A stretch of DNA of 64,000 nt, from NCBI GenBank assembly GCA_003971905.1, contig RSEE01000059.1:1-64000 (forward strand). The letters are read 5' to 3'. Made by a program: the position numbers and the translations under genes. The DNA comes from Moniliella sp. 'wahieum'. Its lineage: Eukaryota. This document shows, piece after piece, positions 1 to 64,000 of the stretch (its first letter is position 1; each line of letters begins with the position of its first letter). Below the pieces are notes generated by a model. The model was not told the origin of the DNA. It saw nothing but the letters and a program-made list of their open reading frames with translations, and ran no database searches.

Positions 1-14
1 CCTAACCTAACCCT
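1..14 (+). repeat. Telomere-like CCCTAA remnant at the window start (probable chromosome end)
   Basis: cctaacctaaccct at position 1, another ctaaccct at 28-35, followed by a gene-free repeat-rich region. Only ~2 imperfect units. Confidence 0.5.
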
Positions 15-85
15 TCAACGCCGCTGGCTAACCCTACTATTTTGAATTGCACCGATGCATGCGCGGCCGGCGCGGTCAGACAGAG

Positions 86-577
86 CTTGTACGATTTTCA
101 CCAACCGGGCTCGCTCTTTTTCACTAGTGGTTTTTGGAACAAGGTGGGGGCCGATTTCAAATTGAAAATCACCAATTGATGTGACAACATATGTCTAGGT
201 GTCTGCCATGTAGATCAGGAGGTGTGCTGAAAAAAAATATTTTTGCGTTGGGTGGTGGTGGTAGGTGGTGGGGACGGCCCTCGGGTGGTGTGGTGGTGGT
301 CGCGGCGGCGGGCGGCGGGCGGCGGCGGCGTTGCTATTTAATTAATGCTGGTCCGTTGGGCAGTCACTGGTCAGGCCGGCGGGACGGAGCGTCGTCACGA
401 CAGGCTCGTCAGCGGTCAGCCAGTCACCGGCCGGGGCTTGTCGGACCGCGGGCCATCTCAGACCTTGTACGATTCTCACCAACCGGGCTCGCGATTCTTC
501 ACCTAGTCGTTTTTGGAACAAGGTGGGTGCCGATTTCAAATTGAAAATCACCAATTGATGCTGAAACATATGTCTAG
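86..577. repeat. Dispersed ~113-bp direct repeat, two copies (86-198 and 464-577)
   Basis: cttgtacgattYtcaccaaccgggctcgc...tttttggaacaaggtgggNgccgatttcaaattgaaaatcaccaattgatg...acatatgtctag occurs twice. Confidence 0.9.
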
Positions 578-1230
578 AGATGACGAGCACAGGCTTGGGG
601 ATGACGAGCACAGGCTTGGGGATGGAGAGCGTGGGTGGAGGGCGCAGGCTTGGAGATGATGAGCAGAGGTTGGTGGCGAGTACAAGCTTGGGGATGACGA
701 GCACAAGCTTGGTGCGCAGCCCAGGTTTGGAGATGATGAGCACATGCTTGGTGGTGAGGGCAGGCTTGGAGATGATGAGCACAGGCTTGTTCGCGAGCAC
801 AAGCTTGAGGACAGAGCGCAGGCTCGGAGATGATGAGCACCAGGTTGATCGCGCGAGCCCAAGCTTGGTCCGAGCACAGGCTTGGGGATGGCGAGCACAG
901 GCTTGGTGGGGACGATAGGCTTGGGGATGGGGAGCACCGGCTTGGGGATGGAGAGCATGGGTGGAGGACGCAGGCTTGGAGATGATGGGCAGAGGTTGGT
1001 GGCGAGTACAAGCTTGGGGATGACGAGCACAGGCTTGATGGGGAGTGCAGGCTTGGAGATGATGAGCACAGGCTTGGTGGCGAGCACACGCTTGGGGAGA
1101 GAGCGCAGGCTTGGACATGATGAGCACAAGATTGATGGCGAGCGCAAGCTTGGACGCAACAGACAGAGCACGACGTGGTACTTGCACATGGCCCACTCGA
1201 GCTTGAGCATGGCCCTGACGAGCGTTGGGA
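578..1230. repeat. Subtelomeric minisatellite, ~21-bp unit GATGACGAGCACAGGCTTGGG with variants
   Basis: About 30 degenerate tandem units are visible; they produce 7-aa repeats in several frames (PQACARH, MTSTGLG, PKPVLVI). Confidence 0.9.
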
Positions 1231-2004
1231 TGGGGGCAATGACGGGGGAGAGTGGAAGGATGAGAGGCAGAACACTGGTGCAAGAGCGGGTCAGAATGAG
1301 GCAGGGTGGCATGGGATGGAATGGGATGGGATGCGTACCGATGCGCTCAGGTTGCACATGGCCCAGACGGCGTTCGGGATGAGCATCCCAAGCAGGGTGA
1401 CAGCAGGGGCAGCCAAGCGAGTGCACACGGGCCGGCAGAGCGTCGGACGGGGATGGCATGGCAAGCTGCACGGTCTGCTTTGGCATGGCCGAGCCTGGAA
1501 CGAAGATGGCCAAGACGAGGATCCACATGGCCAAGCCAAGCGTCCAGACAACCAACTCAAGCGCGGCAGTGGTGGGGGCAGGCGAGGCTGTGACCATGGA
1601 CGGCCAGCAGGCATGCACCATCCCCTGCACCATCCCATGCTTCCGCTTGCCCGACCCGACGGTGGCGATGGCCGAAGGAATGATGGTGGTGGCCGAATGA
1701 ATGGCGGTGGTGGCCGAGTCAATGGCGGGGATGGCCTGGGCGGGGGTGGGAGGTAGGAGCCCGGCGCTGTGGGACGGGTCGGGAGGCAGGGGGGCGTGGG
1801 AAAGAGCCCCGGGGTGGCGGGCAGTACCTGCAGAGACCCAGAAGCTGGACAGAAGACACAGAGGCGAGAGGGTCAGTAGAGGGCCGGTGTGTGGCAGATG
1901 AGGCGCGGGAGGCACCGAATGGGGGAAAGGAGGCTCAAAAGCGGGGTGAAACGAGGCAACAGACCTTGGGGGGCGGGCAAAGCCAGCCGGGTTGGGGGGG
2001 GGGG

Positions 2005-2348
2005 TGCTAGAGGGTAGTGCTAGGGTTCACCTGCACTCTCTCCAATGGATCGGTGATGCTCGCTGGTTCGGGTGATTCGAACCTTGCGTGGCCAACGCCA
2101 CCCCTTTGTCTGTTCCGACTTGCTTGCTTGACTCTTATCTTCTTCCCTTCAGCTTGCTTGAAGGACTTGTGGCTAACTGCCCTGCCTTCTTGCACGCCTT
2201 GAAGGTGCGCCTCTGCTTTCCCTGTTCTTGTGTTGTCCTCCGCAATCGAGCTTGCTTGAAGGACTTGTGGCTAACTGCCCTGCCTTCTTGCACGCCTTGA
2301 AGCTTATCTCTCGTGCTGCCCATAGCGTTTCCCAGCTGCAGTCTAGCA
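2005..2348 (+). repeat. 5' LTR (344 bp)
   Basis: TG...CA with a 7-bp terminal inverted repeat; matches 8097-8438 except for two 1-bp indels; contains an internal 54-bp direct repeat. Confidence 0.96.
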
Positions 2349-2362
2349 GGTTATGTCGCCCT
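2349..2362 (+). promoter_or_regulatory. Primer-binding site of the half-tRNA-iMet (copia/Ty5) type
   Basis: GGTTATGTCGCCCT directly after the LTR resembles the GGTTATGRGCCC PBS complementary to the initiator tRNA-Met anticodon arm. Confidence 0.7.
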
Positions 2363-4287
2363 TATCTTCTGCCTCTGCGCATTCTGCGCACCCGGTTTCC
2401 TCGCCTGATGACATTGTGGAAGCGTATGTTCGTCGTGGCGAGTTTAACCCCAACTCTCAAGACGGGATGGCTCCTGGCAAGACAGCGAAATGGCCGGCTT
2501 TTCGCATCAAGCACACGATTGGTGCTTGGTCTGGACTGAACACCATCCTGTGGGACGTTGACGTGGATGTCGCTGCCGATTTCATCCAGGACGTCATTCC
2601 TACCATTCGCCGCTGGGGTATCCCGGGGAAGGGCATAGCCTCCCCGGCCCCTGGTTCTGCAGTGGCAGACAAGGACTCTATTGTGGCTGATATCATTACC
2701 GACTACAATAAGGGCCATGGTGGCGAAAACTTCTTGCTCACACCGACCGACTTCTATGTTGCCTACGTCTTTTATACCAAGTCTCATCGCTTCTCCACCT
2801 TTGAGGACTTGCAGAAGGCAATCTTTCGCCATCTCAAGGCAGTGCGTAATGCTTGGAAACTGTACGAGGACAATAAGGCTTCCAAACATCGTGTTGCTCA
2901 GAAGCGTCGTGCCATGCGCGACATGCTCCTCGACCCAGAGGACCCAGCTCCAACTACCGAATCTGACGATGAACTTCAGCTTCTGACCGCTCGAGTCAGT
3001 ACTGAGTCAGTGCACCGTATTGACCTGTTGGGCACCCCGAAAGGTTCTGTTCCGACTGACAGTGGTATGGCTTTTGCTCATGACCCGTCGGCTGCTTTGC
3101 CGTCGGTGACCGTCCCTTCTGTGGAGCGTATCAGCGAGCGGGCCCCGTCTGCTCGCACGGTGACTATCGAGGAGCAGCCCAAGTGGGTGGATGCACCGCG
3201 TCTAGTCCAGGGACACATGAATTTCGATGTTATGACATTGGCGAAGCGTATGACGCGTGCTTTTGCTTCCTCGCCTCTGACACCTCTGGTGCATGGTCCC
3301 GAGCAAAATGACCCGTTGGCTGTTCTTCGCTGGCTGCAGGGCCTCCGTACTCGTTTGGCCATCATTTATCACGACTTTGCTTCGATCTTGGCCGGAACAA
3401 TGGAGGTGCCGCCGGGGGTGCACTCTCAGATCGTTGCGCAACTGATGACGCTGGTGTCGCCTGCCCTCGCGTCCTACATTTCGCGCCTCGCGACCACAAC
3501 GTCTCCCGGGATTCTTGACTCGGTTCCGGACTTCTTGTCGTGCTTGTTCGCGGAAGTACGTCTTTCTACGCCCAGCGTCTCTGAACTACAGCTGTCGGTG
3601 CACCAGACGGAATGGGATCCCAATGCAGAACCGGCTTCTAAGGCCCTGACGCGCTGGCTCGATTCCATCCAAGTTCTGACCCTCTTGGGGTACTCCACCT
3701 GGGACCCTGCACGTGTGATGTCCAGTTTGGAAGCCCTTTTCCGGCGTGGTGATTCGTATCGGCCGCTGATTTTCGCGGGGCTACCTCCCGGACAGCGTGT
3801 GACCGTGGCACACGTCAATTCTGTCTTGGGGGACTTGCAGTCGTTGGCCCGGGCCAACTTCGTCATGGAATCTAACCGGATTGCGTCCATCTCGGTACCT
3901 ACGGTTGAATCTTTGGCTGTTGATGTCTCTACCCCTCCCGTTAATTCGGGGACCACGGGACTGCTTGGGAACGCAGACATGTCTCTGGCAGCGCAGCTAC
4001 GAGCGATGGGGGTTGCGGCTGTCTGCTGGAATTGCCGCCAGCCTGGACATATCGCTGCCAACTGCCCGGCGCCGCGTCAGGACAACCGCATTTCTACCCG
4101 TGGTACGTCAGGATGGAATCGCACCCTCCCTGGGGCAGGACGGAACACGAATACCAACCGTGCGCCCCCACAGCAGCATGCTGTTGCGCGTGTGCTTCAA
4201 GCCTTGGCGCACGGCTTAACGGTAATGGATCTCTCCGTCTCAGAGGAGGATGGGCAGCCTGCCGCGGGGTTTGATGATATCGAATAG
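2353..4287 (+). CDS. gag: Gag (644 aa) with a CCHC zinc knuckle
   Basis: Uninterrupted ORF; CWNCRQPGHIAANC (CX2CX4HX4C) near the C-terminus; ends in TAG at 4285-4287. Confidence 0.92.
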   Translation: MSPLSSASAHSAHPVSSPDDIVEAYVRRGEFNPNSQDGMAPGKTAKWPAFRIKHTIGAWSGLNTILWDVDVDVAADFIQDVIPTIRRWGIPGKGIASPAPGSAVADKDSIVADIITDYNKGHGGENFLLTPTDFYVAYVFYTKSHRFSTFEDLQKAIFRHLKAVRNAWKLYEDNKASKHRVAQKRRAMRDMLLDPEDPAPTTESDDELQLLTARVSTESVHRIDLLGTPKGSVPTDSGMAFAHDPSAALPSVTVPSVERISERAPSARTVTIEEQPKWVDAPRLVQGHMNFDVMTLAKRMTRAFASSPLTPLVHGPEQNDPLAVLRWLQGLRTRLAIIYHDFASILAGTMEVPPGVHSQIVAQLMTLVSPALASYISRLATTTSPGILDSVPDFLSCLFAEVRLSTPSVSELQLSVHQTEWDPNAEPASKALTRWLDSIQVLTLLGYSTWDPARVMSSLEALFRRGDSYRPLIFAGLPPGQRVTVAHVNSVLGDLQSLARANFVMESNRIASISVPTVESLAVDVSTPPVNSGTTGLLGNADMSLAAQLRAMGVAAVCWNCRQPGHIAANCPAPRQDNRISTRGTSGWNRTLPGAGRNTNTNRAPPQQHAVARVLQALAHGLTVMDLSVSEEDGQPAAGFDDIE

Positions 4288-7200
4288 GGGTGCGCGCGGG
4301 GTGAGGCGCTCATTATCCTCGCAGAGGACTTGTTGAGCGCATTGTTTACCACTCGCCCAGGACGCGCGCCCCTTCTTTCCCCCCCTTCTTCTTCTAACAA
4401 CATCCCATCTCCACCTTGCTCCACACCTCGCTCGGCTGAATTTATCTTTGACAGCGGAGCCTCCCATCGCCTTGTCAATGATGCAAGCTTGGCGAAAAAC
4501 TTCGTGCCTCCCTCCCGTCCCACCTCGGTAGTCACTGCAGGGGGGCAGAAACTGCCGGTCGCTGGGGTGAATGGCACCTTACGCCTCCTACAATATGATC
4601 CATCCCAGCGCAAGTGGGAGGCGCTTCACTTCAATGGGGTTATGCTGGTACCTGACCTCATTACTAATCTCCTCAGTACCCAAGGAGTGGCAGCCACGGG
4701 TGGGAGTACGCTATTTCGGGACCATGAGGTGGTGTTTTTCACCAAGAATGGCACTTCCCTCGGGGTTCCACTGAAGGGCACCTACCCCAGAGCGGAAATG
4801 GTAGTGTGCACGGATGACTGCCAGGTGGAAGGTGCAGTATTAGCGTTCCCTATTCTCTCGGAGACTGAGGATGACTCTTTGAATGATCCTGATGACCAGT
4901 TGCGGGACAAACTCTTTCCTCGGCCTGTAGCTGAGACCCAGCCCCCGACTTGACGCGCGCGTCAGCTTGGTTGTGGCACCTTCGGCTTGGCCATGCCGGC
5001 GCTGAGGCCGTGAAACACACGTCTACGGCCAGCAAAGGGGGATCTTGGCCGCCTTCGTTTCCTGAGTTTTCTTCCTGCGATGTTTGCCGTACTGCCAAGT
5101 CGCGAGCCCGGGGGGGAATGATTCTCGTCTCATCTTGGCCCGCCTCGACCTGGTGTCAGCTGATGTGGTGGGCCCTTGGAATGAGCCAGATGCTTTGCAG
5201 CACAAGGTACCTTGGCACTACATTCTTGTCGTGGTGGACAATTACAGTGGCATGACCTGGGTCTGGCCGTTGAAGGACAAGGCCAGTGCTGCACCCTGCC
5301 TCATTCAGTGGGCTACCTTAATTCATCGCGAAACAGAAAAACATCCAAAAGAATTACGTGTGGACCAAGGCGAATTATGGACTAATGAGGTCAAGACATG
5401 GGCTGCTCGTTCAGGTTGCCTTTTGACAGCTTCTCCTACTCAAGAATCCACAGGGAACGCCGTCGCAGAGCGAATGAACCAAGAGATTGAGAAGTTGTCC
5501 CGTTGTCTCATGCACCACGCCCAGTTGCCGGGGCGGTTTTGGCCCTATGCTGCGACGCACGCCGGATACATTCACAACCGCCTCGCCAGCAAAGCGCATG
5601 CCTGGAAGACGCCGTATGAACTGTGGACGGGCCAACCCCCCACTCTGTCTGCTCTGCGGGTGTTTGGTTGCACTGCTTGGGTTGTGCTGCATGGTGGGAA
5701 TCGACGTGCCTGGACACAAGCTAGTGAACTCAGCGGCAAATACCTCGCTCCACGTGCCGTTCGAGGGGTGTACCTGGGTTACAGTGACCTGCCGGGCCAA
5801 GTCAAAGGTCAGTGTTTGGGTCGAGGTGTTGGACCGTATCGTGACAGTTTACGATGTGCATTTTGCTGAGGGAGAGTCGGGTCGGCTGGAGGAGCAGCCG
5901 CGCCTCCAGGACGATTATGTACGTGATATTCCCCTTGATCCCCTTGCTCAACCCTATCCCACAGCAGTGGGTGAAGATGGTATTGCTGGTGACATTCCCC
6001 CTCCTTTCCTCCGCGGCGTCCACCCACCCGGACCGCCGGGCCTTACACCCCACCGTCCCCTACAACACCCGGGAGGGACATCGCCCGCGCGGAGTTCCGG
6101 CGCATGCTCGACGTGACCAAGCGTGAGCGTGAAGCTGATCCACCAGCACTCGTTGACGAGCCCAGGAAGCGTGCTCGATCGGCTCTTGCTGTGGAGCTGG
6201 CAGTCGAACTTGATGCTGTGGACCTGGCTCCTGTCCCAGGGGGGCTGCTTGCGCAGGTCACTCTTGGCCTTGCCCATTTTGCTGCCGGGATGTTGCATGG
6301 TCCGGTGGCCACCGGCGGAGCCTACGCGACCCAGGCCCTGCATGCAGTTGCCGTGGTGCAGGACACACTAGCGCTCACAGCACAGGGTGAGCTCGTGGAT
6401 CGGCCTGCCAATGTTCCTGTTCTTCGGTGCCAGTGGGTGTTTAAAGCGAAGCTGGATGACACTCGTCAGGTTACCAAGCACAAAGCCCGTCTCGTTGCCG
6501 ATGGACGGACCCAGGTTCAAGGAGTGAACTTTGACGAGGTTTTTGCTCCGTTGTCAGGAGTGAGACCATCCGGGTCTTGCTCTCCTTGGCGTGTCGTTTT
6601 GGCCTGCATGTCCATCAAATGGATGTGGAGGCGGCATACTTACATGCGGCAGTTGACACTGAGGTTTACATGGCCATCCCGCCTGGCTTCAGGGGTCCTG
6701 ACACGGAGGGCAAGTGCTGGAAGTTGCTCAAGGGTGTTTACGGCCTACGCCAGGGGGGCAAGCTTTTCCACGACCATCTGGATGGGGTTTCTTACGTCTC
6801 GGCTACCACCGGTTGCAAGGGGAACCGTGTGTATATCTTCGCGGCCAGGGCAGTGCTTTGGTTCTGGTGGCCTGCTTTGTGGATGATACTGTTTGGGCCT
6901 GTGCCGACTTGACGCGCTTGCAAGAGGCCAAGCGCCAATTTGCCAAGCAATTGCCCGTGACTGATGGCGGCCCTGTCAGCTACTTGTTAGGGGTGAAGGT
7001 GGAGTATGATCAAGCAGCCCGTACCTGCTTCCTCAGCCAGCGGGGATACGTGGAGGGTGTGCTTGCGCATTATGGGGAAAAGCTAACCTCATCCCAGCCC
7101 TCGACCTGCTCGCCCGGCGCATCTACTACCTTTCTCGGGCCAAGCCAGTGATGCGGATCGTCGTCAGTATGCGGGGCTTATTGGTCACCTTGGCTTCGCT

Positions 7201-7839
7201 GCCTTAACACCCGCCCTGACATTGCTCAAGCTGTGGGCGTGTGTGGTCGCTTCATGGCTAACCCGGGACCAGATCACTTCAATGCCGCGTTTCAGGTCCT
7301 ACGCTTTCTTCGTCGCTCACCGGGAAAAGGTCTCCATTTCTCCTTTCACGCTGATGCGCCGTTGCTAAATGGGTTTAGCGATGCCGACTGGGCGGGGTGC
7401 CCGGCGAACCGGCGTTCGACCTCTGGGTATGTTTCTTTGTGGCTGGCAATTTGGTTTCTTGGTCGTCGCGGCAGCAACTCATGGTCACACTCTCGAGCAC
7501 CGAAGCGGAATATGTTGCCTGGCTCATGCGGCCAAGGAAGCAGTGTGGCTCAGGCTGTTGCTCCGGGAAATCTTACCACATGAGGAGGTGGTGCCCACCA
7601 TCTTCACTGACTCTCTCGGCGCCCGCAAGCTGGCCGAGGGCCACATCATTCACAAGCGCTCGAAGCACATCGATTTGCGGCACCACTTTCTGAGGGAACT
7701 CATTGCCGCCAACGTGCTCCTCTTGGCGCAAGTGGCGGGGGTGCACAATCCGGCTGACATGTTCACCAAGACGATCTCGGGCCGCGCAGTCGACGCTAGG
7801 GCGGAGCAACTTGGTCTGCGTGGTGGCGGTGGCAGCTAA
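4288..7839 (+). CDS. pol: Pol (protease, integrase, RT, RNase H); starts in frame after the gag TAG; several frameshifts in this assembly
   Basis: PR FIFDSGASH; WHLRLGH...CDVC; INT ADVVGP/VVDNYS/RVDQGE/NAVAERMN; RT WVFKAK, KARLVADG, QMDVEAAYL, KGVYGLRQ, FVDD; RH FSDADWAG, SSTEAEY, RSKHIDLRHHF, NPADMFTK. Confidence 0.93.
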
Positions 7840-8087
7840 CCACGTTGGGCTCCGGAGCCCTTCTTTCTCTCAAGACCGGTTTCTTTTCTTTCGTCTTGGC
7901 TTTCTCATCTACACAAATTAAATCGCAGCGGGACTGGGTTTTTTTTTTCTCGCATCCACGATGCGTTTGTTTTACCAGTTCCTGCTCACCAGAACAAATA
8001 CATGTTTGACGCTCGCGGCCGTGAATCATTTCTCCCTTTCGTCTCGATGTTCTTTGGCCTCACCACCTTTGGCCTGGCGAGCTCACC

Positions 8088-8095
8088 GAGGGGGG
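8088..8095 (+). promoter_or_regulatory. Polypurine tract
   Basis: GAGGGGGG ends 1 nt before the 3' LTR TG. Confidence 0.8.
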
Positions 8096-8096
8096 C

Positions 8097-8438
8097 TGCT
8101 AGAGGGTAGTGCTAGGGTTCACCTGCACTCTCTCCAATGGATCGGTGATGCTCGCTGGTTCGGGTGATTCGAACCTTGCGTGGCCAACGCCACCCCTTTG
8201 TCTGTTCCGACTTGCTTGCTTGACTCTTATCTTCTCCCTTCAGCTTGCTTGAAGGACTTGTGGCTAACTGCCCTGCTTCTTGCACGCCTTGAAGGTGCGC
8301 CTCTGCTTTCCCTGTTCTTGTGTTGTCCTCCGCAATCGAGCTTGCTTGAAGGACTTGTGGCTAACTGCCCTGCCTTCTTGCACGCCTTGAAGCTTATCTC
8401 TCGTGCTGCCCATAGCGTTTCCCAGCTGCAGTCTAGCA
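8097..8438 (+). repeat. 3' LTR (342 bp)
   Basis: Copy of 2005-2348. Confidence 0.96.
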
Positions 8439-8669
8439 GGGGGGTGGTAAGAAACCAACCAGATCCGTCGCCTGGCCCGTGCATTCATCCGCGCTGGCTG
8501 AAAATATTAACATTGCAATTGCACCGATGCACGCGCAGCCTGCGGGGTCAGATCAGCTCGGTCGCCACCAATTAGAACAAGCCCCCGCCACCACCAACTC
8601 GCCCATCGCCACACGCCCGTTCTCCACCGTGGTGCAACGCCCTCCACCTGTGCGCGTCTAAAAGAGGAC

Positions 8670-9300
8670 TACCAGGGGCACGCTACGCCACCACTCATGC
8701 TCTGACTCGCCCCGAGTTGGTGGTGCACCGACGCTGTTTGTTCGAGCAGTGCGCCGTCGGGACCGCACCTGAGCTGATTGGATGTGGTGTGACCTCAATC
8801 CTGGACCGAATCAAAAGCGCATCATTATTCTTGAAAGCCTTGATTCTGGGCTACGCTACACCGTTGACAGATCTCTGATTCGTCCAGAATTGGTTGAACG
8901 CCGGCAGCATCAACATCGACCATCCGCTGTTTGGACCTAACCTCTGATGTTCAGATGTGGTGTGACCCCAATCCTGGTCCAATCCTGAAGCGCATTGCTG
9001 CTCCTGAAAGCCCTGCTTCCTGTGCACGCTGTGCATGTATGCAATGTATTGTTTGATGAGGATTGGTGCTGTGCCGGCGCCGTCAACATAGACCCTCATC
9101 CGAATCAAGCTAACATCAGATGTTGGGGCGTGTTCTGACCTCAATGCTGGACCAATCCTGGAGCGCCTTACCTCCCCTGGAAGCCCTGCTTGAAGTGCAC
9201 GATGGGGCGCGACGATCTCTGACATCCGACGACAACTGGTGGAGCGGCGGCGCCATCAACACCCACCTGCCCGTGTTTGGACCTGCTGTGCACCATCGCT
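8670..9300. repeat. Degenerate tandem satellite, 173-bp period, about 3.5-4 copies
   Basis: Anchors tgaccYcaat at 8790/8963/9136, cRtcaac at 8908/9081/9254 and tctgaYtcg at 8701/8874 are all spaced 173 bp. Confidence 0.75.
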
Positions 9301-10659
9301 TCAGCTGGTGGACAGATGCAGATGGTAGTCGATGTAGGCCTGCCCTGGTGGAAGGCGAGGGAGTACGCTGCAGCGGGAGGCTTGGATGAGGCGTGCACCT
9401 GAGCGGGAGCGGCTGGGATCGATGCATGCTGGGATGAGATGGTGGCGTATGCCGGCGGGACCAAAATGGCGATATCTCAGCCGTCTCTCATCCGTTCTGG
9501 CTCACATTTGGCATGCTACCAACGGTAAGCAAGCACTGTTGGAGGCATGCATCAGATCCTCCATCTGCCTCACGATCAGGGGCAACGCGCATAGAGGTGT
9601 GCTAGCGCCAAATGAAGCACGGATATGGACGATGCTCACCACGAGACGGCCATGCATGGTGACATGGGTGGTGGTGGTGGTGGGGATGGCTGGGGTTGCG
9701 GCGGTGGTGGTGGCGGTGGCGGCGCTGGATTAATGGTTGCGCACACCAACATCAGATGCGCTGCGCCGGCAGCGCGCACAGCGGTGGACAGCGGTCGGAT
9801 GGCCACAGGCCAGAGTTGGGACTGGACACGGCGCAAGCAGCGTGGCAGGGCCCGCTTGGCGGATTGACCCAGAATGCAAGGTAAAGACAGGCCTGACCAC
9901 TTGTGACAAGCGGCTCTTCGGCCCAATGCAGGACCAGTCACCAAGCGGACCAGCAACGGCCCCAGCCGCCCCGCCGAGGACCTGTCACCAAGCGGACCAG
10001 CCACGGCCCAAGTCGGCACGCCCAGGACCCATCACCGAGCGCACCTAGCCACGGTCCGGGCCGGCACGCCCCGTCACCCGCCCCTCGACCAGAAAACAAC
10101 CAATTACCTTGGTCGCGAATGGCCCTATCGTCGTTGCCGATCCCCCACGGAGCGCTGGCCCAGGCGCCACACAGGCCAGAGTCGGGACCGGGCACGGCGC
10201 AAGCAGCGTGGCAGGGCCCGCTACGTTTCCGCAAGGAACGCCATCAAAGAATGTCAGAGCTCACCAAACGTCAGACCCCGCATTTTGCCCTCCTCACATG
10301 TCACATTCCAGGCGTGACAGCGTGAATACCGCATTCCAGGACTAAGCCCCACCCGAAATGTCAGAGATCACCAAACGTCAGGCACCACATTTTGGTCCCC
10401 ATCACACTGTGGTGGCTGACTTTTCGTGGGGTTGTCCCAGTTTGGGCTAAAATACCTGTCTCAGTACTAATTGAGCCGCGTTTTGACAGGACTCATCACA
10501 CGCCAATATAAGACTAGGGAGATCCACCACACCACTCGGGGCGCACGAGAGATGGCATGTGGGCTTCAGAGTGGGGCTAGCACCGAATGGATTGCAGGTA
10601 TGGACGATGCGCGCTATGAAACGACGATGCGTGGTGAAAAAGGTGGGGGTGGTGAAAAT

Positions 10660-10740
10660 GGTGGTGGGAGTGGTGGTGGTGGGAGTGGTGGTGGTGGGGA
10701 GTGGTGGTGGTGGGAGTGGTGGTGGTGGGAGTGGTGGTGG
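10660..10740. repeat. G-rich 15-bp tandem repeat (GGTGGTGGTGGGAGT)n
   Basis: About 5 units read directly. Confidence 0.85.
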
Positions 10741-12422
10741 CTGCATGAGCGCCAGCTGCGGCGCTGGGGGCGGAGAGGACGATGGCGGCGCTGGGCATGG
10801 GATGGTGGTGGTGGCGGCGCTCAACATGGTGGTGAGAGTGGTGGGCGGCTGCAGCGGGGGGTGCAAGTGATGCGCCACACGTAATTAAAACGCCACTGGT
10901 ATTGCAACGCCACTGGCGAGGGGGACGCGCGTGGCCGCCGCCCTCGTCACCGGGGCGTGGGGGGTGGGTGACGCCCCCTGACAGGCTTGGACGGCCGGCC
11001 AGAGGAATCAAATCTGCCCAAATCCTTCCACGTAGAGGGCACGGAGGCTACCCAGGTACTTTTGTTCCTCTGGCACTCAATCCAGGAGCGGAATCTTCCC
11101 ATCCATTCCGGAAAATATGTCTAGGCCGACAGCGCTCACCAAGCGTGAGCGCGCTTCACTTATAGTGGTAGTATTACATTGAGCCGCAGTGGGGCAGGGT
11201 GTTGATGACTGATGAATGATTGAGCTGTGGATCAACTTGGGCCATGCTGCATGCTGCCTTTCGGTGGGACGCTAGAGTGTAGCACAAAGACGCGGACGCC
11301 AAGTTCGGACATTGGACGCCTGGTCGTCGGAGTTAGGGGCTTGGGGCATGGGGCCCAGCAGGCAGCAGACCCTATTAAGCCCAGGAAGAGCTCAAAGAGC
11401 AGCAAATGGGAATGGTGGTCGATGGAGATCAAATTGCTAAGGCGGTGGCGAATCCAAGTCATCATGGAGTCGGAAACGCCACGTCAGAAAACATCACACG
11501 CGCATCACACATGATGTCACTCGGAAGTGACCTTGGCCATAAATGACCAGAGGTCAACAGACCCAGTTGGCCCAGCTAGCCAAGACACCGAGTGGAGTGG
11601 GCCGCCACGGCAACTGCCTTGTGCTCAGCCTGCGCGTAACCACATGTGACCATGAGGTGTGAGGTGTGAGATGTGAGATGTGAGATCTGCCTAGCTGGCT
11701 TCTGGGGATCGGATGCATGATGCATGATCCCATCGATCCCCGCTTGGCAAGCGGCGCCAATCGGCACAGCCTGGGCACGGCGGCGCTGTGGTGCCGATCA
11801 GCCCTGATATACTGGTACATGATGGAGCCGATGATCGATGATCGGGAGGAGGGAGTAAAGTGATTACTGATGCAATTCCATGCCACAGATCTCGCGCAGT
11901 GTTCGCAATTCTTGGCCTGGAAGATCTAAGAAAGATCTAACCTGCGCCTCAGGCGTCAGCGCGGCAGGCCGGGGGCTCAGCCTGAGCAGACTGAGCGCAC
12001 GTCGGCTGCAGCGCCAGAGAGCACTGGGCACTCAATTCCTCCATATAGTCCTCACGCGTGACTGTGACGCGGTGACGGCCGACGGCGTGCAAGCACAGTT
12101 TCGCCTCCACTGGCTGGCGGTGCGGCCGGCGGCGTTGGGTGGAGCGCGGGCTCGGCTCGGGCAGGGGGGCAGTGCCTGCAAGTGCTGGGACATCGAAAGG
12201 TCCCGGGCCACATTGCACTACACTGCTGCTGTGCCGTGCCGAGCAATGGCCAATCGTTCAAGGGGCCCACTGCCCCGGTGGTGGTCCCGTGGTGGCCCAG
12301 TGGTGGCTCTGGGTGGTCCATATACTCCCTCCACACCACCGCACTCGGAAAGCCAACTCGCCCTCCCCCCTCCCTCCTCCCCCTCCCTCCCCCCCCACGC
12401 TCTTTTCATCTCCCTCGCCGCC

Positions 12423-14435
12423 ATGCCGCATCGCCGTCGCTCCAACCTGGGCCGCCGCGTTCTGGCCGTGGCCACGCTCGGCCTCGCTGCCACCGCCGCC
12501 GCATCCATGCAACGCCGCACGCGGCACAGCCACCTATCTCTCCCCGCTGGCATCTCTTCCAACGGCGCCAAGTTTGACGGCCAGACCTTTGACTATGGTA
12601 CGTCCCATTTGTTTCGCTTTACCGTTTGCCTCTTCGTGGGGTGCCCCCCCCTCCCCTTTGGTGGCTCACTAACCCGTTCCTGCTTCCCTCCTACGCTACT
12701 ACGATACAGTCATGTTGGTGGCGGTACCGCCGGCTTGGTTCTGGCGAACCGGTTGTCAGCGGATGAGTCCAACTCGGTTGCGGTGATTGAAGCGGGCGAA
12801 GCGGATCTGGATGAGAGTCACTGACGACGCCGAATGCCATGCTGTACAACTCGTCTGTTGGTACGTCGCGCGACTGGGCGTACAAGACGGTAGACCAGTC
12901 TGGTCTGGGAGGTCGGTCGGGTGTCCTGGCCGCGGGGCAAGACGCTAGGGGGGTCCAGTGCGATCAATGGGTTGTACCTGGTGCGCCAGCCGGCTGCCGA
13001 GCAGGAAGCCTGGGCCAATTTGCTCCAGCCAATGGGGGACGAGGCACAGGAACGTGGGGCTGGGACAATGTGCTGAAAGCAATGAAAAAGTCCGAAACGT
13101 TTACGCCAGTGAAGAAGATCGAGGGGAGATGCACCAAGGTGCCAACGGGCGTAAACATACCCTTCTCCCTTACGACGTCTTCCCACGGCACGTCGGGCCC
13201 GATCCACCACTCGTGGCCCGGAGTGGAGTATGCGTCTGTCGGTGCGTTCCTCCAGACCGCCCAGACAACCCTTGGCATCAACGTCAATCACGACCCTTAC
13301 AACGGTAACAATACGGGCCCCTTCCTTTCGCTCAGCAGCATCAACCCGAGTAACTGGACCCGCTCCTTTTCCCGCACGGGCTACCTCGAGCCGTGGCACG
13401 GTCCAACTTGCATGTGCTTACTGGTCACCAGGCCACCAAGATCCTATTTGACACCTCGGCGTCTACCCCGCGTGCGACGGGGGTGCAGTTGCCGAGTCGG
13501 CTGACGCCAAGGTGCGCACCATGTCCGCGGCGAAAAGAGTGATTGTGGCAGTGGCGTGATTGGTTCGCCGCAACTACTTCAGTTGTCGGGTGTGGCCGAC
13601 AAGTCGGTACTGGACCCGTTGAAGATTAAGCAGGTAGCCAACGTGCCTGGTGTCGGGTTCCACTGCAGGACACCAGTGGCGCAGTCACCTTCCCCCCCAA
13701 GGACGACTCGGTGGCCATGCGGCCGACAAGGACGGGCGACGCGTTGACCGACGGGTTTGTCAATGGTGCTGTGGCGTACACCTCGTCCAAGTTGATGAGT
13801 GTCGACCGGATCGGGGCAACATTACAGCCTCCACTGATGCCTGGGTGGACGCGTACGATGCGCCTGCAACAGTCAAGGAGGGCTACCGTGCCTCGCTGCG
13901 ACCAAATTGCCAATGTGTACAAACAAGATGTGCGGCCGTGGAGATTCTCTGGTCGATTTCCTGGGGCAACCTTAACGTGCAATGGGACTGCAGCACCCGA
14001 CGTCCCAAGGATCCGTCAAGATCAGCTCGACCAATGCGTTTGACCACCCTCAGATCGACGCGGCCTACGTGAAGAATACGATTGACATGCAGATTCTGCG
14101 GCACGGGTGTCAGCTCGCCCGGACCATCGGTACCTCGGCCCCGCTTAGCGACTACACGGTCCCAGAAATCGCCAGGGACCAAAGTCCAGTCCAGTGCGCA
14201 GGGAACCAGTACATCAAGGCCAACTTTGGTACCGAGTACCACCCTAGTTCGTCCTGTGCCAACTGCCGCTCAAGTACGGCGGAGTGGTGGACGAGCGACT
14301 GCGCGTGTACAATACCAAGGGATTGCGCGTGATTGATCCTCTGTGCCCCCGCTGTCCATGTCCCAGCACCTGATGACCATCACCTACGGTCTCGCTGAGA
14401 TCGGCGCCGAGCTCATCTTGGAGGACAACGAGTAA
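12423..14435 (+). CDS. Secreted GMC oxidoreductase (AA3_2, glucose oxidase/dehydrogenase-like); intron 12598-12709; frameshifted in the assembly
   Basis: Hydrophobic N-terminal segment; FDY|V.VGGGTAGLVLANRLS FAD-binding start, VIEAG, DWAYKT, IGSPQLLQLSG, HPTSQGSVKI, TEYHP and SQHL (two catalytic His). Confidence 0.88.
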
Positions 14436-14905
14436 CTGTAACTCGGTCAGAGTGATTGTCATCATTGGACTGCCTGTCCTCTCGCACCGCGTCCCCCTTG
14501 TCCCTATACAAACTTCTTTCCTCCCTTTCACGATCTTTCTCCGTTTCTTCAACGTGTACCCACTCAGGGACAATTTTGGTTGCCACGCTCCCTTCCATCC
14601 CTTTGCCTTTCTCTTCTCTTTGCTTCGCTCCCCTTTTCCTTCTTTTCTGCACGTTTCTGGCTCATCTCGTCGTCTTGGGCTTAGCGCTTACTTTCATCTG
14701 CGCCACTTCGGTGAGGACTCTTCCTCACGAATCTGATTCTTCATCTTCATTGCAGTCGTCATGTGTTTACCTTCTTGTGGTTGGCTATATTCGCACATAA
14801 AAACAGTCTGGTGTGCTATGGAAGACACCACTGCAAAATGATTGATGATCGTTGGTGCATATAGTACGGAAAGCGTAGTGGAGACCGAGATACGGCCAAA
14901 AAAAA

Positions 14906-15002
14906 TGGTCAATATGAGGCTTGAACTCATGACCTTGGCATCACCAACACTTCCGAACGAAACGTATTAGTACCACGCTCTGACCAACTGAGCTAATCGA
15001 CC
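14906..15002 (-). tRNA. tRNA-Ile(AAT) with a 23-nt intron (14942-14964)
   Basis: GGTCGATTAGCTCAGTTGGTCAGAGCGTGGTACT-AAT-A[intron]ATGCCAAGGTCATGAGTTCAAGCCTCATATTGACCA followed by a T-run terminator. Confidence 0.93.
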
Positions 15003-16456
15003 TTGACACGGTGGGGAAGGTGGCCAAAAATCGACAAGTGTTTTCCCCACCACTGCTTTTGGATATATGTCTGGTTTGGCTCGCGGTCGACCGACTTAAG
15101 AGGTCAAGAGCCCCCCCCCGAATGCGAGATGTTGGTCTTGCACTACTGAGACCAGTGAGCGTCTATGACAGCAGTACTATGCCCGGGCAGTGATCTGCTT
15201 ACCAGAGGGGGCGCGCTTGGCAAAGGGGGGTCTGACACGATACACTACGGCGTTGGAGTGTACAATCGAACGAGCGCTCAGAAGCAAAGAGCCCAGCGGG
15301 GAGAAAAAGATGTGCGCAGGATGCGAAAGGAAGCAAGGATGCCGGGGATGAAACATCGTGCCGGTTTGGTATGTACTTGCAGGGGACAAAGTCAGTGGCG
15401 GTGCCGCTTGCAGGCGAAGCAGAGGCAGCGTGGTCTGAATTCTGAATCTGAATTCTGAATCTGACCCTGGCCTGGATCTGACCCTGGTCTGGATCTGAAG
15501 TCGACCGAGCATCCGGCGTTTTGCCGCCCGTCAGCGCGTCACGCGTCAGCCGCGGCGCTCTGTGACATGTGACGTGTGACGCATGTGACGTGTGCAAGTG
15601 ACATGCCCCGCAGACACCACACAACACACCCGATGCATGTGAGGGGAGCGACGAGCTCCGGCGATGGATGATGTGCAACGCGTGACGTGTCATCGATCAT
15701 CGACCATGCATCATGCATCATGCATGCCATGCACTACCCGCCATGCACCATGCACCACCGCCATGCACCATGCACCACCAGGCAGCAGGCAGCAGGCAGG
15801 AGCGGTGCGTTTGGACGCCGATGCATGGTGCATGATGCATGGTGCATCGTACAGGGTACATGCAACATGCAGCCTGGCCAGTGCGCAACCCCGACGGCAC
15901 AGCGCGCAGCGATATACGGGGCGCCGTGCCCACGGCCGCACCAGGGCAGTACTGCGATCTCCTGGCGGGGGGTGTCGCACGGCGCAGGCCACCCGGTACG
16001 CGCACTGCCGCCCCGCTGTAGCACGCCGGACGATCAGATCGATCAGCACCAGCACGGCGAGGCGTTATGCAATGCGTTATGCGTCGCGTGTCACATGTCA
16101 TGCATGTCACCCTTCCCTCGTCGGGGCGCCGCAGGAGGCCAGTGCGGCGCAGAGGCGTGCGGGGCACAGAGCCACAGGCGAAGCTAGCGCACAAAGGCGT
16201 AGCGCTTAGCGCTTACGCTAAGCGCTTACCTTACCGGCAACCGCCGCTGGGCACGCCTGGGTGCCCTTGTCCCAGTGCCTAGTGGGCAGGAGCGCACGCG
16301 TGCCATTGGCCATCGACCATCGGAGATGGCGCGGTCAGGAACGGCGCGGGAGTGGTGTGGGCCGTCGGAGCTTGCTGGTCAGCCTCAGGCGTTCAGGCCT
16401 CAGGTGAGGCCCTCAGGCTCCGGGCACAGGCTGCGTGCTCGTCACGTGGCCTATCC

Positions 16457-18731
16457 ATGCCCCATTCTCACCCGCTCTTCTCCCATCTGTCTACCCGCCT
16501 TGCCGCTGCCCCGCCTCCCTTGCCCACCACCACCACCACCACCACCACCACACCACCTGCACCACCACCTGTACGCCCACCTGCACGTCCAACCCCCACC
16601 TGCACGCCCATCACCGCCATTTCTCCTGCCCCACAATGCCCGCATCCCCCCTGCACCAGCCCCGCCCGGCAGCCCACCCCCCGCGCTCACCTACTTGTCT
16701 CCCCTGCCCTCGCCCGTGCCTCCGGCCAGCCCATATGCCCTGCCGCTGCACATGGCCTATGTGCCGTGGGTCGCCCCCGTGGCCGTGTCCCCTGGCGCTG
16801 CCCCACCCTGCCCCGCTCCTTACCCCGTCAGTTGCCGCGCCACCACCGTCAAGGACGGTGTATGTGGGCAATCTGCCTGCCGATGCTGCGGCGGATGAGC
16901 TGTTGAGTCTTGTTCGCCACGGGCCGCTTGACCACGTGCGGATCCTGCCAGCGAAGCAGGCTGCGTTTTATCGTTTCTGGACCCTATGACCGCAGCTGCG
17001 TTCCATGCCGACGCGGTGTTTGCCCGCCCGCTCTCGTTGCATGGCCACCGGCTCAAGATTGGCTGGGCAAGCCCACAGCCGTGTCGGGTACCGTTGCGTC
17101 GGCCGTGCTGAGCCGAGGAGCGAGCCGGAACGTGTACCTTGGCAACTTACCTTCCGACCTGGTCCAGAGCGCGACGGCCGAACAAGATCTCTGTACTTTG
17201 CTTGGCACCTATGGTCCGATCGACCAGGTCAAGATCGTTCCCGATCGCCGTATTGCCTTTGTCCACTTTCTTTCCATTGCTACCGCACTCAAGTCGTCGC
17301 TGCTCTCTGCTGACCCAGCTTGGAGCCAGCAAAAAATCAATTTCGGCAAGGATAGGTGCGCTTACGTCCCCCGCGCTCAACAGGAAAACCAAGCCCACAA
17401 CCACCGTTCAGCCCTTGCTGCTGCGGTCCAAGTCGGGTCTTGTTGGTCCTTCCCTGTACCCTTGTCCTTGCCCTCACCGGCACCTGCCCTGCATCTGTAC
17501 CTGCACCCCCATCCGCATCTGCATCCGCATCCTCATCCGCACCTGTACCTGCATCTCTACCTGCACCTACGCTGAGCGGGAGCCTCAAACCAGGGAGTAC
17601 GCCAATATGGGACAGATGGGCAACCGGACCATCTACCTTGGCAATATCCATCCCACCACCACGACCGAAGAGCTGTGCAACCACATTCGCGGGGGCATTC
17701 TGCAGTCGATCAAGTACATTCGGGAGAAACAAATTGCGTTCGTGACGTTTGTCGAAGCGAATGCAGCGTATGCGTTTTGGACGGCAGCGAATGCGCCTGC
17801 GATGCCGGCTTTAGCACGAACCACTACCACGGGCGGAGGCGGGGTCGGGGCTGCAGGTATCGCCGGTGCAGGTAGAGGCATTATCATTCGTTCTCGAAGG
17901 ATCAAGGTCGGTTGGGGCCGTCATTCTGGCCCCCTCTCCCCCCGTCGCTATGACGGTCCAAGCGGGCGGATCAAGGAATGTCTACGTGGGCAATATCCAG
18001 GACCCGCACCAGCTCACCGAGGACCAACTTCGTGCTGACTTTGCTCATTTTGGCGAGTTTGAACAGATTAATCGTCTGCCTGAAAAAATTGCGTACGTCC
18101 CTGCGTCACCTCCCCCTTCCCATCCTGCTATCTCCCTCAAGCCTCACTTGGTGCCTTGACCCTGGAACCTTCTTCGGACAAAGACTAGCCGAGCATGAAC
18201 TAACCAAGCGCTCTGCCTACGCATCCACATCCACATCCGCATCCGCATCCGCATCCGCATCCACCTCCGCATGCGCATCCACCTCTGCGCGCCCCGCCCC
18301 ACCACACGTACAGGCATTTATCAACTTCTGTTCGATCCAAACCGCGATGCGGGCCGTGAACGAAATCAAGGCATGCGAGGCGTACGCCGACCTGAGGATC
18401 GCCTATGGCAAAGACCGCTGTGGTAACGCCCCCGCACACCTACGATTCACATTCACCCTGTTGTCCCAAGTACCAACCGGGACCGCGAGCGCGATGCAGA
18501 GGGGGAGGGAGAACCGAGGCCGAGTGGGAGGGGGAAGGGGAAGGGGAGTGCGCTGCGCGCTGCCGTCTTTCCCCGATCCCAATCCCGATCCTCAGTCCAA
18601 GTCCAAGCCCGAACTCAAGCCCAAGTCCACACCACACCCGATCTCCTCGCTGCTCCTTCGCTCCCCCCAGGCTGGAGATGGAACCTGGCCGTACCGCCGC
18701 GCGCCAGCTGTCCCGCTGCCGTAGTACCTAG
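16457..18731 (+). CDS. MRN1: Four-RRM RNA-binding protein, S. cerevisiae Mrn1 / S. pombe Nrd1 family; intron ~18093-18313
   Basis: [41 protein letters not shown]...[26 protein letters not shown]...YGKDRCGN. Frameshifted; ends approximate. Confidence 0.82.
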
Positions 18732-19420
18732 TACCCCAGACTGCGAATCACGAGAATTTTGCTTTGCATCGTGCATGCCCATGACTTGAGGCTAGTTTTG
18801 AAGTCCTGGATCTGGATCTGGGTCTAGGTTTGGGTCTGGGTCTTGCGCTTGGTACAGCGCCGTATAGTGGGGAGTAGGCGCGCTATATAATAGCGTGCTT
18901 GTAGTCTAGTAGTCCTACCCCCGCTTTTTCTCTAGGTGCGCACGTTGCTCGACCCAGTTAACGGTTCCCATGCATGTTGTTGACAGGCGTTCGAGACGCA
19001 TGTTGGTGGCGGTTCGTAGATGTTTTCGATGTATGTAGATGGTGGCTCGTCTTCTGTCTTGGCAGTACGGTCGGCCGTGGCGTCCCGTCGGATGGGCTTA
19101 TGCGAGGTGCGAGGCGGGAGACGAGAGACAGCAGACGGTCCGCCGAGCCCAGATAATATCCCGTCCACCCCGTGCCCCCCTCATCTGTATCCTAGGGATA
19201 CTGGCCCACGCCTTACATCTTCCAGTATATACGCACGATTCAATCGCACCCTCTGTCGGACTGTATGTTTAGTACTATTACTAATAGTTCATCATGGCCT
19301 CTGTGGCGCACATCTACTGTCCCTTGGACTTGGCGCCCACATGGCAGGAGGAAACTGCGATGCAAGACAAGAGACAAGAGACAAGAGACAAGAGTTGATC
19401 CTTGGAAAGTCCAAAAAAAA

Positions 19421-19506
19421 TGGACGAATAGGGAATCGAACCCCAGACCTCACACAGGAGCAATCATGATGCGAAGCGTGCGCTCTACCAACTGAGCTAT
19501 CCGCCC
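19421..19506 (-). tRNA. tRNA-Ala(CGC) with a 13-nt intron (19457-19469)
   Basis: GGGCGGATAGCTCAGTTGGTAGAGCGCACGCTT-CGC-A[intron]TGTGTGAGGTCTGGGGTTCGATTCCCTATTCGTCCA followed by a T-run. Confidence 0.93.
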
Positions 19507-20371
19507 GACAGTCATGCAGGGATGCTCTTTTATGTCACTTGGACACGGAGTACTGCAGTAACCAGTGCAGCTGAGCACATGCCCGAATAGCTGTGAGACC
19601 TGGGGCGGCGCCACACAACTACTAGGATATGGTGCTGCTGCAGCGTGTGTGGCAAGGAACATGCTCCAGGGACAGGAGACAGGATGGGGAAGGTCAGGAT
19701 GTCGGTGAAGTGTGGTGCCTGCTGTCCTTTAGCGTCGAAAGATGGGGGTGCACATCAGCTACGTCTTCCCCGAGGTGTGCCATGCTGATGCCAGCGGCAC
19801 AGATGCCACCGCATGCACACGCGCCATTCAAGTCGCCTTCCCAGTGGGTGCGTGCGCGAGGCTGTGCGCAGACGGGAGGCTGTGAGTGGGGTTGGCTGTG
19901 CCGGCAATCTGGCCGGGACTAGCATGCATGCGCGCACACTCCAACGCTTTGTTTGTTTGTGCGACCTGGGTGCATCGCATCTGCACGCCAAGCACCAAGC
20001 AACACGCATCATCCGCTGCACTGTCCAGTGCCGCCCACCCCACGCGCATCGCCCCACCACCGCATCGCCCACCGCGCATCGCCCACCACGCATCGCCCAC
20101 TGCGCGTCGCCACCGCCACCGCAGACGCAGGCTGTGCAGCGCACCACACCCACCCCCCAGCACCCATTGCACCCGCACAGCCGCCTCCTGCTGGCCGCAT
20201 CCACACATGCTTGTCCCCCGTGCAGCAGCCCGCGCTCTTTTCTTGGCATGCGTCTGCTGCACGCCTGCATCATCCCCTTCCCCCCATCCCTCTGTTCTGG
20301 CCCACCACCACCACCACCACCTCCTCCTCCTCCCTTTGCCCCACCACCCCCTTCTCGTCTAGCCCGCCATC

Positions 20372-21615
20372 ATGCCATCCCATCCTCTGTGCGGCCACTG
20401 CCACTGCCACCCCCGGGTGGGGCATGCGCCTGTCCCTCCTCGTCCCCTCCCTCCCCCCGACCATCCCTTCGCCACCATCGACCTCGCCCCGCCCAGGTCA
20501 GCTACCCCATCTACTTCCTCCACCGCCCCTCCCTCCTACCTGGTTCAGCGACCGGTACATGTCCCTCGTCCTGCCGTCTTTATGTACTGGACCATGGCAC
20601 TTGGCTACCCTCTTTCCGATGGGCGGCGTATCCCCTTTTTGAAAAATACCGCATGCGCGACCCGCAAGAAGCCTCGGTCCGCAACCGTGTCAGCCTCACT
20701 GTCGTAGCGCGCGCCGTGCTGCTCCAACAGCCGTCCAGACCTGGTCGGCGTCCTAGCTCTCGAGCCGGCCTCGGTCGGCACAGGACAGGTCTTTCGCGAT
20801 CACGCCGCTCATATCCGTGCTGTTGGCCTGGTGCAGGCTAGCATCGTTGCTCGTGTACTTGGTACCCGCTTGGGCTCCCTCTTCCTCAACTGGTTTGGTT
20901 CCGCCCTGGCCCAATTCATCTACTGGTGGGTTGTGCCCGTGCTGCATCTGTTGTATGCATTGTACGTCTGATCCGTCACCCCCTCTCCGTCCCTTATACT
21001 ACGCATCATGACCCGCTGCTGCGGACCAGAGCGCCTCTAACTTATACATTCGCGGATATGTAATAGCTTTCTGTTGGACACATACCAGTACTGGATGCAC
21101 CGCTTGTTTCACGAAAACCGGTTCCTGTACCGCCACGTGCACTCGTACCACCACAAACTCATTGTCACGCACGCGGTCGGGGCGATCTACAACCATTGTT
21201 TGAAGGTCTGGCGATGGATACCCTTTCGGCGTTGACGACGTACCTTTTAGGCCGGTTGACGGTACGACAAGCTATCTTTATATTTACCTTGTCGACGTGC
21301 AAGACGGTGAATGATCATGGTGGATATGATTTCCCCTTTTGGATCTCACCCATCAACTGTCTCTGGCCCAACACGATCGACTACCATGACGCCCACCACC
21401 AACCACAGGGCTTCCGACACAATTTTTCCCAGCCTTACTTTGTGCATTGGGACCAACTAGCCGGCACACGTATGAGCCCCGACCAAATGGCCAAGATGCA
21501 AGCGTTTGACCGACAGGCCAAGTGGAAAAAACGTTTGCCTGGCTCTACGGCCAACCATCAAGCCAAACACAGCCAAGACCAAGGCCAACGTCAACGCCAA
21601 GACCAAGACCAATAA
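20372..21615 (+). CDS. SUR2: Sphingolipid C4-hydroxylase (fatty-acid hydroxylase family); intron ~20962-21066
   Basis: FEKYR...RNRVS, DTYQYWMHRLFH, HVHSYHH, KTVNDHGGYDFP, YHDAHHQ...NFSQPYFVHWD His-box motifs. Start approximate. Confidence 0.85.
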
Positions 21616-22239
21616 GGCCACAGCCAAAGCCACAGCCACAGTTGGCGTACAAGCTGATACTTTCCCCCGCCCGCCGCGCACTCGCACCCGTACCCGCACC
21701 CGCTGGCTCCTTCAACCATCAACTCCCCCTGGTGCTGGCGTCAGGACTGCGCGAATTGCGCCTGCCCTCGGACAATGCGCGAATGAGGAAGCACCAGTCC
21801 ATGCCTGCGTCTATGCTGCGGGTTAGTTGGGCCACTGTCTTGGCTGACCAAGAGATGTGATGCAATACAGTCTCCGTTGATCGTTGCACGTTGATCGTCG
21901 TTCGTCGATCGTCGATCGTGGATCGTGCCACCGCCCCACAGCCATCATATACTTCTCCGTTTTTTTCTTCTTCTTCCCACTCACTTGGTCGTACGCCACA
22001 CCAGAAAACCCATGGCACAATAACAAAACAATCCCAACCATGCTACCTGCTTCGCTGTCCTACGGTCCTCCTATTCTACTTGAGTCTTTCCATCGCGCGT
22101 GCACATGCTGTGCCCTAGCGAGCGCACGTGTCCTTCCTCCCTCCAGTGGACACTTCACCTCTTCTCCAGCGATTTTTCCAATTTGTCCAGCCCTCAATCA
22201 CGTGGTATCCTACCAGACCCAACCTCTGTCTCGTCAGTC

Positions 22240-22600
22240 TTTTCCTGTTCGTTCCAAGTAAAAAAGATCCAGGCGCTCCTGTTCGTACAAAACGTCCACG
22301 CTCTTTGTGTTCGTACAAACGCCAGGCTCTTCCTGTTCGTACAAAAGGTCTATATAGGCTCTCCTCTGTCCTGCCTATGTCTGCCTCCCAACCCAGGGTC
22401 TCCTTTGTCCTGCGTATGTCTGTCTCCCGACCCACCCTAGGTATGCGCTATAGGTCTACCTTCCCCCCCCCCTTCCCCCCCTTCCTCACCTCACCTCACC
22501 TCACCTCCCGCCGACCCAGACGGCCCACATTCTTTTCAAACGCTAGGTCTACCTTCGTTAGCAGCCTTGCTGTCCTCTCTACCTTCGTTAGCAGCCTTGC
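22240..22600. repeat. Block of nested short tandem duplications
   Basis: 4x TGTTCGT(A/T)C at ~27-34 bp spacing, 2x ~40-bp TCCTYTGTCCTGC.TATGTCTG.CTCCC.ACCCA, 2x TCTACCTTCGTTAGCAGCCTTGC. Confidence 0.8.
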
Positions 22601-23599
22601 CACGCGCTTCTCCCCTCCCCCCCCCCGAACTGTTTCCGCCCTTTCGTACCAGGGCCAGGCGAATGACATTTGGTCCCTTTGTAGTACACACACGTACTCG
22701 GTACGGAGGCGCAGTATGCCAACTACCTCTCTTATGTATGGCAGCTCTTCGTTCCTTCGCTCCAGTATACAGGGAGTATACAGTTTACTTTATCCGCACG
22801 GTGACGGTGAATCACCCCCCCCCCCCCCCCCCAAGTATAGATGGATGCAGAGGTGGAAACGTGTACCTATATCCCGCTGGGGAGGCGTGGGATAATCCGG
22901 GGTCTTGAGTGAGCTCATTGAGAGCTCATTATTGAGAGGTGATTGCGCGACAGAGAGATATATACTCTACTAAACTAAACAGGTATACCAGGTACCTCTC
23001 TGCGTTCCAGCTGCAGCACGGCTGCTTGGTACATTGCCCTTCCCGCCTTCAGATCTCACATCTCACATCTCACATCTCACATCTCACATCTCACATCTCA
23101 CATCTCTCGTCTCAGCGATACGATTAGGGCGTGTGGAGAACGAGCGAATCCAATCCCTGAATAAGGTGCCACGTACTGAATAGAGAGAGGAACAGTACTA
23201 GACAGTAGACAGTAGACAGTGGACAGTGGACAGTGGACAGTGGACACAGGGACAAGGGCAAAGCAGGGTAAATATTACATCCCTCTCCATTATTGTGCTG
23301 TACGACGTGCCTATATATATACACGGCTGCGGACTGTGTATGTGAAATTTCCATGTTCTGCGTCTTGGGATAAAGCACATTGTTTGCCTATGGGGCATAT
23401 AAAACTTTGCTTATTGTTTTCCCGTGATCGGCGCCGTAGCATTATCTCTTTCCCGTTATAATGCCTCCGCTTGCAAATATCCCAACAAGCTGCGAAAGCA
23501 CATACCAACAAGGCAGAAGGCGAACAAGGCAGACATCTCCTCCAACACTATTATTATAGGTTGCATGCTAGCTACTAGTATAATATCAACGCCACTGAC

Positions 23600-24490
23600 A
23601 TTTAGTGCTCGACTATATACCCTTCTATAGATTGTCTTCGTCGCTGTTGATGGTGTGGTTCACATATGCTTGCTTCGCCGTTGATGCAGCATTCCTATTC
23701 AAACTCTTCATCTTCGCTGGCAGGGTCCAAAACAGATGCGTGGGACGGACGACTGGTCCACGCAATGGGCCTACGCCGCCTCGTCGCGCCCTCCGACGGT
23801 ATGCTGAAGGGGCATCACCCACAGCAGCCCGGCGGCGTTGAGCAATCACTTGCGCCAGTGTTTCGGCATCGCGCTGCTCTGTGCTCGGTTGTCCCAGGCG
23901 CAATTGAGGTTGCTGTGGCCCTTTGGAGGGGTTTCAATGCGTACTCCACCAGCATGCTTGAGATGCGCAACATGCCAAATAGAAGGCGTGGTGATTGTGA
24001 TCGCCTCCTGCGCCCCCCCTGCGCCAATATCATGGATCGCCTCGGAATGGCCGTTTGGATCAATCTTGCACTTGCTCGAGCAGCAATGCTGTAGCCCTAC
24101 AAGGTTGCCAATCCGCTTTATCCGGGTCCAAAATGATCATCAGCCAGAGTGTTGCAACACAATACAAACACGTGGATATAGGGATGGTAAACGTACACTG
24201 GCCAAGGCGAATCGTTCAGCATGGCGGGGCAATTCTTCCACGATGCGGCAATCGGATTCAGGCTGAACACGCCCAGTTACAAGCATTGGCTTATAGACAA
24301 TCCAGACCGAATCCAGGGGACCGTGCACCTTGTCAGTTGCAACGCCAATGGATTGAACCTCACCAATCGTAAACGGAGCTTGGTTCCCGGATGGCTGGTC
24401 GGGACCTTCCATACATGGTTACCCGGTGACCTTCACTTACCACTTCCCCGGTTTGGGCGACCACATTCTGGCTTGGGTGAAATGGGGTAA
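23600..24490 (-). mobile_element. Highly decayed copia RT/RNase H relic
   Basis: Collinear degenerate motifs across frames: WTRIKRI (HWxAxKRI), GYSIAARAS (GYSDADWA), SSMLVEYAL (SSTEAEYxA). Confidence 0.5.
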
Positions 24491-24943
24491 GTGAGCGATA
24501 GCTACTTTGCGTGGCAAGTCTTTGGGTCCCAGTGCACTGCCATGCCTGGCAATGCATCGTACATCAGCCGCGGTCCTGTCCTGTCTGCCTTGTTTCGACA
24601 TCGCATTGCAGGATCTTCAATCTCCAATCTCCCAGCTCCACGCTCCAAGCTCCAAGCTCCAAGCTCCAAGCTTCAGCTCGCGGAATTCGGGGCGAGGCGA
24701 CGGCGATGCGCCTCGCTTGCGCCCTTCTCTGTTGCGAATCCCCCCGGCCTGGATGCTGACGCTGAAGCACAGCACAGCACTCGATCCGGTTGTTGGGCCC
24801 GGTCTGAATTCGAAACCACAGCAAGAGATGGTCAGAGCAAGGGCACACACACACACATATATCTTCGGCTTACTAGTTGCCGTAGCTCATCCGAAGATAC
24901 AGATGTGTTACAAAAGATGAAGTACGCCCGCAGTTCGCAAACA

Positions 24944-25054
24944 GGCGAGATAGCGAAGTGGTCTAACGCGCTGTGTTAAGGAGTTTTCCATTGGATTTGA
25001 TGGACACCTCAACCGCAGTCCTCCGGGGCGTGGGTTCGAATCCCACTCTCGTCA
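24944..25054 (+). tRNA. tRNA-Leu(AAG) with a 31-nt intron (24982-25012)
   Basis: GGCGAGATAGCGAAGTGGTCTAACGCGCTGTGTT-AAG-G[intron]CCGCAG, long variable arm, GTTCGAATC, followed by a T-run. Confidence 0.92.
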
Positions 25055-25494
25055 CTTTTCTTTTTTTTTCAGCGATGCCATTTAAACCCAAGGCCTAAGG
25101 GTCTCAGGTGGATCATCGATCAGGGGATCGATCAGCCCAGTGCCTGTGCCTCTGTTGTGTTGCCATCCAGGCAGGCAAGCAGGCCTTGGGAGGATGATGC
25201 CAACCCGGGATGGCGTCCCGACCACACCTCTCTTGGCATTCACTCTCGCCATCTATCTAATACTTCCGAAACCATGCGCCGACCACGGGGAGCTAGTTGG
25301 CCGACCCTCTGTGCCAGCAACGCGCCAATGGCTACGAGAATGCTACCTTCAGATGGACACGTGGAGGGGGGGGGGGGGGGTAGAGATCTCAATGAAAGTG
25401 TAAGAGTAAGAGTTAAGTGTAAGTCCAAAGCTAGCATGCATGCATCTGCGACGAAAATTCGCTGGCAAAACCACAGAAAAAGAAAAGGGTTAGG

Positions 25495-26440
25495 CTAGGA
25501 ACAGCACCCCGAATCTTCTTTCTACCCGAAGCAGCGACATTGAGCGTGCCAGCCGCGCACCCGCGCCTGTCCCAGCCGCGCTGGAGGTCCCTTCCTCGCC
25601 CTGCTTGGCCTTGACGTCCCGCGCGAGAAAGAAGGCTTCCTCCACATTCGTGTTACTCTTTGCTGACGTTTCGACGTAGCTCAAGCCCAGTTCTTCTGCT
25701 AGTGCTTGACCTTGCTCGGTCGTGATCACCCGCGCATCGTCACTGTCGCACTTGTGCCCACGAGGATCTTGCACACCCCTCCGATGCGTGTTGCTCAATA
25801 TTGGCGTACCACGTGCGGACGTCTAGTTGCCAAGCAAGTGGAGGCAAGAGGGCAAGGGAAGGGAAAGCGCGGGGTTAAGGGTTAGTTCGGTCTGGTAAGT
25901 CTGTGATAAGGGAGCGTAGAAAGGAGCGAGACGAGAGACGTACTGGTAAACGAACGCTCATCAGTCAGATCAAACACGATCACGATCCCCATCGCACCGG
26001 TAGTACGCCGTGGTGATCGTCCGGAACCGTTCCTGGCCCGCTGTGTCCCACTGTGAGAGAAGAAAGAAAAAAGGAAAGAAAGAGTCCCAGACCGAGTCAG
26101 TACATGCTCGCCTCCCACATACATCTCCGCCCTCCGCTCTCGCCCTCCGCTCTCCGCTCACCGCTCTCCGACCTCCGACCTCAGATCGCAGACCGCAAAG
26201 CGCAAATCATAGACCACTCCCCATCCTTCCAGCACACACCAAGCACGGTACGCACATCTGAAGCTTAACCCGCTTACCATCCAAGTCGATAGTGCGAATC
26301 TTAAAGTCGATACCGATGGTGGTGATGAACGACGGCGTCCACTGGTCATCGCAGAACCGTAGTAGCAAACATGACTTGCCCACGCCCGAGTCGCCAATAA
26401 GAAGAAGCTTGATCAGGTAGTCGTAGTGCGGTGACGGCAT
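25495..26440 (-). CDS. SEC4: Rab8/Sec4/Ypt2 small GTPase; introns 26051-26255 and 25823-25943
   Basis: [56 protein letters not shown]-terminal GCCS*. Confidence 0.93.
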
Positions 26441-26753
26441 CCCAACGTCTTGACAATTGCAATCCGTCGGCGGGTGGTGGAAGGGACGCGTGCTTAGCGC
26501 TTAGCCTTCGCGTCCACCGTCCACCTGCGTTGGGTTTGCAAGCGCACACGACAGTGGGGTGATCGGTGACCAGTGACAGGTGACTGGGCACGCTAACGCG
26601 CTAATGCGCTAATGCATGCTCAGAGATCGGCATGGCACGCCCGTGTCGTGTCGCACATGACGCATGACGTAACTGGCAGGGTCACTAGGCCACTAGGCCC
26701 CCCCGAGGTGGGCGTCAGCACATGATATGTGCATGCGCTGTGGAGCCAATAAC

Positions 26754-26837
26754 GGCCTCTTGGCGCAGCGGGTAGCGCGTGAGATTCCAGTTTGTTCTGG
26801 CTCCTCAAGGTCATCCGTTCAAATCGGGTAGGGGTCA
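26754..26837 (+). tRNA. tRNA-Trp(CCA) with an ~11-nt intron (26791-26801)
   Basis: GGCCTCTTGGCGCAGCGGGTAGCGCGTGAGATT-CCA-G[intron]TCCTCAAGGTCATCCGTTCAAATCGGGTAGGGGTCA followed by a T-run. Confidence 0.88.
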
Positions 26838-26999
26838 TTCCTTTTTGTTTTTTTTTGCTCATCCGGGCTGCATCCGACGCTTCGAAATCCAGATTTCGCC
26901 ACCGGACAACGCCACAACTTGGAAAGGAAAACGCTCCGTTCACCATGTTAGGGTGTCCATGCAGCCATTACAGCCATTGCAGCCATCCCTCGCACCAAC

Positions 27000-28600
27000 A
27001 AGGACGTCGACCACCCGTCCTGCAGGACCTCGTTTTGGTTTTGGTTTTGACGCACGCCTCCCCAGACAGAGGTCGTCTCGTTTCAATTCCAATTCGGGCG
27101 TGCACCACGATGATACGTCGGTTGCACGCGGTGGGAAGTAGCGTGCAGGCATATCCTTCGCTTTTCCAGACCGAAGACTGGGGATGCAGTGCGAGCGGAT
27201 ACGATTCCGAACGTGGGTGGTACACATGGGACATATGAGAGCGATAATACATCTCCTGTGTGACACTAGGTTCTTCTTCAAAAGGGGCTTCCAACTACTT
27301 ACACATGGCTTAAGGTGGTGGCCGTTTTGGCGGCGTGGTTACACCCCGCGTGTCGTATGTCATGGCCTCAGTACATAGGTGGTGTACAACCCATCTCGCC
27401 AAAGTGACTCTTAGTCCAATACGTTTTTGGCACCTTGGTACTACGCGTATAAAGCACACGGTTTTTGCTCCATCACGACGCACTGATGGGAACCAAACGG
27501 ATCTGAAGAGGACTCTTGGTATATTACCCGCAGGGATATAGGTCTCTCTCTCCCGATGTGCAACACTGGAATCGCTTTGTTCCAAGAATATACCCTCCAT
27601 TATCTTGACTGGCTACGATTCTTCTTGGCCCACTCCAAACGAGCCGGACGAGCCGGTTGCGGAGGGAAGAAACAGAATCGTAGCAGACAGGAAATTGAAG
27701 ATCAGGCGTGCAAACTATGGAGACAACGGGACTAGGACAACGTTTGACCAGCCCGGAAGAGAGGTGGACCATGCCCACACCTCGAGGGACTCAGTCGGGA
27801 GCACAGAACGACAAGATCATAGGTTCGGGAAAGCAAAGTGGTGCACCAGAACCGTCGGCACCGATGGAATGTAGGGGGATATCTATGGGAAACGCCAGCA
27901 GCACAACTAAATGTACCAATAGGGAGACGTGTATCCACACAACACCTATTCTACCAGTTTTGACGATGAGGAATGTGGAAGAATGAGGACACAAGGATGC
28001 TGTACCCTCAAGCTTGAAAAGCCACCGAGAAGACCACATGTTCTCCCATTGGATTAAACTAGCGAAGGAGCGGCGTTTAGTTGGTGGGGACGATTCAATA
28101 TTCATCGATCATCGTTCCCAGACCCACCATGTTCATGTTCATCTTCATCCGTATCCATTGGTGGTTCATCGCAGTATTATAGCTGTGTCATACTCATATG
28201 TCATGGAGCGCTTGGAAGAGACCCCAGTGGAGGATCAATGTATGATGATCAGAATGATGCATGGTGTGCTACCGAGGACTGAGGTACTGATGTGCCAGCG
28301 GCGAAACGTCGTCGGATCCTTTTCTCACTGGTTCGTTCGTCTGGGATTTCTCCATGGGATTTATACTGACTGAACCATGACACACATCAACGACGGTAGG
28401 AACCGCTGTGCACCGGATGGGCCCACGAGCGCCATGAGGTGCATGAGGCAAGTAAGTCCTCTATTAGAGCTTCGCCACTTCGCCACAGCGATTCCGCCCT
28501 CACCTGCATCAGCTGATACCAAAAGAAAAGCTGAACGGAGACGGGATGAGGTGAATATTGAATGGACTGGGGACACTCAGCTGAGGACTGAGACTCAGTA
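27000..28600 (+). mobile_element. Highly decayed copia INT-C/RT relic
   Basis: GYDSERGWYTWDI..ISC (SH3-like), EPDEPVAE, NGTRTTFDQPGREV (NxTWxLVxxP), RFGKAK, in copia order. Confidence 0.5.
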
Positions 28601-31078
28601 CTCAGGCTGAGCCGCTGAACGAACCCGAGCCGCTTCAACCTCCGGTCCTGCATCCGGCATCCTGCGGGAAAGCCGTGCTCGGCGCCGAGCTCGGGGCAGC
28701 GCTCACATATCGTACTCACGCGCTCACGCGCTCACGTGCTACGTTGAAAAGTCCATAGGTCCATAGTTCTCTGTTCCCTGTTGCATGTTACATGTTACAC
28801 TGCCCAACGCACCGAGGACTTGGTACACTCGGTACTCAGTTGAGTACTCAGTCTGAGTTACTCAGATCGATCACAGTTCCCGACTGGACATTTTCCCACG
28901 CCGCACGTGGCCCCGTCGCTCCTTGCTTCAAGCTTCAAGCTTCAAGCTTCAAGCTTCAAGCTAACTTTAAGCTTGTCGATCGATCAGGCTCTTCAAGCTT
29001 CAAGTTCTTCGAGCTCCAAGCTCCAAGCTCCAAGCTCCAAGCTCCAAGCTTCTGTTGATTCGTGTACTTCCAGTCTCAGAGCGGTTGACAGCAAAACCTA
29101 GGCCAGCTCAACGTTGAGTTCAACGTTCAACATTTGAACGCTCAATGGATCGTATGTATAAGATCGACCGATGAACCATGTCGATCAACTCGATGAAATA
29201 CATTCTTTTCCGCCGTGCCATCCATCATCGGCATCATCCTGTGTGGCATCTGGATCCGATTTGTAATAGTTAATAGCGCCTCTGCTCGTCTGGAGGGCCG
29301 GAGCCAAAGCCAAACAGCTTGCCAAACAGCTTGCCAAACAGCCGGGCCCTGTTTGCCCTGGCTTGCCCTAGCCGGGGGCGCTCCAGCCACCTGTCGCAGT
29401 TGTGTTGCCATCCGTCGTTCTCCAAGCCTTGGCCTGAGGCTTGAAACTTGGGCTTAGGGCCTGAGGCCCTGGAGTGGCTGGCAGCTGACAGTTGGCAGTG
29501 GCAGGTGGCCGCTAGTTGCCGGTGCAGGATGCAAGATGCCCGTAACGGCGTAACGCGTAATAACCGGTAACCAGTGTCGTAGAACGTAGAACCCAGACAG
29601 CCTTCCCCATTGGCCATTTGCAATTCCCCTAGCCACTAGCCACTCGCCACTAGCCACTGTCAGGGTGGGCTAGGGTACCCTTTTGTTTCAAGCCAACGGC
29701 CACCGGCTACGACAGCCGACAGCCGAGCGAGGCGTGAGTTCTCAGAGCCTTGGGGGACGCTGTCATGTCAGCGTCAGCACTGGACATGCCAGCACGAAAC
29801 CCGCCGCTCACGCTCAGGCCTCAGGCGCTCAGATCACCGGTAGCTCACACCCGGGAATTAAAAAAGTATCCGGCTGCCAGATGCAACCCTACTGGCCCTT
29901 GCCCCCATTGTGCTGCGGTGCTCGATCCGAAGCTTCAAGCTTCAAGGCCGGCTCAGTCGCTCCGATCGATCCGATGAAGACCTGGCAACGGCGTTTGAAA
30001 TTGGACAGAGCAGGCGGACGCATCAACCATGGATATCATGGATGGTCCCCGGTGCTGGTCGGCTTTGGCGGATGTAGTGCTCCGTAGGCCGCAACTTCCA
30101 CCGATCACTTTGACCAGGTGGTAGTTGTTCAATGTTCAGTTGTTCAAGCGTCCAGGCGTCCAAGCGTTCCTGGCCAGCGGGCACAAAGGCCTCGCAGGGC
30201 ACAGCGCCACCGCATCATGCATCAGCATCCGCATGCATGCACGCACGACCACTCAGCCCGAGCACACTCGGCCTCTGCCTCCGCTGCTGAGTCCATCCGC
30301 CGCAAGCCGCACCTGCTGGTGAACGTTGAACGTTGAACGTTTGAACGTTCAGACAGGCAGTGCCACACACCCGCCAGCCTCCCGCCGGAGCCGCCATGTC
30401 GCGGCAACACGCCACGTTCCCATGCTGGCCTGCTGCACGCCCCGTGCAGCCCAGCACGGCGCAGGCGCCGTGCCCAAATCAAATTATGCTTTCGCCCAGT
30501 GCCCCGTGCCCCTCTTCCCCCCGTACGTAGGCAATATGCGCCGTGCAGTGCATGCCACATGTCGCGCGTCAAGGTCACCGGTCACCGGTCACTACCGCAT
30601 GCACTATCGTCATTGCCATCACCCATCCACATCACCCACCCGCGGCCCGGTTCGAGTGCAGCTGCTGCGATCCCACTGGGTTCCGGCTGGACGCCTGACG
30701 AGTGACTAGTGGCTGCTGGCCGGTGACCGTCACCGCTGACCAAGCCAACATGCACCAGGACACACTCCCTCGGCGCGGGCGGGGCAGCAGTTAGGATGCA
30801 GCATGGGTGTGGCCCGGGGCCAGTGTCGCGGCGACACACTGTCCCGCTGCGCGTGCGGCGGCAGCACGCAGGCCGGCGAGGCCGAGCGGATGGGTGAGGG
30901 CGGAGGTGCGACAGGTGATATGCCCGGGCGTGCGCTGGCCGGCTGGGCGCCGCACTTTTTTTGGCCAATGCGCGGGGCACTCTACGGGTACGGTCTAGCA
31001 GCCAGCCAGCCAGTCCGTCCCGCCCCATTCAGTCCCCCGCCACCACCACCACCACCACCCTTCCTCCCGCCCCGGGCG

Positions 31079-33399
31079 ATGCCGACGCCCATCCCCATCC
31101 ACGCCGGCTCGTCCGGCTCTGGCGCCAGCCCGTCCGACCATGCGTACCCCAACCTTCCCGACGGCCGCCGCGGCTCGCTCTTTGGCTCCTCCCTCACCAC
31201 CCATGAGCTTTGGCGCCGGCTCCCTCGCCGGCTCCTTTGCGCCCATGTCCATTACCAACAACTCCTACGGCCGCTCCCCCTTCACTGGCGGCCACTCCTT
31301 CCGCTTCTACGCCGCCGGCACCTCCGCCTCCTCTGGCGCGGTGGCACCGCCTTTGGCGGCGCTGGCATGTCGTACGGCCGCGACAGCACGATGGAGTACG
31401 TGTGCTTGTGCTTGCGTTGGTTGCTGCTCTTGCTGCAGCCCCCCGCCCCCCCCCCGGTTGCCCCCAGACCAAACTAACCTGCCTCTCCCTCTCTCTCGTT
31501 CACAGCCCCTTTGACCCCCACATGTCCAAGTTCGGCACCTCCATCGGCTCGGACCACGCCGGCCTCGCGGGCTCGCTGCGCCCCAACCAGCTCGAATCCA
31601 CCTTCTGCCGCAACTTCACCTGCTGCGGCTTGGACCTCCCCGACCTCCACGACTTGCTCCAGCACTACGAAGAGCAACACGTCCGTCTCGACGATGCCGA
31701 GGACGCTCCTCCACCGGGCATGGTCCATGACGATGGCAGTTCCGAACAATCTTCCAATTCGTCCAACCCCTCCAGCCCAGCTGCTGCTGCTGCCGCCGCG
31801 GCAGCCGCAGCCGCAGCGGCGGCGCAGGCCCACGCTCAGACAAACGGTGTCCGGCCCTTGTCTGCCAACGCTGCTGCGCTCGCTGCGGTCAACCAACGGA
31901 AACGTGCGATGAACGCATTCCACAACCCTTCGTCTTCCTCGACAGCCTCCCCGCTCGGCGGGCTGCAAAGTTCCTTGAGGCATCTCTCTACCCCGCGTCG
32001 CTCTGGTTCTCCCTTTGCCGGTGCCGTGCCGGAGGAGACATCGGGACTGGATCCCCTGCTTGGCACCCAGAGTGCTACTTCGGGACTGGGCGCGTTGACC
32101 CTCCGCTCTCAGACGCAGGAGGACCATGGTCTGCCCTCCTGTGCGCCGCCCAACTTGTTTTTCCCCGCGACTGGTGGTGGTGCCTCGGCGCAGGGTGCGG
32201 CAGCAGGCTTGCCTCCTCCTACCCCTTCTACCGTCCCCGGTACGCCCCATTCGCGCGCGGCGACGCCCAAGCCACCTTCGCTCCAGCCGGGCGGATCCCA
32301 GCGCGCCAGTCCGTCCGCCGAGACTCCCAAGTTCGATACCAAAACCGTCATTGTCACCCCGGGCAACGTCGACAAACCGTACAAGTGCCCTTCACCCGGG
32401 TGCGACAAGGCGTACAAGCAGATGAACGGTCTCAAGTACCACCGTGTCCATGGCCACTGCAACCAAAACCTCTTGGCGCCCTCTGCTGCTGCCTCGGGCG
32501 CTTCCGCACCCCCGACCCCACAAGGTCCTACCCTCACCCTCATGCTTCCCCTGGCCTCGCTCACCCGGGTCCTATCCCGGCCCCAGGCCACCCCCCAGGC
32601 ACCATGAACTTGATCCAACGTCCTCTGTTTGGAGCTACCGCTCCGCCCATCACAACTACCACCCCGGCTAACGTACTGGCCACCACCACTTCCACCACTA
32701 GCTCCGTCGGTGCCCCCGGCCCGTCCCTCGGCTCCCTCTCAGCTACCGCCGACCCCGCGAACGCCAACCCGAACGCCAACCGGCCGGGCCACCGTCGATG
32801 CTCTCGATCCCACTGGGCTTGCCGAACGCGCACGGCGGGATGAACGGGGTGCGCAGGTGGGCCAAGGAGGGTTTTTCGGCCCGCTAGCGTCGGGCGGAAC
32901 GGTGGGTCCTTCAGTGCCAGGCTTGAGCGGCGTACCACTGGACGCGCGGTCGCTGTACGTGTGCCAGGTAGGCACGTGTGGCAAAACGTACAAGAACCTC
33001 AATGGGCTGCGGTACCATTACCTGCACTCTGGCTCGCATGGTCTGTTGGGGTTGCAAGTGTTGCATGCCCATGGTGGTGGCAGTTCGGCCAAAATGGGCT
33101 TGGATGGCAAAGCTATCGTGTCCACCGCGACGCTTGCGCCGGAAGAAGTCGCTCGTGCAGCCCGTTTGGCCGCGGAGATGCAGGCTAAAAAGGCTCATGT
33201 TACCCAGCGCACCGTGGAGATGATCCAGGCGCAAGCGTTGGCCGGTGGAGGACCAGGTCACAATCATAAACAGGCTCAGGAAATGCAGGCGATCGTCGAT
33301 GCTGATACTGCGCCTCAGTTTGATCATGATCAGGATCAGGATCGGATCATGAAATGGCCCTCGATGCGATGGACACTGATCTTTGATTCTTTTCTTTGA
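31079..33399 (+). CDS. SFP1: Sfp1-like split C2H2 zinc-finger transcription factor; intron 31396-31505
   Basis: LESTFCRNFTCCGLDLPDLHDLLQHYEEQH; KPYKCPSPGCDKAYKQMNGLKYHRVHGH; YVCQVGTCGKTYKNLNGLRYHYLHS. Confidence 0.88.
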
Positions 33400-33588
33400 T
33401 TCTTTTCTGGCATGCTTGGATCCCTCCCTAGAGATCGCGGCTCGGACGCTTCGGTTCGTGTCCTACGTCGGTCGGTCGGTCGGTCGGTCGGTCGTCGGTC
33501 GCGCAGAGTCCGCTCTCCTCTCTACTGCTTTGCTGTGCTCGGCTTGCTCTGCTCTTCTCTGCTCACTTCTCCGCCTCGGCTCTTTTTT

Positions 33589-33631
33589 TTTTCCTTTCCT
33601 TTCCTTTCCTTTCCTTTCCTTTCCTTTCCTT
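33589..33631. repeat. (TTTCC)n microsatellite
   Basis: About 8 units read directly. Confidence 0.9.
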
Positions 33632-34599
33632 CTTCATTTCGCTCACATCTCTCTCTTCCCCATCTGCCTGCCTCCCCGCTTCCCCGCTTCCCACCTTATC
33701 TCCCTCTCGCTGCTCACCAGGCTGCCGTGTGTGTAATTTGTATCCGTGTTGCGACTCTTGCTTGGACCCCGTCGCGTGACGCGTATACTCCGTACCATAG
33801 CCCCGTTTGCTTCTCTTGTCTTGCCATGCATGCAAACACCCGTCACGGTCCCCGTACGCCACGAATGGACCTATCCGTCACAGTCGTAAACCTGGGTGTA
33901 GTAGTCGTGCCCCTCTCCCGCGCCTAGCATGACTCGACACGGCCCCCCATTTCCAATTTCCCATTCCCAACCACACTGATCCACTCTAGTCTCATGTCTG
34001 ATCAGTCTGATACCGTCCGTCCGTCCATCACGCAGGCCTTACCTCCCCTCCCCTCCCAATCGCATTCACATTCACCTCTCATCGTATGGCCGTTTTGCAG
34101 TGCACCGAATGCCCCCCTCCCGCCCCCTAGTATCGTTGTCAGTTGCAGTTGCACTTGCACTTGCACTTACCGACCCGACCAACCCATGCACATCTCCCAT
34201 ACCTCCATCGTTCCCATTCGGCGCGCGACCGGATATATCTGGTACCAGGTCTGGGCGTTCAGACAAGGTGTACGGTGCACACCACACCTGACAGTGCGTC
34301 CGTACGGGGATACGTCACTCGCCTTGTCCACCGCACGCTTTTTTTTCTTTTTGCTCGACCGTCGGGCGATGTGTGCTACGTTGGTCCGATACGTGACCCT
34401 GACCAAGACGGTGACCCGTATCGATCACCAGTTGGCTTGCTTCACACACCCCGGTCGACCCAGCTCGAACTTAGCTTCCACCTACCGTCTCGCTGCCATA
34501 CGCACTGAGGACGGGCAAGCGCTGCGCCGTAAAAAAACCCGTTGAAAACGTTGCACGGCAGGCACACTGGTGTCACTATCGGCCCAGGCGTCGCCTAGA

Positions 34600-36300
34600 G
34601 GATCATTCACAAGTTGGTCGAGTACATTCGTACAATCCCTTAGACTAGGAGACGCAAGGACGACGGACGGTAGGTTCGCGCTGGGTCAGGTGATGGGTCG
34701 GAGCGGAACTTGGCAGGAGAAGTGAGAGGTCTTTGAGCACGAAGCCGAGCCGGTTGCACGTGTCGTGTGCCAAGGTTGGGTATATTATACGGTGGCACCG
34801 GCTTATTATTGGGTCGTAGGAAAACCTGTCTGAAGCCTCCTGCGCTTGGGGACGCGTAGAAGCTGTGGAGGACAAACGCTTCCAGAAACGAGGCTGAACA
34901 GCAGTGGCTACCGACGTGCCTGGAACAGAACTCGCGCGATAAGCTGCTAAGGGGACTCGACGCGGCTGAAGGAAGGTTCGCGCGACTGGGCGGATGGAAA
35001 GCTGAGGGACGAGAATGGAAGGTGGGGAAAAGGTAAAAGGTCCCCACCCACCAAGTCATACAGGCTAGATCCAAAGGGAAATCGGACACCGTAGGTGTGT
35101 AGAAAAGACTTCATGCCAACATATGGTTTGGTTGCCGCAGGCACTTGTCGCGGGGACACAGTCGTCGCAAAGATACTGAAACCTTGGGGACCTCATTAGG
35201 CCACCGACTGGGACGGGAGCGGGAGGCGACTATTGTCGCGCGGAGGCGGCCCCCCTTCGGGCCACCGTACATGGTTGAACCGTCCATCCATCATCAAACC
35301 ATTAAACTTGGTTAGACTTCGGACTGCACTCTACCTGCTACCTGATGGGCATGTTCAGAGCAAGAGCAGCTGGGCCATAGCTTGGATCAGACCATCACAT
35401 CCAACGTAGGCCCGTATCACCCAGGAGGCAATGTGGGGCATGCTGACAGATCGTGGCAGTGGTCAGTGGTCAGTGACCAGGTGCTCCTGGGCGGGAAGCA
35501 CGGCACCGGAGGAGAGACTGCGGGCAGACGTCGGTCACTGCGTCACCAAGGGTCGGTCGGGCTCTCGATCATCGATCATCTCTTTGGTCCGGAAGGTCGC
35601 TAGGTACGTACGTAGTCCGTCGGCCTACGCTGGGGCCTCCGACTCTCTCGTCTGTCAAAGATCTCCTGGCAAGCTCTTCCGATGTCTCCAGTAGAACCTT
35701 CGTCGTTTCTCGCCGAACCCACCGACCGTTTGGCTTGTCTTTCCTTCAGGCAGCTGGCGCACCGACTACGGCAGGTAAACAAGGCACTGGTTGTGCGTTT
35801 GCGTTCGTGTTCAGTTCCCAGTGTCACAGGACGTGTCGAGCCTGCTACTCTTCCAGATGACCGTCGAAGAGGACACGAGGTCACATAAAGAGAGAAAAAG
35901 AAGGAGGCCATAATGGTGCCGTCGCAGCTGCGGTTAAGATCTTTTGTACCATAACTTCATCGAAAAAGTGGCGCAGGCGTATACAGATACGGTTTCATGG
36001 GTGTACGAGCGATACACCACATCTTCAGAGAGAGTGCCGTCTGTCATCATCTCGTTCTTTCCGTGGAACAACTCTTTTGACGGTAAGTGTCATCATCGCC
36101 ACACGCCATGTTGTCTTAGTTCATTATGTGCGGGTGAAGAGGCCAGAACGAATCCTGGACGAGCCCCTGCATGTCATGTGCCATTCCCAATTGCATTTCA
36201 CCTTGAAGGAATTCAAATATACCATCTCCTGACTATTAGGTGTTCCCGGATTCCAGATGCCTCGACGTCTGGTTGCCAAGTTTTCATGGAGCCCCCCCCC
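34600..36300 (+). mobile_element. Decayed copia relic A (gag-PR-INT)
   Basis: 34640-35200 is homologous in reverse orientation to ~39950-40590; TWLDFG (PR-like, ~35305); QLAHRLRQVN (WHxRLGHxN-like, ~35750). Confidence 0.5.
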
Positions 36301-36499
36301 CCGCCATGAATCCCCTTTTGTTCCCGCGCCCCCAAATACATAGTCCAACTTCATCCCAAATGTCAACTGGCCCTATCAAAACCTGAGTAGCCATTCCACT
36401 TGGGCCGCTTCCCCAGTCCACGTGCCCTTGTCTCCTACAACCGCCTTTGAGGACACTTTTGAGCCCCGTCAGCTTGAGGGTTTTGACTCCCTCCTATTA

Positions 36500-37850
36500 C
36501 TCTAGCGCGTAGTCTACCTAATCGGTGTCGGTGTTGACCAGCATATGTTGCACCGTTGACATCAGTCCCCCTCATGGGACGAGTGGAACGATGCGACAGG
36601 GTGCAAGGTTCGTGCCCAAACTGGACTTACTTGTCCATCAGGGCATAGGGTTCGTAGCAGCCTCACAATAATTTAGGAGAATCAGTGTAATTGAACGTAC
36701 AGCAACGCTCAATCCAGTTCGATCCGTGGTCCGTATAAGATCAATTCTCCTTCACATAGGCTGTCTGTCTTGTATCTTGAAGCACCATGGAATATGAATT
36801 TCGGCAGAGGGGGCCAATCTGTTGAGTGTGACGTCACCTGCGGCCCAGCCCATTTAGTCTCCGGTTTATTCCGGAGCAGATCTTCCCGAGGCTTCTGCCC
36901 CCAGTAATTCTTCCTTAGTACCATCTCCCTTCTCACCGGTAGCAGACCGCTGGGCAGATATCCTCCGACACAATCCACCCAGAAACTTATCCTGATCTCA
37001 TTCACAGCCTTTATGTTACGGTGTCTATGTGCATGAAATCCTTGAAGGTACCTTTTACTTTGATTCCGCTTAAACCCTTTACTTGGTGTTGAAGTAACGA
37101 GATTCATAAGGCACCATACAATATTGGCGTAACCCGAGATGTAATTTTTTCATACGTCCAACGGGTCTGACTGCGTTGCAACTCACATCCTTTGGGACTA
37201 ACAGTTTTAGGTAGCAAAGAACGCGAGCATGTCTTCCATGCTGCTTCCCTATTTGGACTGCCTCGGCTGAAACTATGCACTTTAGGAAGTATGCAGAACC
37301 ACCAGCTGCGAGAGAGAAGGTAACACTGCCAAACATGTATATGCCTCCTACCTCTGTTCGTTCATCATGCCCAAGAGCTGGCAGATTGGTTGGCATATCA
37401 GGCTTCATGTTAAGTCACCCAGCCCGTTTGCACGAAACGCAGTTTCCCTTGATGTTTTCCTGAAGGATGAGGATAAGTATGATGCTTTTCTCTCAAAAGA
37501 ATCTCATCTGTCCGGATAGAACTATAGTTTCCAATATGAGAGCGTAACATGGCCATTGCGCACCCGCAGCCCTGTGCTACTTCTGCCACCAAATGTGCGA
37601 GCCAAAGATCGGTCATGTTTCTTCATCAGCTCAGTTATACGCTACAATGTAAAAAGGAAGGGCAGACATGTATCCCCCGGTGGGGTAATATGTTCTGCCA
37701 TCCTATTTCCTTCCACTGTGCGCTCACCTCAGAGCTGCATTGAGGTGAGAAAGTTGTGGTGCAGTTAATATGCACACACGAATCCAGCAAAATTGGAACG
37801 TGCCATGATTGAATGCTTGACAAAATTGTATCCGCATTCAAAGGTAAACT
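36500..37850 (-). mobile_element. Decayed copia relic B (PR-INT)
   Basis: ILLDSCVHINC, DLWLAHL...REKHHTYP, MFGSVTFSLAAGGSAYFL; possible PPT GAGGGGG-AC-TG near 36565. Confidence 0.4.
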
Positions 37851-37899
37851 CCATCAGAAGGGGAAAGGGTATGTCACTAAACCCACTTTAGAGCCTTAC

Positions 37900-40600
37900 C
37901 ATCCCACTATAGATGAAGGTCATGACAATGATGTGTTCGCTTACGCATCCCGTTCTGCAAAGGAATTGTGGAGGCCCTAACACCCAATTAACGCTGTTCG
38001 CTCCAAACACTGGGCCAATCAATCAGTCGCCGGCTATGATCCAAATATCTCTTCACATTGCTGGGTAAGTGAAATCACCGAATTATCCTGGCCAAATACT
38101 ATCTTCAAATTCATACTCGCACGTCAAGCGAAACGGTGAAAACCCAGGGTCTGGTGATCGGACATGTTACAAATTCAATTAGCAGAAATATCTGGAGCAA
38201 GGTCAGGGCTCATCGTCGATATAGATAGCATTTCGGAATAGAATACCTCGAGGGCGGTCAAGAAGCGGAAGCACCAACAGCTAGGATTTCTGTCCGGAGA
38301 AATCTTATGAAATCCATGCGACTAGTCATCGTTGGCATTGAAAACATATCAGTGTGGAGATGAAACGGCTATCGCCCATAATAGTGTGAGGCTACCACAG
38401 GCCCAGTTATCTGGGTTATTGTAAACATGTCGCAAACGTGGCGTGGATGGAGAGGTTACGGCGAAATAGTGGCCCAAGTCAGAATAGAGGGTCGATCAAG
38501 ATAATAGAGCAAGGCGAGTGGTTGTGCGAAGAGACCTAACATCGTAAACCAGATCTTGAGATACGCCATGACCAAGGGGGTGAGATCCAGCCACCTACTA
38601 CTTGATGACACTCATTGATCTTCGTGCATACGTCGACACCATGCTGCACAATGATCAGCCAAAGATATCATCTTGTAGGGCCCTTAGAAGGGTGGTGGTC
38701 CTACAACCCAGTTTTGGTAGCCATCATTTCGCTGTTGCCTGTTCCATGACAGGTTCAGTGTGCTGTCGTATGTACCAAGGCGTTTCGCGCATTGACGCTT
38801 CACCATCGATTTAGGGCTGTGTGGGCCAAACGAGTCGGGTGCTGCAATCGTAATAAATAGCTCACAGATCGAGGATTTTTTTGTATGAACGGCACTGAGT
38901 CCACGACTTTGGGCCACCGGTAGTTCTCTAATTCTTTTAGCGTCAAAAGAAAGACACAGATAATGAGCAGGAGTAGTCTCAAAAGGATGGCTGTCATGAA
39001 CACATACATTTGCACTTGAATGGTCCGTGAGGGTGGGGTGTATTCCAGACATGTAACGCTTCCAAACCTAGTTTTCGAAAGCAAGCCTAGCATTGGGAAA
39101 AAAAAGTAAGGCGATGCTCGCAAATGACCATTCATTATTCATTGTTCAATGTCACCTTCCCATCTCGTTGGCTCCCAGCTTAAGCCAAATCGAACAAATT
39201 TACAACGCATGGCGTCAACGTCACGTGAGAATTCTTGCTCTACTGCTCGTTGAAGAAGTACAAAATATTCCGGTATTATCAGCATGGGGTGTTAAAGGCA
39301 ACCGTTGTTCTATGTCCAGCCTTATTGGCTTTGCATTGGTTCGCTCAACAGATCAGTAGTGTTTGGCAGATATGGACAGGAGATGCCGACCTGGTGTGAG
39401 CCTTCCGCATCTGGTCTTGTTTTTCTTGCGTCACCCGAAAGCTTTGATATTTTTATTCCTACCATCACTCTCTCGCTCTCATGGCTCCAAAAGCAAAATT
39501 GCTTCTCTTTACGGTGGCTAACCGTTCCACGTGGTCCACAATTTGATTCAGAAAATGACGAGATCTCTGGTATATTCCTTTGCAATCGATGTGCCCGCCT
39601 TCCAAGTCTAAAATGCATCAATGGATATGAGGAAAGAGAAATCGAGACGTCGATTGACGGGCAAAAGGGCGGGAGCAGGGAGTGCGGTTGGCCGTATCCG
39701 ACGACGGGGATACATCACACAACCAAACTCAACTTTACCACGGGAAACCCCAGACACCGTGAAAGCCGATAGAGGCCCGTCCGCTCGACCAACAATAGAG
39801 GACGCTCCCAGATTCAAGTCAGTTTAATCGTGGCTGGCAAACCCGCCAGCGAAATTAGCACTAGTTCTACGGTTGCCCGATCGAGGGGAGACGCATCGCG
39901 CGACTATAGTCAGCCCCAGCTGAAGTCGAAGTTGATTGGCCTAAATGAGGCCACCGACAAGTTTCCGGTATCTTTGCGACGGCTGTCACCCGTCACCACT
40001 TACTTCTCCGTTGCGCGTGCGGCAACCAACCCTCTTGTGACATGTCTTCCTTTATACGCCCCTATACAATGTCCGTTCTCCCTTTTGACCTCGCCTGTAC
40101 CCATGGTTGGTGGTGATCATTTCACCCACCTTCCACTCTCCGCCCTTCCCGCCTTTCATGTCCAACTCCTGCTCGTTTCCAACCCATGGATTCAGTACAG
40201 GCAACCTCGTCTGCACTTGTTGCTTCCTCATCTTCCGACCTCGTCCTCCAGCTTTCCATTCCGCCCAGTCGGGCGAGCCTTCCTTCAGCCGCGTCGAGTC
40301 CCTGTACCTTCGCGTGGGTCCAGCCACGTCAACAGTAGCTTCCACTGTTCAGCCCCCAGCACTGGCAGTGTTGTCATCTACTGTGGCTCTCTACCCGTCC
40401 TCAAACCTCGGAGCCTGTATCAGACAAGTTACTATACGCCCAAACAGGAGTACATACGCAGCCTTTTTGTCACACAGCCGCCTCGGCTTCACGCCCAAAG
40501 GTCTCTCTCTACTCGTCTCTAGATCCGCTCAGATCTACCAACTAGCCCAATCCGAAACTGCCGTAAGTCATCCGGCTGTCTCCAGAGAGGTTGTACTCCA
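37900..40600 (-). mobile_element. Decayed copia relic C (gag-PR-INT-RT)
   Basis: In order: LNLGASS, HFRLG, NCGP...KQFCF, KRY...SANVCVHDS, GFHKISPD, YIDD (38212-38223), ISLTQ. Confidence 0.6.
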
Positions 40601-41799
40601 CAAACGTGGGTGGCTCCCAACTGGCGGGGCCCGCCCCTGAGGCAAGCGGCATAGATCACTGATCATCTCTCAAGAAAAGTGCATGCTAGGGAATCCTGAA
40701 GGAAAGTAGACATTCGGGGCACAAAGGGCAGCAATCATTGTATGTTGTGAAGCAAAAAAAACTTAGTAGATAGGAACCATGCAACCACCGTCGACCCTGG
40801 CGCGAATTGATGGCAATGTGCCCAGCGGGCCATCTGAAAGGTCCAAAAGGCGCGTCGTGACTTATTTGGTCACATGTTGCTGTAATAACATCGCCGTGCA
40901 CAAAGAACATGCTGTATTCGCAGGGGCGAGGGGTGACTGAATCTGAGGTATGGCCCCAGGTGTTGGGTACATTGGCTGAAGCGTGGAATTAGCTTTTCAT
41001 TTTTGGTGTCACGGGGCGACGTCTGAACCATCTTGCACAGCCGCCTCCACTTCCTTATCGTCGCTATCGCTTCTCGGCTTCTTTCCCTATCTCGTCTATC
41101 TCGACTCGTTTTCTCTTCTCTTTCCCCTTTCACCCTTCTTCTAGGCACTCCACTGCTTCTAGAAGGAACACCGCTCGCTCAGCTCGCTCGCCCTCCCTCG
41201 CCCATCGGAGCACACCGCTTTCGCGTCAGCCGCTACACACGCAACCTCTGCTTGCAGACCGCTGCTCAGGCTCTGCTCGACGCACCGCAAAGCACCACTC
41301 ACGACCCTCCTCCGTTCACGCCAGTGAACCTTGGACTTTGGATCTGAAACGCGTTCAGTCCTCCGTGATGACCATCTCCGATGGGCAGGGAAGGTCTCCA
41401 TCTGCCGGGAAGCCAGCCACCCCCGTCACATTCGGTAACAGAAGCCATACGCCAATGTATATGGAGTGGGAAGGCAGAAATACTCATTTCGAGGAAAAAT
41501 AGAGCGTCAGTCGACAAGCAAGGGCCGTGTTAGATCCATAGATGATGGATCGCTTAAGCACAACTTGGCTGCATTGTGCCTGTCCAACGAAACTATATAT
41601 ACTGGTGGGTAAAGCTGAAGCGGTTCTTATATTACAGCTAAAGTATTACGAATCCTTGGATTTAGCTCAAGCATCCCTGTCTATTCATCCCCTTCCCCTC
41701 ATACTCGCAAAAATCATCCCCATGTCCATACATGTGGGTAACAAACATGCGCGGGGGCACCAAGAGACGGCAGTTAAGGTCCAGCATTCGAATGAGGAA

Positions 41800-42220
41800 G
41801 GGAGATGTGGTTGCAAAGGCCCCGGGCCTCTATCGTTAATCCTCATGGCGTATCCGTCGTTTCACAGATGAAAGAATGAGGATCACGGGAATCATCAGTG
41901 GGGTTTGTGGAGGCGTTTTACGCGATACGCGTAAACCTTGATCTGAAGCGCTTCCAGGTACATCCGCTTCCTTCGATAACAGCCCCTATTCTCACCCTAA
42001 CCGCAAGCATCGAACGTCAGCAATTAGTTCATGTCTATAAAGACCGTTCTTTTGGCAACCACAACACCATTGTCCAGGCTGGGACTGGTCAGTCCAAGAT
42101 GATGGCCTTCTTCAAACTGTTGGAAGAACGCAAGAGTGTTGTTTGGGATCCTTGGATTCATATCTCAAGCGTTTCCCTTCACAGAGCGAGCGCGATCGAG
42201 GACGTACGCGTGGGCAAAAC
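41800..42220 (-). mobile_element. Possible copia RT relic
   Basis: LKKAI..GL..(Q)SP..W-like and MYLEALQI (LYVDDL-like) segments. Confidence 0.35.
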
Positions 42221-42222
42221 AG

Positions 42223-42953
42223 TTAAAAGGCAGAAAGGGGAACCTTTGAAGCCATCAGCTCCTCGGCTGCCTTGCATCCTCTCGGTATATCTTGTACTAC
42301 CGTATCATCCTTGCCAGTTCGCAGAGCGTCGAGCTTAGAGAGTGTTGCAGTCGTCTGCCACGCAAACAGTCAATCTCCCACCCAACATACACATTCACGT
42401 GGCGACCTACCAATTCCATCACCGCTTGGATCGAGGCCACTTTGTCCTTTTGTCGGTCCGCTCGCCTACAGCCCTCACAAAGTCAGTTATATGCGCACAC
42501 AGATCCATCGCGTAGAGATACGCGTACTTGTCCAACTGCTTGATCCGGGTACTAATGTAACTCCGGGCTTTAGCCTGGCTCATGGGGAGGTACAGGCCAC
42601 CTAAACCGAGCGAGACGAGCACTTCGCTTGCGGCGTTGCTGAGGTAGAGTTAATAACTTACATCTCCGAGCAGAGCAAGAAAGAACGCACTATCTCGTCG
42701 GCACTTCAATGCCGCTCTCAAGCACTTGAGAGCCATGGACAAAGGCCTCTTCTTCGGTATTGCGGTGCATGCGTTGTCGCACCTCAACCAGGTGGTCGGC
42801 CACCGCAACGTACGCATCCCGCTCGGCCTCGGTCTCAGCCAAGGCTTTCTTCTCCGCAGCTAGGTCTGGCTGAAGACGATTTCGCACAAAATCTTGCGCT
42901 TTGCTCATCTCGGCATCCGTTACGGGCCGGTCGTCCAGCTGGTCGGACGACAT
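42223..42953 (-). CDS. Prefoldin-alpha/UXT-like protein, 4 exons (42953-42691, 42638-42528, 42465-42411, 42354-42223)
   Basis: Three GT-AG introns with branch-like sites splice in frame: QDFVRNRLQPDL...EVPTRYNAASEVLVSLGLGGLYLPMSQAKARSYISTRIKQL (prefoldin-alpha beta-hairpin motif). Confidence 0.75.
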
Positions 42954-43249
42954 GGTGATGGTGGTTGGGCTGAGCCCAAATGGATTTGATGCTTGATGGG
43001 GACATGCGGGCCGCACTGGTTACTGGTTACGTCACACGTGTGTGTTCAACATTGCAAAAGTGGGCACTCGCTTTTTTTTCGCTTGCAGCAAGAAACTTAT
43101 CAAGAGGCCCAACATGAGGTACTGAAGGAGCTGGATTGGCACAAAAGGTATACTATGGTTGCGGCGGCAATGGCCACCCTGACGGTGATTGGAACATGAT
43201 AGTGATGCATCCAAAACAAGAGTAGTGACAAGGAGGGCGACATTGGAAA

Positions 43250-44581
43250 TCAGGCGGGAGTCAGCGGCTCAGGTGCAGCTATCTGGGCCTCTTGCGGGCC
43301 AAAGTTATCCACCACCTGGGATCCCTCAGGGAGTGCAAGTTCACCCTTGTCAAGCATATCTTGCAGGTACCCAACAGTGGGAATGGTCTGGGACCAAATA
43401 TGGTCCCCAACAACCAGAGGCCGATACTTGCGTTGGATCTCTTGGTCCTTAGGAGCGTGGAGGGGTTGGAATGTGGTGTGGTAGTCTGGAGCCCAAAAGA
43501 GAGGGAAAGAAAACCGCTCTTGCTGGCCCATGGGTCGAACACGATGCCGGGTTGCGACATACTTGCCTCCAGACAAGAGTTCGGTCATGTCCCCAATATT
43601 GAGGACGAGCGTGCCTGGGCGTGGCGGGGCATCCACCCACTGGCCCTGACCGTTGAGAACCTCCAACCCTGGCTGTTCTGACAGGAGAAGCGTCAAGCAC
43701 TCAAAGTCTGAGTGGGCCTGCATGCCCATCTCTTCGTTGGCCGGATCAAAATCAGGGAGAGCGGGGTAGTGCAACAAGCGCAAGCTGGCAGGAGGGGCGG
43801 CTTGGGAGCTCATGTAATCCAAAGCGTTAGGGGGTAGGCCGAGGCTCATCCCCAGCGCTTGCCACAGACGGTGACCCAGATGATATACCGCGTTGTAATA
43901 GTCCATCACTCTCTTGCGGAAGAGGGGAACGTCCTCTTCGCGAGGCCACAGATTGTGGCCCAAAAGAGGCGTTTGGGCTTGTACGAGAGGGTGAGTAGAA
44001 GGGATCTCATATCCCACATCAAACGCTTCCTTGATATCCCCAGCAATCGGACGGTCGCTGGAGCGAAATTCGTCTCGGGGCTGGTAACCCTTGTGACTGG
44101 GGAATGACTTGCCAATGTAGGCCTCCATGCGCTTAGCTTCGTCCAGTGCGTAAAAGTCTTTGGCGGCCGATTGGAGTCCATGGATAAGCTCAGGGGAGAT
44201 ACCATGGCCGGCAATGTAGGTGAATCCAACCCGCTCGGCTACAGCACCAAGTTCATCCGCCACCCTCTGTTGCTCAGTCAGGTCGGGAGAGAGTCCACTG
44301 ACATTGAGGGTAGGAATCGAATTGAAGTCGCCATGCTTGTTCGTCCGCTCGTGTGGGCTCCGAAAAGTCGAAGACAAGGGGGTAGTGTGGGGGCGCACCT
44401 GACAACGGGGAAGGAGCGCGCTGGAAACAGGAAAGGGCAAGGCTTGGGCGGAGGAAAGTATGGGCAAGGGAGTGGTGGTCATGCTGGGAACCTTCCCTGT
44501 CCCCCACGCCCTTTGGGCACGGAGGGCAGATGAGAAAGGCAAGTTGCTGCGTGTTGCGGCAGCCGATCGGGCGGCAATCAT
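43250..44581 (-). CDS. 2-oxoglutarate/Fe(II) dioxygenase, IPNS-like family, intronless
   Basis: VGFTYIAGHGI, LRLLHYP, HSD...H triad (AHSDFECLTLL, TRHRV), RFS co-substrate motif; 443-aa intact ORF. Confidence 0.93.
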   Translation of the reverse strand: MIAARSAAATRSNLPFSSALRAQRAWGTGKVPSMTTTPLPILSSAQALPFPVSSALLPRCQVRPHTTPLSSTFRSPHERTNKHGDFNSIPTLNVSGLSPDLTEQQRVADELGAVAERVGFTYIAGHGISPELIHGLQSAAKDFYALDEAKRMEAYIGKSFPSHKGYQPRDEFRSSDRPIAGDIKEAFDVGYEIPSTHPLVQAQTPLLGHNLWPREEDVPLFRKRVMDYYNAVYHLGHRLWQALGMSLGLPPNALDYMSSQAAPPASLRLLHYPALPDFDPANEEMGMQAHSDFECLTLLLSEQPGLEVLNGQGQWVDAPPRPGTLVLNIGDMTELLSGGKYVATRHRVRPMGQQERFSFPLFWAPDYHTTFQPLHAPKDQEIQRKYRPLVVGDHIWSQTIPTVGYLQDMLDKGELALPEGSQVVDNFGPQEAQIAAPEPLTPA

Positions 44582-45449
44582 GGTCTAGGCATGTAGTGGT
44601 AGAGGATGTGGATGAGGAGTTGAGGTCGCAAGGTAATGGAAGAACACCGAGGTAGCAAGATAACCCACTGTTGGTCGAGTTATTTATCAAAACTCTAAGC
44701 CAATTGTGCCGGCCATTGCAGAGAGAGTTGGCTTTTGCCCACAGCCTACGAGTAATCCTTACACTCAGTGTACTCAGTTCTTATCGTGACGCGTGACGCG
44801 TGACGCGTGACGGATCACGGTGATCGATCACGCGGAGCACGGACTGCCGCCCTCCGCCAAAACAACCCACAGTCAGTTGCAGAAACGACATGTGTAAGGG
44901 GGGCCCTTCTCCAGCCCCTTTCCGGCGGGTCCACTAATCAATGTTCAATGCAGTCGTGCAACCTGCTGGGTGTGTACGCTTGCAACCAATCCGGATGATC
45001 CCTCCCCGGGCCTCTCCGCACAACGTGTTCAACCACACGTTCAACGTTCATCATCGATCTCTACTCGCTGATCCCAGCTTCACTTGAGCACGTGTGATCG
45101 ACGCGCCGCCGGGTTTATTATATTCCGCCCGCGAAAGCCGAACGGCTGGGGCCTGTTGAGATCTCACGCTGAGGCCTGAAGGAGCCAGGGCTCAGGCTTC
45201 AGAGCGATCAGACGAACGTGACGTGGTTGGCATTGAGTAAGTGCACAATCGCTAACTTTCGGACAAAGCTTTGGCTTGCACTCCCAGCGACCAGCCCAGT
45301 CTAGTGAGATATCTCAGCCTGATCAGATCTTTGAGGATCTTGCCGATGTAATGCATTCAACACAGACCTTCGTCGTTGCGGGCCTTTGGACCTCTGTTGG
45401 GGAGATCTAGTGGGTCTCTCTCAGATTTTAACGTCTCATATCTTAGCTC

Positions 45450-46260
45450 CTCTCATATCTCACCAGTGAGGTGACAAGTCCTCATGGATGACCCCCTCAC
45501 CGTGCTGTTTCTATACAGAAAGAAGTTACCAGCGCCATGTGTCTCTGTCTGTTTCTGTGGAAGATCTTTGGAGTGGACTGGTAACTGGTAACTGTGGAAA
45601 TGATTATTGATGCAGATGATGCATGCATGGTGTGAATGAGTATGAAGTTGCATGTGGTACATGCTTGTTGGACGATATAAGGCGAACATGGGCACAACAT
45701 GAACTGGATGGCCTGCGATGATGTTGCTTTCGCTCATAGTATGTCTGCCCGGTTCAGGAGGAACAGATGCGGAATGCAAGCTGGTCACACCTTTTTGCCT
45801 GCGCCCCTCAACGAGTCAAAACCTTCAGGATGGGCATTGTCTGTAGCATGATGCATTCAACATCTTCGGCGTCGGCGCGCCCTTGTCCCCCATGGCATCT
45901 TGATATATCAACCTCGAATTCAATCAACTTATCAAAAAGCCCTCGGGAAGAAGCGAGAGCTGCTCCGTCGTCTCAAGACATAGAGGAGAATGGTCGAGGC
46001 CCAATGGCTGCGGATCTAGACGTGTTCTACACAGTCGCGAGACCCAAGTCAAATGGGTACATGAGAATGGTGGTCGTCGGGTTCGCAACCGTCCGACAGG
46101 TTGTGCGATATCCCAGTCCGATCCGTGCCGCCTCCATTGAAAAGAGCGCCCGTGGGAACTGTGGGAACACTACTTCGTACTTAGCTGTGATCGTGCCAGG
46201 AAGATCGCGGATGTGGGGCAAAGAAAGAGGATAATCGATAACCTCAACGGTCATCGCCCT
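45450..46260 (+). mobile_element. Possible decayed copia integrase relic
   Basis: ACGTC (CxxC) and YTVARPKSNG (YTPxQNG-like) in a lower-GC, gene-free stretch. Confidence 0.3.
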
Positions 46261-47140
46261 CACCGCTCAGGTTAGCATGTGAACGTGTGAACGTGTGCGA
46301 ACGTTGCACACGTTGAACATTGAATATTGAGCTTGAACGTTGCACCCTCCTTTCGTGATTTGTAAGCGATGCGAGCAGATGTGACTTGCGGAACGTTCAA
46401 GTTCAACCGTGAAGGAGTGGAGGCCGAATGAACGTGAAAACTCCGCCCCAGTGGGAAAAAGAATGTTTGGTTTCCACAGAGGACCAAGTCAGTCGTCGGG
46501 TTAGCGTTCCTGTGGTCTTCTCAACCACCACCTTCACCAACTGGACTTTCCAACGTCCAACGCCAACTCGCCCGCATGGCCCTTAACATCTTTCTTCCAT
46601 TTCCTCTTATTTCTGGGCTTGGTTTACCTCACCCCGTGCGATGCGAGCCCTGCCGAGAGACACGTCACTGTTCACTAGTCACAGCAGCAACCCTTGCCAA
46701 TTCAGGACTCTGCAGCTATTCGGTGCGCAGATGGATCCGGGAAACGCAAGGAAGACCAACCGAGCCTCCTGTACGCATTATGCTGCCCTGTCGATTCCAG
46801 CGGGGGGGCATAAGAAAGGTCTGCCAACAACTTTTCTTCCCTCTCTCTTGCCAATGCATTCCTGCATCCCTCTTCAATCTGTAGATTCGTCTCGAGACGT
46901 CTTCTCTTCTACACTAGGCAGTAGACACTCCCCTTACCGTATGTTTGGTCTAGTCGATGCATCCCTCGAATGCACGGGGTTGCACTCTTTCCATCTAGAG
47001 CGTGAGGTTTCTAATGTTCCCCCTAGTGGGCGATTGTGAAGTAAAGTACAAAAATGCATCCCTTCCCCTCTGTCCCCCCTTCCACCTCCTTTGCCCACTC
47101 TCACACAGGTGGGCAACGAATACGAATGCGAACCGGTTGT

Positions 47141-48695
47141 TTATTCGGCCTGCTGGGCGAGAAGTTGGAGACAGCACGCAAAGTCGGCCAGACCCACTCT
47201 GCCCATTCGGATCTGTCAGCCTGATCTTGGTTCTGGGGTAACATGTAACAAGAGAGGCAACGCACAGGCTTACTGCCGAGACCATACCACTTCCCAGTAC
47301 CGTTCAGTGATGGCACTAGGGTCAAGCGGCTGGGCCTTCTCGGGAGGCAGAATCTCGGGGTTAGAAAGATCGTGGGATTGGGCGAGGCTGCTGCTTTCAG
47401 GGGCAGGAGACTCAGACGGCAGAGGGGCGGGGTGGGGTGGATCTTCCGTACCCCCATTATCTGGGACAGGGTCATTCGCATGAGGCGATTGCTTGGCCTG
47501 AGTTGGCTCATTCTCCTCGGCCTTCTGAGCGGCATCTGAGAGTTGAGCTGGTCCATCCGTATTGGCCGGCTCCTCCGTATTGGCCGGTTCCTCCGCCTTG
47601 GCCGGTTCCTCCGCCTTGGCCGGCTCCTCCGTCTGGGCCAGTTCCTCGGTCTGGGGCTTCGGGGCGACATTCGTAAGCTGGGCTGGGGCATCAACCTCTT
47701 CCGATTGCTGGGACTTGGTAGTCTTCGTATCGAGGGCATGGGGTGTGGAACCGTTAGATGCGTGGGCAGAAACGGGTTGGGAGGAGCCCAGTCCCGCACT
47801 CGACGAAGTCCCATCTGCAGCCACCGAAGCAGAGGGGACCAAGGAATCTGCAGCTTGTGAGTCTATCAGGTCGAGGGGAAGAGTCTCGGGCGCAGGGAGG
47901 ACATGAGCAAAGTGATGAGCAAACCACGAGCGCACCGATTCTTCAAATTGGTCCAAAAGGCTTCCTGTGGCAGTGGGCTCAAGGTGGGTGCCATCCTGTA
48001 CCTCGGTGGGGGGGTAGCGCTGCCAAGTGGGAGTGTGTCCACTTTGCTCACTGCGATGAGGACGGGTTTGTTGCGCAACGAGGGATCGGAGAGGATGCGT
48101 GCTGGAGCGAGCAAAGGAGCGGATAAGTTTGGGTGCAGAGTTAGGCCGGTGCTAGATGGTTCCAGGGGAGCGAGCGAGGGAAGAAGCGGAGGAGGGGGGC
48201 GGGGGGGGGACGTACCAAGTTGGGACCAAGTTTGCTCAGCCTCGGGAGAGGGGAGGAAAACGGGTTGATGCGGATGTGGACTGTGGGAAACCCAGAGCGA
48301 TCCATCAACCACAAAGACGAGTGCGTCTGCGTCGGGTAGTACCGAGGCCAGAGGGTGGGCAAGTCAGCGGACGCGCCCAAGTCCCAAAACTTGAGTTTGC
48401 CACGCCGCTTGGGCGGGGAGGCGAACCACCCGCGCTGTGCGGCGGCCGCTGCGGTGGCTGCGTGGACTTGGTCCATGAGTGATGGGGGTAGCGGCAGAGG
48501 CAGTGGGACCTCTGTCACGCTCTGTCCCAAGGTGGGTCGGAGAGAGTGGATGGGCAAGCCAGGTTTGCCCGCGACGGCGCGGTTGATGCTGGCCAGCAGA
48601 GCGCTTTTGCCCGCGCCAGCGCGACCAATGACGACTACCCGGTAGGGGTCGACGTGGGTCCATTCCTCGTACAGCCCACTGAAGAGGTGTAGCAT
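47141..48695 (-). CDS. ARL3: Divergent Arf-related GTPase, Arl3/ARFRP1-like, with long insertions
   Basis: MLHLFSGLY start, YRVVVIGRAGAGKS, PTLGQ, KFWDLG..LWPRYY, PVLIAVSKVD, probable intron near the VSA motif; 18-bp EEPAKA repeats at ~47560-47650. 3' end approximate. Confidence 0.7.
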
Positions 48696-49514
48696 GCCAG
48701 GCAATGTAGGCCGCAGGGATGGCGGCGGACGGAGGGACGAGGCACGGGTGGAAGCAGAAGGTGGTGGTGGAGCCACATGTGGATAACATGCCTCGTGGCG
48801 GCGCCACCCCACCGGCCAGCATAAAGCGGGATGGCTGATGAGATCGACGGCTGATGCGCTAATCATCTAATCATTCAATTTCTCAGACCCTCACGCAGAG
48901 CCTCACCCGCACATGTCAAACGCCGAGCTTCAAGCTCCAAGCTTCAAAGTCAGTCAGTTTGGCTTGCCTGGCGAGCGGCCGCATAACCAAATTCGCACCT
49001 CCTACGCCTGGCCTCGCCCCCCGTCGTGCGTGTCTGGGAGGCTGCGCGATCCGCACCGCTTTCTTGCCGCAGTGCACCATGGGGACTACGAGCGGACGGG
49101 TCGGCGCAACAAGCACAACGCACAACGCTGTCATGATTATTTCTTACATTACATGGTCTCTGCCACACCCACATCCACTCCCACCCTCCCACTCTCTCGC
49201 ACGTGGGCAACCGCCAGTTCCTAGAGACAAGACAAGAGAGAGCATGTGGGCAACCGCCAGTTCCTAAGACAAGAGAGAAATCCGATTCGTTGTGGCGCAG
49301 AGCCAGCGTAGGTAGATGTAGATGTAGATGCAAGGGAGACAGAAGAGAGAAGAACGACGAGACGAGAGCAGCAAGGTAACTGGTAAACTGGAGCAAAACC
49401 CCAAGGCCTAGTGTGTCCTCACGTGGTGAGGGTTGAACTTCAACGTTGAACGTTGAGTGCTGAACGTTGAACGTTGAGTTTGCTCGTGTTTGCGTGTGCG
49501 TCTCGGTGGTTCAA

Positions 49515-52500
49515 TCAGTCGTGTCCGACGACAAAGAGCAAGTCGCCCGCGGAGACCGAGTCGCCAGCCTCGACGACGATACGTTTGACCTTTCCCGATA
49601 CGGGGGAGGAAACGACGGTTTCCATCTTCATTGCGCTCAGGACGGCGAGGGGGTCACCTGCCTTGACCTGGTGCCCTTCTTGTGCGCGGACTTCGACCAC
49701 GACGGCAGCCAAGGGCGATCCTACTTCGCCTGGTTCGCCCGCGCGTGCACGTTCGCGATGCACCGTCTCTACGGCCGCGCTCTTGTCCTCGACAATGATG
49801 GAGCGAGGTTCTGCGTTCAGCTCAAAGAAGACTTCGCGAGTGCCCTTGTCTGGGTTGACGGCGCCGACAGCGAGAAGCTTGATGATGAGCAACTTGCCAC
49901 GGTCAATGTACGCGTGAATTTCCTCGCCAACGGGGGCCTTGCTAAGGAAGTAGCGCGTGGGCATGTGGGAAAGGTCACCATACTTGTCCAAAAACGCATA
50001 GAACTCTTCAAACACCTTGGGGTACATGGCGTACTAATCGCATCCGCTGTGGTGATCGTCTTGCCATACTTCTTGGTCAAGTCCTTCTTGATCTGGCGCA
50101 GGTCGACAGGCGCCATCGTAGCGCCTGGACGCCCTTCGATCTTGGGCTTACCACGCAAGATCTTGGTCCGAAGGGGCTCAGGGAACCCACCGGGGGGCGT
50201 ACCGAGGTAGCCTTGGAAGTACTCAATCACCGAGCTGGGGAAGTCGAGCTTGTCAGCCCGGGCCTCGACCTCGTCTTGGGTCAACTTGTTGGCCACCAGG
50301 AACTGAGCAAAGTCACCGACGACCTTGGACGACGGCGTGACCTTGACAATGTCACCGCAGAGCTTGTTGGCCACAATGTAGGCCTTCTTGATCTCGCTCC
50401 ATTGGCTGCCCAGGCCGAGGGACATGGACTGGAACATGAGGTTGGTGTACTGACCGCCGGGCATCTCGTGGTCAAACACGGACGAATCCGAAGCCTTCAC
50501 TTCCTGCTCAAAGCACTGGTACAGTTGGCGCACCGAAGTCCAGTACAGGTTGAGCGCCATGATGTCTTCGTGACGAATACCAGGGCCAAGACCGGTCTGT
50601 TCCAGCGCAGCGACCAGCGCGCCCATCGAAGGCTGCGACGTAAGGCCCGACATGGAGTCAATCGCAACGTCCACCACGTCGGCACCCGCCTCGGCGGCAG
50701 CAAGCATCGAGCTCAGCGCAATGCCCGCCGTGTCATGCGAGTGCACGTGGATGGGCAAGTCGGGGTACTTTTTGCGAATGGTGCCAATGAGCAACCGGGC
50801 CGCGGCTGGCTTGAGCAACCCAGCCATGTCCTTGACACCGAGAATGTGGATGCCCGTCTTGACCAATTCGTCAACGAGGTGCATGTAGTAGTCCAGCGTG
50901 TACTTGGGGTGCGCCTTGGGGTTGGCCACATCACCCGTGTAGCACACTGTGCCTTCCGCCACACCGCCCGCCTTCTTGGCCGCGTCAATGCCCAGGCGCA
51001 GACTGCCGAGGTCGTTGAGCGAGTCAAAGACACGGAAAATATCCAGCCCATTCTCAACTGCCTTCTTGCTAAACTCGTAGATCAAGTTGTCCGGGTAAGA
51101 CGTGTAGCCCACCGCGTTGGCACCACGAACAAGTGCCTGGAAAGGGATGTTGGGCACGAGCTTACGCAGCTTGCGCAACCGCTCCCACGGGTCTTCGTAC
51201 AAGAAGCGCATGGCCACATCAAATGTAGCGCCACCCCAGCATTCGAGAGAGAATGCGTTCTTCAACGCATACGAAGTCGTCTTGGCAATGTTGGTCATCT
51301 CAATCGTCCGCAAACGCGTGGCCAGCAGCGACTGGTGAGCATCACGCCATGTGGTATCCATAATCAGAGTACCCTTGTAGGCGCACTGCCTTGGCAAACG
51401 CCTCGGGTCCTTCGTGGAGAAGGATGGAACGCCATCCTTCTTGGCACGGCACAGCCGTGTCAATGGTCTGCGTCGGGTCATCCGGGTTGGTCAGGGTCGG
51501 GATCTCGATCTCCTTCTTGAGTCCTGGCTCGCCCATCTGGCCCTGGATGGAGGTCCCGTTGACCGCCATGTCACCAAGGTAAGCTAGAAGCTTCTGCGCC
51601 CGGTTCTGGCTCTGGACCAGGTTGAAGAGCTCGGGCGTGTCGTCGATCATTGTCGTCCAGGTGTTGGCCGAGGCAAAGGCATCGTGTGTGATGAGACGAA
51701 CAAGGAAAGGGATGTTTGTCTTGACGCCCCGGATACGGAACTCAACAAGCGCACGCAGCATCTTGCGCCGGGTCACCTCATACGTCGCTCCACGGCAAGT
51801 CACCTTGACCAAAAGCGAGTCGTAGTGGGGCGTGATCTGCGCACCGGCAAATCCGCTCGAGGCATCGAGGCGCACACCATTGCCACCGGCCGAACGGTAG
51901 ACTTCGATCTTGCCCGTATCCGGCTGGAAGTTCTGGGTCGGGTCCTCGGTGGTGATACGGCACTGAATGGCCGAGCCACGCTTCTGGATGGTCTGCTGGG
52001 TCAGACCCAGGTCGTCCAGAGTCGCACCGGCTGCGATTTGGATTTGGGCGCCGACAATGTCAATGCCCGTGATCTCTTCAGTGATGGTGTGTTCAACCTG
52101 AAGACGCGGGTTGATCTCGATAAAGTAGTGGCGGTTCTGCTGGTCGACCAAGAACTCGGCTGTACCAGCGTTGCGGTAGCCTGCCGTCTTGGCCAGCTTG
52201 ACAGCATCTGTCAGGATGGCCTGGCGGACCTTCTCGTGCAGGTTGGAGGCTGGGGCCACCTCCACCACCTTCTGATGCCGGCGCTGGACTGAACAGTCGC
52301 GCTCAAACAAGTGCACCACATTGCCCTCGCCATCAGCGAGGAGTTGCACTTCAATGTGGCGCGGGTGGTCAAGGAAGCGCTCAATGAACACAGTCGGGTC
52401 GCCAAACGCCGACTTGGCCTCCGACTTGGCCATGGAGAAAGCCTGTTCAAATTCATCCGCGCTGCGCACCACACGCATACCACGACCGCCACCGCCAAAG

Positions 52501-53177
52501 GCGGCCTTGATGATGACAGGGAAGCCCGCCTCCTTGATGAACGCCTTGGCCTCCTCGAAACTCTCGATCGGGCCAGGGGTACCGGGAACAATTGACACCC
52601 CAGCTCGGCGGTAGGTCACGAGCCTTGACCTTGTCGCCCAGCCCATCGATCGTCTCGGGACGCGGGCCGATAAAGGCAATGCCGGCAGCTTCGACCTTGC
52701 GCGCAAACTCGGCGTTCTCGGAGAGGAAGCCGTACCCCGGGCTGGAAGAAGAAAGAGGTTAGCCCTATGCGACAGTCCATAGAGCGTCGGGGGGGAAGGG
52801 GAACATACTGGATCATGTCTACGCCGTGATCGAGAGCAATGCGGATAATGTCGTCGATGGCCAAGTAGGCACCGACGGCGGACAGGCCGCACCGACCTGG
52901 TACGCCTCGTCGGCCTTCCAGCGGTGGGCGGACATGCGGTCCTCGTTGGAGTAGATGGCGACGGTGGACATGGCAAACTCGTGGGCGGTGCGGAAGACGC
53001 GGATGGCGATCTCGCCGCGGTTGGCCACCATGAGCTTGCGCAGCGGCTCGCCATCGTCGGCGCCGCCCATGTTCTGGCGGATCTTGGCGAGGGTGGGGAT
53101 GGCATGTCCGGTGAGGACGCTGGGCGTGGCGGGACGCTGACGAAGGGGTCGACGACGGAGGGGTTGTGCTCAGCCAT
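49515..53177 (-). CDS. PYC1: Pyruvate carboxylase; intron 52742-52808; frameshifted in the assembly
   Basis: [75 protein letters not shown] biotin site. Confidence 0.97.
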
Positions 53178-54299
53178 CGTCGGCGCAGATCGGGGTGGTG
53201 GGGGGAGGGCGAGGAGCGTGGCCGAGGCGAAGAAAAGCAAGCGAGGAGCACAACCACACAGACAGACGCTGCCCCGTGCGCAGCCGCCCTTGCCCCGGCC
53301 GCACGGCGCCAGCCAGCGCCCCGTGCATGCGCTGCCCAGCGCCCTGGCTGCCCCGCTGCCCAGCCGCCCAGCCGGGCCGCGCCCCCCCGTGCTGCCGGTG
53401 GCTCGTGCCACGCGCGGCCGCCCGCACCGCGCCGCTCTCCCCGCACCGCGGGCTGCACACAGGCGCCCGGCCGGACGAGCCAGCCTGGCCAGGCCCCAGG
53501 AGCCTTAGCGCTGCGGCCGGGGCCCGCGGGCGCGTCGACGCACTGCGCCACGCACTGGCGCCGTGCGGCCGCTGCAGGGCACGCACGGGGGGAGCACGAA
53601 GCGAGCGTGCTTCCACACTGGTGCCGAGCCCTGCTGGGATTGATGCGAAATGGTGGGTGATCGAGTGGTCGCCCAGCACGGCAGCTGCCCCGGCGGCGGC
53701 GTTGGATGATCGATCAGCGCTTGTCGTCCCACAGAAAGCGGCGGCCCCGTCGGCTGCGTTCCCACCGCCTCCGTCCCCCTCAGGCCACCCCACTCCCGAC
53801 TCACGCGCCGCGCCTCCGCCTCCCCTCCGCTCCGCCTCGCGCCCCAGCGCACCCGCGGCTCCAGCCTTCGCAGCCTCCCTAGGATGGGGCAGGATCAATC
53901 TCCATGATCGATCGCTGGATTCTGACGGGTGCGCTCCACCCTCTCCTCGCTTTTTCTCACGCCCAGCCTCCGTCCCACTCCGTCTGAGTACTCAGTATCA
54001 TTCTTCCCTGACCGCCTGACCCTGGCCATCTCACCCGTTACCTTTTCTTCCCACCGCGGCCGGCAAACACGACTCAAGATTCACAAGGTTATGTATTTCG
54101 CAACAACTCAACAGTGGGCATGCGGGGCCCCATCGCTATCATTGATCATCGATCATAGCACTCTCTTTGCGTTTTCGTTCCCACGCACGTTCCGATAACA
54201 TGATTTCTTTTGTCACAAGAAAGAACAACGCATTGTCTTCTTGTACTGACCAAGGCCAGGAATATTGAATGCAGGACAGACAGGGCCTGCTGCCTAGAC

Positions 54300-54900
54300 A
54301 GACCGCGGGTTGGGCGGGTTAATCAGCATTAATAAGCGTTTCGGTAGCTTCGTTTCACGCCAACCTGCGCGTGTCGCAGTGGGCGAGGCGGGGATCGGGA
54401 ACACTTGCATCACTATCCTGACTAATATAGCATTGGCATCGCATGAACAACGGGAGCTTGGGACAAAATCATTATACAGGCTGGCCGCTTATCGAAGACT
54501 GTGATTTGACAGTGGCAGAAGAAGAGATCAGATGTCACATGTCATGTAAAGGACAAAGGTATATGCAGGCCTGCATTGGATCTGTATCTTAAGAAAGACC
54601 GTTTTGGTGGCACGTCCCAACGATCTCGTGCTCACCAGCATCTCGGCCGCGGGCATATCTGTTGCTGTCGAGTTTCAAAGTCCATCAGAATCCATAATCC
54701 TTGTCACAGTCGGGGTTAAGGCGAGGGAGACCACAGAGTCGAGACTAGGTCAAGGAGGGGATGTAGCAATCGTTCGTGGGGAAAAAGCAAGAGCAGAGGA
54801 CATGGTGCAAAGCGGAAGAACAGGGAAGGAGCGAGACACTTGGGAGAAGAAATGGGAAATGGGAGCGAGATCAGCCAAACTATCAAGACAATCCTCTTCA
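54300..54900 (+). mobile_element. Possible decayed copia RT relic
   Basis: YMQACIGSV followed by VARPND (YxxxIGSLxY..TRPD-like). Confidence 0.3.
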
Positions 54901-56342
54901 TATGCTTCCAGCTACACATTGAAGTGCCTCGTTTTGTTCCAGTGACAAGTGACCAGTGAGTAGTGAGTAGTAACTAGTAACAGGTCGGGGGTACCGGTTA
55001 TCTCATGTCGCCCTCGACCTCATTGACCTCTTCCTCATTACTGATTTCCACCAAACGTCCTCCAGGTTCAGAGACTCCAGAGCCAAATACATTAGTCCTG
55101 CCGGAACCGGTGCACACGCAAACCTCCTTACATTACCACGCAAGTCATTGTACCAATAGTAAGTGTGCCTCCTCGTCTCGCCCCTTGTCTCGCTCTCTAC
55201 TAGCCCGTTCGGAGAGACCCGTCTCCGCTCTTCTGGTTCCCAGCTCGTGGTCCGACACCTTTTCGTATCCGTCTTGCATGGTGACATATATAATACCTTT
55301 GCAGTGTCATAGGCAGGTGGGCAAGCTGTCTCTGGGGGCGTGCGTGCCTCTGTTGTGTATACTTGGCGTTCTTATTTCAACAGCACCATAACAAAACCCA
55401 AGGCCCAGCATCTTCTCCCCAAGAGGGCGAGAGGGGAAAAGGCGGCCTTCAGGGGGCGGGGACCGCATCTCGATGGATGCCACCTTTTGGTATGCACATT
55501 TCATTGTAGCTGCTCCCTGCGGCCGTCTCCGAATCTCTCAAAGTATGGGGGTATTGCTCACCACAATGCATCCCTGTGATCGAACCGACGCCTCCGGTCC
55601 TATTACACGGTACTAACATAAATAGCCCGTATATGATAGTTTCTTGCATGTATCCTATCCACGTTGTGTTTTCTCTATATCTTTTTCGAGCCGTCGGTTC
55701 GTATCTATTGCGGCAGGTGTGCACAACTCATTTCTAAAAGAGAGGTCATCATGTTGATTCCACAATTCAATGCTCCGCCTCATCGCCAACTCTCTCTTCA
55801 CCCCACATCGACACCTCAACCCTCAACAGCCTTGTTCCATATCGATCACGTTTCAATCAAAACGTGTCCATTCAATCTAATCCTCGACTTGACCTCGCTA
55901 CGGCAGTCAATGTGCTTATTAAGGGGGTATATTGATGGTTAATGTATTGCACGCAGCCTTTCAAGAATGGGATATGATCGCCCCAAAAAATGTATAACTA
56001 GAGAAGAATCATGTAACGCATAACGCGTAATGCGAAACAGCCAGTCGCAGGCCGAGGGGGGGTCCTCTATGCCGCCGTTACAAGTAGCCTCAGTATCCGA
56101 ATGCCTACTGCGGCCCCGTCCCCCAGTGCCCCAGTGCCCCAGTCCCCGCACGTGCGACGCCTAACTTCAACTTTCAGCGCCACGTGCAATTCCGCCGAGG
56201 GAAGAATCGCTTCCGCCCCCGCGGGCAAGAATCCCAGGCGAAGCTGGCCCGAGGGTGCGTTGAGGGGGTGTTGAGGGTGTGCGTCCCGTCCCACCTTCCC
56301 ACCATCCCCCCTTCCCACCACCTGCCTTGATTCTTCTGCGCC

Positions 56343-56805
56343 ATGGCCGCCGACGCTCCATCGCCGGCGCCGCCGTCTGCCACCGCGACCACGCGGTGGG
56401 CACTTCGTCTCTTGCCGAAGGCACCAAGGCGTTCGAGGAGGACTTGCGCGGGAGCGGCTACTTCAAGCGGCTGCCTATCCGGCCGAGGAGATGCCCTCGT
56501 GCCTGAGCGAGTTTGACAAGTGGGCTACGTGCTGGGCGCCATTCAAGCAAGTTAACCGCGTTTACCGTTACGGCAGCATCTTTGGTTGTGAAAAGTGTAC
56601 GACGACTGGAAGCGGTGTCTGTCCTTCAAACACTTGCCTATCGAGCAACGGTACCCCCTGGATTGATCACGCGCGCGCGATGTGCTTCAACAGCGCGAGC
56701 AAGGGTCGTCGGAAGATGTGTGGGAGTCTCGCTCTGGGCCTCTGGTTGACCCAGATTACATGCCCGGATCCAAAGGAACTGTTGGACCCACTGGCGGAAG
56801 CATAA
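56343..56805 (+). CDS. Small Emi1/DUF3128-like protein
   Basis: MPSCLSEFDKWATCW...QVNRVYRYG...C...DDWKRC...EDVWE pattern; frameshifted. Confidence 0.6.
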
Positions 56806-57847
56806 CAGGACGCCATGTACGTGTCTTCCCTCCCTTTTCTTGCCCTTCTTCCCCATCGTGATGAAGACACAGATAATCCATTCCCTGATCAAGTGGGAGG
56901 ACGCCGCGCGGAGGAGATGGGTCTTTGGCCCTTACCTTTCCGCACCGCGGCTGCTGGAGTGCTAGGCAACTCAGGGTCGTCAGGCCCAGGCGGCTCCTTG
57001 CTCGGCTTGTTTCCCCCGTGGGGGTGGCAGGTAGGCAGGTGTGAGCCACCAGGGCCTTGTATGGCACTGTGGGTTGCTGGCCAATCCAGTGGCTGCGGCA
57101 TGCAGTTCCTCCCCTGTGTGACGCGACCATCTTTCTCTGATTCTTTGCTCCGTCCCCTGCTGGTAGCCAATGTGAAGTAAGTACTAACGAGTGACGTTGA
57201 TGATGTTCAGGCTGCGATGCATCTGTTGCCACGTGTCCGATACCAGGCCTCTTCGCGCCTCACTTGCTTGAGGGGGTTGCTACAGCCAAAACTTGTACTC
57301 TATTCAATAATCATGCACCGTATCGTTTGGCATCGTACCGTATGGAATAGGCCCCACAGACCAGGCAGTTATAGGAAGACTAACGAGTGAGTAGTCATGC
57401 TCGGCATGGTTTTCAATTGAGTTCGCTTCAGTTCTCCACTGATCGGTTTGCCAAGTCCTATGTGTGCGGCGCGGCAACCATTTTGAGAGGACAAACAATG
57501 GTCTTGCTGCCTGTCTGCTTGGTCGGGGACTGGGCCCTACTCCTTTCTCTGCCCCCCCCCCGATGGTATTCTCTGGGGATCGGCATCAAGCATGCTCCGC
57601 TCGCAGGGAGAAACAGGTTGTACATGGCCGGTATAGGAAAAGGATGCATCGCAGAGAGCGGCGCCTATTTGAGCAACTTAACTTCACCTTCGAATAACAC
57701 CACGAAGTAGGGGGTGGGTGGGGACACAGATGTGCGCATGTGTACGCAAGGATCGACGTCCTTTCGGTCTTATGTCTTTCCTATACTAGCCTCACCAATC
57801 ATCCTTGCAGCTGGAGAGAGGTGATGAGCCAATAACAAGCGTGCATG

Positions 57848-59736
57848 TCATGCTACCCGGCACGTGCGCGTCACAAGGGCAGCCATCCCGACCTGTCCAG
57901 GTGAATGGTGATGCAACCATCCGAATGACGACAAACCCGACCTGACACTTAGGTTGCACGCATGCGAACCGACCCAGACACGGACGGGGGAGCCAACGCG
58001 CTGGGCGAACGAGCGAATGTGCCGGGTCGGCGGGGCGGGAGGGAGCTCAGGTGAGAGGGACGCAGATGGTGAGGTGAAGAAGAGGTTGCGCGCCGAACCG
58101 GGGAGGCAAGGGAGGGGGCAAGGGAGGGGGCAAGGGTGCGAAGTCCCTCCAGTGGTTCGGCAGTTTGTGATCGGGTGGGGACCGGTCGAGTAACCGGTTT
58201 GGACGGGTTTGGAGCGACAGTTACCCCCGGACCAGGTGGGCTGGGGAGAAAAAGAGGTCAAAGAGCCTTTGCGAGAGATAGCTTCCTCTCCATGCTTGGA
58301 CAATGTGCTTGTGCTTGTGCTTGTGCTTGTGCTTGTGCCTGTGCTTGTGCTTGTGCTTGTGCTTGTGCTTGTGCTTGTGCATGGCCTAGGCCGACGAGCG
58401 GTGGGAGGAAGATGCAGAGCAGTCTGCCCCTGGACCCTCGGGGAGGGAGCCTGTGCACTGGGAGTAGACGGTCCCAGCACTTCTGTCCGTTCCTTCTTGG
58501 TTCGAGTGCTGCCGTGGCGGGTTGCCAGTACAGTGTGTCCTGCGGTGTGGTTCCGGTCCGGATCAGGGAAGAGCAGTGGCGATAGCCGCTCTTGGTCGGT
58601 GCGCCGATCAGAATGGGGTGCGGGTACCCGGACTGGATCCCGCTGCGGAGGTAGATCTAGGACTGCGTACAGACCTCTTTGTGTCCGGTCTTGATCCCGG
58701 GCACTAGTAAATGAAGGCGCCAACGGAGGCCGCAGGGTCTTCTGTCCCTCGAGGCGGGGCGCGAGGTGGCAGCAGCAGGATCCGGCAGAGAGGCTGCAGT
58801 TGAAGAGGTGAACGTGGGTGAAGGTGAGGGCGAGGGTGAGGGTGTAGTTGAAGTTGCAGTTGAAGTTGAAGTTAACGTTGAAGTCAAAGTTGTGAGTGTG
58901 GGTATAGCAGGTTGGAGGGGGTCCTTTTCCGGATGGTAGACCAAGGTGAGAAACTCGTCCAGGGCCTGGGAGACTTTAATGTCAGCCTGGTCGTTGGCAT
59001 GGGCAGAGCGAGGGGCTTGGTGGCGGATTTGGTCCAGCAACTCCTCACCTCCGCGGGCACGGAAGGTATCCTTGCGGCCCATCAGGGCAGGTCCAAGGAC
59101 TTGGAGGGAGAGTACGACCAAGCTGGTGGACAAGGTGCGGAGACTAGACTTTGGGGGCAAGATAGCGTTTGGATCCGAGGGCACTCTGGGCAACTCGAGT
59201 TCCGGCAGAGCGTGGGGGTGACGCAGACCTGCAAACAAGCCCAGCAGAACGAAAACAGATCCACCACGCCGTCCAGAGCAAGGAAGTCGGAGCTGGCACG
59301 GTGGTAGAGCATGAGCCCAGGCAAGAGAAGCAGACACAGTTCGGCCTCGTGCAAAGCCTCTGACAGAGCGAGGACGACGCGGGGAGGGAACTGGGGCGTA
59401 CCAGCTGCGCTATCTTCGTCACGTCCTGGGTCGGGGCGGACAGCAAGAAGGGCGCTCGTAGCAGCAGATGCCTGGGCATGGAGGAGACGAAGGTGGCCGA
59501 CCAGAACACAGGTCACATTGCACCCGGGCAGTTCCTGGCTCTGTCGCCAGAGGGACCGCGGCGGGGCGGCAGCGAGGAGGGTGGCGATGCGCTTGAGCGC
59601 CGCGAGACGCGAGGCGTGCTGGCTGGCGGGCGAGAGGAGGGTGGAGGTGGCGCGCTGGAGGACAGGCGCCAGAGCGGAGACTGGGCTGGGGGGTGCGCAG
59701 CGCGCGGGCGGGCGGCCGCAGAGGGCTGCTGCTCAT
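57848..59736 (-). CDS. Probable septation-initiation-network Cdc14-like protein (S. pombe Cdc14/PF08045 type, not the phosphatase)
   Basis: LPGLMLYHRASSDFL, LVVLSLQVLGPAL...TFRARGG, EFLTLVY and RTKKERTEVLG resemble family motifs as remembered; ends uncertain. Confidence 0.5.
58303..58380. repeat. (TGTGCT)n hexamer microsatellite
   Basis: About 13 units; encodes (ST)n on the minus strand. Confidence 0.9.
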
Positions 59737-60221
59737 GGCCGATGGGGGGGCTTGCTCAAGCGTCGCGTCAACGGCGGCCCACAAGCGGAGGGGAGCGTTG
59801 AGTGTTGCTCTAGCCCTTTGAAAGTTGCAATCAGCCAGCAGCGTGTGGGCGGCAAGCCAGACGCTCGCACGCGGGGAGTGTATGACGTCACGGGATGGGC
59901 CGGATTGTTTTTTTTTTTTTTTTTACCCGCCTCCGCCGGAACCTCCCCGCATGACCGCCTATGTACATACGGGCCTCGGGGCTGCTGCTGGAGCTGCTCA
60001 AACCGCAGTATAGGGGGGGCCTGTCCAATGCTATTGCCGACACCCACCACCCCTTCAGGGAGTCCCAACAAGTCCAAGGGAAGACAGACGCGCGCAAGGC
60101 GCACAGGCTGGCGCTGGCGCAGATGAGAGCACCGAGAAAACACATAGAGAACAAAAGCATATCTCACACCAAAAAACCCACTGCAGAGAGCATACTGTTG
60201 TACCTCTCTTCTGCTGACGGT

Positions 60222-62409
60222 CTACTCGGCATTAAAAAAAACGCGCGACATGGCAGCCTGGCGCTTTAGGGCCGGCGGGCAGTCGCCCCGCGGGAGGAAG
60301 ACCTCAATGACGGTGCACTTGTCGGCCCGGTTGAACGCACGGTCCTCAAGAAGATGGTCGAGCGCTTCCTTGGTGTGCACGGCATAGTACGCTGTCTGGC
60401 TGGGCTGAGGATCGTTCGCATGCGACGGCACGTTAGGGCGCACCCATCCAGGGGCGCACTCAAAAAGTCCAGCATGACCGAATGGTTCCAACGTGCCACG
60501 CTGCCCATTGGAGAAAGAGCAAGGGCGGATCCAAAGGAAGAGAGGGAGAAAGAAATGTGGTTAGAACAGGAATCCTATACACTACCCAAGGATGAGGATG
60601 TAGGATTTGATAAGGCTTACTCGTTGTACGATTCGTCCTCTCCAAAGATTTGCCGCTCAATTTCGTACCCATCATTGTTGAGGAGAAAGATGAGCGGGGT
60701 CAAGCCATGGCGGATGACCGTACTGATTTCCTGAACTGTGAGCTGGAGAGACCCGTCACCGATGAACAAGATGGTGCGTCCTGAGCGGGTAGGGTCTTCA
60801 TGTTTGAGTTGGCGCAAGCCCAGCGCTGCGCCCATCACGCCCCGCCTGTATATCCAATCGACCCCCATAACCTGAGAGAGCCAGTGCGCATTGGCGGGAA
60901 AGGTAACATCCATCAAGCCAAAGACCGAAGTGCCAGTTTCACCCAAGATGACATCGCCTGTGCGGAAAAATTGACCTACGCGGGGCCAGAGGTAAGCCTG
61001 GGTAATCGGGTCCTTGTGCTTGTACCCCTCTACGCCTCCGATGCTCGCGAGGGCGGTGGCATCCAGCTCGTTCAGGTCTTCCTCTGGTGTAGGCAACTGG
61101 TTGACCAGCGTAGCGTAGGCCGGGGCCAGTACGGTACGCGTTTGTCCCCAACGCTCCGCCTGGCGTGGCTTGAGTCCTGCGGAATCTTGGGAATCAAGTG
61201 CTTCATGGCCACGTGGTCAAACCGCGCAAACCCAATCTCGCAATAGGTGCTGTGGAGCTCAATGGTATGAGACTTGCGAGTTCGGTAGCTGAACGAGTTG
61301 GTGTTGTAGTCCGATAACAGGGTGCCGACCGAGATGATCAGATCCGCCTGATTCTCCACGATTTCCTTGACGGTGGCATGAGACGAAGCGCCATGGTACA
61401 CACCGCCAAAATGAGCATTTTGTTGCTCGTCCAATCCGCCTTTACCCATAGGTGTGGTGAAAAAGGCCAATCCACTTTGCTCGACCAACTCACGCACCTC
61501 GCTCGCCACATTGTGCCGCTTGGCACACGCATCTACAATCAGCACGGGTAAGTGAGCCGAATTGATGACAGCCAGTATCTCTTCCAAAACGCTTTGCTCT
61601 TCTCCAAGTCGTTGGGCGGAGGAAGTGTATCCAAGGGTGTTTTCAGTCGACGCGCCGATTCGATGGGTAACTTGTAATCCACCAAGTTGCTCGGAAGTGC
61701 AATGTACACTGGGAGGGAATGAACCAAGCAGTGTTCCACGGTAGCGTCAAACTCACGCGCCGCGTCGTCGCCACCTACCAAGGTCCCGTCCGTGTCGGTA
61801 CGCTGGATCAGGCGTCCCTCGCGAAAGAGAGTGTAAAAATCAAGTTGCTTGGAAGTAATCTGGCGTGCCATGTTGAGGAACGCATCGAATTTGTGGTCGC
61901 CTGTGGAAGAGGGGCACAAGACAAGAAAACGAGCAGTTTGAGTCAAAATTCGGTTCTTTCACTCATATTTCCCTTCCTCCACGCAGAGTATAGATCATGT
62001 CTAGCACAGAAGAAATGAGAAAAAACAAAAGGAGGAAAACATACCCAACGTGTGTGAAGCAGTAGACCCTCGTCCTGAGCTTTTGTCGAGGGCGTACCGA
62101 CAATGTGTAATAACGGGCAACCGTTCGGCCATGCTACCTCCCAAAGCATTGCAAGCGCTCAGTTCCCCCACCAAAAGTGGTCGTAATCACCGACGGACGC
62201 GGCTGGTCCTCAGCCAGAACGCGAGCCAAACCATCTGCCGAATAGCCTGCATTGAGCTCATTCGTGTTGCCCACCCACTTGAGGCCGCCCTCTCGGAACC
62301 TGGTTAGGAGGGCCAAGTTAAAGTCGCCGGGTACCCCCTGGATGTACTCAACACCGAGTTGGTGTAAGCGCTGGATCATGTAACCACTGAGGGTGAGCTC
62401 GTCCGTCAT
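60222..62409 (-). CDS. PDC1: Pyruvate decarboxylase (TPP enzyme); introns 61901-62044 and 60501-60620
   Basis: GVPGDFNL, WVGNTNELNAGYSADG, TTFG, HIVGTP, ETGTS, IGDGSLQLTVQE, LNNDGYEIER. Confidence 0.93.
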
Positions 62410-63924
62410 GATGGTAGTGGCAAACGTGTCTTCTGGCGAAAGAACTGGGAGGATATACAGGCGCAGTTGTGGAGGGAGACAAGAGGAGAGAGAGCGAAGA
62501 CGTTGAGGAGGAAAGGAGGGATGGAAAACATATGCTGTGGGATGGTCAGGGGCTTTTCTTATACCCGTAGAGCACGCACGAGCCATTTGTGGTTGGCCAC
62601 ACAAAACAACAACCCATCATCGATCATCGATCATCCCCCCGTTGCGGCATGCTATAGACTGTATATGAGTAGCAGCTTACTACAACCAAAGGGCGGCGAC
62701 TGCTACGGTGGTCTAGGGGGCGGTAGTGGGCAGATCATCTCGAAAGGGGGGGGGAAGTACTACAGCACAGCTCGTCCGATCATGGTTGTTAGAGCAGCGG
62801 AAATAAGTTGACACACAGGGGTATCGGCACGGGGCTGCAGTCTATTAGAAGAGGCTGTGGAGACAGACCTTGAGCGCTGGACCTTATGGAGTAGACTAGT
62901 ATAGGTAGTGTGTGAGCTGTGAGCGTTGTGGGGCCCCACCGACGCCTCATATACGACTTGGAGGGCGCCACGGTCACTAGTCACTAGTCACTGTCGCACC
63001 ACACATGCCGCTGCCGAAACGCCAACACTGCCGGCCGCGGTAGGCAATGACTGTCTTCGCCCGGGAGGCCACACAGTTACGGGTGTGCTGAGCATTGAAT
63101 ATTGACTGTGGCCAGTTGTGAGTACGTGCATGCGGAATCGCAGAGAGGTGGTAGGATGCAGGTGTGGCGAAACGTTAAACGGGCAAGAGTTTGATGGCGC
63201 TATTGGGCGCTTTTTTGCAGGGTGCAAAGTATGTTTAGCATCATAGTGTGGCAATAGTCTTTCCTCTCTCCCCCTTTCCCCTCACTAGCTCACTACTACT
63301 CACTCCCATTTGATTTTGTCTTGCCTGAATCAGGCATGCCCGACAGGGAAACCTATCGGTTGTGTCCAGACCTATTTGTGGTGAAGGGCCAGATAGTGCG
63401 GTAGTCTCCCTGCACGCTCTATCCTTCGTTTCCTTGGCAGCTTCCGAGATGCATCGCACTACAGGGACTTGCCGCTGTCATCTTTCTTGCTTATAGAAAT
63501 GGTGCTGAACTCTCTGTGCGCCACGAACAAACACAGTACCTAATGCTGAACGACATTCGTATCCACCCACTTCTACGTTGCAGCCGCGGCAACCTAGACT
63601 CTTACACGAACTCCCTTGAAGCCTTGACAGACTTCTCAATGCACCCTGGTTCTATCTCCAAAATTCCAAATCAGCCAGCACAGCCGACAACGCAGATGCA
63701 GGTTGCAGAATGGGCGGGATGCCTAACGCATATGTAGTGCAGGGCAGAACCTGTGCCCAGACGGGATCCGTACAGGCTGGCAGCAGGCGCCGCACCGAGC
63801 CGAGCCAAGCCCGCCGGTGCCTTTTGTTGCAACTTCGTGCCAGGAGCATCGTCCAGAGCATGACGCAGAAAGGAGGGGGACGATGATGGAAGAAGAGAGG
63901 AAACCCAGGACAGGGAACGGGAGT

Positions 63925-64000
63925 TTACTTCTTCTTGTTGTCCGACGCCTTGTTCTTGGCCGTACCAAAGAACTTCTTGGCGCGGTTCTTGCGCTCCTTG
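63925..64000 (-). CDS. RPS24: 3' end of 40S ribosomal protein S24 (eS24), partial
   Basis: KERKNRAKKFFGTAKNKASDNKKK*. Confidence 0.85.
   Translation of the reverse strand, partial: KERKNRAKKFFGTAKNKASDNKKK

Follow-up and report, generated by a model that had tools for sequence, protein, structure and literature searches.

The gag-pol readthrough cassette of MuLV is of Type III and is composed of UAG-G, an 8-nt purine-rich spacer and an H-type pseudoknot (PMC13517186, PMC3159437). Type III, in the classification of Beier and Grimm, denotes UAG-G together with a structure, and readthrough cassettes often have structures 3' of the stop (PMC3159437). In alphaviruses, several plant viruses, Colorado tick fever virus and two genes of Drosophila (kelch and headcase), the structure is a long imperfect stem-loop located directly 3' of the stop, which is leaky there, and both arms of the stem are coding. 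In these extended stem-loops the basal stem counts more than the interior (PMC3159437). The known stimulators keep a single-stranded spacer of 7-9 nt, and the sequence of the spacer matters in MuLV (PMC3159437, PMC13517186).

The closest described case in a copia element is Tca2, in which the stop is UGA and is followed by a purine-rich spacer of 8 nt and a bulged pseudoknot (PMC2194720). As described in that source, the Tca2 junction (UGA, spacer and pseudoknot, 300 nt) gave 0.3% readthrough in S. cerevisiae, which equals that of the control stop, and displayed weak promoter activity, while Pol expression tracked the LTR promoter and not the junction promoter (PMC2194720). An earlier reading of the present locus from its sequence only (the sequence-only reading) had cited Tca2 as a case of readthrough; the junction gave none in the S. 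cerevisiae reporters of that source, and this part of the background is off. Tj1, Tosmo and Tcry1 are Ty3/gypsy elements of fission yeasts, in which the gag stop lies in a conserved GAA-TGA-CT. The stop is essential for transposition of Tj1, and a downstream structure is not mentioned in the available text of the source (bioRxiv 10.1101/2022.12.06.519325).

The locus compared here is located in a 64-kb stretch of DNA (the window, meaning the whole stretch that was analysed) and belongs to a young and probably still intact Ty1/copia retrotransposon of an Ustilaginomycotina fungus (Table 1). Features of the Ty1/copia class are present, namely two direct LTRs, TG...CA ends and a short flanking GGGGG duplication, the last of which is weakly informative because both copies sit in G runs. 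The two LTRs are 99% identical and their sole differences are two 1-nt gaps; as they show no substitution, there has been little time for mutation. The Pfam domains follow the order zf-CCHC, Pol_BBD, gag_pre-integrs, rve, SH3_retrovirus and RVT_2, which places the integrase ahead of the reverse transcriptase as in Ty1/copia, and a tblastn comparison of the related protein P0003 with the element is collinear. The N-terminal region of gag (aa 18-140) has 31% identity to a single protein (P0013). Seven of the eight coding segments checked are free of internal stops, and the single internal stop of the eighth (6798-7199) coincides with a local frame switch.

Table 1. Coordinates, within the window, of the element and of its gag/protease junction.
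Feature	Position	Strand	Remarks
5' LTR (TG...CA)	2005-2348	+	GGGGG at 2000-2004 just upstream, probable 5-bp target-site duplication
gag ORF	2353-4287, including TAG	+	ATG start, 644 codons; ATG 5 nt past the LTR
CCHC zinc knuckle of gag, CWNCRQPGHIAANC	4024-4065	+	
In-frame UAG ending gag	4285-4287	+	Context GAA-UAG-GGG; hairpin pairing starts with its A and G
Whole nested hairpin, 88 nt	4286-4373	+	Minimum-energy fold, -52.6 kcal/mol
Lower helix, 12 bp	5' strand 4286-4297 with 4361 and 4363-4373	+	Extends the helix 4288-4296/4363-4371 of the sequence-only reading
Open continuation of the gag frame	4288-4950	+	221 codons; ALFT motif 4339-4350, FDSGASH 4447-4467, Pol_BBD domain
Upper hairpin	4299-4358	+	14-nt 5' strand 4299-4312; 11-nt 3' bulge 4341-4351
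Second helix	4299-4305 with 4352-4358	+	
Third helix	4306-4312 with 4334-4340	+	
Apical helix	4316-4320 with 4324-4328	+	Loop GCA; apical stem-loop 4314-4332
All-pyrimidine tract, 27 nt	4369-4395	+	Shares 4369-4373, the final five paired bases, with the hairpin and continues 3'
Remaining pol: pre-integrase, integrase, RVT_2 reverse transcriptase, RNase H	4950-7839	+	Split over several frames
Polypurine tract GAGGGGGG	8088-8095	+	
3' LTR	8097-8438	+	GGGGG at 8439-8443 just downstream

The sequence-only reading had gag ending in GAA TAG, with the same frame continuing without a stop into the protease and no ATG ahead of it, and all of this stands. The TAG is followed by GGG, the frame remains open for 221 codons after the stop, a stretch that takes in the FDSGASH motif, and the first in-frame ATG after the stop (4642) is located downstream of the active site. 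The remaining two frames are closed after the junction, one by a stop at 4334 and the other by stops at 4302, 4395 and 4437. Over the 865 codons of gag and protease the TAG is the only in-frame stop, and it is separated by 73 codons from the zinc knuckle upstream and by 54 from the catalytic Asp downstream, which is the canonical gag/protease boundary. The assembled sequence places UAG-G between an upstream ORF and a start-less downstream ORF, as in Type III. A BLASTP alignment to P0003 begins at residue 16 after the stop (LSALFT versus MTALFT, 39% identity over 151 aa), and ALFT, the first conserved peptide motif of the downstream ORF, is encoded within the hairpin. Because this frame is the only open one, has no AUG ahead of the active site and carries a motif common to the nearest relatives, the stretch after the stop is probably translated, and in the gag frame.

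All four nested helices that had been described after the stop are present in the minimum-energy fold of the region. Pair probabilities calculated in a 501-nt context are at least 0.88 for 30 of the 33 pairs, and the bases right after the stop are paired with a probability of 0.99. The earlier description of the hairpin as having no spacer is correct for the lower helix, which starts within the stop codon, but not for the inner helix, which starts 11 nt after it, a position close to that of known stimulators. The upper hairpin folded alone gives -28.9 kcal/mol. A scan of Rfam returned no match near its thresholds.

Dinucleotide shuffles of the hairpin fold at -32.3 +/- 3.4 kcal/mol, and none of the 200 is as good as the native sequence (z -6.05). 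The hairpin ranks first among 2003 windows of 91 nt on the sense strand of the element (GC-corrected z -4.5). On both strands of the whole 64 kb, 22 of 25564 windows fold at -52.6 kcal/mol or lower, and 19 of the 25 most stable windows listed fall in a tract of 79-86% GC at 53.26-53.58 kb. Synonymous recodings of the same 29 codons never fold as well (0 of 2000; mean -32.1, z -4.25), and the z of 27 control blocks has a median of -0.04 and goes no lower than -2.62. Because the hairpin beats the other windows of the element as well as every shuffle and every recoding, selection on the RNA is argued for, rather than a by-product of the peptide. The codon choice in the hairpin is tuned for pairing.

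Like the MuLV cassette, the junction combines UAG-G, in frame at the boundary of gag and protease, with a stable 3' structure, and the RNA element also codes for the N-terminal part of the protease (PMC13517186, PMC3159437). However, the predicted fold is a long nested hairpin, whereas MuLV has a pseudoknot. Pairing begins inside the stop codon and not after an 8-nt single-stranded spacer, so that bases equivalent to the single-stranded spacer positions of known stimulators are paired (PMC3159437, PMC13517186). The fold predicted here, a nested hairpin with a paired foot, differs from the single-stranded 8-nt spacer and H-type pseudoknot of a MuLV- or Tca2-type signal. MuLV is moreover a retrovirus, whereas the present element is a fungal Ty1/copia retrotransposon seen as sequence and predicted fold. 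With Tca2 it shares a fungal host, the copia class, a common frame for gag and pol, a stop between them and a predicted structure after the stop, but here the stop is UAG and the structure a hairpin (PMC2194720). The viral and Drosophila stem-loops resemble the hairpin in their length, position and coding arms, but are mostly associated with UGA-C and spacers of 7-9 nt, in contrast to the UAG-G and paired foot here, and are backed by synonymous-site conservation and compensatory changes, whereas this hairpin is known from one copy (PMC3159437). Tj1, Tosmo and Tcry1 are likewise fungal LTR retrotransposons with an in-frame gag stop after GAA (bioRxiv 10.1101/2022.12.06.519325), and differ from the present element in superfamily and in stop context.

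The reading of the stop and hairpin rests on a single copy in an error-prone assembly. Downstream of 4950, pol is split over frames 1 to 0 to 2 ... 2 to 1 to 0 to 2 to 1, with every step in the direction of a 1-nt deletion; this frame splitting is absent from the sequence-only reading. Independent contigs (X1) have one extra base relative to the assembly at each of 6045, 6547, 6788 and 7201 (about 1136 nt of pol), of which those at 6547 and 6788 correspond to tblastn frame switches and that at 7201 to a switch in the three-frame translation. X1 records 2-6 show no substitution with respect to the assembly over about 1480 nt. The host pyruvate carboxylase gene also contains three frame switches on contiguous DNA. 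Because of the extra bases in X1, the one-directional switches and the switches in the host gene, the pol frameshifts are most simply assembly errors and not decay, and a chance nonsense mutation at the TAG is therefore correspondingly unlikely. All errors documented in the assembly (pol, LTRs and host gene) are 1-nt indels. Cover by the X1 contigs stops at 4154 and resumes after 4508, the TAG and hairpin being read from the assembly. X1 confirms the gag frame to 4154 and homology the protease frame from 4333, and the 178 nt between them come from the assembly, so the claim of a shared gag/pol frame is weakened over 4155-4332 by its 1-nt indel errors. A single copy of the element was seen, and no DNA relative was found in the collections searched.

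In the best seven relatives of the protease (P0002-P0008) the protease is N-terminal in the predicted protein and not joined to a gag, in gene models that are unannotated or fragmentary, while more distant matches have gag and protease in one ORF. The unfused protease of these seven predicted proteins would fit a clade in which gag and pol are separated. P0002 and P0005 reach 43-50 aa upstream of the ALFT motif, compared with 17 codons in this element, and because of this longer extension the break of these two does not correspond in place to the one here and may be a frameshift. Among named relatives, the best for the protease are from Ustilago, and no sequence kinship to Candida albicans Tca2 was seen.

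Judged from its sequence, the junction is plausibly a programmed gag-pol readthrough cassette. Structure-stimulated UAG readthrough had been proposed earlier as the way in which Pol is made; the anatomy fits such a cassette, but the spacer-less wording, the Tca2 precedent and the overlooked indel errors of that proposal need correction. We infer that the stop is ancestral to the family and read through, and that the hairpin stimulates the readthrough. A young element with a genuine in-frame UAG, a small readthrough fraction yielding Gag-Pol and the hairpin acting as a signal of UAG-G plus 3' structure has, in our estimate, an even chance of being correct. In such an element, the majority of ribosomes would end at the UAG and produce Gag of 644 aa, while in a small fraction a near-cognate tRNA would decode the UAG and translation would continue in the same frame through protease, integrase and reverse transcriptase to give Gag-Pol. 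About 11-12 nt 3' of the codon in the A site are located in the entry channel (PMC13517186), so the lower helix, whose 12 bp take in the A and G of the stop, must be melted with the UAG in the A site, and the ribosome would open it in bringing the UAG there. The 14-bp upper helix (4299-4358, -28.9 kcal/mol), which begins 11 nt past the stop, would then be positioned at the opening of the mRNA channel and may slow or disturb termination by analogy with the MuLV pseudoknot and the alphavirus stem-loops. A purine at +4 alone makes a good termination context, and the readthrough reading therefore leans wholly on the structure. In yeast, AA ahead of the stop favours readthrough (bioRxiv 10.1101/2022.12.06.519325). 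That a spacer-less two-tier hairpin, with a foot sequestering the UAG, works as a readthrough stimulator is a tentative idea and on balance doubtful. If true, no gag-pol readthrough signal that depends on structure would have been shown in Ty1/copia before it, nor one in a basidiomycete, and a helix melted before the ribosome reaches the stop could take the place of the single-stranded spacer that the MuLV and alphavirus signals have. A bolder variant, in which editing turns the paired A of the UAG into inosine, like the A of the amber/W site in hepatitis delta, is conceivable.

A single gag-pol ORF is the common state in copia elements (PMC5580714, citing Gao 2003), and if the family has it, the TAG would be a nonsense mutation or base-call error and the hairpin would serve another role at the junction, such as a ribosome pause that lets Gag fold, dimerisation or packaging of the RNA, or the supply of a small-RNA precursor. 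One copy seen, an error-prone assembly, X1 contigs that skip 4155-4508 and the fusion of gag and protease in distant relatives are compatible with this. However, the documented errors do not include a substitution, the LTRs leave little time for mutation, the stop has no counterpart elsewhere in gag and protease and none of the seven nearest relatives has gag fused to the protease. That a stop should fall no more than one base from the element's strongest hairpin would also be a chance event of about 1 in 1000 or rarer, and we regard a defect of this copy as unlikely. Decidedly unlikely in our view is a real and efficient stop with Pol supplied by other copies in trans or by a separate transcript, in which case the hairpin and pyrimidine tract might shield an RNA with a long 3'UTR against nonsense-mediated decay or signal where the gag message ends. 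RNA elements 3' of the gag stop prevent decay in Rous sarcoma virus, which provides a retroviral precedent, and the pyrimidine tract here shares the hairpin's 3' end and extends beyond it. The Tca2 junction, with promoter activity and no readthrough in the assays of PMC2194720, points in the same direction, but Pol of Tca2 followed the LTR promoter in that source. Because no in-frame AUG occurs from the stop to the protease active site, a separate Pol message would need a non-AUG start or would lose the conserved N-terminal motif, and free Pol would need a route into particles.

Relative to the X1 contigs, the assembly has 1-nt deletions at four places in about 1136 nt of pol; there are two more in the 3' LTR and apparently three in the host gene, and a base could likewise be missing in 4288-4332 (or 4272-4285). 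Pol would then be truly in the +1 frame and overlap the end of gag as in Ty1, with the hairpin as a frameshift stimulator or pause site. The stretch 4155-4332 is outside both the X1 contigs and the homology, the window frame shifted by one base to the right stays open over about 4225-4333, so that an overlap would exist, and the ORFs of P0002 and P0005 extend well upstream of ALFT like overlapping pol frames. Nevertheless, we consider a hidden frameshift very unlikely: the error must hit one 45-nt stretch (a chance of about 4-11% at 1 in 400 to 1 in 1200 nt), the 2.6 kb of gag and protease have no frame break, the hairpin is preceded by neither a Ty1-like or Ty3-like shift heptamer nor a gag-phase X XXY YYZ, and its 5' arm pairs without a gap that would hint at a lost base. 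As assembled, a Ty1-type +1 frameshift is not seen and holds only if a base is missing in 4288-4332, and a -1 programmed frameshift was rejected, with pol in frame 0 and GGGTTTG (4267-4273) out of phase and 12 nt from the helix. The least probable explanation is removal of the stop in the RNA, either by splicing of a small intron spanning the TAG from some transcripts or by A-to-inosine change of the UAG (UIG = Trp), modelled on fungal ADAT-type editing or the hepatitis delta site. Sixteen in-frame GT...AG intervals would remove the TAG without a new stop, one of them with a fair 5' site (GTACGT at 4103), but none has a CTRAY branch site within 50 nt of the AG and most would remove conserved residues or half of the hairpin. 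Forbes et al. raised inefficient splicing-out of the stop for Tca2 and judged it unlikely (PMC2194720). In filamentous ascomycetes, A-to-I editing favours hairpins and an A preceded by U, and UAG is frequently edited (PMC11156358), but such editing in fungi is described from ascomycete sexual stages and acts on hairpin loops, whereas the host here is a basidiomycete and the A is paired at the foot of the stem.

The all-pyrimidine tract at the 3' end of the hairpin encodes a Pro/Ser-rich linker, and in a 201-nt fold it pairs with a purine run at about 4242-4250.

The window holds one LTR retrotransposon, and a blastn search of the element against the 64-kb window returned its own LTRs only, with no further copies. 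The order of its predicted Pfam domains (CCHC zinc knuckle, copia Pol beta-barrel/protease, GAG-pre-integrase, integrase core, retroviral SH3-like and RVT_2) identifies it as a member of Ty1/copia. The element is flanked by GGGGG on both sides. Two 1-nt gaps are the sole differences between its LTRs, the 3' LTR being two bases shorter, and each LTR carries a 54-nt direct repeat (2151-2204 and 2249-2302 in the 5' LTR). A degenerate tandem array with periods of 21, 39, 78 and 132, G-rich and strongly GC-skewed, is present just upstream of the element (579-1153). The host belongs to Ustilaginomycotina (Fungi). For its pyruvate carboxylase, identity is 86% with the protein of one NCBI genome and 83-84% with the proteins of Tilletia horrida, Ceraceosorus, Jaminaea and Ustilago. 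Among named relatives, those closest to the element protease come from Ustilago hordei and U. bromivora (P0004-P0006).

Features of the element and of the rest of the window
Feature	Position	Strand	Remarks
5' LTR	2005-2348	+	TG...CA ends
gag ORF	2353 (ATG) to 4287	+	644 codons; GAA-TAG at 4282-4287
CCHC zinc knuckle of gag	4024-4065	+	Pfam
3' LTR	8097-8438	+	TG...CA ends
tRNA-Arg(ACG)	14906-15002		
Odd tRNA-like call	19421-19506		
tRNA-Gly(TCC)	26754-26837		
2OG-Fe(II) oxygenase gene	43250-44581	-	
Pyruvate carboxylase gene	49521-53127	-	frame changes three times

The gag product is of unusual length (644 aa) and its N-terminal third (noted as 2353-3250) is without a Pfam family. A phmmer search with a gag+Q+PR query (PR, protease) gave 42 matches at E<=1e-3. 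Eight of these are confined to the zinc-knuckle stretch of gag, and only P0013, a 300-aa protein from Logan contigs, aligns elsewhere in it (residues 18-140, 31% over 127 aa). This one fragment is the only gag relative detectable beyond the zinc knuckle among 1.84 billion representative proteins, and a search for gag homologues of near length found none. With gag as query, all clusters returned by the ESM Atlas were either unnamed or zf-CCHC, at 0.92, and added nothing. Such near-absence of gag relatives suggests that the family may form a distinct copia lineage of Ustilaginomycotina. With the gag ATG placed 5 nt past the LTR, the ORF includes the primer-binding region, an arrangement also found in Ty1.

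The sequence-only reading had described the frame as open past the TAG into the protease, with no ATG ahead of the protease motif. Both points hold, as 221 further codons are free of stops, FDSGASH is encoded at 4447-4467 and the first in-frame ATG is at 4642. Stops close both alternative frames, one at 4334 and the other at 4302, 4395 and 4437. Judged by homology, the stretch after the stop is translated, because BLASTP aligns it to P0003, the nearest full-length Pol (1156 aa, from an NCBI genome), starting 16 residues past the stop, with LSALFT opposite MTALFT, and continuing through the protease at 39% identity. The ALFT/AFFT motif ahead of DSG is also present in two other close protease relatives, P0002, likewise from Logan contigs, and P0005, and in the element ALFT is encoded at 4339-4350, within the 3' arm of the hairpin described below.

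All seven best matches to the gag+PR query have the protease at the N-terminus and are without gag; in more distant matches gag and protease are present in a single protein. This pattern fits a gag/pol break in the clade. The gene models of these relatives are unannotated or fragmentary and two of them extend upstream beyond the 17 codons seen here, so gag and pol may be separated in them by something other than a stop at this site. Searches with the element protein and with an alignment (A2) gave no related loci in metagenome contigs; the protein query gave none in prokaryote genome contigs and a single weak chance match in viral contigs, where A2 gave none.

The sequence at and directly after the stop folds into a hairpin (4286-4373) which contains exactly the four nested helices that had been picked out in the sequence-only reading. 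Its folding energy is -52.6 kcal/mol compared with -32.3 +/- 3.4 for shuffled sequences, none of 200 being as good, and 30 of its 33 pairs have a probability of at least 0.88 in a 501-nt context. The hairpin ranks first among 2003 windows on the sense strand of the element, and over the whole 64 kb on both strands 22 of 25564 windows fold at -52.6 kcal/mol or lower. Random synonymous recoding of the same 29 codons did not reproduce this stability in any of 2000 trials (mean -32.1, z -4.25), whereas for 27 control blocks from gag and PR the recoding test gave z values with a median of -0.04 and a lowest value of -2.62. The hairpin thus arises from codon choice and not from the peptide. The observation of a stop followed by this hairpin is real and statistically strong. 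Rfam gave three matches, all far under gathering scores. Among the 25 most stable 91-nt folds listed, 19 are located in one tract of 79-86% G+C (53260-53575) just upstream of the minus-strand pyruvate carboxylase gene. Outside recognised genes there is another long imperfect hairpin, about 110 nt in length (56965-57078, plus strand; -68 kcal/mol, z -3.45, matched by 1 of 200 shuffles); it was considered as kin of the gag-pol hairpin and rejected, the two sequences being unrelated.

The most likely reading of the junction, to which we give about an even chance, is that UAG-G and a 3' structure direct programmed readthrough, Type III in the classification of Beier and Grimm as presented in PMC3159437; all of this we infer. 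A signal without spacer had been claimed earlier. Pairing does start inside the stop codon (A4286-U4373 and G4287-C4372), but the upper hairpin (4299-4358) starts 11 nt past it. The ribosome entry channel is described as holding some 11-12 nt on the 3' side of the A-site codon (PMC13517186), and because of this the 12-bp lower helix would already be open once UAG occupies the A site. The upper hairpin, which folds at -28.9 kcal/mol by itself, would then stand at the channel mouth. The pseudoknot of MuLV and the stems of alphaviruses, for which spacers of 7-9 nt are given (PMC3159437, PMC13517186), lie close to this position. As described for MuLV (PMC13517186), the RNA element doubles as coding sequence for the N-terminal part of the protease. 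An AA context before the stop has been reported to favour readthrough in yeast, and the Tj1 family is reported to have GAA ahead of the stop, as is the case here (bioRxiv 10.1101/2022.12.06.519325). Structure-associated stop-codon readthrough at a gag-pol junction is a known kind of signal, and the candidate described here would be a variant of it in a little-known fungal copia lineage.

Outside retroviruses there is no settled account of how Pol is made by LTR retrotransposons whose gag ends in an in-frame stop. Tca2 of Candida albicans is the only such copia element known to have been studied, and the sequence-only reading had counted it as a known case of readthrough. This is not borne out by the reporter data in PMC2194720, where readthrough at the 300-nt Tca2 junction (UGA, 8-nt spacer and pseudoknot) was 0.3% in S. 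cerevisiae and did not exceed that of a control stop. The initial signal was traced to a weak internal promoter, yet Pol tracked the LTR promoter (PMC2194720). The presence of a structure after a stop does not, therefore, prove readthrough. Beyond Tca2, the open-access literature searched gave no described copia/Pseudoviridae UAG-hairpin readthrough signal and no recoding in Ustilago copia. The present element is a second fungal copia case and has a cleaner signal than Tca2, with UAG-G and a hairpin tuned at synonymous sites at very strong statistical significance. Its compact cassette of about 150 nt would allow structure-stimulated readthrough in fungi, and the need for a spacer, to be tested.

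Reliability of the reading frame bears directly on this junction. Past 4950, pol is spread over frames 1, 0, 2, ... 2, 1, 0, 2, 1, each step being in the direction of a lost base, and at least seven frame breaks are present in about 2.9 kb of pol (4950-7839) vs none in 2.6 kb of gag plus PR. We read these switches as assembly errors rather than decay, because the LTRs differ by 1-nt gaps only and because, of eight coding segments checked, seven have no stop inside them and the remaining one has a single stop, located where the frame switches locally. The same is indicated by contigs of an independent run from a food-metagenome study (X1), which in records 2-6 match the element without substitutions yet have a single extra base at each of 6045, 6547, 6788 and 7201, of which 6547 and 6788 fall on tblastn frame switches and 7201 on a switch in the three-frame translation. 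The frame of the host pyruvate carboxylase also switches three times within contiguous DNA, for example between residues 591/592 at 51381/51382. With the frameshifts read in this way the element looks young and intact; the same errors mean that frames in the window cannot be fully trusted. The X1 contigs (95-100% identity) confirm gag to 4154 and leave 4155-4508 and both flanks outside their cover, and the PR frame is confirmed by homology from 4333; both the TAG and the 5' hairpin arm fall in the unchecked 178 nt between. Two further runs gave chance pieces of 18-21 nt only.

Several alternatives were weighed. A nonsense change specific to this copy, with the hairpin serving some other purpose, is unlikely, since an element that looks young and intact is a poor candidate for a chance nonsense mutation. 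Translation of Gag only, in which the RNA would be protected by the hairpin and a pyrimidine tract and Pol would be provided in some other way, appears less probable again. We put somewhat below it a +1 frameshift element masked by a base missing in 4288-4332, within the stretch confirmed neither by X1 nor by homology.

Least probable of these alternatives, it seems, is that splicing or A-to-I editing removes the stop. Although 16 in-frame GT..AG intervals are present, none contains a branch-site motif, and the fungal editing cases described in PMC11156358 are from ascomycete sexual stages with a preference for hairpin loops, whereas in the present basidiomycete host the A of UAG is paired. 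Programmed readthrough remains the reading that we favour.

X1 covers about 40% of the element and neither flank of the insertion, which suggests several copies of the element in that sample. Its first record, a contig of 446 nt, joins 7947-8235 to 2249-2398 and so runs from the 3' internal region via an LTR into the start of gag; this junction corresponds to tandem elements or a one-LTR circle, or may be an assembly path through the LTR.
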